Of a DNA stretch of 64,000 bases, positions 1 through 64,000 are shown piece after piece. Each line of letters begins with the position of its first letter. Positions within the stretch are counted from its first letter, which is position 1. Source of the stretch: Botryllus schlosseri. Lineage: Eukaryota. The stretch covers positions 11,656,001 through 11,720,000 of the forward strand of contig CM119380.1 of assembly GCA_051294905.1 (NCBI GenBank). The letters run 5' to 3'. Both the position numbers and the translations under genes were made by a program. A model generated the notes under the pieces. The model had not been told where the DNA came from, did no database searches, and saw nothing but the letters and a program-made list of their open reading frames with translations.

Positions 1-410
1 GGTCGAGTCTGAGTCATGGTGTTATGACTCGTTTCCGAGTCCAAGTCATTGTGTTGGCCGCTCAGTTTCCAGTTAAAGCCTTGTTAACCCACTTTTTATA
101 ACTCTGGTGATATTGAATGGTTCTCATTCATAATATATTAATTTTCCTCACTTTTAGCAGTTTCTGGTCGCATTTTCGAATACTAGTACCAATAGACGAA
201 TCCCCAATAGTGTGGCCACTTTACTATACTTCGAAATTGCAATGAAATGTTGGTCTCGGCCGTCTAAGACTCGAGTCATATGACTTGGTTCGAGTCATGC
301 GCAATACACAGATTGACTCGAATCGAGTCGAGTCATTTCCGAATTTTGCGGAAATGACTCAAGTCAAGTCATCAGAAAATCGTGACACGAGTCGAGTCAT
401 TACAACCCTG
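1..410. mobile_element. hAT-type MITE, GAGTC-rich family (left end outside window)
   Basis: Repeated gagtc/gactc motifs; ends ...gagtcattacaaccctg, like the end of the complete copy at 55707-56630. Confidence 0.7.
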
Positions 411-612
411 CAATTACAACATGCAATAAGTCTCGACATTTCGACTGTGTCCACTTTTTGAAACTACTCACCCCAGTAGCCTACTTTTTCAAATTTCACT
501 TTCTACTTATACTTGAAAGGTAGTTTGATGTCTTGTAAATCGCTATTGATACTCAAGTACTAACTACGACTACTCTGACCATCTTTGTTTGGAAGTGACC
601 ACCTAGAATAAC

Positions 613-1106
613 TAGGGCTGGCCACAATGATTCGAGTACTTGAATCTGAATTGAGTATCAATTCCAATGATTCGAGTCGAGTAAGTAAAAGTAAGTTTCG
701 AGTACGAATATAGAATCAAAATTCTAATTCTCAGTAAAGTATTATATATTTTCAGTATTCGAAACTATATAATACTTTATCGAGAATTGGAATTTCGATT
801 CCATATATCACTGTGAGGCATTGAAACGGTGATTGGTCGAATCGCAGAATACGAAACATGTAGGACATAGCTACGCACGTTCGCGTAAATGACACATGTG
901 TTGTCACGAAGTGCAATAAGCTAGGTATGATCGAAAATTTACCAAACAATCTTCGATGTGATGTTGAACTGGAAATTTAGTCTTTGAAGTTGCATACAAC
1001 TTGTCATCATTCATAATGTTGTGACGTCATAATGAGATATTCGAATCGAAGCTTAATACTCGATTCAGCATCGAATCACCCGGGTACTCGATTTTGCCAA
1101 GCCCTA
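613..1106. mobile_element. hAT-type MITE, TAGGGCTGGGC family
   Basis: TIRs tagggctggcca / tgccaagcccta; homologous to 2114-3012 and 59015-61646. Only a 5-bp flank match (ataac) is visible. Confidence 0.75.
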
Positions 1107-1338
1107 ATAACAACGCGCTAAAAGTATGTAATACCTCCAATAAATATAGTTTTTGAAACTTCTTACGTATATACTCGCGTAGGCCTACTTTTCAGAACTT
1201 TCCTGTTTCTTTGAAGTGATTTTTACAAGCCTTGTGACTCGCTAATTATACTGGAGTAGAAGCTAACAGCGTTGCTACTACTTCTACTCAATGCAAACAA
1301 TGATTACTTTGATCACCCCATGAACTATTGAGTATGCA

Positions 1339-1581
1339 ACGGTCTGTGGATATACGGGCATGCGACACATGAGCATGCGAGTCAAATTACGGGTTAGGGT
1401 TGAATTTAAGCTTGGGTTAGGGTAGGGCTCGGGATATATAGCGGTTAATTTCAGTGTTATGTTTCAGGTTAGGGTTAGTTTTGGGGTTATGAAGTCACAT
1501 ACTGAAGTGATGCATGCTAAAGTGTTCCATGCTCAATTGTCGTTTTCCATTGTGTCGCATACTCATATGTCGGGCAATCGT
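1339..1581. mobile_element. Small TIR element with ggttagggtt-rich core
   Basis: Imperfect inverted ends sharing atgcgacaca; central degenerate TTAGGG-like motifs. Confidence 0.45.
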
Positions 1582-2113
1582 ATGCATGCAACACATCGAC
1601 CAAATCTACTTTTTAAAAGTAATTACTTGAGGATATTTCAGAACATCATTTTCTACTTCCATTTCAAATAGATTTGACACACCCTGTAACTTGTTACATC
1701 TACGTGTGTATAAATTCATGCCGTTACTTCAACTTCAGTACAAAAGATGATTACTTTGACTACCTCTGGTTTCCAAATAGTGTATTCAACGTTTTAGATC
1801 TTCAATTGCTTTCCGACTTTTTCCCGAGCATGATGCAGCACCGATTTTGTAGTGTAAAAGCAACGCTTGTTCTAGGTGGCAGTAGTTCTTCCAAACGATG
1901 TCGGCCCCAGTCTACAAGGCATTCTTCGTACAACCTGCTTGACGTTGTTGCCATTAATTGAAGACATTGTCGATCTAGAAGATTTAAATAATGTGAATAG
2001 GTGTAGTGAAGGCATTTGTCAAGAACTCAAGCCAGGTATTTATAACATCCTGTTAAAAAACAAAAACAATGGTGTACAAGCTTGGCTATTCGCACATTCT
2101 ACTCCCTAATCAG

Positions 2114-3012
2114 TAGGGCTGGGCACATGAGTACTCGAATCTAAATCGAGTATTAATTCGATTACCAGTGAACTCGGGCCATGGTGAATTCGGCCCATTG
2201 AACTCAGCCTACGGTAAACTCGGCCTTCGGAGGTGAACTCGGCCTAAACCTAAGCCCCTTCAACCCTAATATTGGGTTACACTGAATTCACCATGTGCGA
2301 TCCAATCCTTGACGTTCTGCACTCTTCGTCAACATTATGCAGCTCCGTACGTCTAAAATAACATTTTATACATCCGACACCGCCCCCAGTGGGAATAACA
2401 TTCACACGACATATCCACCACCCCACCACCAATTCGCCATTGCCTTCAATTAATAATACAATTCACGATATTTATAATAATTTGTATTGACAAAGTCACC
2501 ATGGGCCAGTTCACCGAAGGCCGAGTTCAATGGGCCGAATTCGTAATGGGCCGAGTTCACTGGTCGCAATTAATTCTATTGATTCGAGCCAAGTAGATGA
2601 CTTTTTCAAGTAGGCGTTCTGAAATTATACGCTCTTTGCCACCAAGAGTACAGTTATCAATAAAATTATATTTTTGATGCCATTGCCAATGTGGAAGTAG
2701 CATACAAAATGCGTAGTACAAAGCTATTCACTTTAGTGGAAATGACATATCTGTGAAGTCATGATTAACTCACAGCATAGTCACAAAGTGCAATGAAATA
2801 GGTATTGGTCGAAAATACACCAAATTATCTGTAATTTAGTGTGATGTAAAACTTGTATGTTCTTAGTGGAAACATAAAAGATACGTTTTCAACTTTCCAT
2901 ACTCATACTGTTATGAGTATAACATCATAATGAGTGATTATCGAATACTTGACACACGCCAGATTCAGAATCAATCACTCTTCACTCAGGTGCTCGACTT
3001 TGCCAAGCCCTA
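2114..3012. mobile_element. hAT-type MITE, TAGGGCTGGGC family, with nested insert
   Basis: TIR tagggctgggc / gccaagcccta; 8-bp TSD ctaatcag / ctaatcgg (7/8). Confidence 0.8.
2160..2568. mobile_element. Non-autonomous DNA transposon, CCAGTGAACTCGG family
   Basis: Inverted ends (..accagtgaactcgg) with reiterated gaactcggcc motifs; 8-bp TSD attaattc at 2152-2159 and 2569-2576. Confidence 0.75.
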
Positions 3013-5942
3013 CTAATCGGAACAGAAGTGATGCAGCCAACCTGACATATCTATAGAAATCATGCATACCAGATTAGCGTCACTGTGAATTATGGCACAC
3101 TTGGATTCAACGAAACATCGAGTCGTAGAGTAACAATATCAAAATATCATGCAGCAATTTTGAGCACCACTGGCGAAATCCTGAACGGGAACTACCGTCA
3201 CAGAGTCTATTTGCACATCATTTATGACACTTTTTTCAGGCTAATAAATCGCTGATTAATGAACATGAACAATCATAAATCATCACTCCAACTTACATGA
3301 TTCAACTTCTTAATCCATGGACAATGCACAAATGCGATGCGTTGCTCCGAAGTTGAAAAGTACTATATATCATTGCCTGTTCCATATTTAGACTCCTGCT
3401 AAAAATGAAGCGATGTTGTATACGCAGACCCAGGTATGCCCCTGCCTCATCGGCATGAAGAATCCATTGATAATAAGGGTCAATAGTGTGCTTTCTTATC
3501 CACGACAACATGACTATCAGCAATCAGTCTTCCCTAGGGCCCATCTACTTTGTGAATGTCGCTGTAATGTAGGCAATGATATTGCCGTGCAATATATTTT
3601 GTGAATGTCGGCACAATGTCGCCGTGCAATATACTTATTGGAAGGTAATGGGCGAAATATCTAAAGATCAATGTCAACTCGAGGTCCGAGAAGAAGTGAA
3701 AATTCAAACGGAATAATTATCTACTTTCACCAATTTTAAACTATCATAATATATGACGAGGAACGTGCAAGATATCCAATGAGCGAATTGTGACTATATA
3801 ATTTTTGCGACTAATATTTCTTACCGAGGATTTCAAGATATTGTATAGTTAAGCTATATGTAAGTTATAAGTTATCGTTACATTGCAATAGTTATAAGTA
3901 AGCATTTTAAGTATGTTGCACGGCGACATTGCCGACATTGCGACAACCCGTCTTCCCCATGAACATGGTAAATCCATGTCGTTTATAATTGGTTTAGCGT
4001 TGGGGTATCATTAAATTAGGCTGAGGTTAAAGTTGAGTTAACTATATTGATTGTTCCTAGAGTACCCTAACATTAACTAATAATAAAGCCATACATTTTG
4101 ATTTGTTCACCGAAAGCCTCGATTAGTATCAATGGTGTTGTTGTGGACACAACACAAAATTACAACAAATACGATAGATAATAAATATGCCAGTCATGCA
4201 ACTATCGTTTTCAGCCACAAATTCAGCAATCTCACATTCCGTAAAGGAAGATCCTATAATACACTTTAAAACTATGTAGCTATATAAAGCTAGGCTATAA
4301 TACATTCATCGATGCTGCATCTGGTTTCCTGCATGGATCTTGCAGTCTTTGGAAATTATTGTCAAACTTTTCATAGTATATACCGTACACATCAAACAGT
4401 AAGTTGAATATTACAACAACATGAAACCCACTGTGCAGCAAATCGAACTTCAATGATTGCATATAATTAAATATTATCATGATCATGCTCATCGGCTCAT
4501 CGCTATACTATAGCCTACTAGCCTATAGTATTACAAGTACTGCTAAGTTTACGATTAGCAGCGGGTCGGTTAGTTTCGTTCGTACATGATAAACCGCGGC
4601 ACAGACGTGCCACTAGAATCATAGTGAAATTCATGACGGTTATCGCAGTTAATGATGACCGAGGCTGTTGCTGTTCAATAAATATGGGTAACCCTAAAAG
4701 GAGGGAACGCGGAAACTGCGGAAAACGCGGAACTCGCGGAAATGGCCCCTAAAACGCGGAAACTGCGGGAAACCTCGATTCCTAAAGCGCTGAAAACAGA
4801 GGAAAACGCGGAACGCGGAACAGTCGGTCATTGACCTCTATAGAGCACAAAGTAGGCACTAAAACGAGGAAACAGCGGAAACGGCGGAACGCGGGACAGT
4901 CGGTCATCGACATTTGTAGATCTCATTGAAGGAACTCTAAAGTCTAAAGCGAGGAACCTGCGGGACATCAATTTTAGAGTGAGGCGATTTAGGCCTCATA
5001 AATAGCAGAGAACTGTCGTAATAGTTGAAAATTGAAATTAATTGGTATCTGAGAGTCAGACAGTCGTTCACTAACAATTATACACCTGGCCTCGCGGAAC
5101 ATACCTTGAAAACGCGGGAGCTGCGGGACACCCTAATTTTCGAGTATAAGGCAGAGTTAACCTCACAAACGACCGCAAACCGTCGTGATAGTTATAAATC
5201 GAACTTATGAAGTATCTGAGGGTTAAGCCTTCGGCCACTGACCCTAATAGACGCTGAACATAGCCTGGCGGAATATAAGAAAACGCGGAAACTGCGAACA
5301 CCTAAATTTTCGAATACAACGCAGATTTAACCTCACCACACCATCGGCCGCGAACTGTCGTGATAGTTAAAAATCGAACTTATGAAGTATCTGAGGATTA
5401 CACATTTCGGTCACTAACGATTATACACGCGTGTATACATACTGGTACTGGTGTATTCTCATGTAAATGCAGCTAAATTCAATTATGGGTATTTGCGAAG
5501 GAATTTTTTCAGGATACCGATAAGAAAATCAAGACGTGCATGTTGGACACTAAATCGCGCGAAGCGCGGACATATTTTTCAGGTTGTATTCATCTGTCCC
5601 CAAATACTGATATATTTATTGATTTTAGGAAAACTTTCCAGAAATTTAGGGGGAGAGCGATCGCCCCTCTCTGGCTACGCCAGTGATCCAACCAGAAATC
5701 AGCGATAACTGCGCCACTCGCTTCCCCAACTGGCTCGGTGTAATGTATTAGTGTTATGCTATTCTTCCTTCACAGCAGCGACCTATTATGGGAGTTGGAG
5801 CCTAGATGAACTCTCGACGTCTCGGCACTCCAGAACGTCGTTCTGTCGAGGAATGAACTGCCAACTCCCACCAACAAGCCAGCCAAGCCCTGAAGCCAGC
5901 CAACGAACCAACCAACCCCTTCGGCAGCAACTCTTCTCCAAC

Positions 5943-6363
5943 TAGGGATGCATTTAAAATAAATGGTGTTATAAAACACTTCGTTTAATACATGTTTGCA
6001 ACAGTGTTTTAAACAAAAGTCTTTAAAAATATTTGTGTTTTTCAAGTTGCAAAATTATGCCATAATTGTGTAAATACTTTCCAGAAAGCATGTTGTACGA
6101 GCTTACGGATAATAACCACCAGAAATAGCCGACGTATATCGATATGGAACGGTTGGACCCCTCAGAAAAGTCGGTTCAACAGCAATAGTGTACATATATT
6201 TCGTCAAAGGAGCTATATTAAATCTATATTTTCAATTACCAATGTGAATCCACTATGACATCACAATTGAATATTCGCGACGTCATGGCTTAAAAAAAAC
6301 AATAAAATACATGTTTCAACCAAAGGCCTTGTTTTAAACGTGTTGGTTTTAAATGCAACTCCG
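5943..6363. mobile_element. MITE, TAGGGTTGCATTTAAAAC family
   Basis: Homologous (inverted) to 33483-33905 and to 49574-50129; AT-rich inverted ends. Confidence 0.7.
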
Positions 6364-6759
6364 TCCATGCTATTCCTATTAAACGCTTAAATTAGATGTA
6401 TCTAAGACTGGTAAAATGGCGAAAAATATTAATGCGCAAAGAGGTGAAACGAATTATTAAAGTAACCAAATCATCAACCGGTAGTATCATAAACGCAAAA
6501 CACAATTGAAGGTCATGTAATAAAAAAAACATGCATGCATTCATCCACGCTCAGAACAGTTTAACACTGAGCGAGAAAAAAAACGGACGTAGCCTATGTC
6601 TAGATCTAGCACTATGAAATGAAAAGGGCAACCACAAATATAGAAATTCATATTGCTCGTATATTTGACTCCCGATCATCGAGAATTGATGCTCGATAAT
6701 AACAACTTGTTCATGTTTTCTTCCGATTACAATACTTCCGTGGGTGTTATTATATATGT

Positions 6760-7535
6760 ATTCGGTAAAATTTGAGTCCCCGCAGTTTCCACGTTTACTA
6801 GATCATATTTTCCACGAGGGCAGATTGTTCGTGAATGTATAATAATAATCGTCAGTGACCGAATGTTTGATCATCAGATACTTCATACGTTCAGTTTTTA
6901 ACTTTTGTACGACAGTCCTCTGGTGTTTATGGGGCCTAATTCACCTTATACTCGAAATTTAGGGTGTTCCGCAGTTTCTAGATATTTTCCACCAGGCCAT
7001 GTTCAGCGTTTACAAGGCTAATTTCCCGAAGTTTAACCATCGGATAACTCAATAAGCTCAATTTTTAACTATTTTCCGACAGCTCTCGGCCATTTGTGAC
7101 GCCAGATTCGTCTTATACTCGAAATTTAGGGTGCTCCTCAGTTTCCGCGCTTTCTATATACTTCCCACCAGGTCACGTTCAGCGCTTACAAGGCTAAGTG
7201 ACCCAATGTTTAACCATCAGATATCTCGTATATTTTCAATTTTCACCTATTACGACAGTTCTCGGCCCTTATTGTGAGGTCAAACTTGTCTTAAACTCGA
7301 TATTTAGGGTGTCCCGCGGTTTCTAGATATTTGCCACGAGGCCATATGCTGGGCGTGTATTGTATAATCGTTAGCGAACGAATGTTTGACCCGCAGATAC
7401 TTGATAAGTTCAATTTGTAACTTTATACGACAGCCCTCTGCCATTTGAGGCATCATTTGCCTTATACTCGAACATTTGTGTCCCGCGGTTTCTAGATGTT
7501 TGCCACGAGGCCACGCTGCGCGTGTATAATCGTTA
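6760..7535. repeat. Degenerate ~168-bp tandem repeats, inner part of the right arm of the foldback element
   Basis: Motif ttatactcgaaattt(agggtg) recurs near 6946, 7113, 7291 and 7462; the same unit occurs inverted in the left arm (~5136, ~5303). Confidence 0.75.
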
Positions 7536-7741
7536 CCCAGCAAACACTCGATGTCCAGTTGACTTCCGGTGGAATAGCTGACAGGACATCCCGTTACTTC
7601 CGGCCGTTACCTCCCTGGAGTGGGTTTGTCGACAACTAGAGACGTCCTGTCCGCTCGCTGAGTACGTCCGCAATGACGTGCTGTGGACATGGAGAGACTC
7701 GTCATGGACGCGTCTGACCTAGCCTGGACGTCACGTGGTTT

Positions 7742-7913
7742 CCTATGGACACGCCTGACGTACTGTGGACATGACGCCACTCCCTATGGACACGCCTGAC
7801 GTACTGTGGACCTGACGTCACTCCCTATGGACACGCCTGACGTACTGTGGACATGACGCCACTCCCTATGGACACGCTTGACGTACTGTGGACATGACGC
7901 CACTCCCTATGGA
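7742..7913 (+). repeat. 41-bp tandem repeat, 4 full copies plus a partial, subterminal to the CMC element
   Basis: Unit cctatggacacgcctgacgtactgtggacatgacgccactc starts at 7742, 7783, 7824, 7865 and 7906. Confidence 0.95.
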
Positions 7914-9099
7914 AGTGTCATTCGCCCCCTTTATCATCTCCACTCCATACCTGGTTCAACGCCTCACGACTAACAACATCATATCAGCTCACACACAGCG
8001 TATATTGGGTGAGTGGGGAATGAAACTGGCAAAATACAAATACAATATTGGTTATTATCAACATAACTACAACTATCTAATTTACGCAACACAAAATGTG
8101 AAATAAGGCTAAAACTACTACCACTTAACACAGTCAAGGCTGAAGTGAAAAATCATATTGCGACAAGCAATCACAGAAAATGTGTCACAGGAGTTTATAA
8201 ACAGCAACTGCTAATACCACTCAAACTAATGACAAACATTCAAAGTAAAAAAGCATTATTAATAACATAAAAAAGGTGTCACAGGAATATAAGACACTGC
8301 AACTGTTAGGAATATAAGACACTGCAACTGTTGGGACAACTCCAAGCTAATGGAGCAGTTCATGTGCAAAAAATTGATTAAATTTAAGAATGGTATCACA
8401 GGATAAATTAAATAATGGTATGTATCACAGGAATAAAGAAACCGCAACAATTCAAAACGAACATTACAAATAGCGTTCAGTAAAAATTCACTCTGCAAGA
8501 ATTATATCAATGCACCGTTTGCTGATGTTGAGTGCCCATTCTTTTTCTTTGTCAATCACAAGTGGTTGCACCAAAACGTTTTTTCTCGGCGCTTGCAGCT
8601 GAAATATATAGAGCAATGTCAGTGAATTCCGTATGTTGCCTATTTCTGCTCGAAGTAGTTATACAACGCCTTGGAAAGTGCTACAGATACTTCACTACAG
8701 ATTTACGTTACTTACCGGTACATGTCTGCTTGAGAACTAACTCCTGTTCGACGGAGACCACTTCTTCAATTTACTCGAGTACTTATCAACTTATATTTCT
8801 ACTTCCACTTGAAATAATTTTGACATATTTGAAAATTGCTACTTCTACTTCAGTTGAAATTTATGATGTTACTTCTACTTCAGCTTAAGTACCAAAAACG
8901 ACTACTTTTACTTCGGCTAACCATGTTCGGACCATTACATGGTAAAAGAATGAAACATTACAACCAAATCTACCCTTTTCAAACTACTCGAGTACCTTTC
9001 AACTTCAATTTTAACTTGGAGTAGTTTCAATATACTTCGTAAATCATTACATACTCCAGTATAAATTCCTGTTACTTCTACTTCCACTAGAGTTCCAAC

Positions 9100-9284
9100 C
9101 AATGTTCCCTCTAAGCTGCGCACATACGCAGTGCTTTCACGGTCGCTGCGCACAGAAAATCTCCGTTGCGCACAAAAAATTCGAAGTGATGACCCTTTTT
9201 TAGTCGTTACGCACTGTTTTTCAAGGGTCTGCGCAGTGAGTTGGTGAGTGTGCGCAGACCCGTCAAAATTTAGAGGGAACATTG
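9100..9284. mobile_element. hAT MITE (185 bp)
   Basis: Perfect TIR caatgttccctctaa; 8-bp TSD gttccaac / gtcccaac. Confidence 0.85.
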
Positions 9285-12200
9285 GTCCCAACGTTGAATA
9301 CTTCAGTTTGTTAAATGCCACTTACGGTTATATGCTAAAATCAAGCGACACCTAGACCAAATTTACGACATCACACTAACTGCTTCCTTGAGGTAGGTTT
9401 AACATGTCTTGTAAACCACTACATATACTTCACTAGAAATTATGTATTACTTGAGCAGTACTGACTACTTTTACTTTGACTACCCATGTTGGAAAGAAGC
9501 CACATTCCATTACATCAGGGCTGTCAAACATACAGACCGCCCAGCAATACTGCGTAGATTGAACAATGCTTGTTTGATGCAATGCAACGTATGAAATTTC
9601 CGTAAGAAATACTTCCATTAAATAATCCCTCAACACTGCAAATATCGAGTGCAGAAAAAATGCATATTGCGTTCCGAGTTTTATGAAAAAATTACCAAAA
9701 ACAGAAGCACAAACGCCAAAACGGAACTGATACATGCAAGTTACATGGTGAAGACAATAGTTTCACAAAAATATAATTACAATATCTGTGGTCGCACTAG
9801 TGCATCACAAAAGACTCAAATCATCCCTGGCCTTGGGGGAAACCTGAATCGCTATTCAAGACGATGAAGAAAACTTCAACGTCCGGTTTACAGTTAAATA
9901 CTTTGTCTACATCAACGCATACCCAGGTTTGCCGCAGTGTTGAGTAAATTATAGGTAGCATAGAAAAATACCGACTTACATCATTGTTGGAAGAGCTACT
10001 GTTTCATTGATTTTAACTGTATTTTGCCGCCAAATCACCATATTATCGACAATTCCATTGTTTGCGAATATAGCGCAGCTAGAATAGAACCTACATGATC
10101 CGCAATCGCGAAATTTTTTAAAAGTTAATGAATGAATTCAGGCAATAATAATGTTGCATATATTGTGGGTCGCCTAATTACCGCTGGGCTCAATTGACCA
10201 GCTCTGTATACCGCAGGGCTTAATTGACCAAGACATGAATAATCGAAGTTTTCAGTGAACATGAGTCTTATCATTTTGCGCAAAGGTTTCATCAACGACA
10301 ATTTTTCAGCGAGTGTAGGCGCGAAGTCGCATGTAGGACAACACGTTCTCACATAATTGCGAATATAGTTGAGATCAATTGCGTAGATTGGGCGCATATT
10401 TAATATTCATGAGAAGGAAACAATACTATAAAAGATAGAAATCAAATGACAATAAATCAAGCGAAGCGCTAAGAAAAATATCATGTCAAATAAATCTGCG
10501 ACGAAATATTCTACTTTATGTTCATATACGAAAATGTTGATGGCCCCTGGCTACGCCAATGCGTCGGAACTGATATTTTCGTCATTAACATCATAAAGTT
10601 TGCGGTCGGGCTAATCCAATTTTCGGTGTGTCTTGCAAGCTCACAATAAATTACCTGCCTAATTTATTTTTTTGATATTACAATTTAAATCGATAATCAA
10701 CTCGCGGGCCATTGAAAACCTTCTCGCGAGCCACGGGTTGGCTACTCCTGACCGAGACCAAATCTACTCTATGAAACAAATTACAAGATTTCTTTCGAAC
10801 TCAATTTTCTGCTTGTACTGGATGCAGCTTTTACATGGCTTATAGATTTCTACACACACTTGATTAGAAATTTGATGCTTTGCTTGGGTTCCAAATGCTG
10901 ATCATCTTCAACATAAAGATACACGCTAGTCAACATGGATATACGTTGACTGCCTATATTCAGAAATAGTCACGATTTCGTGGCAAGATGATGGTAAAAC
11001 CTTGACCAAATTTACTTCCCAAAATTTCTTGAAGACTTATCAACGCAATTTTTTATTTCCGCTTGTAGTTTCAACAGAAATTTAGGATATCACTTCTACT
11101 GCTACTGGAGTACTAATGCTGATATACTTTCATCTTGACTATACCTATAATCGGAAATGGCCACTTACGATTACACTCTAAAGAATTCCACAATTCGGGC
11201 TAATCCACTTCTTGATGCTCGTGCAATTTTCTCAATATTCTACTTCCACTTGAGCACTCGCTCACTACTGCTACTTGAACTTGAGCAGAAATGTATGATA
11301 TGATGCTACGACTGATGGAGTAGTGAGTACCAACCCTAAATTCTTTAACCACCTTCGGTTTTCGCAAATTGTATCGAAGCTATTTATTTTACCTTCGTTT
11401 GCTATCCAACTTTCATGCCGGGGCCTGGCGCCGCAATTGGCATTGTTGATGAATGGATTTCGCATCCGGTGCCTGAGAATAGATTCTGATTTTGAACATT
11501 GATTTTCGCATATGATAGGTAGGCCTACCATTCAACTTACAGAAAATGATATTATACAGGCACCACTTGTTCCGTGCTCTTTTTTGTCGAGTTGAAGCCC
11601 ATGCTGTATTTTAGTACGTCATTATGTTGACGGTACACTACACACTCTATAATGCATTCTTCGTACAGTCTGCTTGACGCGGTCATCACTAATGGCGGAC
11701 ATTGCTGATATCTAGGTAAAAAATCAGAATGGTTGTATTAAAGTCATCTGACAGTACGTGAAACAAAAACAAACCGATGCGGGTGCAAGCATGCTGCCTA
11801 TAGTGCATTTACACACTAATCAGTTATCAGGTTATTGTTGGCGAGAATATTGGCTACTGTGAATCACTCAGAATATGATTACGTCATCAATGGTAATTCG
11901 ATAATTCATTTCGATAGCCGAGATTCGCTGGGCGATATAGGCCAAACCGCGGCTCTGAGTTGAGGGTTTGATTGCGGCACATGCATTTCTTCAACTTGAA
12001 GAGGGAGTCATCATAATCCTAAATAATGCCTTCTATCACGTTTAGACAATATGCTTGCATATTGACATCAGTTACCTTATAGTTATCGTTACTGGAAAAT
12101 TTACACGGGTGCGGCTATATACAGGGTGAATTTGGCCACGGCAAGAGCGTATCATGTACTAAAAAGGTGCATAGTCATTAACAATAAACTTGATAATAAT

Positions 12201-15200
12201 CAATCATGGTATCCTATCAAAGTATGACTTGCACTTGTTCATAATCAATTGCTCATATTGGTTGTATATGGGACATACTATTCAGTTAAATGTACTCATT
12301 TTATCAGGTTTTCGAAGGAAAAGTCAGCAGAATACGTTCAGCAAGAGTTGTTATTTGTGAATTATCCACAATGGCGGCAATCAATCTCAGGCGCAACCAA
12401 ACTAGTACAATCCATATAGAGTTAGCCAGCGATCAAGCAATATATAAATGCCTTATTACATAAATTATAAATTACTACGGTATGACCTCGCGAATACATA
12501 AGATATTTTTATCACTATCTTGAGGAACATTCAGTCTACCGACCAGCAAAACATTGCTATTGGAATGAATCAGCAAATAGGTGTTTATGGCGTTTCAATC
12601 ATATTGCAGCGTGTTTACACACAGTATGGCGTATCTGCATTCCAAGAAATAACGAGGCGTAACAAACTATGAATGTTCTACCATATATTGATATTGAACA
12701 CGAACTATCAACGAAAAAGGAGAAGCTAAATTACGGTCACAAGAAGTGTATACGAAAGTTAAGTCTATTTACGCATCATTCTATATCAATATTAATTAGA
12801 ACTCTTACCATTTCAAACTGTTTCACTGTTGGAGCGGTTCGGGCAGAGTTTCTGAATCAACAACAGACAGCAAGTCTTCAGCTTTCGCTTCGTACAGCTT
12901 CTCAATCTAATCAATGACTGATGACTGTTTTGTCAGCGTCCATTATCTTTAAGAAACTCGTCGCATCAGTCACACAGACATCAACTCAGATTCAAATGCC
13001 AGATGCACGCGCCGTCGCGCTGCACTGAGCAGGTGTCACGTGACGAAGAAGGAAGAAGGCTGTCTGGTTTTCACAATAGGGCCGCGATTGTAGAGATACC
13101 AGACTTGACGTGTTGTGTGCTACGAATGGTCATGGCGTATCATGCTTACTGAATCACGTTGTGATGCCGCCACATGCATCACAATTTCACTTTGATGCTC
13201 ACATTTGTTCTTGTATTTCACTATATTGGGATACATATTCACAACACGTATTTCGCCATGATGTGCAGTGTGCACTGTGCAGTTGTGCAGGTGCACGCTT
13301 GGGTCCTGCTATATGCCTCTTTATAGTTCAGCTTATTAATTTCATTAAATCAATACAACGCACGATTGCGATATATTTTTAAAAAAACAGTACACTAATA
13401 AATGGCTATATAGCCTATATGTCTTACGATTTCGTCCGCGATATGTGCATGTGCATTGTGCAATGTGCATCCCACGTGGGGATGAATAATGATAATATGC
13501 CATTTTGAACACAGAGAGAGAGAGAGAGTCTTTATTTTGAACAAGCCAGCTTGACTCCATGAAAACGATATCCAAGTAGGGGTATCCTGATGAACTCCCG
13601 TGTACGTGGCATCCAGGTGACATACTACCATGATATCCTCTGGAATATTCATTGGTGACGGGAATAGGAATATTCTAAAAATTTTTTCCACTGGAAGTCA
13701 CCTGGAGTTACATAACTGGACGTCCAATTTGTGACAAACTGAGCAAGTCCTCAGTAACTAACCTTGGGAGGTGGGACGAGTTGGAACAATTGTGGACATA
13801 CCAGTAAATCCATGGGACATCGGGTGTTTGCTGGGTAGTGACCGAAATGTGTAACCCTCAGATACTTCATTAGTTCGATTTTTAACTATCACGACAGTTC
13901 GCGGCCGATGGTGTGGTGAGGTTAAATCTGCGTTGTATTCGAAAATTAAGGTGTTCGCAGTTTCCGCGTTTGCTATATATATTCCGCCAGGCTATGTTCA
14001 GCGTCTATTAGGGTCAGTGGCCGAAGGCTTAACCCTCAGATACTTCATAAGTTCGATTTATAACTATCACGACGGTTTGCGGTCGTTTGTGAGGTTAACT
14101 CTGCCTTATACTCGAAAATTAGGGTGTCCCGCAGCTCCCGCGTTTTCAAGGTATTGTCCGCGAGGCCAGGTGTATAATTGTTAGTGAACGACTGTCTGAC
14201 TCTCAGATACCTATTAATTTCAATTTTCAACTTACTACAGTTCTCTGCTATTTATGAGGCCTAAATCGCCTCACTCTAAAATTGGTGTCCCGCAGTTTCC
14301 TCGTTTTAGACTTTAGAGTTCCTTCAATGAGATCTACTAATGTCGATGACCGACTGTCCCGCGTTCCGCCGTTTCCGCTGTTTCCTCGTTTTAGTGCCTA
14401 CTTTGTGCTCTATAGAGGTCAATGACCGACTGTTCCGCGTTCCGCGTTTTCCTCTGTTTTCAGCGCTTTAGGAATCGAGGTTTCCCGCTTTTTCCGCAGT
14501 TTCCGCGTTTTAGGGGCCATTTCCGCGAGTTCCGCAGTTTCCGCGTTCCCTCCTTTTAGGGTTACCCAATAAATATAGAACTCAAGTACCAAGCTTCCAT
14601 GCTCTCTGTCTTTCCAGTACTCATGACAGCGACAGTATCAATAATAATCAATAGCACGCATAATCAATCCACGCCGTTAAGTATCCTATTCCAAACTAAA
14701 CCATCCCTGTGATAAATCCTTCACTCCGCCATTGCTACAAAACCTGTTCTTTCAAATTCAAATATGAGAATCACGCGCGCATGACGCATGCTCGCCAGTC
14801 GCCAGACAGAAGAACGCGGTCTCTTGGTTTTATGGTTGAATGAATTTTAAGCAACAGGCGTGCTCGGCTCGACACGCGAGACTCGACAAGTATCGGAAGG
14901 CCGTAATATATGCATTATCGCTGGCCTAGCTCTTGCGCAGTGCGGCCTTAATTATCGATAATAGCCGGGCAGACTGAGTAGTTCCGTGATTGGAATAGTC
15001 GTCACCATACCATTATTACGGTTGTCAAATTTTCATGTCGGAAGATTTCACATGCATTGGGTATACGGCATATTTGAAACATATTATTTGCCTTGATGTG
15101 GACATTTCGATCCAGTAATGTCACAATAAAATAGCCGCATGTCTCTATAACGTACACTATATCTCTAACAATGTGCGACCGCGATCATCGATGGCCGGGC

Positions 15201-15364
15201 TTCTGAAGTTCCGCGCGATAGAAAGTCATCGCCATATCATCAATCAACATTCTCGTATTCACTCCGATAGATTACAAATAGTAAAATATATCATGACATT
15301 CATGAGTGTATTCAGAAAACTATTTTGCATTGATTGCACAATGCACACTTGAATTCATAGAAAC

Positions 15365-15633
15365 GATTTCCAAGTAGGGACATCCTGACGAACTCCTGTG
15401 TAGGTGGCATCCAGGCACCACACCATTAAGACATCCTTTGGAATAGTCATTGGTGACTGGCACAGGAGCTTTCTAAAATTCACTTCCTCTGGTAGTCACC
15501 TGGAGTTACATAAATTGACGTCCAATGATGGGCATACTGAGCAAGTCCTCCGTAACTGAGTGTGGGAGGTGGGACGAGTGGGAACAATTGTGGACATACC
15601 AGTAACTCCACGGGATATCGGGTGTTTGCTGGG
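15365..15633. mobile_element. Orphan right end of a CMC/EnSpm element
   Basis: Diverged homolog of 13565-13835, ending cgggtgtttgctggg; no matching left end found between 14577 and 15365. Confidence 0.8.
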
Positions 15634-18567
15634 AACCAACTCTGCGAAATAATGGATAGAAACGACCTTGTCCTGTTGAATTCATCGTCACCCACTGGTA
15701 TGAATATTGCGTGTGATGACGTCCATCGCTGGTCACTTCTTGATCTGTCGATGTCGTCTCGGGACATTGCGGCGAGATGTGCCACAACAGTAACCGACCA
15801 GCTCATCGGTAGTGATCACGTTGTAGTCCAGACCACATACAATAATAGGGCGTCGTGCAATTCATCAAAACGTAGATGGGATTACAGTAAGGCGAACTGG
15901 TCAGCCTTCTCGGCTGCTGCGGATTTCCACCTCCAATCCAACTTCGTTCCTATGGGGGAAACTGAAGACCTTCACCGCCATTTCACAAATAGCCTACTTT
16001 TAGCGGCGGGAGAGTCGATCCCACGACCGAAAATATCAACGAAAATAGCCGTACCTTGGTGGAACGTGGGATGTACCCGTGCTGTGCGCAGGAAAAGGGC
16101 TGCTTACTTGAAAATGAAACGTACGTTTCACATTCGAGACGTGATCGCCTTCAAACGCATGAGAGCCGAATGTCGAAAAACCATCCTTTCTGCTAAACGC
16201 AAATGTTGGGAGGATTTTTGTGGTACATTGGACTCCCGTACGCAGATGGCGAAAGTCTGGCACGTTATGAAATCTATGTCGGGAGTGCATACGTTCAATT
16301 CCATACCAACGCTGAAGTCGAACGGGTCTATTTCTCAAAATAACAGAACCAAAGCTAATACACTGGCTTCACACTTCGCAAAAACGAGCAGCTCCGACAA
16401 CTACCCAGCAGGATTTCGTATAACGAAGGCTAACTTTGAAAACACGGTTCATCTTACCGCTGACAACGAACCAGATCGGCACAGGAATTCGATCATAAAC
16501 ATCGAATTCACTCTTGCCGAACTGAATCAAGCTTTGCGTAGCCGAAAATCAACTTCACCCGGGAAGGACTCCATAGGGTATTCGATGTTAAAAAATCTAT
16601 CATCCTCCGGTCGCACCGATCTTTTGAAACTATACAATGCATCCTGGGAGACGGGGAAATTGCCAGTCTCGTGGAAACATGCCATAGTCTGCCCAATTGC
16701 CAAAAAGGGCAAAGATCCTACCTCTGTGGAATCGTACCGTCCTATATCTCTCACGAGTCACATTTGTAAAGTCATGGAAGTAATGGTCACCAATCGATTA
16801 AGATGGGATTTGGAGTCAAAAAATCTGATACATCCCTCACAGTCCGGCTTCCGGTGTGGTCGAAGCACCCTGGACCACATACTGCGTCTCCACGACACGA
16901 TTTACAAGAATATCCATCACCAGCGATCGGTGGTAGCGGTCTTCTTAGACATAAGTCGAGCCTACGATATGGTGTGGCGCCACGCACTTCTGTACAAACT
17001 ATACCAGCTCGGTATACGCGGACACATGCACCGATGGATTACAAATTTCCTTTCTGACAGAACTTTCCAGGTGACCGTAGGAAACACTCTTTCCGACAGT
17101 TATGTACTGCAGAACGGTATACCACAGGGAAGCGTTCTCAGCCCCTTGCTGTTCGCGGTAATGATCAATGATTTACCGAGCTCGTTAGGTCATCGGTCTG
17201 AACATGCGGTGTTCGCAGATGACTGCGCTGTTTGGGATAGCGGTCTTCTTATCCAGCCCCTCTTGTCTTCCATTCAATCATCACTCGATGTAATAAGCGA
17301 CTGGTGTTCCAGATGGGGGTTTACCATCAGCAAGGCAAAGACCGTAGGCATGCTGTTCACGAAGAAAAGGAAAATTCCTCCACTTATCTTGAAAACTGGT
17401 GACCATGAACTTGAATTTGTCGACACCTACAAATATTTGGGTATCACGTTTGACAAATTGCTTAACTATAAGCAACATATCGATACGATTTCCAAAAAGT
17501 GCTCCAACAGACTGAATCTAATCAGAGTCGTGACTGGTACCACATGGGGAGCGAGTAAAAGACCATTGCTGCAACTTTTCAGGGCGCTGATACGATCACT
17601 GATTGACTATGGGTTACCAGCATATTACTTCGCCCCAAAAAAGTATCTGGACAAGTTACGCACCATACGAAATCAAGCTCTCCGCCTCTGCTGTGGAGCA
17701 ATGCGCAGCACCCCCATTTGTGCACTTGAAGCATCATGTGACGAGCTTCCTCTCCATCTGCGCCACAAACAGCTTAGCCTTAACTATCGCTGTCACCTTA
17801 GAGGTTACCAGGCTCACGAACATCCAACATTAGGAGTGCTTGAAGACTCTTGGCAGGAGATATATAGCCTCATGAACCCAAAATTCATTACCTTCAACAT
17901 CGCCACCAATGTCGAGTCTCTGAATAACCTTGTCTTGGAAAGAAAAAGTCTTCCAAATCTGCCTCCATGGCTGATTCAATCACCTAATATTGATTTAGAC
18001 CTTGCAAAAATCATTAAAAAAGATATCGCACCTCTGTCGCATAAACCCATAGTCCTGGACTTCATATTCGAACGATATAGGGATGCCACTGAAATATACA
18101 CTGACGGCTCCAAATCAGCAGAGGGAGCCGGTTTTGCCTTTACCATCCCGTCGCTGATGATAAACTTTTCCCAGTCGTGTTCCACTCTTAAGTCAATCTT
18201 CTCCATAGAAGCACAAGCCATTCTCCACGCTCTAAAATGGATCTGCCAGAATGGCTCATACCAACAAACATATCTGATTCTATCGGACAGTCTGAGCGTG
18301 CTATCCGCTATGACCAACCTGCAGGCACCGCAAACGCAGAATGTTATATTTGAATGTGGTCGCTTGCTGAATCAAGTGGTTCAGAAAGGCGCCATTGTTG
18401 TCCTGGCCTGGGTACCGGGGCATGCTGATATCGGTGGTAATGAATTAGCTGATAAATTGGCTTGGCAAGCTGCCAGGACCAATATCGAAAATACCCCTTC
18501 TCAGACGCTTCCAGAAAAAATTAGCCACGCTGAGGCGAAAGCCGAAGTACGTCAATACTGTAGAGCG
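15634..18567 (+). CDS. LINE ORF2 part 1: partial APE endonuclease, reverse transcriptase, RNase H
   Basis: 978 open codons; motifs YRPISLTS, QSGFR, FLDISRAYD, GIPQGSVLSP, FADD, YLG; RNase H YTDGS..E..SDS..WVPGH..NELAD. Confidence 0.93.
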
Positions 18568-19868
18568 GGTTGCCAGTGAACTCGGCACCTGGTGAACTCG
18601 GCACCTTGAACTCGGCACTTGGTGAACTCGGCACTTGATGAACTCGGCACTTCGTTTTACCGTAGATGCTGTGCGATCTCTATTGTTTCAAGTTTATGAC
18701 AATACAATGTTCCCCATGACACCAATAAATGTTTCCCATGAACACATCGAAACTTATGAAGGCCAAAATAATCAGTTTTTGCCTTCAAAGAAACGGTTAT
18801 TATAATTTAACTATATTTTGTTAGAAGGATGTTTCCCTAATGTCACCCTTCACCTTGCTCCTTATAAATTAAATATCGTCCTTCAACTATATTTTATTAG
18901 CAGGATGTTTCCCTAATGTCACCCTTCAACCTGCTCCTGACCAGCTACCTGTGACAAAATCACACCTTCCTATAAGTAATCAGCTAATACAAAATCAGTA
19001 TTGTTGTGTTGTCTATTGAACTTATAAAATCTCTAATAAACCTAACAGTTGAACTTATCAATTACTAATCAACTAATAAATAAAATATATATATATTTTG
19101 CACGATTCTTGCATCTCCAAAGAATTGAGGCATGTTTTTTTCATCTTCCTGGTGTAAGAACGATCGACCTTAGTCGTCAAACAGCATAGCTCATCCTCTT
19201 TGCGATACACCCTCCAATATTTTATTAGTTGACTCGTCCGAGCATGACATTTCAGAGTTGACCTGAGCAGCGGACACATCGGATAACGACGACTCAATGA
19301 GATCATCTTCCTGCAAACGAAATTATAAGTTAAAATCTGATCACTCATATCGAATTAATTAGGACTATTTAACTTACCTGGTTGTTAAGATCGGCTACCG
19401 GTAGCGGCCCCACTTCAATCTCAATGGCATCTTCCTGCAAGCAAAATTTAGTTGAAATCTGATCACTCATATCGAATTAATTAGCACTATTCGACTTACC
19501 TGGTTGTTAAGATCGGCTACCGGTAGCCGCCCCACTTCAATCTCAACGGCACCTAGCTTCCTGCAAACAAAATTTAGTTAAAATCTGATAGCTCGCATCG
19601 AATTAATTAGCACTATTCGACTTACCTGGTTGTAAAGATCGACTACCAGTAGCGGCCCCACTTCAATCTCAACGCATACGTCCAATTGTCCATGTCCATC
19701 GCATATATCAATTATTCCCTCTATCCGTCAAATTAGCAATACATGCACCGAGTAGAGTGTAGACCAACACCGACAGACGGCATTGTTGCGTCACAATATA
19801 AGCGCCGATTTCACCAGGTGCCGAGTTAAAGGTGCCAAGTTCACCAGGTGCCGAGTTCACTGGCAACC
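18568..19868. mobile_element. Non-autonomous DNA transposon (1301 bp) inserted in LINE ORF2
   Basis: TIR ggttgccagtgaactcggcacctggtgaact; exact 8-bp TSD gtagagcg (18560-18567, 19869-19876); tandem gaactcggcac subterminal motifs. Confidence 0.92.
19304..19675 (-). repeat. Three ~124-bp tandem units, each resembling an exon plus intron on the minus strand
   Basis: Each unit has cag|GTAAGT donor and tttgCAG acceptor; introns 65-67 bp; exon 19378-19434 is 57 bp and encodes EDAIEIEVGPLPVADLNNQ. Confidence 0.75.
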
Positions 19869-19876
19869 GTAGAGCG

Positions 19877-20263
19877 ACCTGGAACGCCGAATATCAACGA
19901 AATGAGCGTGGAGGTCACTATCGAAATTTCCATAGATCATTGACTGATGGCCACTTTCCATCGATGCATCGACATAGGCTTTACGAACGAATAATATTTC
20001 GACTTCGTTCAGGCCATTGCCGCCTGAAAGCGCATTTATATAAAATTGGATGTAGCGACACCGACCTATGCGACCATTGTACAGTACCTGATACAGTCGA
20101 GCATTTTTTGCTGCACTGCAATCGATATGATTTTCATCGGAACTTTTTAATCGACAGGGCGCGCGAGCTCAAAATCACTGCAACACTCGAAAATCTACTG
20201 ATCATCCCCGAAATGTTATCCCATGTTGCAGAATTTGTTATATCTTGTGGTACTTACTTGTAA
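19877..20263 (+). CDS. LINE ORF2 part 2: C-terminal zinc knuckle region
   Basis: Removing the insert plus one TSD gives in-frame ..QYCRA|TWNAEY..; contains RLRSGH and C-x2-C-x7-H-x4-C (CDHCTVPDTVEHFLLHC). Confidence 0.9.
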   Translation, partial: TWNAEYQRNERGGHYRNFHRSLTDGHFPSMHRHRLYERIIFRLRSGHCRLKAHLYKIGCSDTDLCDHCTVPDTVEHFLLHCNRYDFHRNFLIDRARELKITATLENLLIIPEMLSHVAEFVISCGTYL

Positions 20264-20399
20264 ATCGGTTATTGACCATATTTTGGTAAATCGCTCATTC
20301 TAGTCCGTGACGCACCTGGCCTTACAGGCGAAAAGCGTCACTCATCTTTTCATCAATAATAATAATAATAATAACAGTACAATATGCGATATTTAGCAC

Positions 20400-20649
20400 T
20401 GAAGCAGGTGCGCGAGAAAGTAGCTTGCTAACCAATTTGTGGTTGCTATGCGACCTAGTCACGTGATCGAAGTCCTGCAAAAGGCCTATTCTCTCCGTCA
20501 TAGTACTGTTCAGCCACTGTTAGCAGCTGGGCATGCGAGGTTTGTTTGATGTCTTTTACGGAAGCCGAATTGTTGTGGAGAAATGATCGACATCTTGGCG
20601 AGGAAAGAAGGTAGGCGGGAGAGGAGCACTTTTTCGAACACAATTCCAA
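20400..20649 (-). pseudogene. CR1/L2-type LINE RT fragment (continuation)
   Basis: Minus strand reads GIVFEKVLLSRLPSFLAKMSIISPQQFGFRKRHQTNLA, continuing the YRPISV motif after the inserts are removed. Confidence 0.8.
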
Positions 20650-21487
20650 TGTAACAGACCTACGTCTGTAGTTGATCACACACAATTCAACAACTGCTGC
20701 AGAGACTTTATTATACGTCTGTCCGCCGAAGCGGTCAGAAGCAAAAGAGGAAGTGAAAGCACGATGCGATAATACTACAACTGACGTAAGGGGCAGTATA
20801 GAGCACGGCTGCGACACTATTCCCCATCAAACTTGAGAAGTGCCTATAAAAGCACTCTCACAAACTACAATAAAAAAAAAGCAACATCAAAACCGACAAG
20901 TTCAAAATCACCAACAAAATCGCAAACATCCGCATGACCGCATCACATTAGCAGAACACTAACCCTAAACTAACATCAGTGAACAATTCCCTAAACTAAA
21001 ACCCTAACAACGCCGCGCCACATCAACGGGAGAGTCACATGCTCCATCCCCTCTTCATGACATCGGACCGGGAGAGTCACAAGCTCCATCCCCTCCACGC
21101 GCGCTTACATCAGTTCCGCCAGTGAAACAGTCATTACGAAGTGAAGCCATCAGTCAAGTCTTCAAACTTCTCATATCGATGCAAAACTGCTTCTTCAATC
21201 GGTTCAAATAGCCAATGCCGAAATTGAATTTCCGCCCCTCTTTCAGCATACCGGTACTGTCCAGGAATCTTCAGAATTGCAGCCAAATTAATGAAGTATC
21301 GTTTTTAGCGTGCTCGCCATTGTAACAGACCTACGTCTGTAGTTGATCACACACAATTCAACAACTGCTGCAGAGACTTTATTATACGTCCGTCCGCCGA
21401 AGCGGTCAGAAGCAAAAGAGGAAGTGAAAGCACGATGCGATAATACTACAACTGACGTAAGGGGCAGTATAGAGCACGGCTGCCACA
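20650..21487 (-). mobile_element. TRIM-like miniature LTR retroelement, copy 1 (838 bp)
   Basis: 167-bp LTRs 20650-20816 and 21321-21487 (TG..CA, 2 mismatches); 4-bp TSD ccaa; PBS-like tggcgagc and PPT ggggaatag on the minus strand. Confidence 0.92.
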
Positions 21488-21503
21488 CCAATACACGGTA
21501 GAC

Positions 21504-24416
21504 CAGGGATGGGCAAACTTTTGAGCTCACGACCCGCATTCAACATCCGAATCCATTCGCGGGCCGCACTAAATAAAATTGGGATTATAAACCAAAACGC
21601 AATATTGATATTTGATTATATAGTGTGGACATGAAGATATGTGTCAAGCCAAACATTGCTTTGATGATATCGTACATGCGTCAGAAACATATATAGTGGC
21701 GAGATTTCATAGGCTGGCGGACCTCAATAACCAATTTGCCCGATTCTTAGAACAGGATTGAAATTTAAATCTGTGAGAAGTGATCTGTTCATAGATTTAC
21801 TAATTCCACTTTTGGTTCAGTTCCGGGACACACAATGCTGACAGCATCATGACCATGTCAGCTTCTACTATGTGTAGATAAAATATATATAGCCCAGTGG
21901 CGGCTCGTCCTATAGGGCAACTGGGGCATTGCCCCACCTAAAATTCTGTTCAATAACAATTCTTCACCATTTATAGACGCACACCTATCTATATAGACCG
22001 AAATCACAGCGAAAATCGTATACTTCTTGTCCTTTCGCTTGCAAATGCCCATATATAGCGAAGTCTGTGCGAAAATCGAATTCTCTTCTGTGTTTTCGCT
22101 TTGCGAATGCCTAGCCGGGGCTTGCCCCGGTAGCGCTCATAACAAGCTTTCACTGTCTATTCTCTCAAAGCCGCGCACAATAAAGAAACGGTGATTTACT
22201 CTCTCCTATTCATAAAATTACCGAGCAACCGGGGCACGATAGCTCTGTGCCCTTAAGGTGTGATGTAACAATCGTATCTATAGCTGAACTCTGTTACCGT
22301 CATCTGCGTTTAGTCGACCTTTGCTGGTATAGGTCGATTTTAATGGGGTTTCACACCATGAAAACTCTTGAAACTTGTTCTGTCATGTCGTGATGGTGGT
22401 ATTTAACACTGCCACAAGTTTCAGGGTTCTACTTAAAGTTTAGGGTAGTAATTCCGTTTCCGAAGTTGAGTGTGTGCTGATCCGTCATGTATCGCAAACA
22501 GATTTTACTCAAAAGTCGGTATTGGTATCCATTGGTTTTGACGATGTTCAATACCGAGATCGGTTATGACATTTGGCACGGAAAGTCTTAATGTTAGTAT
22601 CGAACGCTGTACCAAGTTTTAAGTTTGTCACTGAACTGTGTTAGTGGTAATTTGGCTTCCTAATTCGAGTGAAAGCTGACTAATCATTTATCGCTAACAG
22701 ATTATACGCAAAGCCGGTATTGGTCTCTATTGATTTTAACGATGCTCCTTACCTAGATCCGTCATAAGCTTTTGCACGGTATGTCTTGATTTTAGTATCG
22801 AACGCTGTGCCAAGTCTCAAGGTTGACACTCAATGATTAGGGCAGTAATTTCGTTATCAAGGTCGAGTGTGGTAAAGATGTGCTCCGATCTGACACTTTA
22901 GCCTACAACACATTGCGGATTTCACGCAAAAGCCGGTGTATCTGCAGTAACGTTAACAGAGATGATGATATCATTCTCAGTTTGCATTCAAATATTTACT
23001 TTGATATTATATTCTCCAATGTCAATTTCACCGTGAAATTGTGGCCTTCAAGCCATTTGATTACAACCCCCTGTCAAGCGCGATAGTTATTTCGTTTTCG
23101 ATGGCGGCTAACAGCTGATCACTTGATCAGCCTATTCCTCAGTAAATTTTACGCAAAATTCGGTGTTGGTCTGTTCGCATTAATTTTGACAGTGTACCAT
23201 ACTGAAAAGAGCCATGAGGCCACTTCTCGATAATGTCATGTAACAGTGTACCAAGTTTAAGGCTTTCATCCACGTATTTATTCGGTAATATATTTTCCAA
23301 AGGCGATTTCGCAGCAGACCTATAAGACAGTAATAAAAACGTATGTGTCGTGTTACAGTCTCCAGTTTCAAGGCCAAAATCTCTTATGCTGTACCGACTA
23401 CCGAGACCAAATTTCCGAGGCTGCTATTCTTAGTTCTTTAGAATGATGTTTTGGATTCAATAGGACAGGCCCAATCTATGAGATAACAATTGCGTATCTG
23501 TCCGAATTCGTTGACCTTTCCAATTAGGCTTACGCTATCTCTCGAGTTATAGTCATTTCCATTTCTGCAGATAATTAGTCAGGTCTAATGCGAACATGAA
23601 CCGTGTTGAATCTTTGTTCCGTACGCCGTCTACGCAGTTACCACACTTCAAGTCACAGCTCACCAGCAGACCTCTCGTGGCACATACGTTAAAATCACTG
23701 TTGCCGGGAAATTCATGTTACCGTACCATCATTAAGTTAATTGTTTACGTTGGAAAACGCCATTGTGACGTCATCTTGATAAAAGTCGCTTGCAGCCCTT
23801 GCCCCACCACCCGATATTGTCACGAGCCGCCACTGATATAGCCTACCCCCATTCTATGCATACAGACAACGAATCCACGTAAGACACGCTCGAATCGTTT
23901 TTTATAAGCACATCACTGAAATAATTAAAAATGTGGTGGCCAATCTGAAATCCCACTGGTGATCAAAATTATGTCAATCTTATTGCAGCTATCCCGCTGT
24001 GATATTAAGTATTTACCTTAGATAAGTGGTTCTCCAACTTTTTAAGACACGCCCCACCCCCCTTGTGATGGTGAAAGATTTCGCACCCCCTTATCGTCAT
24101 ATCACAAAACGCAACCAGGATGCTATGCAAACCTAACGGGTAGTTTGATGGCGTGGATGGTTACGACTGTGGATGAGAGGTTTTTCAACATGTAATTCAG
24201 ACTAAATACAGAGCAATAACTGCTATGAATTGGATGTAAATCACGCGAAGCGCGAACAAATTCTTCAGTTGAGCTCAGCTTCGCGCCCCCTTTAGAATTA
24301 TCATGGTGAAATATACTAAGAAAAAGTTAATCAAGTCCCTGCATTAATTCGATTTTTAGTACGCATTTTATCAATATTAAAAAAAATTCTTTCGACGAGT
24401 AGTTTGCCCACCCCTG
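21504..24416. mobile_element. hAT non-autonomous element, CAGGGGTGGGCAAAC family, with nested insert
   Basis: TIR caggg(a/g)tgggcaaact; exact TSD cggtagac; homologous to 30672-31772 once the insert is removed. Confidence 0.88.
21895..23835. mobile_element. hAT-type element with internal ~200-bp tandem repeats
   Basis: TIR cagtggcggctcgt; exact TSD atatagcc; gtatcgaacgctgt at ~22597 and ~22796. Confidence 0.88.
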
Positions 24417-24431
24417 CGGTAGACAGATATA

Positions 24432-25793
24432 CAGGCCGTGTTATTTTTGGCATATGCCAAAACTGCCAAAAATAACTTATTTTTGGCATTTTTTGATTTT
24501 TATTTTTGGCAGTTTTGGCATCGTCCTCTAAATAGATAGTTTCAGCCTCGAATAAGTCACAATAACGCTTTATTTGGGCTAGTTTGTCAAAAGACACCAC
24601 ATAATGTGCAGCATCCACGTATAATCAGTGCCAACAAACAATAAGAAGAAGAAAAAACCTAACGATTTCATAGGTTGATAATATCAAACGAAACCACAAA
24701 ATGAGCAGTAGGCTATCCATCGTAGTCGGTGCCAGTAAGCAAAAAAAGACAGAAAAGCCTAACAAACACGCTCAACAGCTGATTGTTACAGCTGTTGAAT
24801 AGACTTAAATCGTTTGCACTGTAACAGTGCTTCCGAACTCAGGTCAGCTAAGTTTCTCCTAAATTCATTTCTCGCCCGGCGAATCTGGGAAATATCGGCT
24901 TCAACAGTAGCCGTTGAGGGAAACAATGTTGCCAGTCATCCACAAAAGGTTTTCAGAGCTTCAAAATCTTTGGAGGGCCGAACCGGCTTCCATGCATCAT
25001 GAAAAGAGATCACTTCGCCAGTGCCATCGATCTCATCGCGGAAAGAATTTTCTTCCTGATCCTTTCCCAGAAGTTTCCTGCGTTGTCTCTCAACACATTC
25101 TATTAAGTAGGCCGACTATCATTTCTCCTTCAGTCTACCGATATATTTTCGGAGGACTTTTGTCACTTCAGGTGCCTTTAATATTACCAACTCGCATGGA
25201 AGAGTCCTGGGAAGGTTAGCTTGTTTAAGAACATTGACGAAACAAGACTGTCTGGCAAAACGAGACTATGCAGCTCAGAAATAGCCAGACAGTTTGTTGC
25301 GTCACAATGTTCAACTCGGTTACAATGCAAAAATCGTGGTTGATTTTGGGGGTTCCAGTTCCATGAGCAGAATATAATTTATATTTTAATAATCAGTACT
25401 GCGGCAGCTTCTCATTGATACCCGTTTTATCAAATTTACCGCTCAACAAGCCGGTCAAAAATGGTCGTAAAATTGCCTTTAGACAAATGGAAAGTATGAC
25501 GTAAACCAAATGCAGTCAGCCGTTCAATCTCGCTGTGCCCACACCATTTAGGATACCATGCTTTCACCCCTAATGGGTGGGCTGAACCCAGATTAAGAAA
25601 CCTGCCTTTCACAAACGCTTTTCTCGCTTGTAACGCGGTCCTGTTAACACAACACCGTGAACGAAATACACTATTTCGCAGGCCGTGTTATTTTTGGCAT
25701 ATGCCAAAAATTGCTTATTTTTGGCATTTTCAAATTTTTATTTTTGGCAGTTTTGGCATCCGGCTCCTGAAATGCCAAAAATAACACGGCCTG
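24432..25793. mobile_element. hAT deletion derivative (1362 bp)
   Basis: TIR caggccgtgttatttttggca; exact TSD cagatata; tttttggca subterminal repeats. Confidence 0.88.
24770..25560 (-). pseudogene. Decayed hAT-like transposase remnant
   Basis: Minus strand reads FEALKTFCG*LATLFPSTATVEADISQIRRARNEFRRNLADLSSEALL, resembling a hAT C-terminal dimerisation motif; contains stops. Confidence 0.55.
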
Positions 25794-27870
25794 CAGATAT
25801 AGGTCGGTAGTTGGTGACAACATAACTCAACGATACATTAGTTCCATCTCCGGCTTTGTAAACCGGGACAACTCTGACAGTTTTCAGATAATTTGGGTAA
25901 ACTCACCATTTTCTATCATGAAATTGAAAAATGGCAATGAGATGGCCGATGTGTAGGCTAATCAGTTAAACCAGGCTGAAATTAGATCATTTCCAACTGC
26001 CTTATTGGATTTAAGTTCATGAATTGCAGGTGGAAGTTGCAGGCTCGAGTAGGATGGATTGGGATACCGATATAACATCAGGTCTGGCCGACGCAGGTTT
26101 CGAAATAGACGAGGCTATATTAGGCCCTACATTGCAAAAATATTCATTGAAGTAATTTGAGATGGCCGCAGGATCTGTCAGATTGTCCTCGGTAGTCGAG
26201 TTCGTGATTTGCGAGACAGGCCTGGGGCGTTTTTTTCTGGAGCAAGATCAATTTAATTCTTGACCAGGTTTTGTGAGTGTTTTTCTTATGTTTGTTGAAG
26301 AATTTCGCGTTAGCCTTCGCTTTTGCCTTGGAGATATGATGGGCGATGAGATTTCTGAAGCGTCGAAATCTTTCTCGTTCGTCTTGTGAGGTGTTCGTGG
26401 TATCGAGTCTGTGTTCTGTAATGCCACCGGTTCCGTTTTCGGATCAATAGCACCAACTTTGAAGACATCCACGGTATCCTGTTCTTATAGTGTTCAATTT
26501 GCGACGACTTCGTGAGATGCGTTGAAGAGGTGCAAATTTATCGATCAGCGCTTTGATGGTGAACTTGAACTCCCTAAATTGAGCGTCAAAGTTGCTTTTT
26601 GTGATGTTAGGGAGAGTAGACGGATTAAAGAGATTGAACGCGGCCTCGTTGAGGCTTGAGGGCATCTTCGTAAACGGAAGCAGGATGTCTGCTGAAGTGA
26701 TGAGATTCAGCGTGTATGCGTCGTTGACATAATAAGCAGCCGATATAATAGTGGTTACTGGTCATGACTTATTTTAGCAGATATAACTAACGGGAATATT
26801 TCTTTGTCAATCACGTTCGAATAAAAGTGATCAATTAAAGTGCTTGATTTAGCGGTGATTCTCGTGGGCTGCATGATCAATTGACAGAGACCAACGGTGT
26901 TGGAGTATGGATTCGATCTGCTGTTGAGAAGATATATATTATTATTACCCATACTGAAGCAGATCTTGTTTGCACTCTTGATTTTATCCATGCTGTTTTC
27001 CATTGCCTCGGTGAATTCGGCGATTTTGTTTTTGCTATTAGGATGGCGGTATAATACTGCAACGAGAATGATTTGTGCTTGCCGATCGGGTGGTCTATTT
27101 CCAGCCGCAATTCTTCGCATTGATCAATATTCAGGTTGTATTCCGAACAGATTTTGTAAGATATGTAGGCTAATCGTCTATGTGAACACCAACTCCGCCG
27201 TAGGTTTCGGGCGCTGGGGTATATTCGAAGTTGTAGCCCGATATATTTACGTTCTCTGAGGGTTCATTCGGAAAATTGATTTCTGAGATTGATACAAAGG
27301 TGGGAGTACTTTCCAAGTCAGAGACCAAATTATGAAGATAGGCACAATGTGCGCCTTTATTCCATTCAAGCCCTCCCAAATTGGTAGGCTATGTATGAAG
27401 GAGCTTTGTTTCTCAATAGGAAGTTTTGACAGGAATGATGACGTTTCTTCAATCGATATACTGACGCATTGTTCGACCAGTGGAAAAGTACAGATACAGA
27501 TATTGCTATCCATGTTGTTATTCAGTGCGGGGATGGTATCTGTTCAACTATTGAAGGCATAACACAGATATCCATCTCATGGGTACTAATTATGCGTTCG
27601 TTTTTGTGCACCAAAACTATACGCACCATTGGAGATAATCCTGTTAACTTCCAGTTGGAGGGAATTACAATGCGGGCGATGGAAACAGCAACAGTCGAAT
27701 TTGTCAATGTGACTTACACAAACCTTATGATGCGAACTTCAGATAGATGTAAGATCCAAATTGCTAATAACTGTCCAATGATAGCTCCCGATATAACAGT
27801 GGCAATTTGATACCATAAAGTCCTGCAACCGCGACCTTTTGATTCCGTATTTCGTGGCTCTAAATCCGAT
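25794..27870 (-). pseudogene. Decayed CR1/L2-type LINE ORF2 (APE endonuclease, linker, RT start)
   Basis: Frameshifted motifs GYNF..GGVG, LYRHP, PTRIT..SSTLIDH, LIDKFAPL, KTW, FNEYFCNVG, VRVVPVYK, NYRPIS. Confidence 0.85.
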
Positions 27871-27881
27871 TCGCTAATTGG

Positions 27882-28835
27882 TAGGGCCATTTAAAGTCAT
27901 TAAAGTCATATTTTTTCTATGCATCAGTAAGTCGTTAAATCAATTTTAACGCAAAAGCCGCATCCCTAGGAGGTATATTAAGAAAGTTATGAAGTCATAA
28001 AAAGTCATATTTTCCTGGTTATGTCATAAATGAGCTTTTTAAGTTATATAGTCATATTTTTGAGTTATAAAGTCATGTATACTTCATATAAAAAGTACCA
28101 ATTTAAGCGGTGAAGCAATTATAAGCACTAAGAAAGTACGGCAGTTACTCGTTGGGGTAGCTGGTTGAATGCTGCTCAATATTAGGCCGAGAGACTTCCA
28201 CACGTGAAAGAAATAGTCAATGCATATAGGAAGATGAAGGAGTTATTATAAAGAGCGTCAAAAATTCAGTCAACGATCAGAAATTGACTAGTCAGTTAAC
28301 AGAAATAAGCCTCCACTATAACAATATTTGAAACTTAATACTCAAAATGGAAAGTTGTATGTAGACCACCATGAACGAGGCCCATCATGTTGATATAATG
28401 CCCTTGATTTCGGCAAAGATCCGCCTGAGCTCAAAAATTACATTAAGAAGCAATGAGACAAAAACGATGTGAAACAAATTATAGAGCTACACATACAAAA
28501 CATTTGTGCAGCACTTTATGCAAAACTGCAGAAGTGTCAACCCCCATCAGCGTCTGTGGAGCGCTTATTTTCCTTACTACAGTAATTTTACGTCCAAATC
28601 GTAACTTTAAAGACTCTAACATTCCACTATACTAGAACAGTTCTACAACAGTGGTTTAAAATAAAAAAATGGATGTCTATTACTGTTATGTTGCGTATGT
28701 TTTACTCTTTGGTTCCGTGAGTGACGTTGTTCGCATGTAAAAATACATGATTATCACATAAAGTCATACAAAGTCCTATTTTCCGAAAAATGATGTCATA
28801 TTATTGATTTTTAAGGTCATATAAAAATAGCCCTA
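27882..28835. mobile_element. hAT-type MITE (aagtcat-rich)
   Basis: TIR tagggc / gcccta; TSD ctaattgg / ctaattgc; reiterated aagtcata motifs. Confidence 0.8.
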
Positions 28836-30671
28836 CTAATTGCCCGTAAAATATTTGCGTTTTCCCACTCCCAGCGTTGCGGGTGTATCAGATCAATTGG
28901 TGAAAATCTACCTACTGTATCTTTATTGAATATATACACTTCTTGTCTTCAAAATCCTGTCTTTTGAAACTAATACAACTGCATATCTTGAGAGCGATGA
29001 AATCACGTCCGCTCTCCTCGCCGTCTGCTCCCTCCCCTCTGCGAATTGCTCTTAGCTAGTCAGTCTGATTTATTTTCTCCATGAAGTCACGCCATTGAAA
29101 AACAAGTCGACATATGAAACGGTGATTAATAATGAATCCGAAATAATGGACAAAGCATCCCACACACGGACAGTACACAGAATACTCCAGTATGAGTCCT
29201 CGCTGCAGCACATTTCAAAGTCTATCAATCAATCGTCAGAATATATTTTCATCTGCACAAGACACACGCTCACAATGTACAATGCGATATACAAGACTCA
29301 CAATGCGATGTAATGAACAGATAGGGGGATGCCAAACGACCAACCAACCAGTTATGGTCTCTTGAAGTGGTATCCACCTCGACCTAGTGCCCGATGTCAC
29401 GGTCTTCTTCGATGTTATTCTTTATTCGTCGGTTCTTTTTAGAAGCCATTTCTTGCTATTTGTCTTTCTTTATCGGGTCTTTTTTTCCGCAGTAAGAACA
29501 ACGACACGAGGGACGAGGAGCCAGAATAACCTCCGGCGCCGGGAATCGAACCAATGCCGCCTGCCTGCTTTCGTAATAATTGCTCGCAGCAGGTTTCTGT
29601 AGATCTAGGTCAATGTAGGGTTGCCATACGTCCCGAATTTCACTGTTTAAAATGCGTCCGGGAGGAAATGCTGAAAGATGCCCAAATGTCCGGAATTTTG
29701 AAGGCTTGGAAGGAGCTAAATTTTATTGTAAATCAACATTAGCAATAGACCTATCTTATTCTTGAAATTTTTCTTCACATGTATTAATTTTAGAATGAGT
29801 ACCCATGTACTTGTAAAAACTACAATAGAAATTAATTAAAATAACTATCATTTACCGTAATGATACTCATTGTAATCGCAATTTGACAGAACCGTATATT
29901 CCTATAGTTTCGGTAAGGCCGTTTGGATGCTTTAGGTAAAGATTGTGGTTCTCAAGCTTGGAGTAGGTTGCCCTTTTCGGGGGATCGCGAATATGTTAAA
30001 CTTAATCAGCTTTTAACGTAGGCCGTGGGTAAGTCTGGGCAAAGGTGCTGGCCATTTTTTTTAGTAATCAGCTTACCAAATTTTGAGGTTGGCTACGGAA
30101 CGTTTTCAAATTGAAAATGGGGTCGCGGCCATAAAGGTTTGGAAGCTACCGGACCTACAATACACCCTGCTAATGCCGGTAGGCATTTCGGCCCATTAAT
30201 AGCCTGGGCTGAAAGAGGGTGAAAAATTTATAGTGATATATGGAAGAACCAATATTATTGACACAATTCATCCACATATTTAACAACCAGATGCACATAG
30301 AAACCTGATGCATATAGTAAGCCCTCTAGAACAGTGGTCGGGAACCTTTTTTGCCAGAAGAGCCATATTGGCCCTATTTTTTCCATCTCAACTCCCGAAG
30401 AGCCATACATGCCAATCAACTGTTACGTCACAATTGGAAATTCGTTACGTCATGGTAGCACTACTTCGAGCTCACTACATGGGATTCCTCGTGTGCGCCA
30501 CATTAATATAAACTGGTATTTGTTGGTCGAAAATAAAGCTCGAAACGAGAGGTAAGACGCAGACGGGCCAAGCCTCACCAACGATATCGCAATTCATGGT
30601 AAGTAGCTTAGAATTTATTATAACTGATATTAATCGAATGTGACTGTCACACTGATTTCAAAAATCTAAAT

Positions 30672-31772
30672 CAGGGGTGGGCAAACTTTTGAGCTCGCGG
30701 GCCGCATTCAACATCTGAATCCATTCGCGGGCCGCACTATGTAAAATTGGGATTATAAACCAAAACGCAATATTGATATTTGATTATATAGTGAGGACAT
30801 GAAGATAATGTATGGGCTTATTTAAACCAAGCCAAACACTGCTTTGATGATATCGTACACGCGTCGGAAACATATAGTGGCGAGATTTCATAGGCCGGCG
30901 GACCTCAATAACCAATTTGTCAAAACTATAGAGATGAAAGTCAGTTGGGCCGATTCTTAGAACAGGATTGAAATTTAAATCTGTGAGCAGCGATCTGTTC
31001 ATAGGTTTACTAATTCCACTTTTGGTTTAGTTCCAGGACACACAATGCTGACAGCATCATAACTGTTAGCTTCAAACACGCTACTACAATGTGTAGATAA
31101 AATATAAATACCCCAATTCTATGCATAAAGACAACAAATCTACCTAAGACACCCCAGAATCGTTTTCTATAAGCACAACACTGAAATAACTATAAATGGA
31201 GTGGCCAATCTGAAATCCCACTCGTGATCCCAAGTATGTCAATCTCGTTGCAACTATCCCTCTATGATATTAAGTATCTACCCAAGATCAGTGATCCTCA
31301 AACTTTTTAAGACACGCCCCACCCCATGTTGATGGTGGAAGATTTCGCGCCCCCTTATCGTGATATCACAAAACGCAACCAGGATGCTAGCAAACCTAAC
31401 GGGTAGGTAGATGGCATGGAAGGTTATCACTATGGATGAGAGATTTTTAATTATGTAATTCACATTAAATACAGAGCAATAAGTTTGAAGTGGATGTAAA
31501 TGGCGCGGAGCGCGAAAAGTTTTTTTCAGTTGAGCTCAGCTTCGCGTCCCCCTTCAGATGCTTTCACGCCTTCAAGGGGGGCGCGCCCACCAGTTTGAGA
31601 ACCCCTGTCTGAGAATTATCATGGTGAAATATGCTAAGAAAAAGTTAATCAAGTCCCTGCATTATTTCGATTTTTAGTAGCCTACGCATTTTATCAATAT
31701 CTTAAAAAAGTTTCTTTAGACTCTCGCGGGCCGCACAGAACGGTGTTGCGGGCCGTAGTTTGCCCACCTCTG
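30672..31772. mobile_element. hAT non-autonomous element, CAGGGGTGGGCAAAC family (1101 bp)
   Basis: TIR caggggtgggcaaact / agtttgcccacctctg; exact TSD atctaaat. Confidence 0.9.
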
Positions 31773-32070
31773 ATCTAAATACTTATCGACTTCTCCATTC
31801 TCAAAGTATTCGGCGGTAACATAACGTTGCGCTACACGCATACATTTGATACTACACAGTACGTGGAGAAAATGGAACGTGGATAGCTATGGCGTTGTCC
31901 GTAATTCGCGTTTGTAATTGTGAATGTCACATCCACAACTGTTCATTTCGCGCCGTAGATCAGGAAGACAATGTGTATTTGAAAATTGCGTTTTGAAATG
32001 GGCGTTGCCATGCCTGTTCTTTAATTCAACGTATCGCACAATTCATGGTTTCGATTCGGATCCATCGCCA

Positions 32071-32129
32071 GGAGGTTTAAGTCGCCAGTGATTTCGATGG
32101 CGTGGGCTCGAATCCCATCGCTGCTACCA
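32071..32129 (+). pseudogene. tRNA-Leu(AAG)-like 3' half with encoded CCA
   Basis: Anticodon-like loop ttAAGtc, variable arm, T arm gtggg-ctcgaat-cccat, acceptor strand cgctgct-a-CCA; no D arm or 5' strand. Confidence 0.55.
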
Positions 32130-33482
32130 CGTCAGGATACAGAGCCTGTACCCCCTGTTACACCACGAAACGATGCCGCTGCACGATAAACGTTTATTAC
32201 AGAAGAGACATCCTAACAGCACGAGTAGTCGTTATATAAGGCAACTAAATAAACGGCGCAATCAGAGAACTAATCATTAGCCTGCCAATTAACAGGTACC
32301 GAGGTTCGGCTCCAATATAACACAAACAATACTGGCGCCTAGAATTCGCTAGTGATATTGGCCGCCGGCGTGACAGTAACTTAAATTTGATGATTTTGAA
32401 GAGAGGGGGTCCGAGCCCTTACCATGAAGACGGCATTCTCTTTACCTCTCAAAAACATGTTTATACTGCCACGAGAATAATTATTTTGGTCGTGATGAAA
32501 ATTTACGAACAAGTCGCTGCAATATTGATCAATTTAGTACAAAAATAGATATCTGGCAAAGAGTCACATCTTATACCCAAAAGAGCCATATATGGCTCGC
32601 GAGCCATAGGTTCCCGACCACTGCTCTAGAAGTTGCATCGATCACCCTATCGTGGGCCTCAGACCAGTGTTTTCTGGGGTGGGAGTTGGTTTAAAGTGTT
32701 GTTTCGGTCCTGGCTACAACACGCAACAGTCACATATGTGCTCCGACCTAATATAGTATAGCAGGGCTGTCAAACACACGTCATACATTTCATCCTGCCC
32801 GTGTAGAAGTCTGTAGAAAACCAAATGAGAATACGGACCGTAGCAATCAGCAGCAGAACTCAAATTAGAGATGGCCTAATAGTCTGTAAATCGATAGGCA
32901 AAGCATTTTCAGTCTGACGTTATATGTGTTCATACCTACGTTTGAACCCCGCTAGGGGGCGCTAAAGAGCATCAGGAAATTGGGCCACAAAATATGGTAA
33001 CCCTAGGTTATTGCCGCCACGCGTCCTCAGTTTTAATCAATATGATATTTACCAACCGTCTGCTAAGATTCTGACTGTAGCAATCGCGTTGTGAGCCAGC
33101 CATGCACGACAGTGCCCGAAGAAGTTGAAGTATGATATGACTTTTGGCCAACCCCACACAAACGGAAATAGAAACTGTGTGGAATTATTTGGCACTACAT
33201 ATAAATATAGATCCATTGGTTCATTTATTTGCCGTTTTAAATTGAGGCCCTTTACCATTTCACGGAAGCCCAGGCGAGACCTTCGAGGGGAGCGATGGGT
33301 TATCGCTTTGGTGTATGAAGTTTTGCGGAAAAATTTCCGCATTGCGTTATTTTGTTGCTGCGTACAGGAAAAACTACACAACACGTTTGCAGGACCGCAT
33401 AAAACAGCATTCCCAATGTCCATAGATTTACTAGAACACGCGCATCACGCTCGCATAAAGCTCATCCTTCTTGATTCATGCC

Positions 33483-33905
33483 TAGGGTTGCATTTAAAAC
33501 AAAAATCAATTTTTCACAAACATGTTTAAAACAATGCCCTTGTTTAAAACATTTTTAAACCATGACGTCACGAATATTCAATTGTGACGCCATAGTGGAT
33601 TAACATTGACAATTGAAAATATAGGACAAATATTGTTCCTTTGATGAAATATCTGTACCATAGCTGTTGAACCGGCTATTTTGAGGTCTCGAACCATCCC
33701 ATATCGATATACGTCGTTTATATCGGGTGGTAATTGTCCTTAGGCTCATACAACAGGTGTTTCGGAAAGCATTTACGCAATTATGGCATAATTTTACAAC
33801 TAATAAAAACACAATTATTTTTTAAAGGCCTTTGTTTAAAACACTATTTAAAACATGTTTTAAACAAAGTGTTTTAAAACACCGTTTGTGTTAAATGGAA
33901 CCCTA
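33483..33905. mobile_element. MITE, TAGGGTTGCATTTAAAAC family
   Basis: Ends tagggttgcatttaaaac / ttaaatggaacccta; homologous to 5943-6363 and 49574-50129. Confidence 0.75.
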
Positions 33906-35115
33906 TACAATCGGCCAATCATCGTATTCTTGGCAATTCCGCTGTTTGCAATTGAAGGGAGTACTAGAATTGAGACCTTGGCTTTCTACAAACACCGTGG
34001 AAAGGTAATTTACTATTGTATTATTCACGCTTGACACGAAAAAAATCACATTTTCAAATATTTGAATAAAATTGATTTTGTGCCGGTCGTAATTCTTTTA
34101 ATTAATGAGTTATGGACATCAGGCGAGAGGATGCATCATGACATCGTAAAACTGTCGGTTTATAATATTGCAGCTAGTGGACCTTTGGCATGTTACAATT
34201 TATGTAGAATATTTTAAAATCTACTGAAGATTGATCTGATATCAGAGCATTTGAGCGATGTAGCCTAATCCTGGTTTTGATATAGTCGTGATAAGTATAG
34301 GCTATTGTTACTGTCATTGCCAAAGTCAAATTAATTCAGCGTTAGATTTTGCCTTCGATTAATTTTATTGGAACATATCAATATTAACTTAAATATAATC
34401 ATTATTTGAGCCATAATAGCATTGCTTCTTAACCTTTTTAGCGATCGTACCCCTTGTGCTTCCAATGAGATTTCTCGTAGCCCCTGTCCATTTTCAACAC
34501 AATTTCTGATGTTACCTATATTAAAATCAGAAAGCCCATTCACACAAAATCGCGCGTAGCGCGAAGACTATTTTCAGTTGAATAAATTGGCCAGGAAAAT
34601 ATTCCACAGCATATAGGGGGGCTAATTCCACAATGCATCTCGTACACCCTGATGTGGTGCTTCGTACCCCGATGGGGTCTACGGACTCTGATTAAGTTCT
34701 TATATCTGAAAAAGATATATGGCACGTTAATATATTGTTGAATACTTGAAATTCCAAAATGCCGTCGTGGGCCGCACAAAATGCTCTCGCGGGCCGCGTG
34801 TTTGAGACCTCTGGTATAAAACATGTTTTAAACAGTGTTTCAAACTACCACTTTTTAAAATGCAACCCTACTCATGCCGTGAAGCTTTATTCAAAACAGG
34901 CAAAGGTCAATAATTCGGCCATTGGAAAACATTTGTTGGATGATCCTGTTTGTGAGAATAATTACACTGGTCGACCAGATCAATTTTTTTAGTGGGAACA
35001 TCTCGGAGTCGTTTCAGGGGTTTTCAAGGTATCACAATCACATTAGTTTTACCATATCGACTCTGGTTTACAAGCTACGCATACCCCTAAAAGCGCACAA
35101 ATTACTCTATTTACC

Positions 35116-35719
35116 AAGGGTTACCATGCGTCCTCCTGTGGCATACCACTCATTGATTACTCTATTACCCCGATTGATTACTATTACCCTCGGTGATTCG
35201 CGTGGTAGCCTATACCTGCTATTATGTGTCACTCCGATGTCAGTCGGCTTTAGTCACCGTCCGAGGAGCAGTCGCTTTTTTCTCTTCGTCGGACGAGCAT
35301 CGACGTGTTTTAGTTGTTTTAATGAAATAGTAATGCTGGTGTTGTACTATGTCTTACGGAGCCGCGGGCCTATGAGAACGCGCGCCCACGATCAGAGCAC
35401 GCTATACTCCTTCAGGAGGATTTGTCATCCTTTTTCGGGTTTTTGAAAGTGATGCCCAATAAATGTGCTCATTTTTGGCAATTTGTCCTCCTTTACAGCT
35501 TTTAGAGCTAATATAGTGGACAGATTGTAGTGAGAATGGGCATAAATGACGCTAAATAGGAAATTCGTCGTTCGAACGAAAGTGACGACCTTTATTTGAG
35601 TCAACCAACCGCAAAGTCGGGAAAAATGTATTATTTTCAGAATTTTACCCCACAATCCCGAGTCTGAAAAATTTTGAAAAAGTGTCCTCCTTTCCCAATT
35701 CCAAAATATGGTAACCCTA
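35116..35719. mobile_element. hAT-type MITE (AGGGTTACCAT termini)
   Basis: TIR agggttaccat / atggtaaccct; flanks share atttac. Confidence 0.55.
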
Positions 35720-36079
35720 ATTTACTCCCTAAACTCATTTGGTAGAAAGTAAATCGTAGCTTTTTTATTTTTATATTGCGCATAACTAGATTGACTATGG
35801 AAAACCTTCATGTCATCTTCAGTTATTCAACCAATATCAACATGACCTGATGTGAGATCTTTTTTTGTCGAAAAACAGTTTGTAAAGCCTAAAAATTGAA
35901 CTTTTGCGAAACGGAAATATATTTTCCCCTGTATAAATTGGTCATTCTACCAAAATAAAAGAAGAGTCTGAAGCTATCAGGTGTGTCCTTGAATAGCTTA
36001 ACTATACACAATACTCGGTTGCGTCTCGTCTCTTTTGGATGGTAAATGGACAATTTTCTGCTGGGTCAGCAAAATGGGT

Positions 36080-36480
36080 ATACCTATAGTATCCCTACCG
36101 AACGAAAAGCTTGAAGCCAGTATCGTTGATGGACCTCCGATTCTAATACGTATGAAAGATTCTAATTTCATATTTAGAAATGAGCTTACTGCATGGAATT
36201 CCTTCTAGGAAGTAGTAAATAAAACTTTTTGGAAGATCACAAAGCACCCAACTACAAACAGGTGGTCCGAAAATTGGTATCTGCACATGGGAAACATGGA
36301 GAAAACACGAGCATTAAAGTCCACTTCCTGTTCAGTCGTCGTGATATATTTCCTGATCATCTTGGTGATGTGAGTGAAGAGAAAGGGTTAAAAATTCACC
36401 AAGACATCAAAAGAACGAAAGAAGGATATAAGGGCAGAGGGGATGAACTGAACATGTTATGGAAAACTATTGCTGGAACC
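36080..36480 (+). pseudogene. Chapaev-like (CMC) transposase C-terminal relic
   Basis: Reads DGP..RMKDSNF..AWNSF*EVV..FLEDHKAPNY..SIKVHFLFS..FPDHLGDVSEEKG..IHQDIK..YKGR, matching the SLKIHFLHSH..LGAVSDEQGERFHQDI motif I associate with Chapaev3; degraded. Confidence 0.7.
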
Positions 36481-37526
36481 TTTCGAGAGGTTGCACTAAA
36501 TTGCTTAAAACCGAAAATCATACAAGAAACAAGTTTGTTTCAAGATAAATTATTAATATTATAATCCGACTGATTATTTTGAATTTACAATAGGTGGTTG
36601 ACATAAAACTGATTGAATTAATGCAACGTTATTTGAGTATTTAGGTAGATGCTTATATATATGATTGTAGTTTATTTATGTACATAATATCCGTGAAAAT
36701 CTCCAACTATGATAAATCCAATACCCCTAAATATAATGATGTCGCTGTATTTTGATTCAAAACAGTCTTCAGTGTGTAAAAATAACAAGTGGATTGAATT
36801 TTTGAACTTTATTATACGGCTGAGCCGTTCTTTTTATCTGGCCTAGCACCTGCAGCGGAAATATGAGATTTTATTCAAAATAGCCCCATGGATTATCTCC
36901 ATATACAGAGCCATTCTGAAAAAAAAACCAAGGTCATATTCAGAATCAGTGCCCTTCAGAACCCCCAAACTACTCTAACTTTGTATGCCTGAAATTATGT
37001 GTTGACCAGTATTATCGAGACGACGGATTTCTCGTTGTCGGGAGAGGCAGCCGTTCACTCTTTCATTTGGGTGCCACGGAACCGCGTCTCTTATCAAAAT
37101 ACGTTAACCACCAAGTCTGCGCCATTCGTGTACCATTCAAAATAGTACATTGAACATAAGCGCTCTCTCCACCCCGATTATTCGAAACTTCCTGCCGATA
37201 ACGTTATATTTTGTGCTACGATTGTTGATATACAAGATATTTTCCGATTCTCTACTAGTTGCTGGCGATTAACCGTGACGAGTGTTAGCCGAAAATATTC
37301 GGGCTCATTAAAATATGAATATACTAGTCGATTGTATAGTGAAGTTATGTACCTCGAAGAAGCAGATTTTCAAACACCTAATATCGCCTTGGCTGCCAAC
37401 TCTACCAGTAAGAATTTCTACCAACACGTAAATCTGCATCACATTATTGTATTCGAACAGGACTCTGTTACATGTCTTATTCGTTTTCGACTGATATCGT
37501 ATCACAAGATCACGCAGAAAGCTAGA

Positions 37527-37882
37527 TTAAATGATATAAAGAGGATGTGTTTCGTCGTGATCGCGTCTTTTCTTGGTATTCCTGGATTGGCGCGGCAGTG
37601 AGCGTCCTTTCAGGAGCGAGTTGTCCACCGAAAACGGCAGTTGCTGGTGCTGCTGCGCTGGCGTGACCACTGCATGGCGCTCCATTTTCTGTAAAAGATC
37701 TTTCAATACTTGTATCTTGACATCATCTGCGTTGTCCCATGTCGGCTCATTCGCGTCGGCGACTGGAAGATCACTAGCATCAAGCGTCATTCTGAAGTTG
37801 GGGTTGATTTCATTGTTCGCTTTGTCGTAATAGAACTCGTATTCTTGCGCTCGCGCAGCGAAGCCGTCCATCGGTGGACTGT
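37527..37882 (-). CDS. Candidate terminal exon of an unidentified host gene
   Basis: Pyrimidine-rich acceptor ..ttatcgttccaatag|; 117 open codons with protein-like composition and higher GC than the flanks; no repeat hallmarks; ends KKRRDHDETHPLYII*. Confidence 0.55.
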
Positions 37883-38897
37883 CTATTGGAACGATAATAT
37901 GGTCATAAAAGCAATAAGATCTCGTCAAGGGATTCTTAATAACGAGCCACGCAAAGAGTATATTGAGACAGACCGCAGAGCCATTTCAAAAATTTATATG
38001 TTGTTGAAAAGTTTAATTATTCGTTTCACATTTAATCACATTCTTAGATTTGTTTCACTCAAGTAATTTTCGCGACCGACTCTCTTCTCCGTTACACGTC
38101 AGAGTAAATCTGTAATAGGGATTCGAGGTACACGAGGGATAACTAGGCGTGCACGTGTTTGACAGCTGTCAGGAAGAACACAAGAAGTATAAGCAATGTA
38201 TATAGCCGACTAATCATGATTTCAAGAACGTCCCATAGTATTCGTGTGGCATATATGTGTAAAAAATCACTAATCCACGAATGACTTCGTCTGTTATTTG
38301 ACTTCTATGGAAAGATAACGATACTATAATTTATACAATAGCGTTACAATGTGATATGTGCGTCTCTGCATGTAGCACAGTTTATTATGATCACGTTGAT
38401 CCAGACGTGTTCAATAACGAAGTGCGTCTACTTCTTTGAATAACTCCAGCAAGTTTTCACTCCTTGCACCACTTGCACCACACAAGTATAGGATTGTTTT
38501 TAGAGTACTTTCACTTCTACGTGAAACATTTGTTGGCAAGATTTTTTCGTCATTATAAGTTTGATTTTGAAAACTATAAAGCAGTTTTTGGGTAACTTTG
38601 TATCGCTTTCATGAGTAAAATTGCCAGCGAATTCGCACGAAATAGATCCTTTAGGTTGCATTTATATTTGTAGCGCCATATCGCGTTCGTCTCGAATGAT
38701 ACATCTTATCTTATCAAATCGAGTTCCTTCCCCTACTCCACGCTCTATAGAAGTACTGAAGATGTAAGATGGGTAGTGCTAACGGTGTAATTAAGTATTA
38801 TACGATACCATATATGGACAGCAAAACTGTTGTGGAATTACTTTACGTTTGTCACTGATTACGTGTGCTCGTTGATTGTTTTCGCATGTCTCTATAC

Positions 38898-39274
38898 CAG
38901 TGGTTCCCAAACATATTCAGCTGGTGGCACACTAGAAAAATTCTAAAACGTTCGCGGCACACTTACAGGAGAAGAAAAGTTGCATTATTATTAATTATTT
39001 TCGCGTGTTAATGGGATTGTTTATAAAAACATATACGGCTGAAACGATGCTGCATTGTTGCCAAACATACGAACATTTCGTCGTCAATTTCAAAAGGCCT
39101 CTCTCGGTTACAATTATGTTCGTGCCATGTTCACATACAGGACCGAAACAGAATTCTGTTGTGTCAACCACTCTGAAAAAAACCTTGATCACGGATCCCC
39201 ATAGGGTGTTCAACTTAACTTACCCCTTTCTTCTACGAGTGATTTCATCACTTTACTTTATACATGCGATTCAC

Positions 39275-39307
<33 letters not shown>

Positions 39308-39613
39308 ATGTGTGTTGCGATATCGAAGAAGGCCCAAAATTTTTTCCCGAATGACCATCAATTATAGGTGCCTAAATGACTGGCGCAGAATGTTCCTGTC
39401 CTGGCAACGACTATATAATTGTGCTTACTTATGCACCCATCAAGGAATAGGATTTGAAAGCAGACAGTAACAGAAGTATTTTTGCATTTATGCTCATGAT
39501 TTGCGGAAGGATTTCTTGGTTATCAAGTTGATTCAACAATTATTTTCCAAAATCACCAAAAATTTCGCGGCACACCTCAGAATCTGTGGTGGCACATAGT
39601 TTATGAATCACTG
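38898..39613. mobile_element. hAT-type MITE (CAGTGGTTCCCAAAC) containing (CA)14
   Basis: Ends cagtggttcccaaac / gtttatgaatcactg; degenerate TSD ctctatac / ctcgattc; microsatellite 39277-39304. Confidence 0.6.
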
Positions 39614-39995
39614 CTCGATTCCTTCGTTAGTTATTTCGTGTGTTGTAGTTCTGTTAAGGTTTGGTCGTGAATAAACGCGGTCGCAACTTGTACCGCATCG
39701 CCTTAGCTGTGTTTAGTAGGCCTATATGATTACGGAATAGCTTTAGAGCTGTGTTTCCCAAACTTATTTCAGCTAGCGCTCCCCGGACTACGAATAAAGT
39801 GTTCGCCCCCCCAACCTCACACTCATTCCTGAACTTCACCTTCATTAGATATACCACTATACCAAGGAGGGATAAATTTTAAGCAATCAATTTGGAGGAT
39901 ATTTTCGTGAAGCCAGCGATATCGCTTCGCGAAACCTGAACGCCATCCACCTCGACGTGCAGCAAGAAGCTTTCAAATACTTCGTACTTACTCAC

Positions 39996-40127
39996 AATGA
40001 ACTACGATTTCTAGGGATTCTGTCGACTGCTGAATTTGTCCATTGAAGGACGCGACAACATCGCAAGTAACAATGAACTTTTCGAGTACAGCTGATGGAA
40101 TAGACCGACGCCCAGATCGACCGTCAA
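39996..40127 (-). CDS. Candidate internal exon (132 bp, phase 1-1)
   Basis: Strong donor |gtgagt, weak acceptor attag|; open frame DGRSGRRSIPSAVLEKFIVTCDVVASFNGQIQQSTESLEIVVH. Confidence 0.3.
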
Positions 40128-40388
40128 CTAATCATGTTGAATCGATTTTGCATTTCTTTACTGTGCATTTTTCTACCTTTTTACCAATCGTTATAACACA
40201 GAACAACAGTTTACGTGTAAATCTATATCGCTCCATTTGTTCGCAGCCCCATATACCGCTCAATTTATCACCGTCGCCCAAATCGCCCAGTTCATTCTCA
40301 GCGCCCCCTTCAGGCTCGCCAACGCCCCAGAGGGCGCCATCGCACACTTTGGAAATCACTGCTTTAGAAAAACACAACTAAAACTTAC

Positions 40389-40490
40389 CGCATCGATACT
40401 TAATGTATCCTTGTGGTTGGCCATGTATCGATAGGTTTTTACAAATTTGTCTCGAATCCTTATTACGTCTGTCGAATCCACTTTGACTCG
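40389..40490 (-). CDS. Candidate internal exon (102 bp)
   Basis: Acceptor tttccttacag| and donor |gtaagt; open in the phase 1-1 frame (SQSGFDRRNKDSRQICKNLSIHGQPQGYIKYRC) and also in phase 0. Confidence 0.4.
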
Positions 40491-40611
40491 CTGTAAGGAA
40501 AGTCATATATTTAGTAGGGATGGTGTGAACGTGATAGGTTTACGTTCGCGTTCTGATTGTGAACCTCTGGGATTTGAAGGTTCGTGTTCACCAACGAATC
40601 GTGCTAGGTAC

Positions 40612-41200
40612 TAGGGATGGTGTGAACGTGAGGTTCGCGTTCGCGTTCTGTGTGTGAACCTCGGAAATTTGGAGGTTCGCGTTCACAACAGAACCTTGGT
40701 AGGTTCTGCACTGTGAACCTTTTTTCATATATTACAATTTTCACTTCATTATAACATCTTTGGTTCAAATTTATTGCATTTCAACTACGGGCCAATCTAT
40801 GCATGGCGCTGACAGCATAAACCATCAACACTGAACAAGCATGCACGTTGACATTCTGAAAAATTTTACTTGCTTTGTTGCAAAAGTTTGCTCGAAATAT
40901 CCAGCCTTCCGTTTATGAATATTCAGTGACTCTCTGCTGTGAGCTTGACCCGCAATCACACAATATCAAGAGCGAAATACACTACATGTAGTCAGCGAAT
41001 GATGCTTATTCAAGCAATCAATGAGATTGATATCGTTTTCTGATGTAAAAAGCTAGCAAGCGTGCGGGGTCAATCTTGAAATACAGGGTTGAAATTAGCA
41101 ATGTGACGTCATGAGGTTCACGTTCGCGTTCACACAGAACCTTTCAAAAAGGTTCGCGTTCACACGAACCTGAACCTTTCAGAGGTTCACACCATCCCTA
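40612..41200. mobile_element. Same-family MITE nested inside the outer copy
   Basis: Perfect TIR tagggatggtgtgaac; exact TSD ctaggtac. Confidence 0.9.
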
Positions 41201-41487
41201 CTAGGTACTGCAATGTGAACCTTTTTCATGTAATACAATTTTTTCATGCCATTATACCGTCTTTCGTCACAATTCTTTGCATTTAACCTTCGGACCACTC
41301 TCCGCATGGCGCTGTCAGCATGAAAAGAAATTAAGCGCTAAACGAGCATGCACCATGCCGATTTCAAAAATTATTTGCTCGAAAGCTTGCTCGGAATATT
41401 CAGCTTGCCGTTTTTCAATCTTTAGTGACTCTCTGCTGTGAGCTTTGTCCGCAATCACGCAATAGCAAGAACGTAACACACTGCATG

Positions 41488-42327
41488 TGTGGCAGCCGTG
41501 CTCTATACTGCCCCTTACGTCAGTTGTAGTATTATCGCATCGTGCTTTCACTTCCTCTTTTGCCTCTGGCCGCTTCGGCGGACAGACGTATAATAAAAGC
41601 TCTGCAGCAGTTGTTGAATCGTGTGTGATCAACTACAGACGGAGGTCTGCTACAATGGCGAGCACGCTAAAAACGTTACTTCATTAATTTGGCTGCAAGT
41701 CTGAAGATTCCTGGACAGTAACGGTATGCTGAAAGTTGGCGGAAATTCGATTACGGCATTGGCTATTTGAACCGGTTGAAGAAGCAGTTTTGCATCGATA
41801 TGAGAAGTTTGAAGACTTGACTGATGGCTTCACTTCGTAATGACTGTTTCACTGGCGGAACTGATGTGAGCGCGCGTGGAGGGGATGGAGCTTGTGACTC
41901 TCCCGGTCCGATGTCATGAAGAGGGGATGGAGCATGTGACTCTCCCGTTGATGTGGCGCGGCGTTGTTAGGGTTTTAGTTTAGGGAATTGTTCACTGATG
42001 TTAGTTTAGGGTTAGTGTTCTGCTAATGTGATGCGGTCATGCGGATGTTTGCGATTTTGTTGGTGATTTTGAACTTGTCGGTTTTGATGTTGCTGTTTTT
42101 TTTTTATTGTAGTTTGTGAGAATGCTTTTATAGGCACTTCTCAAGTTTGATGGGGAATAGTGTGGCAGCCGTGCTCTATACTGCCCCTTACGTCAGTTGT
42201 AGTATTATCGCATCGTGCTTTCACTTCCTCTTTTGCCTCTGGCCGCTTTGGCGGACAGACGTATAATAAAAGCTCTGCAGCAGTTGTTGAATCGTGTGTG
42301 ATCAACTACAGACGGAGGTCTGCTACA
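41488..42327 (+). mobile_element. TRIM-like miniature LTR retroelement, copy 2 (840 bp)
   Basis: 167-bp LTRs 41488-41654 and 42161-42327 (1 mismatch, AATAAA inside); 4-bp TSD catg; PBS-like tggcgagc at 41656; PPT ggggaatag before the 3' LTR. Confidence 0.93.
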
Positions 42328-44376
42328 CATGTAGGAAGTCCGAGGTCGACTTCAGAGTTCGTATACCTAAGTGTTCGAGGTTAGGCCTAATCTAGGCTCC
42401 TCCTCGACACCTCATCCGCGTATGCGGAGTCGTACAAAAAGCCTGGAAGTGTACCGTACTACAAGTCGGCAGTTGCGGAATAAAAATGAAGAATATCGGC
42501 CTGGTGTAAATGACCATAGTAGTCGCCAAACACCTTGAATATCTCAAAACAAACAAACAAGTCCGTGAATTGTGCTTAGTCAACCAATCAGGTATTTCCA
42601 TCAACGAATTTGATCTAAATAATGCATCGATATCAAATGTAAAGACCTGTATGTTGGCTATACTGTATAACTTGATTTTGAGATAATATCCAGCGCAAGT
42701 ATAGCAACCTGTGACCGGTCTAGCCAAGCCCTCGTCGAGTTTGCGGGCAAATCGATTTTATGGAATTATTATAGCATTTAATTGTTTCAGTTGATACATT
42801 AGGTGACGTTTAAAAAGTCAGCATGTACTTCAGCTTTGTGGTATAATATGGCCTGCGAATCGTCGCTAGGTATCAGGTACATTAATATATTACTTCACGG
42901 AAATGTAGGGTTGGAATTAGCAAGATGATGTCACGTGACGTCATAGGTTCGCGTTCGCGATCACACGAGCCAGAACCTTTCAGGGGTTCACATCATCCCT
43001 AATATTTAGTGCACGCAAGCAGACATGGGGTAACCACGATTTTTAATATAATCGATTACCGCTATCACTGCATTTTGAATAATCGGACTCGAAATGGATT
43101 ACAATTTAAATTATCCAAAGTAATCTTAATAGATTATTCTGCTTGTACATTGTATAATCGATGCCTTTATGCAGCGCTGGTCATAGTCAATGTACTAACT
43201 GTTGGTGCTCAAGTAGAAGAAGAGTCTTATATTTCTACTCAATTACAAGTATGGAAGTAGCGATATCCAAGACATCTCAAAACTGTTGAAAATGATGATT
43301 TTCATATTACTTGAGACACTGTTAAATTGTTGTGTGTGTGTACGACGTGTATTCTTGTCTACTCTACGGTAATGATTCATTTTGAAAGTGTTTTGGTTTC
43401 TCGGGTGCGTTCTAGTTAATGTTATTCATGCTCGGTTATAATTGGTTTTAAACCAACTCCTCAAGTGGTAGTACGATACCTCGCTCGATGTATGCGCAGG
43501 TCTCATGTATTATATTTTGCTATGTGTGTGAATTGAATTGATATTAACAAGCGTAAGAAACGACCTCAAGCCGTAGACAAGACGGTACAGATTCAGAATT
43601 TCGTCAAAACCTACTTCCAGTCATCTTGATTGTGATTTTTGTGAATGAAATTCCTTGGATTTCAACTTCCCATCACTCTCTGAATCACGTCCGTAGAAAG
43701 AACAGAAATTGAACAAAAATATATAAGGTCAGCTTTGTATGGTCATTGGTCATAAATTATACTATATTGGAAACTTCTGCTAAACATATCACGCTGTTCT
43801 GGTTTTGAATAATGATGCCTACATAACTCGTTTCGTTCACCCCCCGTGCTTGGCATAGTAATCTATGTCTGTTGAGACTATTGTGGTCTGTGGCGAGCAC
43901 TGCAAATTATACAAAAATAGTATACATGCATATACATACATAGTAACATATAGTTGTAAAGTGTAGCTTTGACTTCTCATGTTCGCCCTAAAACGAATAG
44001 ACTGACCCCTAAGGTGCCGACGGACCCCAGGTTAATAACCCCTGCAGTAAAGTCTCTTCGTCATCATGAGTGGCATATTAAGATTGGCACCAACCGTAGG
44101 CATATTCTGATTGATTACAATCATTATTGCTCTTTCTTACATATTTTTTACAGAGAGGTTTGTTGACAAAGGGAACTGGAACTGCACTTTCCAATGCTAT
44201 TCCAATCTAACCGAAAGTTCAAGAATTTGTATCTGTATTTCTCTAGTTCCAATATGCTAATCTAATGATGTATTATTTATCTTTCTGTAGATATATGAAT
44301 GCTATATAGATATGCACAATTGCACACGCAGGGATGTAGACAGGAGTATGTGCAGCTCAAGTGCCATCATGTAGAA

Positions 44377-46832
44377 CAGTGGTCGGGAACCTTTTTCGTC
44401 CGAAGAGTCATATTGATCGTATATTTTCCATTCCAACTTCCAAAGAGCCATACCATCGATCAACTACTACGTCACAATTGAAAAATCGTGACGTCATGGT
44501 AGCGCAAATCCGAAATCTCTACATGGGATTCGTCGTTTGCACCGTATTTTCTCTGTAAAAACTTCTTTTGCAAGTTCTATATTTCTAATTGTATTGCACT
44601 GAAAGGCATATGATATTTTTCGAAGCTTGAGACAATTACCATTTAGATTTTTAACAGACGTAGACAACCAGTATGAATCTACTTGTTACACGCCTTTTAC
44701 AGGTAATGCGTCTTTTGGTGTTGCTAGCAGAGGTGGTCAAAGTAGTCAAGAAGACTACTCAAGTAGAAGTAGAAGTAGCGACGAAAAAATCTACTCAAGT
44801 ATGAGTAGAAGTACTTCTTCCATAAGCAACCCAAAACTACTTGAAGTAGAAGTAGAAATTCCTGACTAAAAATCTACTCAAGTAAGTAAGTAGTTGTGAA
44901 AACGATCGTAATTCGTTCGCGTGGATTGTCCAAAGCTGCAAATTGAGCTATGTGAAAAGTGCCGAGCTTGATTCATATTGATGCATACCTGGAGGTATCC
45001 AATTTTCGACAGCATAAGCATTCGTCCGGATTATGGAATTAAAATGATAGTATGGATATGGAAATGCGACACCAATCCTATGTTTACTCGAGCAGCACGT
45101 TTTAGAAAATATCATGGTATGGGGCACTCCCCCATATTTTAAGGCCCGTAGTTTAGTCGAAGAGCAATACGGAGAAGTTGTATAGGATACGGTGTAAACA
45201 GTTTGCGAGATTAGTAAACGGTAATAAAAAATATGGTGGATCGTAAAAATGCCATATTGTGTAGCTTTATTTCTGGAAATTAAAGGCATTACTACACTTG
45301 CTTTTATACTTCAACATGTATGTTATCCAGACCAAAGAACTGATATCAATTAGAACTCAAAGTATATGATGATGGGAATGGAAAATGAAATATACATACT
45401 ACTTCTAAAAGCGGAAAATGTATTTCATGTCTTTAGTCCAGAAAGTTTCAAAGGTGGTATGATAAAACAGCTCTTAAACTAAAAAAGTCTCACAGCCCCG
45501 TTTTACAGATTAGGACACGCCATGGACTGTTAGATTACGATATGATAAGTAGATGCTGAACATCAGTTTCAAACGTTATGATGAGCCATATATACTGTGA
45601 TGAAATATTTCATATGGACGAAGGGCGACAATGCGGTGTGAACGCCAACCAGCTACCTAAATTATATTCACCGATACGTTCGTGAAATAATACTGGTTAC
45701 TCCGTATTTACTGAGCGCGAAGCGCGAGGAAAATTCTGGACTTTACTAAACTTTTATGAAAACTAAATGTTGATACTCCGCGAAAACAGGCCCGAAATTC
45801 CTCAGGCTATCTTCCTGATCGGAGCATTAAACTACTTCTACTTGACAAACTGAAAATAGCGAAAAGTAAGTAAGTAGATCACAAAATATTACGAAGTAGA
45901 AGTAGCGAAAATCAGATCTACTTGAGTAAGTAACAGAAGTAGAGGAAAACTACTTGAGTACTTCGAAAAAGTAGAAGTACTTCGTTACTGACCACCTCTG
46001 GTTGCTAGGTATTCCTGATCGCTCTGTAGTCTGATTACGGTTAAGCTTCATACAAAATTTGAGACGTTCGTCAGCTATACGAGATCGTAGGTTCGTCTTG
46101 ATGCTATTCTTAAATGCGAGGACCCATGATGACATACCTAGCTGGAGCCAAACATGGTCACTACAGTAGTATACATGCCCACTGTAATTTGTGATACGTC
46201 GGTGAGGTGGGGTCAGGGGAGACAAGTGCGGCAGTGCCTCACCTGTTTACTAGATTTTGAACATTTTTACTACCAAAATCACACAAATTGCCTATTTATT
46301 GCTCGAAATTAAAGCGTGAAAGGAAAAGTAAGGCATAGGTGAGGCACGGTCGGGCGATGCCGTACCCGTGACAGCGCAATTGATCGTATGTATCAAATAA
46401 TTTATAATAACCGGTATCAATCGAATGTAATTGGGGCTCTGATTCCGATCCGACTTCTCAATTTCCAAGGTATTCGGTGGTGACAAAACGTTGTGCCACA
46501 CGCCCACATTTTAACAGCGACTACAAAGCTACTTTATCAATCAAGAACGTGGATAGCTATGGCGTTGTTTGTAATTTCAATTTGCATTTGTGAATGTCAC
46601 TTCCACGGTACCCTACGTACCCACGGTAGCCCTAAATACGCCACTATATTAACCTCTCAAAGACACTTTAAACTGCCACGAGAATAATTACACTGGTTGT
46701 GCTGAAGATTTAATGACAATAGTTGCTGCACTATTGATAAATTAGGCACAAAAATAGAAATTTCGCCAAGAGCCATATCTTATGCCTAAAAGAGCCATAC
46801 ATGGCTCGCGAGCCATAGGTTCCCGACCACTG
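44377..46832. mobile_element. hAT element, CAGTGGTCGGGAACC family, copy 2
   Basis: Perfect TIR; exact TSD atgtagaa. Confidence 0.9.
44728..46000. mobile_element. hAT-type element rich in agtagaagt motifs (1273 bp)
   Basis: TIR cagaggtggtca; exact TSD gttgctag; related fragments at ~430-600, 8700-9500 and 11080-11340. Confidence 0.88.
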
Positions 46833-46840
46833 ATGTAGAA

Positions 46841-47466
46841 CAGTGGTTCTCAACCTTTTGTATCCACGGTCCACAAATATGTGGTCGTGTCTTGAAAATT
46901 CACACCTTCGATATGTTTAACGAGTGCCGAAAATCCATTTCCATAAAGGTAGGTGGCGACGAATGTAATATTAACGCCTGACGAACCCGACGACAGCTTT
47001 GAGCACGATCGCAACATACATGCCACCAAAATTTGGAAGTAGATTTCTCAAAGAAGTTATCACGCCCAGACTAGTCATTTCTATATAACAGCTCATCTTG
47101 AAGATATTTTGGAATTAGTTGTTATATAGGACCTATCACAGAAGCAAATGGATTCCGTGATGAGGTTTTCATCCCCTTTTTTGAGACATACTAGAAAAAA
47201 CTATTTTCAACAAACCTCAACCAACCATCTTCAAACAGCAATATGTTTGTATCAGTAGCCTATTGGCAATTTGGAAATTAAAATGAGATTACACAGTAAG
47301 ATATTTAATCTCATACGGCCATTCTGTTGATGTGCTTACTGAAGCATTAGCAGTTTTGAAGCGAATTTGCTTCGTGATTTCCCTAATTTAAAAAAGTTAC
47401 AAATTGGTTATCAACAGTTATTTTGCAAATTTAGAGGTTTTGCGGACCCCCGGTCGAGAACCACTG
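46841..47466. mobile_element. hAT MITE (CAGTGGTTCTC)
   Basis: TIR cagtggttctc(a/g)acc; flanks atgtagaa / atctaaaa (6/8). Confidence 0.7.
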
Positions 47467-47549
47467 ATCTAAAATGTGGATTAGGTCACTTCGGCGTCAA
47501 CGTATTTTCGAACGTCGCTATGACTCACATGAACCAGGACCTTTTAGGG

Positions 47550-48272
47550 CAGGGCCGGCCAACCCGTGGCCCGCGGGCCACATGTGGCCCGCGAGACAGT
47601 TTTGAGAGGCCCGCGAGGTAATTTGCAAAATTAGTAATATTATCAAAATTGGATTGCACAGATTGTGAACTTGCAAGGCCAACCAAAAATTTGATTAGTC
47701 TGGCCGCAACTCTTGAGATTTGATGAATAAAATATCAGTTCCGACGCATTGGCAGATCCATGAGCCATTAACATTTTGGTAGATCTTCGTACACTACAAT
47801 AAAGCAGAATACTTTGCGATAGATTTATCATATGTAAAATTTAATACACGCTTCGCGCAACATGTTGTCATTCGATTTCTTGCTTTTAATATTGTTAACC
47901 CTTTGTGAAAATGAAAGAACGCCTAATGTATCAGATGGAGTGTAACTATATTCGCGATTACGAGACAAAGTGTCATTCAACATATGCGACCTTGCGTTTG
48001 CGCTTGCAGAAAGACCGTCGACTATGAAACCTAGGCCCAAAATGATTGACGCATGTTGGTCAAAGCTTCCGATATCGATATGTCCAGGCGCCGAATAGTC
48101 CATTCCTTGCAAACTGAGCCCAGCGATATACAGCAGGCCCGCAATGTAGTCAAGTGACAATATTATTGACCTATGAACTTCGAAAAAATTTTGCGCTTCG
48201 CGCGGCTAGTGGCCCGCGCAATAGTTCGTCAATCAAATGTGGCCCTTTGGCTGAAAAGGTTGGCCACCCCTG
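47550..48272. mobile_element. hAT MITE (CAGGGG..GGCCAACC)
   Basis: Ends cagggccggccaacc / ggttggccacccctg; exact TSD ttttaggg. Confidence 0.88.
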
Positions 48273-49573
48273 TTTTAGGGGCTCACACCATCTCTATTAG
48301 GGATCAATAATCTAATTGTCTAGTTCTAATCTGACCCATGGGCGATTGGAATGTAAGCAGCCCCTAAAACCCCTTTCCACACTGCAAGAAATTCTTTGGT
48401 CACTGATCAATATCGTTTAATGATCTCCAGTAAATGAACACTGCTCCGGCTTTGTAATTCACACATTATTTAATCCTGTTTTGGGGATTAAATCCACAAT
48501 ATCAATTATTTAGGGTGATGTCAACAATAGCCTTTTCATATTTATGCATCGTCAGCTACTATAATGCAATTCACACGATTGATTTGTCACCAGAGTATCA
48601 TTTACAGTCATTCTATCCTTAATATTACGTTTTGCCGGTTCCCACAGCGAATTATCTACCCAAAACAGTATATATTTCGCTGTCTGTCTGCATAGATTTC
48701 CCATATCCATGCACCCAAGAGGATTTTAATCCTTCTCTTGTGAATTCAAACTCCTTTTAGAATATCACTAACTGAAATTATACTTCTGAGTCACGCAAAA
48801 AAAAAGAAATCGCACATGCATCGGTAAGTGACTTAATAAAAAATACATCGTCGAGACAAAAATATGAAGACATATTTTATTGACGGGACTGAGTTTGTAT
48901 AATTCACTATACTTGCCTTCAGAACAAATCGGTATTTACCATATAGAATTATAGCCAGCACAGCGTTTCAGTGCTTGATATTGAAGGTATAATATTCGTC
49001 TTGTTTGTCAAAACTTTGTCGAATCGGAATCATTATGGAATTTGGGTAAGCGATATTCATCGCCTTTACAAGTTTATTCATCGCATCTTATAATCACCAG
49101 GCAAATGCGGTTGAAATCGCAGTTCTTATCGTTTTGAAGGTGTGTTCGCTCTGCACTGCATTGGGAAGCACAATGTCTGTTTATAGAATTTAACAACACC
49201 ATAGTTATAGATCGAATCGAGTGCGGACATTAGTAACTACTTACACAAATTGCTCATAGATGTATGGCCTGAGGATCCAGGAATATTTGACACTTTCTTT
49301 TTACTATTTTTATTATAACTCAGCTGACAGTGTACAAAGAAATTCATCATGGCCGCCGCCAATAATGGGAAAATAATGAAGGATTACAAACGTATGTATA
49401 TTGTATATGTAGCACCCACCGAACGCTGAATTAAGTAAGTAAGTTTTTACTGTTACTATAAGCCACTGGTTTCTAAAATTTTTAGACCGCAACCCAAATC
49501 TGAGTTTTATTGACATCTCGCGACCAAAGCGTGACACGTCAACATGAATGCATTTGAGTGTCAGTGTGCTACG

Positions 49574-50129
49574 TATGGTTACATTTGAAACAAACGGTGT
49601 TTTAAAACACTTTGTTAAAACATGTTACAGTGATTTTACCCAATGCCTTTTAAAAAATTGTTTTTTTCGAAACGTTGTATAATTAAGGCATAGTTGTGTG
49701 AATACTGTCGAAAAACAGGTAGAATGAGCCTACGGACGATTTGCGTCCAACATAGTCGACAATTGCGTTGTGGAGTGGGTGGAACCTTCGAAATCGTCGT
49801 CGGTTCAGCAGTTATAGCAAGTAGATACAGATTTTTAGTTCGGTAAGGGCGTGCTGATGATGACCGACGACCGTAATGCTGCAAAACGATGCAGTCCTTG
49901 TTAAAGGTATTTTTGTTCTGTTTATGACAGTGGTCGGAGGTCCTTTTCGTCGAAGGAGCCATATTTACCCAATATTTCCAATCGTCTATGTCAATCCACT
50001 GTGACGTCACAAATTGAGATTCGTGACGCCATCACCACAAACAAAAAACACAATAAAAACATGTTTACACTAGGGCCTTGTTTTAAACATGTTTGTTTTA
50101 AATTGATTTTTGTTTTAAACGCAACCCTA
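49574..50129. mobile_element. MITE, TAGGGTTGCATTTAAAAC family
   Basis: Homologous to the reverse complement of 33483-33905; ends ..ttttaaacgcaacccta. Confidence 0.65.
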
Positions 50130-53100
50130 CACTGTAAATTCACAGCGTTGAATGAGACACAACATTGTGCATAGGTATATACAATATTTAGCTGACACAT
50201 ATTATTGGCTGAGATCTGACATCGAGAATCCGCCATGTTGTGTGCACGTCCACACATCATCAGTGAATGTCATAAGATGTGGGTTAATGCTCATATGATG
50301 TGTCTATGAGCTCACATGCATATCAGTATAGTCATTCCGGACAAATTTCCTGTGGTGTCAAACATTCATACCGGATATCAATTGAGAGGAAGTTGGAGAG
50401 GTCGCTTGCTAATCTTCACTCTGAAACTTCACGAGGTTACTATTGACGTGATATATCATCCCAGGCAGCCTAAAGCGTGGTAATATTGATACACGTCGAA
50501 AAGCCTCGCAAAATGTGATTTGATCGGTATGTCCTAAGCTATAGATTTTTCTTCAGGCTGCAGCGTTTGATTAACAATATTATTAAAGTTATAAATAACC
50601 AAGATTATAACCGACAGTGGTACCGGGCTTCAAGCAAATAGGTTGGTGATCAGATTTTATGGTCGTGCTGTACCAATACCTGACTGACGACTCGCTGTCT
50701 TGAGGTTTGCTCTGACCTGCCTTTACATACCTACGATAGTCACGTTAATCCTTATAGCTAATCGCTTGTTACTCATTTCAGTTTATTATAAACAAATTAT
50801 CAGATCAACATACTAAGAGATTGCGATAAAATAAAAGGTTGATCATATTATTTCCCTACCGAACTTACTGAAGAAATTTGTCATACAAATATGTATGAAA
50901 CACCCCGACGTTGAACAGTTTACTCGTATCGGGTATCGCTGTCATTGCCAACAGTATAGCAATCATTCAGTTTTTAGTAGTACCCTTTGTATTTTATCAT
51001 TGATGAACTGTCTCTTCTTTACGCATGACTTACTGAGTCACGTGACTGTATGACGCAATCCTGAGACAATCCATCGTTACCACGCAGGACCAAAGTGAGT
51101 GAGATATACCGTGAATCTGTCGGTCTTCGTTACGTGAATCTAAATAGCATATAGCGAGGGAATGGAGATGTTTTTAGTTCAAAACGGAATGGAGAGGGAG
51201 CACATTGATTTACTGCAAGGTAATTCGTTTATGTAAATTTTCAACATCATCTGTAAATAATGTTATGTTCATGTTATCGAGTTTCAAATACAGCACCAGC
51301 GCCCAGCGGTATGAGTAGATATAAATTACCTATTTTCCATCTAGCAGCTTGATGCGCCTTAAGAGCAGACCATGAAAATGGGAGCTAATGCTGTTCAATA
51401 ATTTCATCTGAAGATATCATAATAGACCTAGTGATGAAACCTCATTTGCAGATGAAGTTATGTAGGCTACATCTTTCTTTGCACTTGACCTGTTTCAATT
51501 ACTTAATATGGTTTGGTAGAATGTCTAATGGAAAGTGTTGGTTGTGCCCTTCTATCGGAACTACCGATTTGCTGTCTACACATTTACTGTCACAGACAAC
51601 ATCCGAGTGTCATTATGTCATGGAGGATATGTGGCATAGTGTATTCAAAATATGAAGATCTCTGTAGCCATTGTAAAAGGAGACACAAAAATATGAATAC
51701 ACTGGACTTGTTTTGCTATGAAGCACCGTCTTCTCTTGACTATGACCTACTGCCCGAATCCTATCCGAATTCAATATATTGAAGTGCATTCATGATCAAA
51801 TGCTTTTCAGTATTACTACTCGAAAAAGCTGTCGCAAAAGTTGAGGAATCTCCGACAAAAGACAAAGGCATCTGGTACGTCTTCATGGAGAGCGCATGCT
51901 TTGTGTCCAGGCTCATCAGGTGATTAGGATGATTGTTATTCCTTTTTTTATAATTTATATGTTTCATGTTATTCAAAAGGTCACCCTAATATAACGATTG
52001 AAGATGCCAGGGTGCAGTTGGAAACAGAGTTCAACAGACCTGGCGCCAATTGGCTGAATGTCATCACTCTCATGAAGTACACTCATCACAACAGACGTAA
52101 TCAGTTGAAGGTGCTAGAATTTGGTGGCGTTGCTAAAATTTTGAAGAGCTTTCCAATGCTGCAAGATATTAGACTGGTGAGTTCTTTCGTTCCTTACAGA
52201 TGACTTCAATATGCTGTCATAATCTCGAAAATCAGTAAAATGAAATTGTTTGTGTGCCTCGGCAAATTAAGCAATTATATTGCCTATGTATCTTCCTATT
52301 GCATTAATATACACTGTTTTCCTATTACACAACATGTGTACAGTGTACACTGTACCAGGCTTGGACAACGAGTAGATTTTCAGCTCTTCCAAATTGAATT
52401 AGATTAGAATTAAAGCGCAGTTTTTTCCAAATTAGATTACAATTAGAATTACTCAATTTGCAAGAACTTGAAAAATGACAGAAATTATGAATGACAAGGG
52501 AATCCAGCCAAATTCAAGCTTAGTTCATAGGAACGAGCATGAGATTGGTTAGCGTCTGTGCACCATAGCTGAAAAGTTGGGCGTGATGTTGCATGAGACG
52601 GATATTTTTGTTAGCTCACTACCAAATACCATAGTCAATTAGGCATTTTCAGAAGAACTATGAATATGATCAGAATTGAAAGAATATGGAAACATATAAC
52701 TAATATTTTAAAATGAATAATATGGATGAATTTACTTACTCTAACTAACCTGTTTATGTGAGATACATATTCATGACTAACAGCTCTAAGTAATGCATTG
52801 TTATTCCCAATAGATCAGACATGAGTTTCAACTGCTTGTTGATAGAAGTGTTGAAGAAATGCATGAGGAGTACATGGAAATGCTTCTCACTCTTGATAAA
52901 GTTTTTGGAGAGCAGACTGATCAAGAGGTTGGTATTATGTTAGATAATAACAGTGCTACAGTCATAGACGCCGACTTTTATTTTTCCATGGGGTGGCGGC
53001 AGAAGCGTAGCCAGGGGGTGTCGAAATCCCTCTTTTTGAAACGCAAAACAACGATCTTTTGAAATGACCATTCTGACTCTAATATTCAGTTGCAATTCAA

Positions 53101-53209
53101 CAAGTCGTATTATCGGTGTTACGCGGGGCGGTGACCAATTAGCGATATTCGTCTGTGCACGCATATCGCACAATGCTACGCGACACGATTTCCCGCTGAA
53201 ATATTTTAA

Positions 53210-53699
53210 AGGGGCATTGTGCTCTAAAAATGATGTGGTCTCAAATTGTTGGTAAAAACGAACAAAAATTATTGGCCGCAGCCATTTCCTTCAGAACGCC
53301 ACCGTAATGGAGCTGCAATTTATTGAAATTTCTACAAGACCAGCTGCCGCGGCTGCTTAACCCGTTACATGGCACGATATCTTCACCGTCGCACTTGCTC
53401 GACGCGATTAGGCAGTCACGCTGAGAACGAATTTTAGATAGTTGTCAGCCGATGTTATGAATGGAATGTGTCCAAGTTTCGTTCTCTGTGTGATTGCCTT
53501 ATCGCGTCGAGCAAGTGCGACGATGAAGACATCGTGCTATGTAACGGGTTAAGCAGCCGCGGCAGCTGGTCTTGTAGAAATTTCAATAAATTGCAGCTCC
53601 ATTACGGTGGCGTTCTGAAGGAAATGGCCGCCGCCAAAAATTTTTGTTCGTTGTTATCTTCAATTTGAGACCACATCATTTTTAGGGCGCAGTGCCCCT
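53210..53699. mobile_element. Kolobok-type palindromic MITE
   Basis: TTAA|aggggca..tgcccct|TTAA; long near-perfect inverted arms. Confidence 0.8.
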
Positions 53700-55137
53700 T
53701 TAAACGCGGCTTGCGGCCCTCATTGATGCAAATAATGCATTTTAATTTGTAGAAGGTGTATTTGTTCATCAAATCGCGACACGAGATGGTGTTTCTCTGA
53801 GCGCGCGATGAAATCTACGTTTCTAGCGATGAGGTCGAATTTGTACATCTAATAAGGAAATCAGCATAGAATGTTGTCGTTCAAACTAATTGCATAAATT
53901 AAGAATCTGCGCCATCGAGAATCTCGTGTTGCATCAATTTTTGACAACGTAATTCAACCCAGTGTACTGCACAATGCGCAGTATTAATAATAAATCAAAC
54001 ACTGACAAGTGACACCGAGGGAATACGAGTGCTTAAAGCAGACAAGAATTAGAAGTCTTCAGATGATAGCAAACTAGATAGCGCGCATCTAATCAGTAAT
54101 AAGTAATCACAACTTGCGTACAGCGCCAATGCCCAAACTTGCATTTATCTGAAATGGAATGTGATGGCTGGAATGGAAACTTTTTAATTGCAGGAATGTT
54201 CCTCATCTGTCTATTGTGGTTCTTATTAGTCCTATTAGTCCTTCACCTGTCTATTATGATTCTAATTGTTCGCAGGGAAATGAAGACGATGAAATTCATA
54301 TCCGGCTCGAACTGCAGAAGGCTTTCGAATAGACAAGAAAATAAAGTCGAACCATGGTTTGAGTGCGATATGTCTTTGTCAGGTAAGATTTGCTACCAGT
54401 CTAGTATGGATCTGCTTCAGTTAAGATATACATAGAAGTTCTATAAAATAGAATCCTTATATATGATCAAAATTCTTGAGCCGTCCAAAACGAAGGTATA
54501 TTTTGCTATGCTAAACACTGCGCTCGACGTAATGGAGCTGCAAAATTTCGTATTAAGACCAACTGACGTGGCTACGCGTCATCGATTCTTAACCCGTTGC
54601 GAAAATATGCGATGGTGAAGTTAACGCACTGAAAACGCGGAAGCTCGAGCGTAAAGGGTCTTATGCAAACTTCATTTAATTTATGTTTATCATATTTAGG
54701 AATCGGGAAAGGAGGATTTTCACACTAACAGTACTGGAGTTGCCAAAAAGGAAGACATTTGGGCGTCCTAGGACGACAATTTCAAAAACCTGAAAAAGGA
54801 GGACAAATCCTCCTAAAGGAGGTCGTATGTTAGCGCTAATTTAATTGCAGCACCATTACGGTGGCTTTCTGAAGACCATGTCTGCAGCAAATCTTTTTCG
54901 ACCTGCGAGTTGATTTGAGACCACAACCTTTTTATAGCGCAGTGCCTCTCTAAGATTAAGCAGCTAACAAGTCATGATCGAACGAGGTCCGAGGTTCATT
55001 GGTACCCCTTAAAATTCGGATGATGTAGAGAAATTTATGCATCTGAACACAATTGGTGCATCAAACAATGCTTCAATTTATAATCGAATAATATAACAAC
55101 TTATAATCAATTTGCCCTTTGGAGCTAAGCTTGTTAA

Positions 55138-55658
55138 CGGTGCACTGCCCTCTAAAAACTATGTGGTCTCCAATTCAAGGGCGAAACGAGAAAATTTTTC
55201 AGCCATTTTCTTATGAACGCCACCGTAATGGAGCTGCAATTTATTGAATTTTCCACAGGGGAATCATACTCTAGCAGTCACGCAGAAATCGAACTTTATA
55301 TAGTTGTCAGCCGATGCTATGAAGGAAATATGTCGTACACGCCCTATGTCCCAAAAAAAAGAGTACACTAGGCCCCATTTTGACATAAATCTCCTGACTG
55401 AACATATTCCGTTGAACGCGGTATCTAAACCATCTTTACGTGTACGACATATTTCCTTCATAATAACATCGGCTGACGACGATATAAAGTTCGATTTCTG
55501 CGTGACTGCTGTTGATGGAGCATGATTCTGATGTAGAAAATTCAATAAATTGCAGCTTCTTTACGGTGGCGTTCTGAAGAAAATGGCTGCGGCCTAAAAA
55601 AATTTCTCGTTTCGCCCTTCAATTTGAGACGACATGATTTTTAGAGTGCAATGCCCCT
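55138..55658. mobile_element. Kolobok-type palindromic MITE, copy 2
   Basis: TTAA flanks; homologous to 53210-53699; a partial third copy lies at ~54480-54950. Confidence 0.75.
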
Positions 55659-55706
55659 TTAAACTATTCGCCGATTCAACTACACTTAAATATTTAGTAT
55701 GAGAAG

Positions 55707-56630
55707 CAGTGTCGTATCCAAGTCACAAGGCTCCGAGTCACAACTCAATCTCGCTTTTTATAGGATTGACTCGAGTCAAGTCGAGTCATTTTCAATTCAA
55801 CCAGTCAAGTCCAAGTCAACAAGTAGAGGTTCGAGTCCGATTCATGGTGTTATGACTAGAGCCCGACCGATTATCGGTTCGCCTATAATATCGAGTCGAT
55901 GTTTCGCTTTGAAAGAATTATCGGTTTCGGCCATTGGAGCTGAAAAAATATTGGCTATTTTCGTGACGTCACAACATGAGGGTAGGAAGTCGGTGAACTA
56001 TAATTCTTGACCGCTAGACTGAGAATGTTGCTATATTTCGTATAGATTACACTTTCAAAGTGCCCAGATGCATCCTTTCTAGTCTATTTCATGGTCAAGT
56101 ATGACAGTGGCTGTAAAGTTGTTCAAATAAATGCTCTGAAGTTTTGAAAATGCGCCTTTTGAGGTAGATTCTCCTTATTTCAATATCGGTTGAATACATC
56201 GGTGAAGATGTTAGATATCGGTTTTATCGGTATCGGCTCCAAATCCAATATCGGTCGGACTCTAGTTATGACTTGACTGCTCAAGTTTCCAGTTGAAGTC
56301 CTGTTAAACCCTCTTTTTGTTTGTTGATATCGAATGGTTCGCATTTATAATACACTAATTTTCCTTACTTTTAGTAGTTTCTGGTAGCATTTTAAAGTGC
56401 CAGCACCAATAGAAGAAATGCCAATAGTGTGGTTATTTTAGTATTCTTCGAAATTACGATGAAATGTCTTTCTTGGCCATCTGAGTCTCGAGTCATATGA
56501 CTTCCTTCGAGTCATGCGTAATGACTCAAGTCGAGTCAATACACAGATTGTGTCGAATCGAGTCATTTTTGTGTTTTGAGAAAATGACTCGAGTCGTGAG
56601 AAATTCATTACTCGAGTCATTACATCCCTG
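55707..56630. mobile_element. hAT-type MITE, GAGTC-rich family
   Basis: Exact TSD atgagaag; ends cagtgtcgta / tacatccctg; homologous to 1-410. Confidence 0.85.
55857..56264. mobile_element. hAT MITE (TAGAGCCCGACCGAT), nested
   Basis: 15-bp TIR with 1 mismatch; exact TSD gttatgac. Confidence 0.9.
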
Positions 56631-57444
56631 ATGAGAAGTCTCCTATAAGCATTTCTAGCTGAAGTTAGTCATGTGCTCTGGATCTGCACGTGAATATTTA
56701 GCAAAATATTTAAAAGCTAACATGTTGTTTTCATTCCAGGCACATACAGTCGATTTACCAACTTCAAGGTTGACTCCTCCATCTTTTGATTGCACGTCAT
56801 GAGAATGGAGATGAACAATCGTGGATGGCGGCCAATGGCATCACCATCAAGCACAGATCCGAAAACCAAAGAAGACCGTTTGAGATGATAATTGATCTCC
56901 TAGCATGCTACTATTCATGGGATCTTAGTTATCCTAAGGTCTTTCAAATAATGCCATTCATTCAACGTGTCCTTCTTGGTGATAAAAATTCGGGATTTCA
57001 GTCGAACAAGTTTGTCATTCTTGGAAAAAATATCAAAATGCCCAGCAATCGATTGAAAAAATGTAGGGTAATTAATCTCTCTTGCTCCAAGTACTTGTGC
57101 TGTGAGTACTGCTTTTGTTTGGTATAGAATGTACCTGTACATAGTGGATTTTGTTATTTTTTGCATTTGCAAAATGATTTGTCTTTTTTGTGGCTAGACT
57201 TTTGCTATGCTTTCAATTAGTAAACTTTTCGTTGTTAGTGGCACTGTACATTAGGGCTGTTCCAAAATAACATACTGTTGAGCCAAAATTGGTTTACTGT
57301 GGTTTTTTGGCAATCAATCATTTGATCATGAAACTAGTCAATATGTGAGAAACAATATTTATTGACGACATTACGGTACATACACCTTGCTTTCGTTCCG
57401 AATCCAGTTCTTTTATACTGTTAATACTGTTAAATAGTATATTA

Positions 57445-57858
57445 ATATTGAAATGAACCCGAATATTTTCGGTCGACACTCGCCAGCAAATCTAGTAGAG
57501 AATTGGAAAGAACATTGTATATCAACAATCGTATCACAAAGAGAAAGCATTCAATCCCCTATTCCCAGCTGGTACACGAACTCCTGTTGACAGAGTTTCG
57601 GCTGGTGTATTTTATATCTTATCAAAATACACCAGCCGAAACTCATACACCAGCCGAAACTCAGTCAACAGAAGGAGTTCGTGTACCACCTGTATGGGAA
57701 TAGTGCATTGAACGCTCACTCTCTCGAAATTTCATGCTGGTGAAGGCATATTTTTAGATACGATTGTTGATTTACAATGTTCTTTCCAATTCTCCACTAG
57801 TTGCTGACGATTACATCTGACGAGTGTCATCCGAAAATATTTGGGTTCATTTAAATAT
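57445..57858. mobile_element. Palindromic MITE / inverted repeat
   Basis: aaatgaacccgaatattttcgg..aattggaaagaacattgta mirrored by tacaatgttctttccaatt..ccgaaaatatttgggttcattt. Confidence 0.7.
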
Positions 57859-58689
57859 GAACTTATACTATTCAATTGTGTATTGAAGTTCTGTACCTAC
57901 AAGAAGCTCTGTTATTACTGTATAAAATCCTGTCTTATTGTGTCAAAAAATTGTTATGTTTTCAATTTGTATTGTCATATTTAATGGCAACTTACACTGT
58001 TTCTTTTATTGCACATTCTACAACCGATTCTTTTGAAATAAAATATTTTTTCGATAAGAGCATGTGGGTGGAGGTTTTTCAGGTACATAATTTCGAGCTC
58101 TGCAGCGATAGGTACGGACATGCCACTTCAGACCACACAATATTATGACATACATCGCTACCACACAATGTGGCATCTAAAAAAAAATTCGAATATTGTA
58201 TGTTTTTTAGGTGCATAAATGCACGCGTTTAAGCTTACAGTGTAGTGCTACGCATACGGTCATGTATGAAATGGAGAAGGTGCAGAGAACCAGTTGTACA
58301 CGACGTAGTTCTATGAAGCATGCGTGACGCACGCGATTTCAATTCGGGGTGCATCATTCTTCTCTGCAGGAAGAGATTATTCGATGCTGACATTTTGAAG
58401 TCCGGACGTATGGATGTAGAAGGTTTTGGTCAACTGGCGACGGTCACTTTGGGCCAGGATTATATCGCCGCCGATCTTTTTGGCACCGCACTTTGCCCGT
58501 TTGCATGTTGGCAAAGACATCATGTCTTCATTTATCCCAGAACGGAAAGTTTCGGCCCAGAAACACCTATGTCCAATAGCAGCATGTCCACCAGCTGCAT
58601 GCCATTAGGATTAGACTATATAGCAGGCGCGGGCAGCATACGGCCCGCGGACAGTTTTCCGTCTTAGTTGATAGTGTGACGCGCCGGAC

Positions 58690-58972
58690 GGTGTCTGGTC
58701 AATACCGAGAAAACCATTACCGAGAATGGACACCACCGAGAATGGACTTTACCGAGAATGCAATGTATGCAATGCAGGCATGTTATGCATATATACAGGT
58801 CGTGTGCTTGTGCATGACGGCTTTGCCACATTCGGTGTCGATTCTCAGATATAAATTTCTCGACAACGCCTTCTCAGTAAGCAAGTAGTGGGGAATCTCG
58901 GCAGACTAGGGCCGCGGGAGTTCTATACCAATACAGAGAAAACCAATACCGAGAATGGACATTACCGAGAAC
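58690..58972 (+). repeat. Clustered accgagaat motif repeats, probable transposon subterminal arrays
   Basis: accgagaa occurs about seven times in two clusters. Confidence 0.5.
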
Positions 58973-59014
58973 GCGTGCGAGAGTGGAGCTTACGCGTAAG
59001 TTCGTAGAAGCGAG

Positions 59015-61646
59015 TAGGGCTGGGCATAATGATTCGAGTACTCGAATCTGAATCGAGTATTAATTTTGATGATTCGAGTCGAGTAGTAAAACACGATTTT
59101 TTCGAGTACTGAAATTATACGCTCCTCGTAACTGAAACGTAATTTACTAACGAAAATTATAGTTTTGATGCTAATTTTCACTGAGGAAGCCTTGAAACCT
59201 TGATTGGCCGTGTCGCAGCATACGAGTCATAGTACAAAGCTACGAAAGTTACTGGAAATAACACATTTCCGAAGTCATGATCGATCCACAACATTGTTAA
59301 GAAGTGCAATGAAATCAATATGGTAGGAAAAATACCAAAGTATCTTTAATGTGATGGATAACATGCGTTATGTTGTTTGTGGTGGCATAAAAGGTACATA
59401 TTTGAATTTCAACATAGTATATGCTGTTGTGACGTCATAATGAGTGATACTCGATGCTCGCAGCTATCCTGCTAGGCCAGGGGTGGGCAAACTTTTCAGC
59501 TCGTGGGCCGCATTTAACATCTGAATTGATTCGCGGGCCGCACAATCGTAAAATCGTGATTATAAGCCAAAACGCAAGCTTTTATTCGATTCTATAAAGC
59601 TGTGGTTTTTAAACCATTTTGACTGCGACCCAAATCCGAGTTTCAGTGGCAACTCGCGACCCAAGCCTCACACATCAAATCGTATGGATTTTTACTGTAA
59701 CTGTGCTACATTTTACGGGCATGTGTATGATAGAGAACCTGCAGACACCATTCGCATACGCAATGTAGCTCTGTGGAACATGTTTGGCATACGCGATTTC
59801 AAATTAAAGCGATAGATATGACCACGGGTCGAATTTGTACTGACTTTCTGCTCAGACTATTCGGTACCAACCATTTCGTCGACCGTACATACCAATATCG
59901 AAGGTTGTTGTATGTGGGGTTTATGGTGCTTAACTACTATATCGAAGGTATTAGCCAACCAGCAACGGTCATTTTGGTTTTATCGCCGGCAATTTCTTGG
60001 CACCATACTTCACCTATCGATATGCTGGCTATCCTGTCGCGGTAGGGGTCGGCCTCGCAAGTCCTCTCTCTCATAGTTGCACACCCCTACACTAAAGCAT
60101 CCTATCGCTCCCCGCCAGTGTTTTTCAGAGAAACCATGGTGCATGGGACAAACTTATGGTGGATTGAAACCTACACAAAGGTCGGCACATTTTTATGATC
60201 AAGCCAAGTTGTTGCGATAACTTTTCTACGCGTCTCGCTGATTGGCCTACAGTAGTTAAAAGAAATTCAACAAATATTACATATTAAAAGATCGCTCAGA
60301 TGCCATCGCGACCCATAATTTCAGGACCCCCGATATAAATTAACCGAATAGGTGCAGATGATACATATGCATTGATATGAATGTATATTAAAACAATTTA
60401 AATGTTGATTTGATGATAACACACACGCGTCAGAAACGTTACCGGGATTTTAAAAACTGTCCATTCTGAACCAATTCGTCAAAACTAGCGATTAAAGAAG
60501 GTTGTGCTGATTCTTAAGATATGGTGGAAATTTGAATATGTGAGCAACGATCGGCTTATAGATATTTGGTTCTGCGGCTGGTCAAACTTCAGAACACACA
60601 ATTCTGACACCTACATGTTACCTTTAAATGAGTTTCCGAATGCAGCTTACTCACTGTATTCAACTTGCCCTTTTCACGTTCTTTTGTGAGGACGACATCA
60701 ACACAATTTAGTATTGTCTCAAACATAATTCCGTTGATTTATTTTGCACCTCATAATTTGATAAATTGGGCCTATAATTCGGATGTTTGGATTCAAATGG
60801 TGTTTTGAAATGCAGCAACGAATCCACTACAATAATGTTATATTATGGCAAGTATAAGGCTATTACAAGTTGCGTTACCATCGACGCCGGAACGGAACTA
60901 GGTCCACTTATAAGTTGATTCTTTATTGATTGCAGCAGCATTCATCGTAATCTTTCCGTTTTTTATATTGTTTGGACTACTCATAATGGATGAGTTGAGA
61001 CCGATGTTATGAATGATTTGCAACTAAATGCGCATATGTGGAGGACGAATCTACCAAACACACGCACGAATCGTGTTTTTTTCAAGTACAGCACTGAAAG
61101 TTCTGCTCTAAAATCACAATTTTGATCTGAACTCAATCATTTCCGTTTTGGTTATTTAGCAACCGAAGCATTCCAAAATGCGTCGGCCCCTAGGTTGGGC
61201 TATTCTACTAACAATAAAATAGGAAAATGCAACATTAAGATTATAACTTAATCAATTTAATGATAAAATGTATTTAAAAAAGTTCAATCAAGTTGGTCTA
61301 GTAATTTGATTTTTAGTGCACATTTTTATCAATATTGGTATCACGTTTCTCGATGCCTTCGCGGGCCGCACAAAATGTTGTGGCGGGCCGCATGCGGCCC
61401 GCGGGCCGTAGTTTGCCCACCCCTGTGCTAGGCGCTCAGCAATCACGGATAGCATGGAGGAGAAAAAAAAACGGGGGCGCAGACTAGATGACCTCATGGG
61501 GCCGTATCGCAACTCCGTCGCCAAAAGCATCTCGATGGTGCAGGCGAGAAAGAATATCATATCTCTCTCTCTCTCTCGACTCGACTCGAAGCATAATACG
61601 TGATTCAGAATCGAATCACTCAGGTACTCGATTTTGCCCAGCCCTA
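59015..61646. mobile_element. hAT MITE, TAGGGCTGGGC family, with nested inserts
   Basis: TIR tagggctgggca; exact TSD gaagcgag. Confidence 0.9.
59478..61425. mobile_element. hAT element, CAGGGGTGGGCAAAC family (1948 bp)
   Basis: Perfect TIR caggggtgggcaaact; exact TSD tgctaggc. Confidence 0.9.
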
Positions 61647-64000
61647 GAAGCGAGAAGACTTGCATTATCGGCATTTACGATGTACTCGACCCTAATGAAT
61701 TGATATATTGGTAAATTTGGGGTACCGCGCTTATCGAATGTCTTAAAATCTTAATTAAGGATTGCACCATGTGTTGATTGGTCAGAGCGAAGCAGACATG
61801 GCGGCGCCTGTATGACAATGGTGTTCTCAAATCCACATTATCTTCGTCATTATCGGCGAGAAATGGCTTTGAAATGACATTGCTGTCGTTACAATACATT
61901 CATTACATCCGGTTTATTCCTTGTATATGGGGATAAATGGGCGAATAATATATCGATTCAGCTATCCGGCCCACCAAGTATTTAACTTTCCTACATCCGG
62001 CCCGCCGACTGGAGAAGTTGCCCGCCCCTGCTATATATCATCCCAACGGTCTCTGGTGGCGTTAAATGACACCAGGAATATACCGTTATTTCACAGTTGC
62101 GCAAGTTAGATTCATTTCTGTAAATTATGCGTATTAAAAAAAAAACTATGGTGTGCGACAGTTACGGCCTCACCCTCGCTCAGATGCGGTCGCGACCAAA
62201 ATTCATACCCTCGGCGACCCATAGTTAAAGAACTCCGCTATAAGCAAATAAAACGGATACGCTTGCTTAATTCTTATATCTGGATTCTTAACAAAAATTC
62301 CTTACCTGGCATGCCGTGAACCTGTAGAAGTCCTATAATGCCAGTCACAGCCATGATCACTCTCGTTGCTACGCTAAAAGGAATCATCTTCATCCCCGGT
62401 GAATAAACAAATTCTATTCGATATCGTGGCTCTGAGACTGCAAAATACGAACGGTACATACGTATCAGTGCCTTTATGCCTATAAACATATCCCGTGAAG
62501 ATTTCTGTGAATTTCCTGGTAGCGCATAAGGAACGCTAGCAAGCATTTTTTCTCACAATAGAAGTATTACTCCGACCGATGTGGTATTCTATTGCGGAAA
62601 TTCGTTGCACCCTAAAATATTTATTAAGTCTTTGCGAATGCTGATCCTCCTTGCTTGACACCACCAGAAACTGCTGCAAAAACACTACCAGTAACTATAA
62701 ACTGCTAGGATTTATGTGCTTGACGTTGTATATGATGAGTGATGCATTGCGGGTTACAGGACTTGAAAAATTGTGTGATTGCGAAGCATACGGGATGTCG
62801 CTAAACGTGAGGAAGTTGTTACTATATACTGTAGAGACACTAATGACCGCGTAAACATATAAGCCACATTTCATCATCATTGGTTTATTAGCAATTTTAT
62901 CAGTTCAATACACCACAAAAAAATGCGATACAATGAAAAGACAGGAAGGTGTCGAAGCGACAAGGAGCAGTCTATGGAATCTGACACCCACCTTGGTTTT
63001 TGCAGGTGATGTGAGAATAATTTATTGCCGCAGAGAAAAGGGGAAAAGCGGATAAGGGGAATTCCACCACGAGTCCCGTACTTGTTGTTTATTTTACCTA
63101 CCTCTTTCTGGTATCGTTAGAATACCTGCATATTTAACGAAAATAATAAAACTAATGATGGCATTTTATATTCATAACATAGGATATTCAGTCAGGACTA
63201 CTTCACTATAAATCAGGAACTCAACCATATTGGTGTTGGTCGCACGAAAATATACTTGCAATTTTCCAACCATCAATCTTTTTCTACTTTAAATTGTTGT
63301 ATTTTCCTGTTATTATTTCCTATTGATACAGCACTTGTCACTAATATTGCCAATGTACCGCTGATAAATATGCGCTTCTAAATTTCGGCACCAGATTACC
63401 CGCAATACTTCTGCTTTTGGGGATGTTATTCACGAAATCTGATGTTGAAATGATATCTCATCGTGTTCCGAATCAAGGTAACGTCCAGAAATATTTGCTA
63501 CCATTCGGAATCCCCGCCTCCAGCTCATGAGGGATGTAGTACCACGTCAAAATCACGCGCCCCTTTATATATGCGAGAGATCACCCTTTGCGGTATTATG
63601 TAAACGCGATGGCGGCGAAAAAATTCCGAGAATCGTTAGCGACAATTGCGCGAGACTCCAATACGCAACACGAGCGCAATACGAAAATGGACTTATGCAC
63701 ACACGTGGTCATTTCGACATCCTACTATCTATTCGTTGCATCGCATTGTACATTGTTCAATTCAATTCAAATTATTGCATCAAATTTCATCATTTCAATG
63801 CACCACAAGGCTGCGATACAATGAAAGATGTGTCGAAACGACTTGGAGTTGTCTTCGGTATCAGAATTCTACCTGGCCTAGGCGAAGCAGCTGCCGACTC
63901 GTAGCACGGCCCACTTCTAGGCTTTTTAAGACACCGCTTACACTGATGATATGGCGAGGAGGAGCCTAGATAAACCTACCGCACTTAGGTAGAAATTCTG

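What the first reader, a model, noticed from the sequence alone, without database searches (positions are those of the whole stretch)
41488..42327. Young TRIM-like miniature LTR retroelement family, two independent insertions
Seen: two ~840-bp copies (20650-21487 minus, 41488-42327 plus), each with 167-bp TG..CA LTRs differing at only 1-2 sites, different 4-bp TSDs (ccaa, catg), PBS-like TGGCGAGC, PPT GGGGAATAG and a ~505-bp non-coding interior. Known: this is TRIM architecture, much less often reported in animals than in plants, and 4-bp TSDs are typical of Ty3/Gypsy integrases. Inference: the family was recently active and mobilised in trans; the 8-nt PBS fits a tRNA-Arg-type 3' end (..GCUCGCCA).
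Basis: partly seen in the sequence, partly recalled or inferred. Interest (0 to 1): 0.75.

Follow-up and report, generated by a model that had tools for sequence, protein, structure and literature searches.

The report
Young miniature LTR retrotransposon (TRIM) family
The two 840-bp repeats are real copies of a small, non-coding, recently active and transcribed LTR retrotransposon (a TRIM) in what earlier notes call a sea-squirt genome, and a 5.9-kb Gypsy-type element in the same genome looks like the helper that copies it; this is a new member of a known kind of jumping gene, not a new kind.

Summary
Copy B is 41488-42327 (+) and copy A is 20650-21487 (-). Both have 167-bp TG..CA LTRs that differ at 1 and 2 sites, 4-bp target duplications (CATG and TTGG), a PPT and a non-coding interior.

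- **Family:** the 495-Mb genome holds at least 27 intact dispersed copies with unrelated flanks. Twenty-three have a perfect 4-bp duplication, 3 have 5 bp and 1 has none.
- **Age:** within an element the LTRs differ by 0.6% (median). Between elements they differ by 5.4%.
- **Primer site:** it is 12 nt, not 8, and matches the 3' end of the host's own tRNA-Arg(ACG) exactly.
- **Transcription:** RNA reads cover the element 130-440x while its unique flanks read 0. Template-switch tags put the main RNA 5' end at LTR nt 68, 20 nt past a TATA-like box.
- **Helper:** no coding element carries this LTR. A 5.9-kb Ty3/Gypsy family shares the first 10 LTR bases, an alignable R-U5 part, the LTR end, the 1-nt spacer, the PBS and a 4-bp duplication. 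At least 7 of its copies have an unbroken 1294-1297-aa frame spanning RT and integrase.

TRIMs are already described in ants, tapeworms and bivalves; I found none described in tunicates. The scan's earlier notes did not hold this family. Insertion polymorphism and the solo-LTR count remain untested.

The parts
41484..41487 (+). Copy B target-site duplication, left (CATG)
   Evidence: identical to 42328-42331
41488..41654 (+). Copy B 5' LTR (167 bp, TGTGGC...GCTACA). U3 is about 41488-41554.
   Evidence: 1 difference from the 3' LTR (nt 89, C/T)
41530..41535 (+). TATA-like box TATTAT (LTR nt 43-48), 20-25 nt upstream of the mapped RNA 5' end
   Evidence: Read from the sequence; position relative
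41555..41555 (+). Main RNA 5' end (start of R, LTR nt 68)
   Evidence: table 7: in run X23, 89 RNA reads carry a template-switch-oligo sequence directly before this base. Recognising that oligo rests on my own knowledge. The upstream bases are not GGG, so strand invasion is unlikely.
41592..41597 (+). AATAAA poly(A) signal in the LTR (nt 105-110). The poly(A) site itself was not mapped.
   Evidence: RNA depth in the 3' LTR falls from about 160 to about 16 in the last bin (table 2)
41656..41667 (+). Primer-binding site TGGCGAGCACGC, after a 1-nt spacer (A at 41655)
   Evidence: exact complement of the last 9 nt of the host tRNA-Arg(ACG) genes plus CCA
41655..42160 (+). Non-coding interior (506 bp). 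Includes a 10-codon remnant ORF that starts at the spacer/PBS ATG.
   Evidence: no Rfam match, no ORF of note
41879..41947 (+). Two copies of a 27-nt direct repeat (41879-41905 and 41921-41947) in the interior; role unknown
   Evidence: also kept in the 72%-similar relative L045
42149..42160 (+). Polypurine tract GATGGGGAATAG abutting the 3' LTR
   Evidence: 33 genomic PPT/LTR junctions
42161..42327 (+). Copy B 3' LTR
42328..42331 (+). Copy B target-site duplication, right (CATG)
20646..20649 (-). Copy A target-site duplication on the 3' LTR side (TTGG on the element strand)
20650..20816 (-). Copy A 3' LTR
   Evidence: (L008): 2 differences from the 5' LTR
20817..21320 (-). Copy A interior with PBS (21319-21308) and PPT
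21321..21487 (-). Copy A 5' LTR
21488..21491 (-). Copy A target-site duplication on the 5' LTR side (TTGG on the element strand)

Best explanation
Both repeats are copies of a non-autonomous LTR retrotransposon of the TRIM type. Shown: the family is transcribed in the sense direction from inside its own LTR, with the RNA 5' end at LTR nt 68, downstream of a TATA-like box. It carries a 12-nt site complementary to the host tRNA-Arg(ACG) 3' end and a PPT. It sits at many unrelated sites, with 4-bp (sometimes 5-bp) target duplications and LTR pairs that are regenerated for each insertion. Inferred: because it encodes nothing, its RNA is packaged, reverse-transcribed from the tRNA-Arg primer and integrated by Gag-Pol supplied in trans. 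The most likely supplier is a 5.9-kb Ty3/Gypsy family in the same genome. That family has the same first 10 LTR bases (TGTGACAGCC), a homologous R-U5 segment ending GGAGGTCT..ACA, the same 1-nt spacer and tRNA-Arg PBS, and a 4-bp duplication. The U3 (promoter) part of the TRIM LTR and its interior are its own.
For: - **Structure:**
- **Independent insertions:** 27 intact copies; 23 have perfect 4-bp TSDs, 3 have 5-bp TSDs and 1 has none. Their flanks are unrelated apart from scattered other repeats.
- **LTR regeneration:** in 24 of 27 elements the 5' LTR is closest to its own 3' LTR. Median divergence is 0.6% within elements and 5.4% between them. Eight copies have identical LTRs, and LTR differences fall at different sites in each copy.
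- **Target preference:** the palindromic consensus GTR-NNNN-YAC is typical of integrases.
- **PBS:** 14 genomic sites carry the matching tRNA 3' end. All 10 tRNA genes found in the six loci I scanned are tRNA-Arg: nine with anticodon ACG and one read as GCG.
- **Transcription:** in raw RNA run X23 the element has 130-440x depth per bin while unique flanks have 0. Flanking repeats with about 100 times more DNA depth reach only 10-26x. Template-switch tags on 89 reads mark the 5' end at 41555.
- **No coding element with this LTR:** of 95 LTR-core hits, none are paired 4-12 kb apart.
- **Helper:** about 22 junctions read AGGTCTTCCACA+A+TGGCGAGCACGCC. At least 11 LTR pairs are spaced 5.65-5.93 kb. 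RT and IN lie in one 1294-1297-aa open frame in at least 7 copies, and all 7 have that PBS junction.
- **LTR homology:** TRIM LTR nt 78-167 aligns with the last 88 nt of the helper LTR at z about 6, with 0-1 of 1000 shuffles scoring as well. Another tRNA-Arg Gypsy family (L043) shows no such similarity.
Against: - No transposition event or insertion polymorphism was observed. The contig-based runs showed no empty site, which proves nothing.
The other copies are known only by coordinates and open-frame lengths.
- The helper's U3, its PPT (GGGGGGAGCAG) and the 13th PBS base differ from the TRIM.
- A second Gypsy family (L043 type, also with copies that have open frames of about 1310 aa) shares the PBS, the spacer and GCTACA, so the helper is not uniquely identified.
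- RNA reads cannot be assigned to single copies, and the library is unstranded.
Confidence: 0.85

Rival explanations
1. The TRIM is mobilised by a different Gypsy family, the L043 type, or by several related tRNA-Arg Gypsy families, rather than by the 5.9-kb TGTGACAGCC...CCACA family.
For: L043 has the same A+TGGCGAGCACGC junction, an LTR ending GCTACA like the youngest TRIM copies, a 4-bp TSD, and RT-RNaseH-IN domains. Relatives of L043 have 1312-1314-aa open frames. Integrases of the two families are 61-65% identical.
Against: The L043 LTR starts TGTAGCCGCC, matching 8 of 10 bases against 10 of 10 for the other family. It shows no LTR similarity to the TRIM beyond chance: score 10 against a shuffle mean of 9.3.
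Confidence: 0.2
2. The family is a fossil: transcribed, but no longer transposing, like ta-TRIM in Echinococcus multilocularis.
For: No polymorphic insertion was seen. Most copies differ from each other by about 5%. Transcription alone does not show mobility (PMC4558846).
Against: Eight of 27 copies have identical LTRs and 8 more differ at one site. A group of four copies is 98-100% identical to each other. The candidate helper has several copies with unbroken Pol-length frames.
Confidence: 0.25
3. The copies arose by DNA-level (segmental) duplication rather than retrotransposition.
For: An older 80-86%-similar group (L041, L047, L050) is a 5'-truncated copy embedded in a repeat of at least 1.7 kb with shared flanks.
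Against: In the main family the flanks are unrelated, each copy has its own TSD, and LTR pairs are homogenised per element.
Confidence: 0.02
4. It is another kind of small LTR-bounded element: a retrozyme with hammerhead ribozymes, or a Cassandra/Helenus/Ajax-type element whose LTRs derive from a small RNA gene.
For: Similar size and non-coding interior.
Against: No Rfam family matches at E up to 1 on either strand. A canonical tRNA PBS and PPT are present.
Confidence: 0.02

Closest known systems
ta-TRIM and its candidate helper lennie (taeniid cestodes; PMC4558846)
   Same: A small non-coding LTR element with mostly 4-bp and a few 5-bp TSDs, strong LTR-driven transcription with a mapped start inside the LTR, and a helper proposed from identical first LTR bases, the same tRNA PBS at the same distance, and the same TSD length.
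   Different: The host is a tunicate (per earlier notes) and the primer is tRNA-Arg(ACG), not tRNA-Leu. There is no sequence similarity. Here the candidate helper has several copies with unbroken Pol-length frames, whereas every lennie copy in E. multilocularis was broken. Here R-U5 is also alignable between the TRIM and the helper.
PbTRIM (red harvester ant; PMC3532108)
   Same: 480-781 bp with 152-184-bp LTRs, a 4-bp TSD, a non-coding interior with PBS and PPT, and young copies.
   Different: PbTRIM has a tRNA-Leu PBS and an ATAT target preference, and no helper was found. Here the PBS is tRNA-Arg, the target consensus is GTR-N4-YAC, and a helper candidate exists.
biv-TRIM (bivalves; PMC6934838)
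   Same: An animal TRIM of similar size.
   Different: biv-TRIM has no canonical PBS and no helper candidate. This element has an exact 12-nt tRNA PBS.
Plant TRIMs (as summarised in PMC3532108 and PMC6934838)
   Same: The same architecture and size class.
   Different: Plant TRIMs have a tRNA-Met PBS and 5-bp TSDs. They are unrelated in sequence, so the resemblance is convergent reduction.

Membership tests
TRIM (terminal-repeat retrotransposon in miniature) | Total length under about 1 kb | tested here: met
   832-876 bp in 26 of the 27 intact copies; one copy is 799 bp
TRIM (terminal-repeat retrotransposon in miniature) | Terminal direct repeats of 100-250 bp with TG..CA ends | tested here: met
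   166-174 bp, TGT..ACA
TRIM (terminal-repeat retrotransposon in miniature) | PBS complementary to a tRNA 3' end just after the 5' repeat | tested here: met
   12 nt, 1-nt spacer, host tRNA-Arg(ACG)
TRIM (terminal-repeat retrotransposon in miniature) | PPT just before the 3' repeat | tested here: met
   GGGGAATAG in 33 genomic junctions
TRIM (terminal-repeat retrotransposon in miniature) | No coding capacity | tested here: met
   Longest ATG ORF is 31 aa; no Rfam match
TRIM (terminal-repeat retrotransposon in miniature) | Target-site duplications at independent sites | tested here: met
   26 of 27 copies have 4- or 5-bp TSDs; flanks are unrelated
Ty3/Gypsy-dependent non-autonomous element | Shares LTR tips, PBS and TSD length with a Gypsy family that has RT before IN | tested here: met
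   The helper's TSD was seen in one copy only (TATA, L052).
Ty3/Gypsy-dependent non-autonomous element | Actual mobilisation by that family's proteins | not testable with these tools
   Needs bench or population data
LARD or internal-deletion derivative of an autonomous element with the same LTR | A coding element with the same full LTR exists | tested here: not met
   95 LTR-core hits, none paired 4-12 kb apart
Retrozyme, or small-RNA-derived LTR elements (Cassandra, Helenus, Ajax) | Hammerhead ribozyme or small-RNA gene sequence in the repeats | tested here: not met
   No Rfam match at E up to 1

The most novel reading that the evidence does not exclude
This may be a currently active TRIM-helper pair in a chordate relative. 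The TRIM has kept only the helper's LTR tips, R-U5 and tRNA-Arg PBS, and has acquired its own U3 promoter and interior. That would make it one of the few TRIMs with an identifiable, apparently intact helper, and so a system in which trans-mobilisation and the minimal cis-requirements of a Gypsy element could be studied directly.
Probability: 0.45. Interest if true: 0.5.

Novelty: new member of a known kind. Interest (0 to 1): 0.4.

Why it matters
TRIMs are well known in plants but documented in only a few animal groups, and for most of them no helper is known. Here the element, its primer tRNA, its transcription start and a plausible intact helper can all be named in one genome. That narrows what a Gypsy element needs in cis to LTR tips, R-U5 and the PBS, and it gives genome annotators of this species a defined young family to mask or to use as an insertion marker. 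It does not change the general picture of how LTR elements work.

Tried and rejected
- **Segmental duplication** is rejected for the main family. It is real only for an older, 5'-truncated copy carried inside a larger repeat.
- **Autonomous element with the same LTR:** none found.
- **Ribozyme or small-RNA origin:** none found.
- **Coding interior:** none found.
- **Overall RNA structure of the transcript:** not distinguishable from shuffles, z = -1.2.
- **Similarity of the TRIM interior to Gypsy internal regions:** none beyond the 20-nt LTR-end/PBS stretch.
- **Insertion polymorphism:** the four runs laid showed no joint across 41487/42328, but three of them are contig sets that break at repeats, so this is inconclusive.
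- **Solo-LTR count:** about 26 LTR-core hits have no PBS or PPT junction within 3 mismatches. I did not use pattern searches to read out letters around that cap.
- **Repbase/Dfam:** not available here.
- **Species name:** it is coded in the tools. 'Sea squirt' comes from earlier notes and I did not check it.

Full report
**Observation**

- **Copy B** is 41488-42327 on the + strand. It has 167-bp LTRs (41488-41654 and 42161-42327) with one difference, flanked by CATG on both sides.
- **Copy A** is 20650-21487 on the minus strand. Its LTRs differ at two sites, and TTGG (ccaa on the + strand) flanks both sides.
- Each LTR starts TGT and ends ACA.
- One spacer base (A) follows the 5' LTR, then TGGCGAGCACGC. 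GGGGAATAG abuts the 3' LTR.
- The 506-bp interior has no ATG ORF longer than 31 aa and no Rfam match.

**The family in the genome**

The window lies on contig 10 of a 495-Mb eukaryotic assembly. Earlier notes of this scan call the organism a sea squirt; I did not verify that.
- A whole-genome search gave 30 near-full-length hits among the 40 candidates scored, out of 230 candidates in the first look.
- In the 27 copies with two complete LTRs, length is 799-876 bp. Twenty-three have a perfect 4-bp target duplication, three have a 5-bp one and one has none.
- The 1-kb flanks are unrelated, apart from other interspersed repeats at varying offsets.
- LTR pairs differ at 0 sites (8 copies), 1 (8), 2 (3), 3 (5), 4 (1), 9 (1) and 13 (1), always at different positions.
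- In 24 of 27 elements the nearest relative of the 5' LTR is the element's own 3' LTR. Median divergence is 0.6% within elements and 5.4% between them. This is the signature of LTR regeneration at each retrotransposition from several diverged source copies.
- The reconstructed targets show a palindromic preference, G-T-R, four duplicated bases, then Y-A-C. For example, A is found at +2 in 19 of 23 sites. Such symmetry is typical of integrases.
- Genome-wide pattern counts give 95 LTR cores, 33 PPT/LTR junctions and about 37 LTR/PBS junctions of the TRIM type.

**Primer**

The genome has 14 sites ending ...CCTGGCGTGCTCG behind a T-loop.
- All ten tRNA genes in the six loci I scanned are tRNA-Arg: nine with anticodon ACG and one read as GCG. 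Several sit in a cluster on contig 5.
- With CCA added, their 3' end is the exact complement of the element's 12-nt site.

**Transcription**

I laid one raw bulk RNA run of the same species (X23) and three contig sets on 40688-43127.
- The element is covered 130-440x per bin, while the unique flanks (41262-41425, 42328-42409, 42574-42737) read 0.
- Flanking high-copy repeats have about 100 times more DNA word depth than the TRIM in run X5, yet reach only 10-26x in RNA. DNA contamination therefore cannot explain the signal.
- Eighty-nine reads carry, directly before base 41555, a sequence I recognise (own knowledge) as a SMART template-switch oligo, in the forward direction. That marks a sense RNA 5' end at LTR nt 68, 20 nt downstream of TATTAT (nt 43-48).
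- A minor set of 34 reads starts near 41622.
- AATAAA lies at nt 105-110, and RNA depth collapses in the last 80 nt of the 3' LTR. This fits a U3-R-U5 layout of roughly 67, 60 and 40 nt. The poly(A) site itself was not mapped.
- In the contig set X7, from a different study and only guessed to be RNA, the TRIM is about 30-fold enriched relative to those repeats compared with X5.

**Who moves it**

No coding element carries this LTR: no two LTR cores lie 4-12 kb apart. Searching the LTR-end/PBS junction with mismatches revealed other elements with the same A+tRNA-Arg PBS.

*L043 family.* L043 is a 6-kb Ty3/Gypsy element with zf-CCHC, RVT_1, RT_RNaseH_2, Integrase_H2C2 and rve domains. It has 241-bp LTRs (TGTAGCCGCC...GGCTACA) and a 4-bp TSD.

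*The better candidate.* About 22 junctions read AGGTCTTCCACA+A+TGGCGAGCACGCC.
- The one copy I could fetch (L052) is a degraded 4.6-kb element. It has 244-bp LTRs starting TGTGACAGCC, the same first ten bases as many TRIM copies, and a TATA TSD. Only its integrase is recognisable.
- The family has 116 LTR starts in the genome, and at least 11 pairs spaced 5.65-5.93 kb, which means elements of about 5.9 kb.
- In at least seven of these, RT (68% identical to the L043 RT) and integrase fall in one unbroken frame of 1294-1297 aa, with RT upstream of IN. All seven carry the PBS junction.
- TRIM LTR nt 78-167, that is R-U5 as mapped above, aligns with the last 88 nt of this family's LTR. The alignment includes AATAAAG, TTGTGAATC and GGAGGTCT..ACA. 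It scores z about 6, and 0-1 of 1000 shuffles do as well. The L043 LTR scores at chance.
- In both Gypsy families the gag ORF starts at the ATG formed by the spacer and the PBS. The TRIM keeps that ATG and the first four to five codons (MAST shared with both families, MASTL with L043) before an early stop.

My reading is that the TRIM descends from, or recombined with, this Gypsy lineage. It keeps the cis-parts the helper's proteins must recognise, and has its own U3 and interior.

**Limits**

- Mobility itself is inferred.
- No empty allele was seen, but the contig sets break at repeats, so that says nothing.
- The solo-LTR count is unresolved: about 26 LTR cores have neither junction nearby. 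Many of them carry the sequence variant of an older group (L041, L047, L050), which turned out to be a 5'-truncated TRIM copy riding inside a repeat of at least 1.7 kb with shared flanks.

**Comparison with the literature**

Animal TRIMs are described in an ant (PMC3532108), in taeniid tapeworms with the candidate helper lennie (PMC4558846) and in bivalves (PMC6934838).
- The tapeworm case is the closest parallel. It rests on the same kind of argument (first LTR bases, same PBS at the same distance, 4-bp with some 5-bp TSDs) and shows the same strong LTR-driven transcription.
- The differences here are the host lineage, the tRNA-Arg primer, the extra R-U5 homology and a helper family that still has unbroken Pol-length frames.
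- Three full-text searches found no TRIM described in tunicates. Repbase and Dfam could not be consulted.
- The scan's own earlier notes on this genome do not hold this family.

**Verdict**

This is a new member of a known kind, of moderate interest.

Noticed in passing
L041:1-1706, L047 and L050 (G000 C1:8729500, C6:13465800, C11:5043600): A 5'-truncated, 80-86%-similar TRIM copy lies inside a larger repeat of at least 1.7 kb whose copies share flanks at 90-93% identity. An old TRIM insertion is therefore being multiplied as a passenger of another repeat.
   Followed up: partly
L043:47-6051 (G000 C2:30407746-30413750): A 6-kb Ty3/Gypsy element with a tRNA-Arg PBS whose gag ATG is formed by the spacer plus the first two PBS bases. 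Its pol is split by stops in this copy, while relatives elsewhere have 1312-1314-aa open frames. L044, L049 and L051 are 1.1-1.4-kb short derivatives with the same type of LTR, possibly a second non-autonomous family.
   Followed up: partly
L042 (G000 C1:39198400-39208399, minus strand), oriented positions 300-360: Two LTR ends with their tRNA-Arg PBSs face each other head-to-head, separated by only 8 nt (PBS, ACCCTGAT, inverted PBS), forming a near-perfect palindrome. Origin unexplained.
   Followed up: no
G000 C5:5093600-5103020 (L033-L040): A cluster of at least eight tRNA-Arg(ACG) genes within 10 kb, in both orientations. This is the tRNA that primes the TRIM and several Gypsy families.
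   Followed up: partly
window 15562-18579 (+): A 1005-aa ORF with RVT_1 and RNase_H domains, probably a non-LTR (LINE-type) retrotransposon.
   Followed up: partly
window 40688-41261 and 42410-42573: Very high-copy repeats flank copy B. Their DNA word depth is about 100 times that of the TRIM in run X5, and many contig joints link the two sides, so copy B seems to have landed in or next to an abundant repeat.
   Followed up: no
L045:180-1010 (G000 C5:8043900-): An old relative of the TRIM interior (72-74% identity) with a duplicated LTR-end/PBS segment and no recognisable 3' LTR. The interior's 27-nt repeat region is still recognisable.
   Followed up: partly
L003 and L016: L003 has no matching TSD (TACC vs GATC). 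L016 has 9 LTR differences clustered in nt 74-150. Both look like products of recombination or conversion between family members.
   Followed up: no
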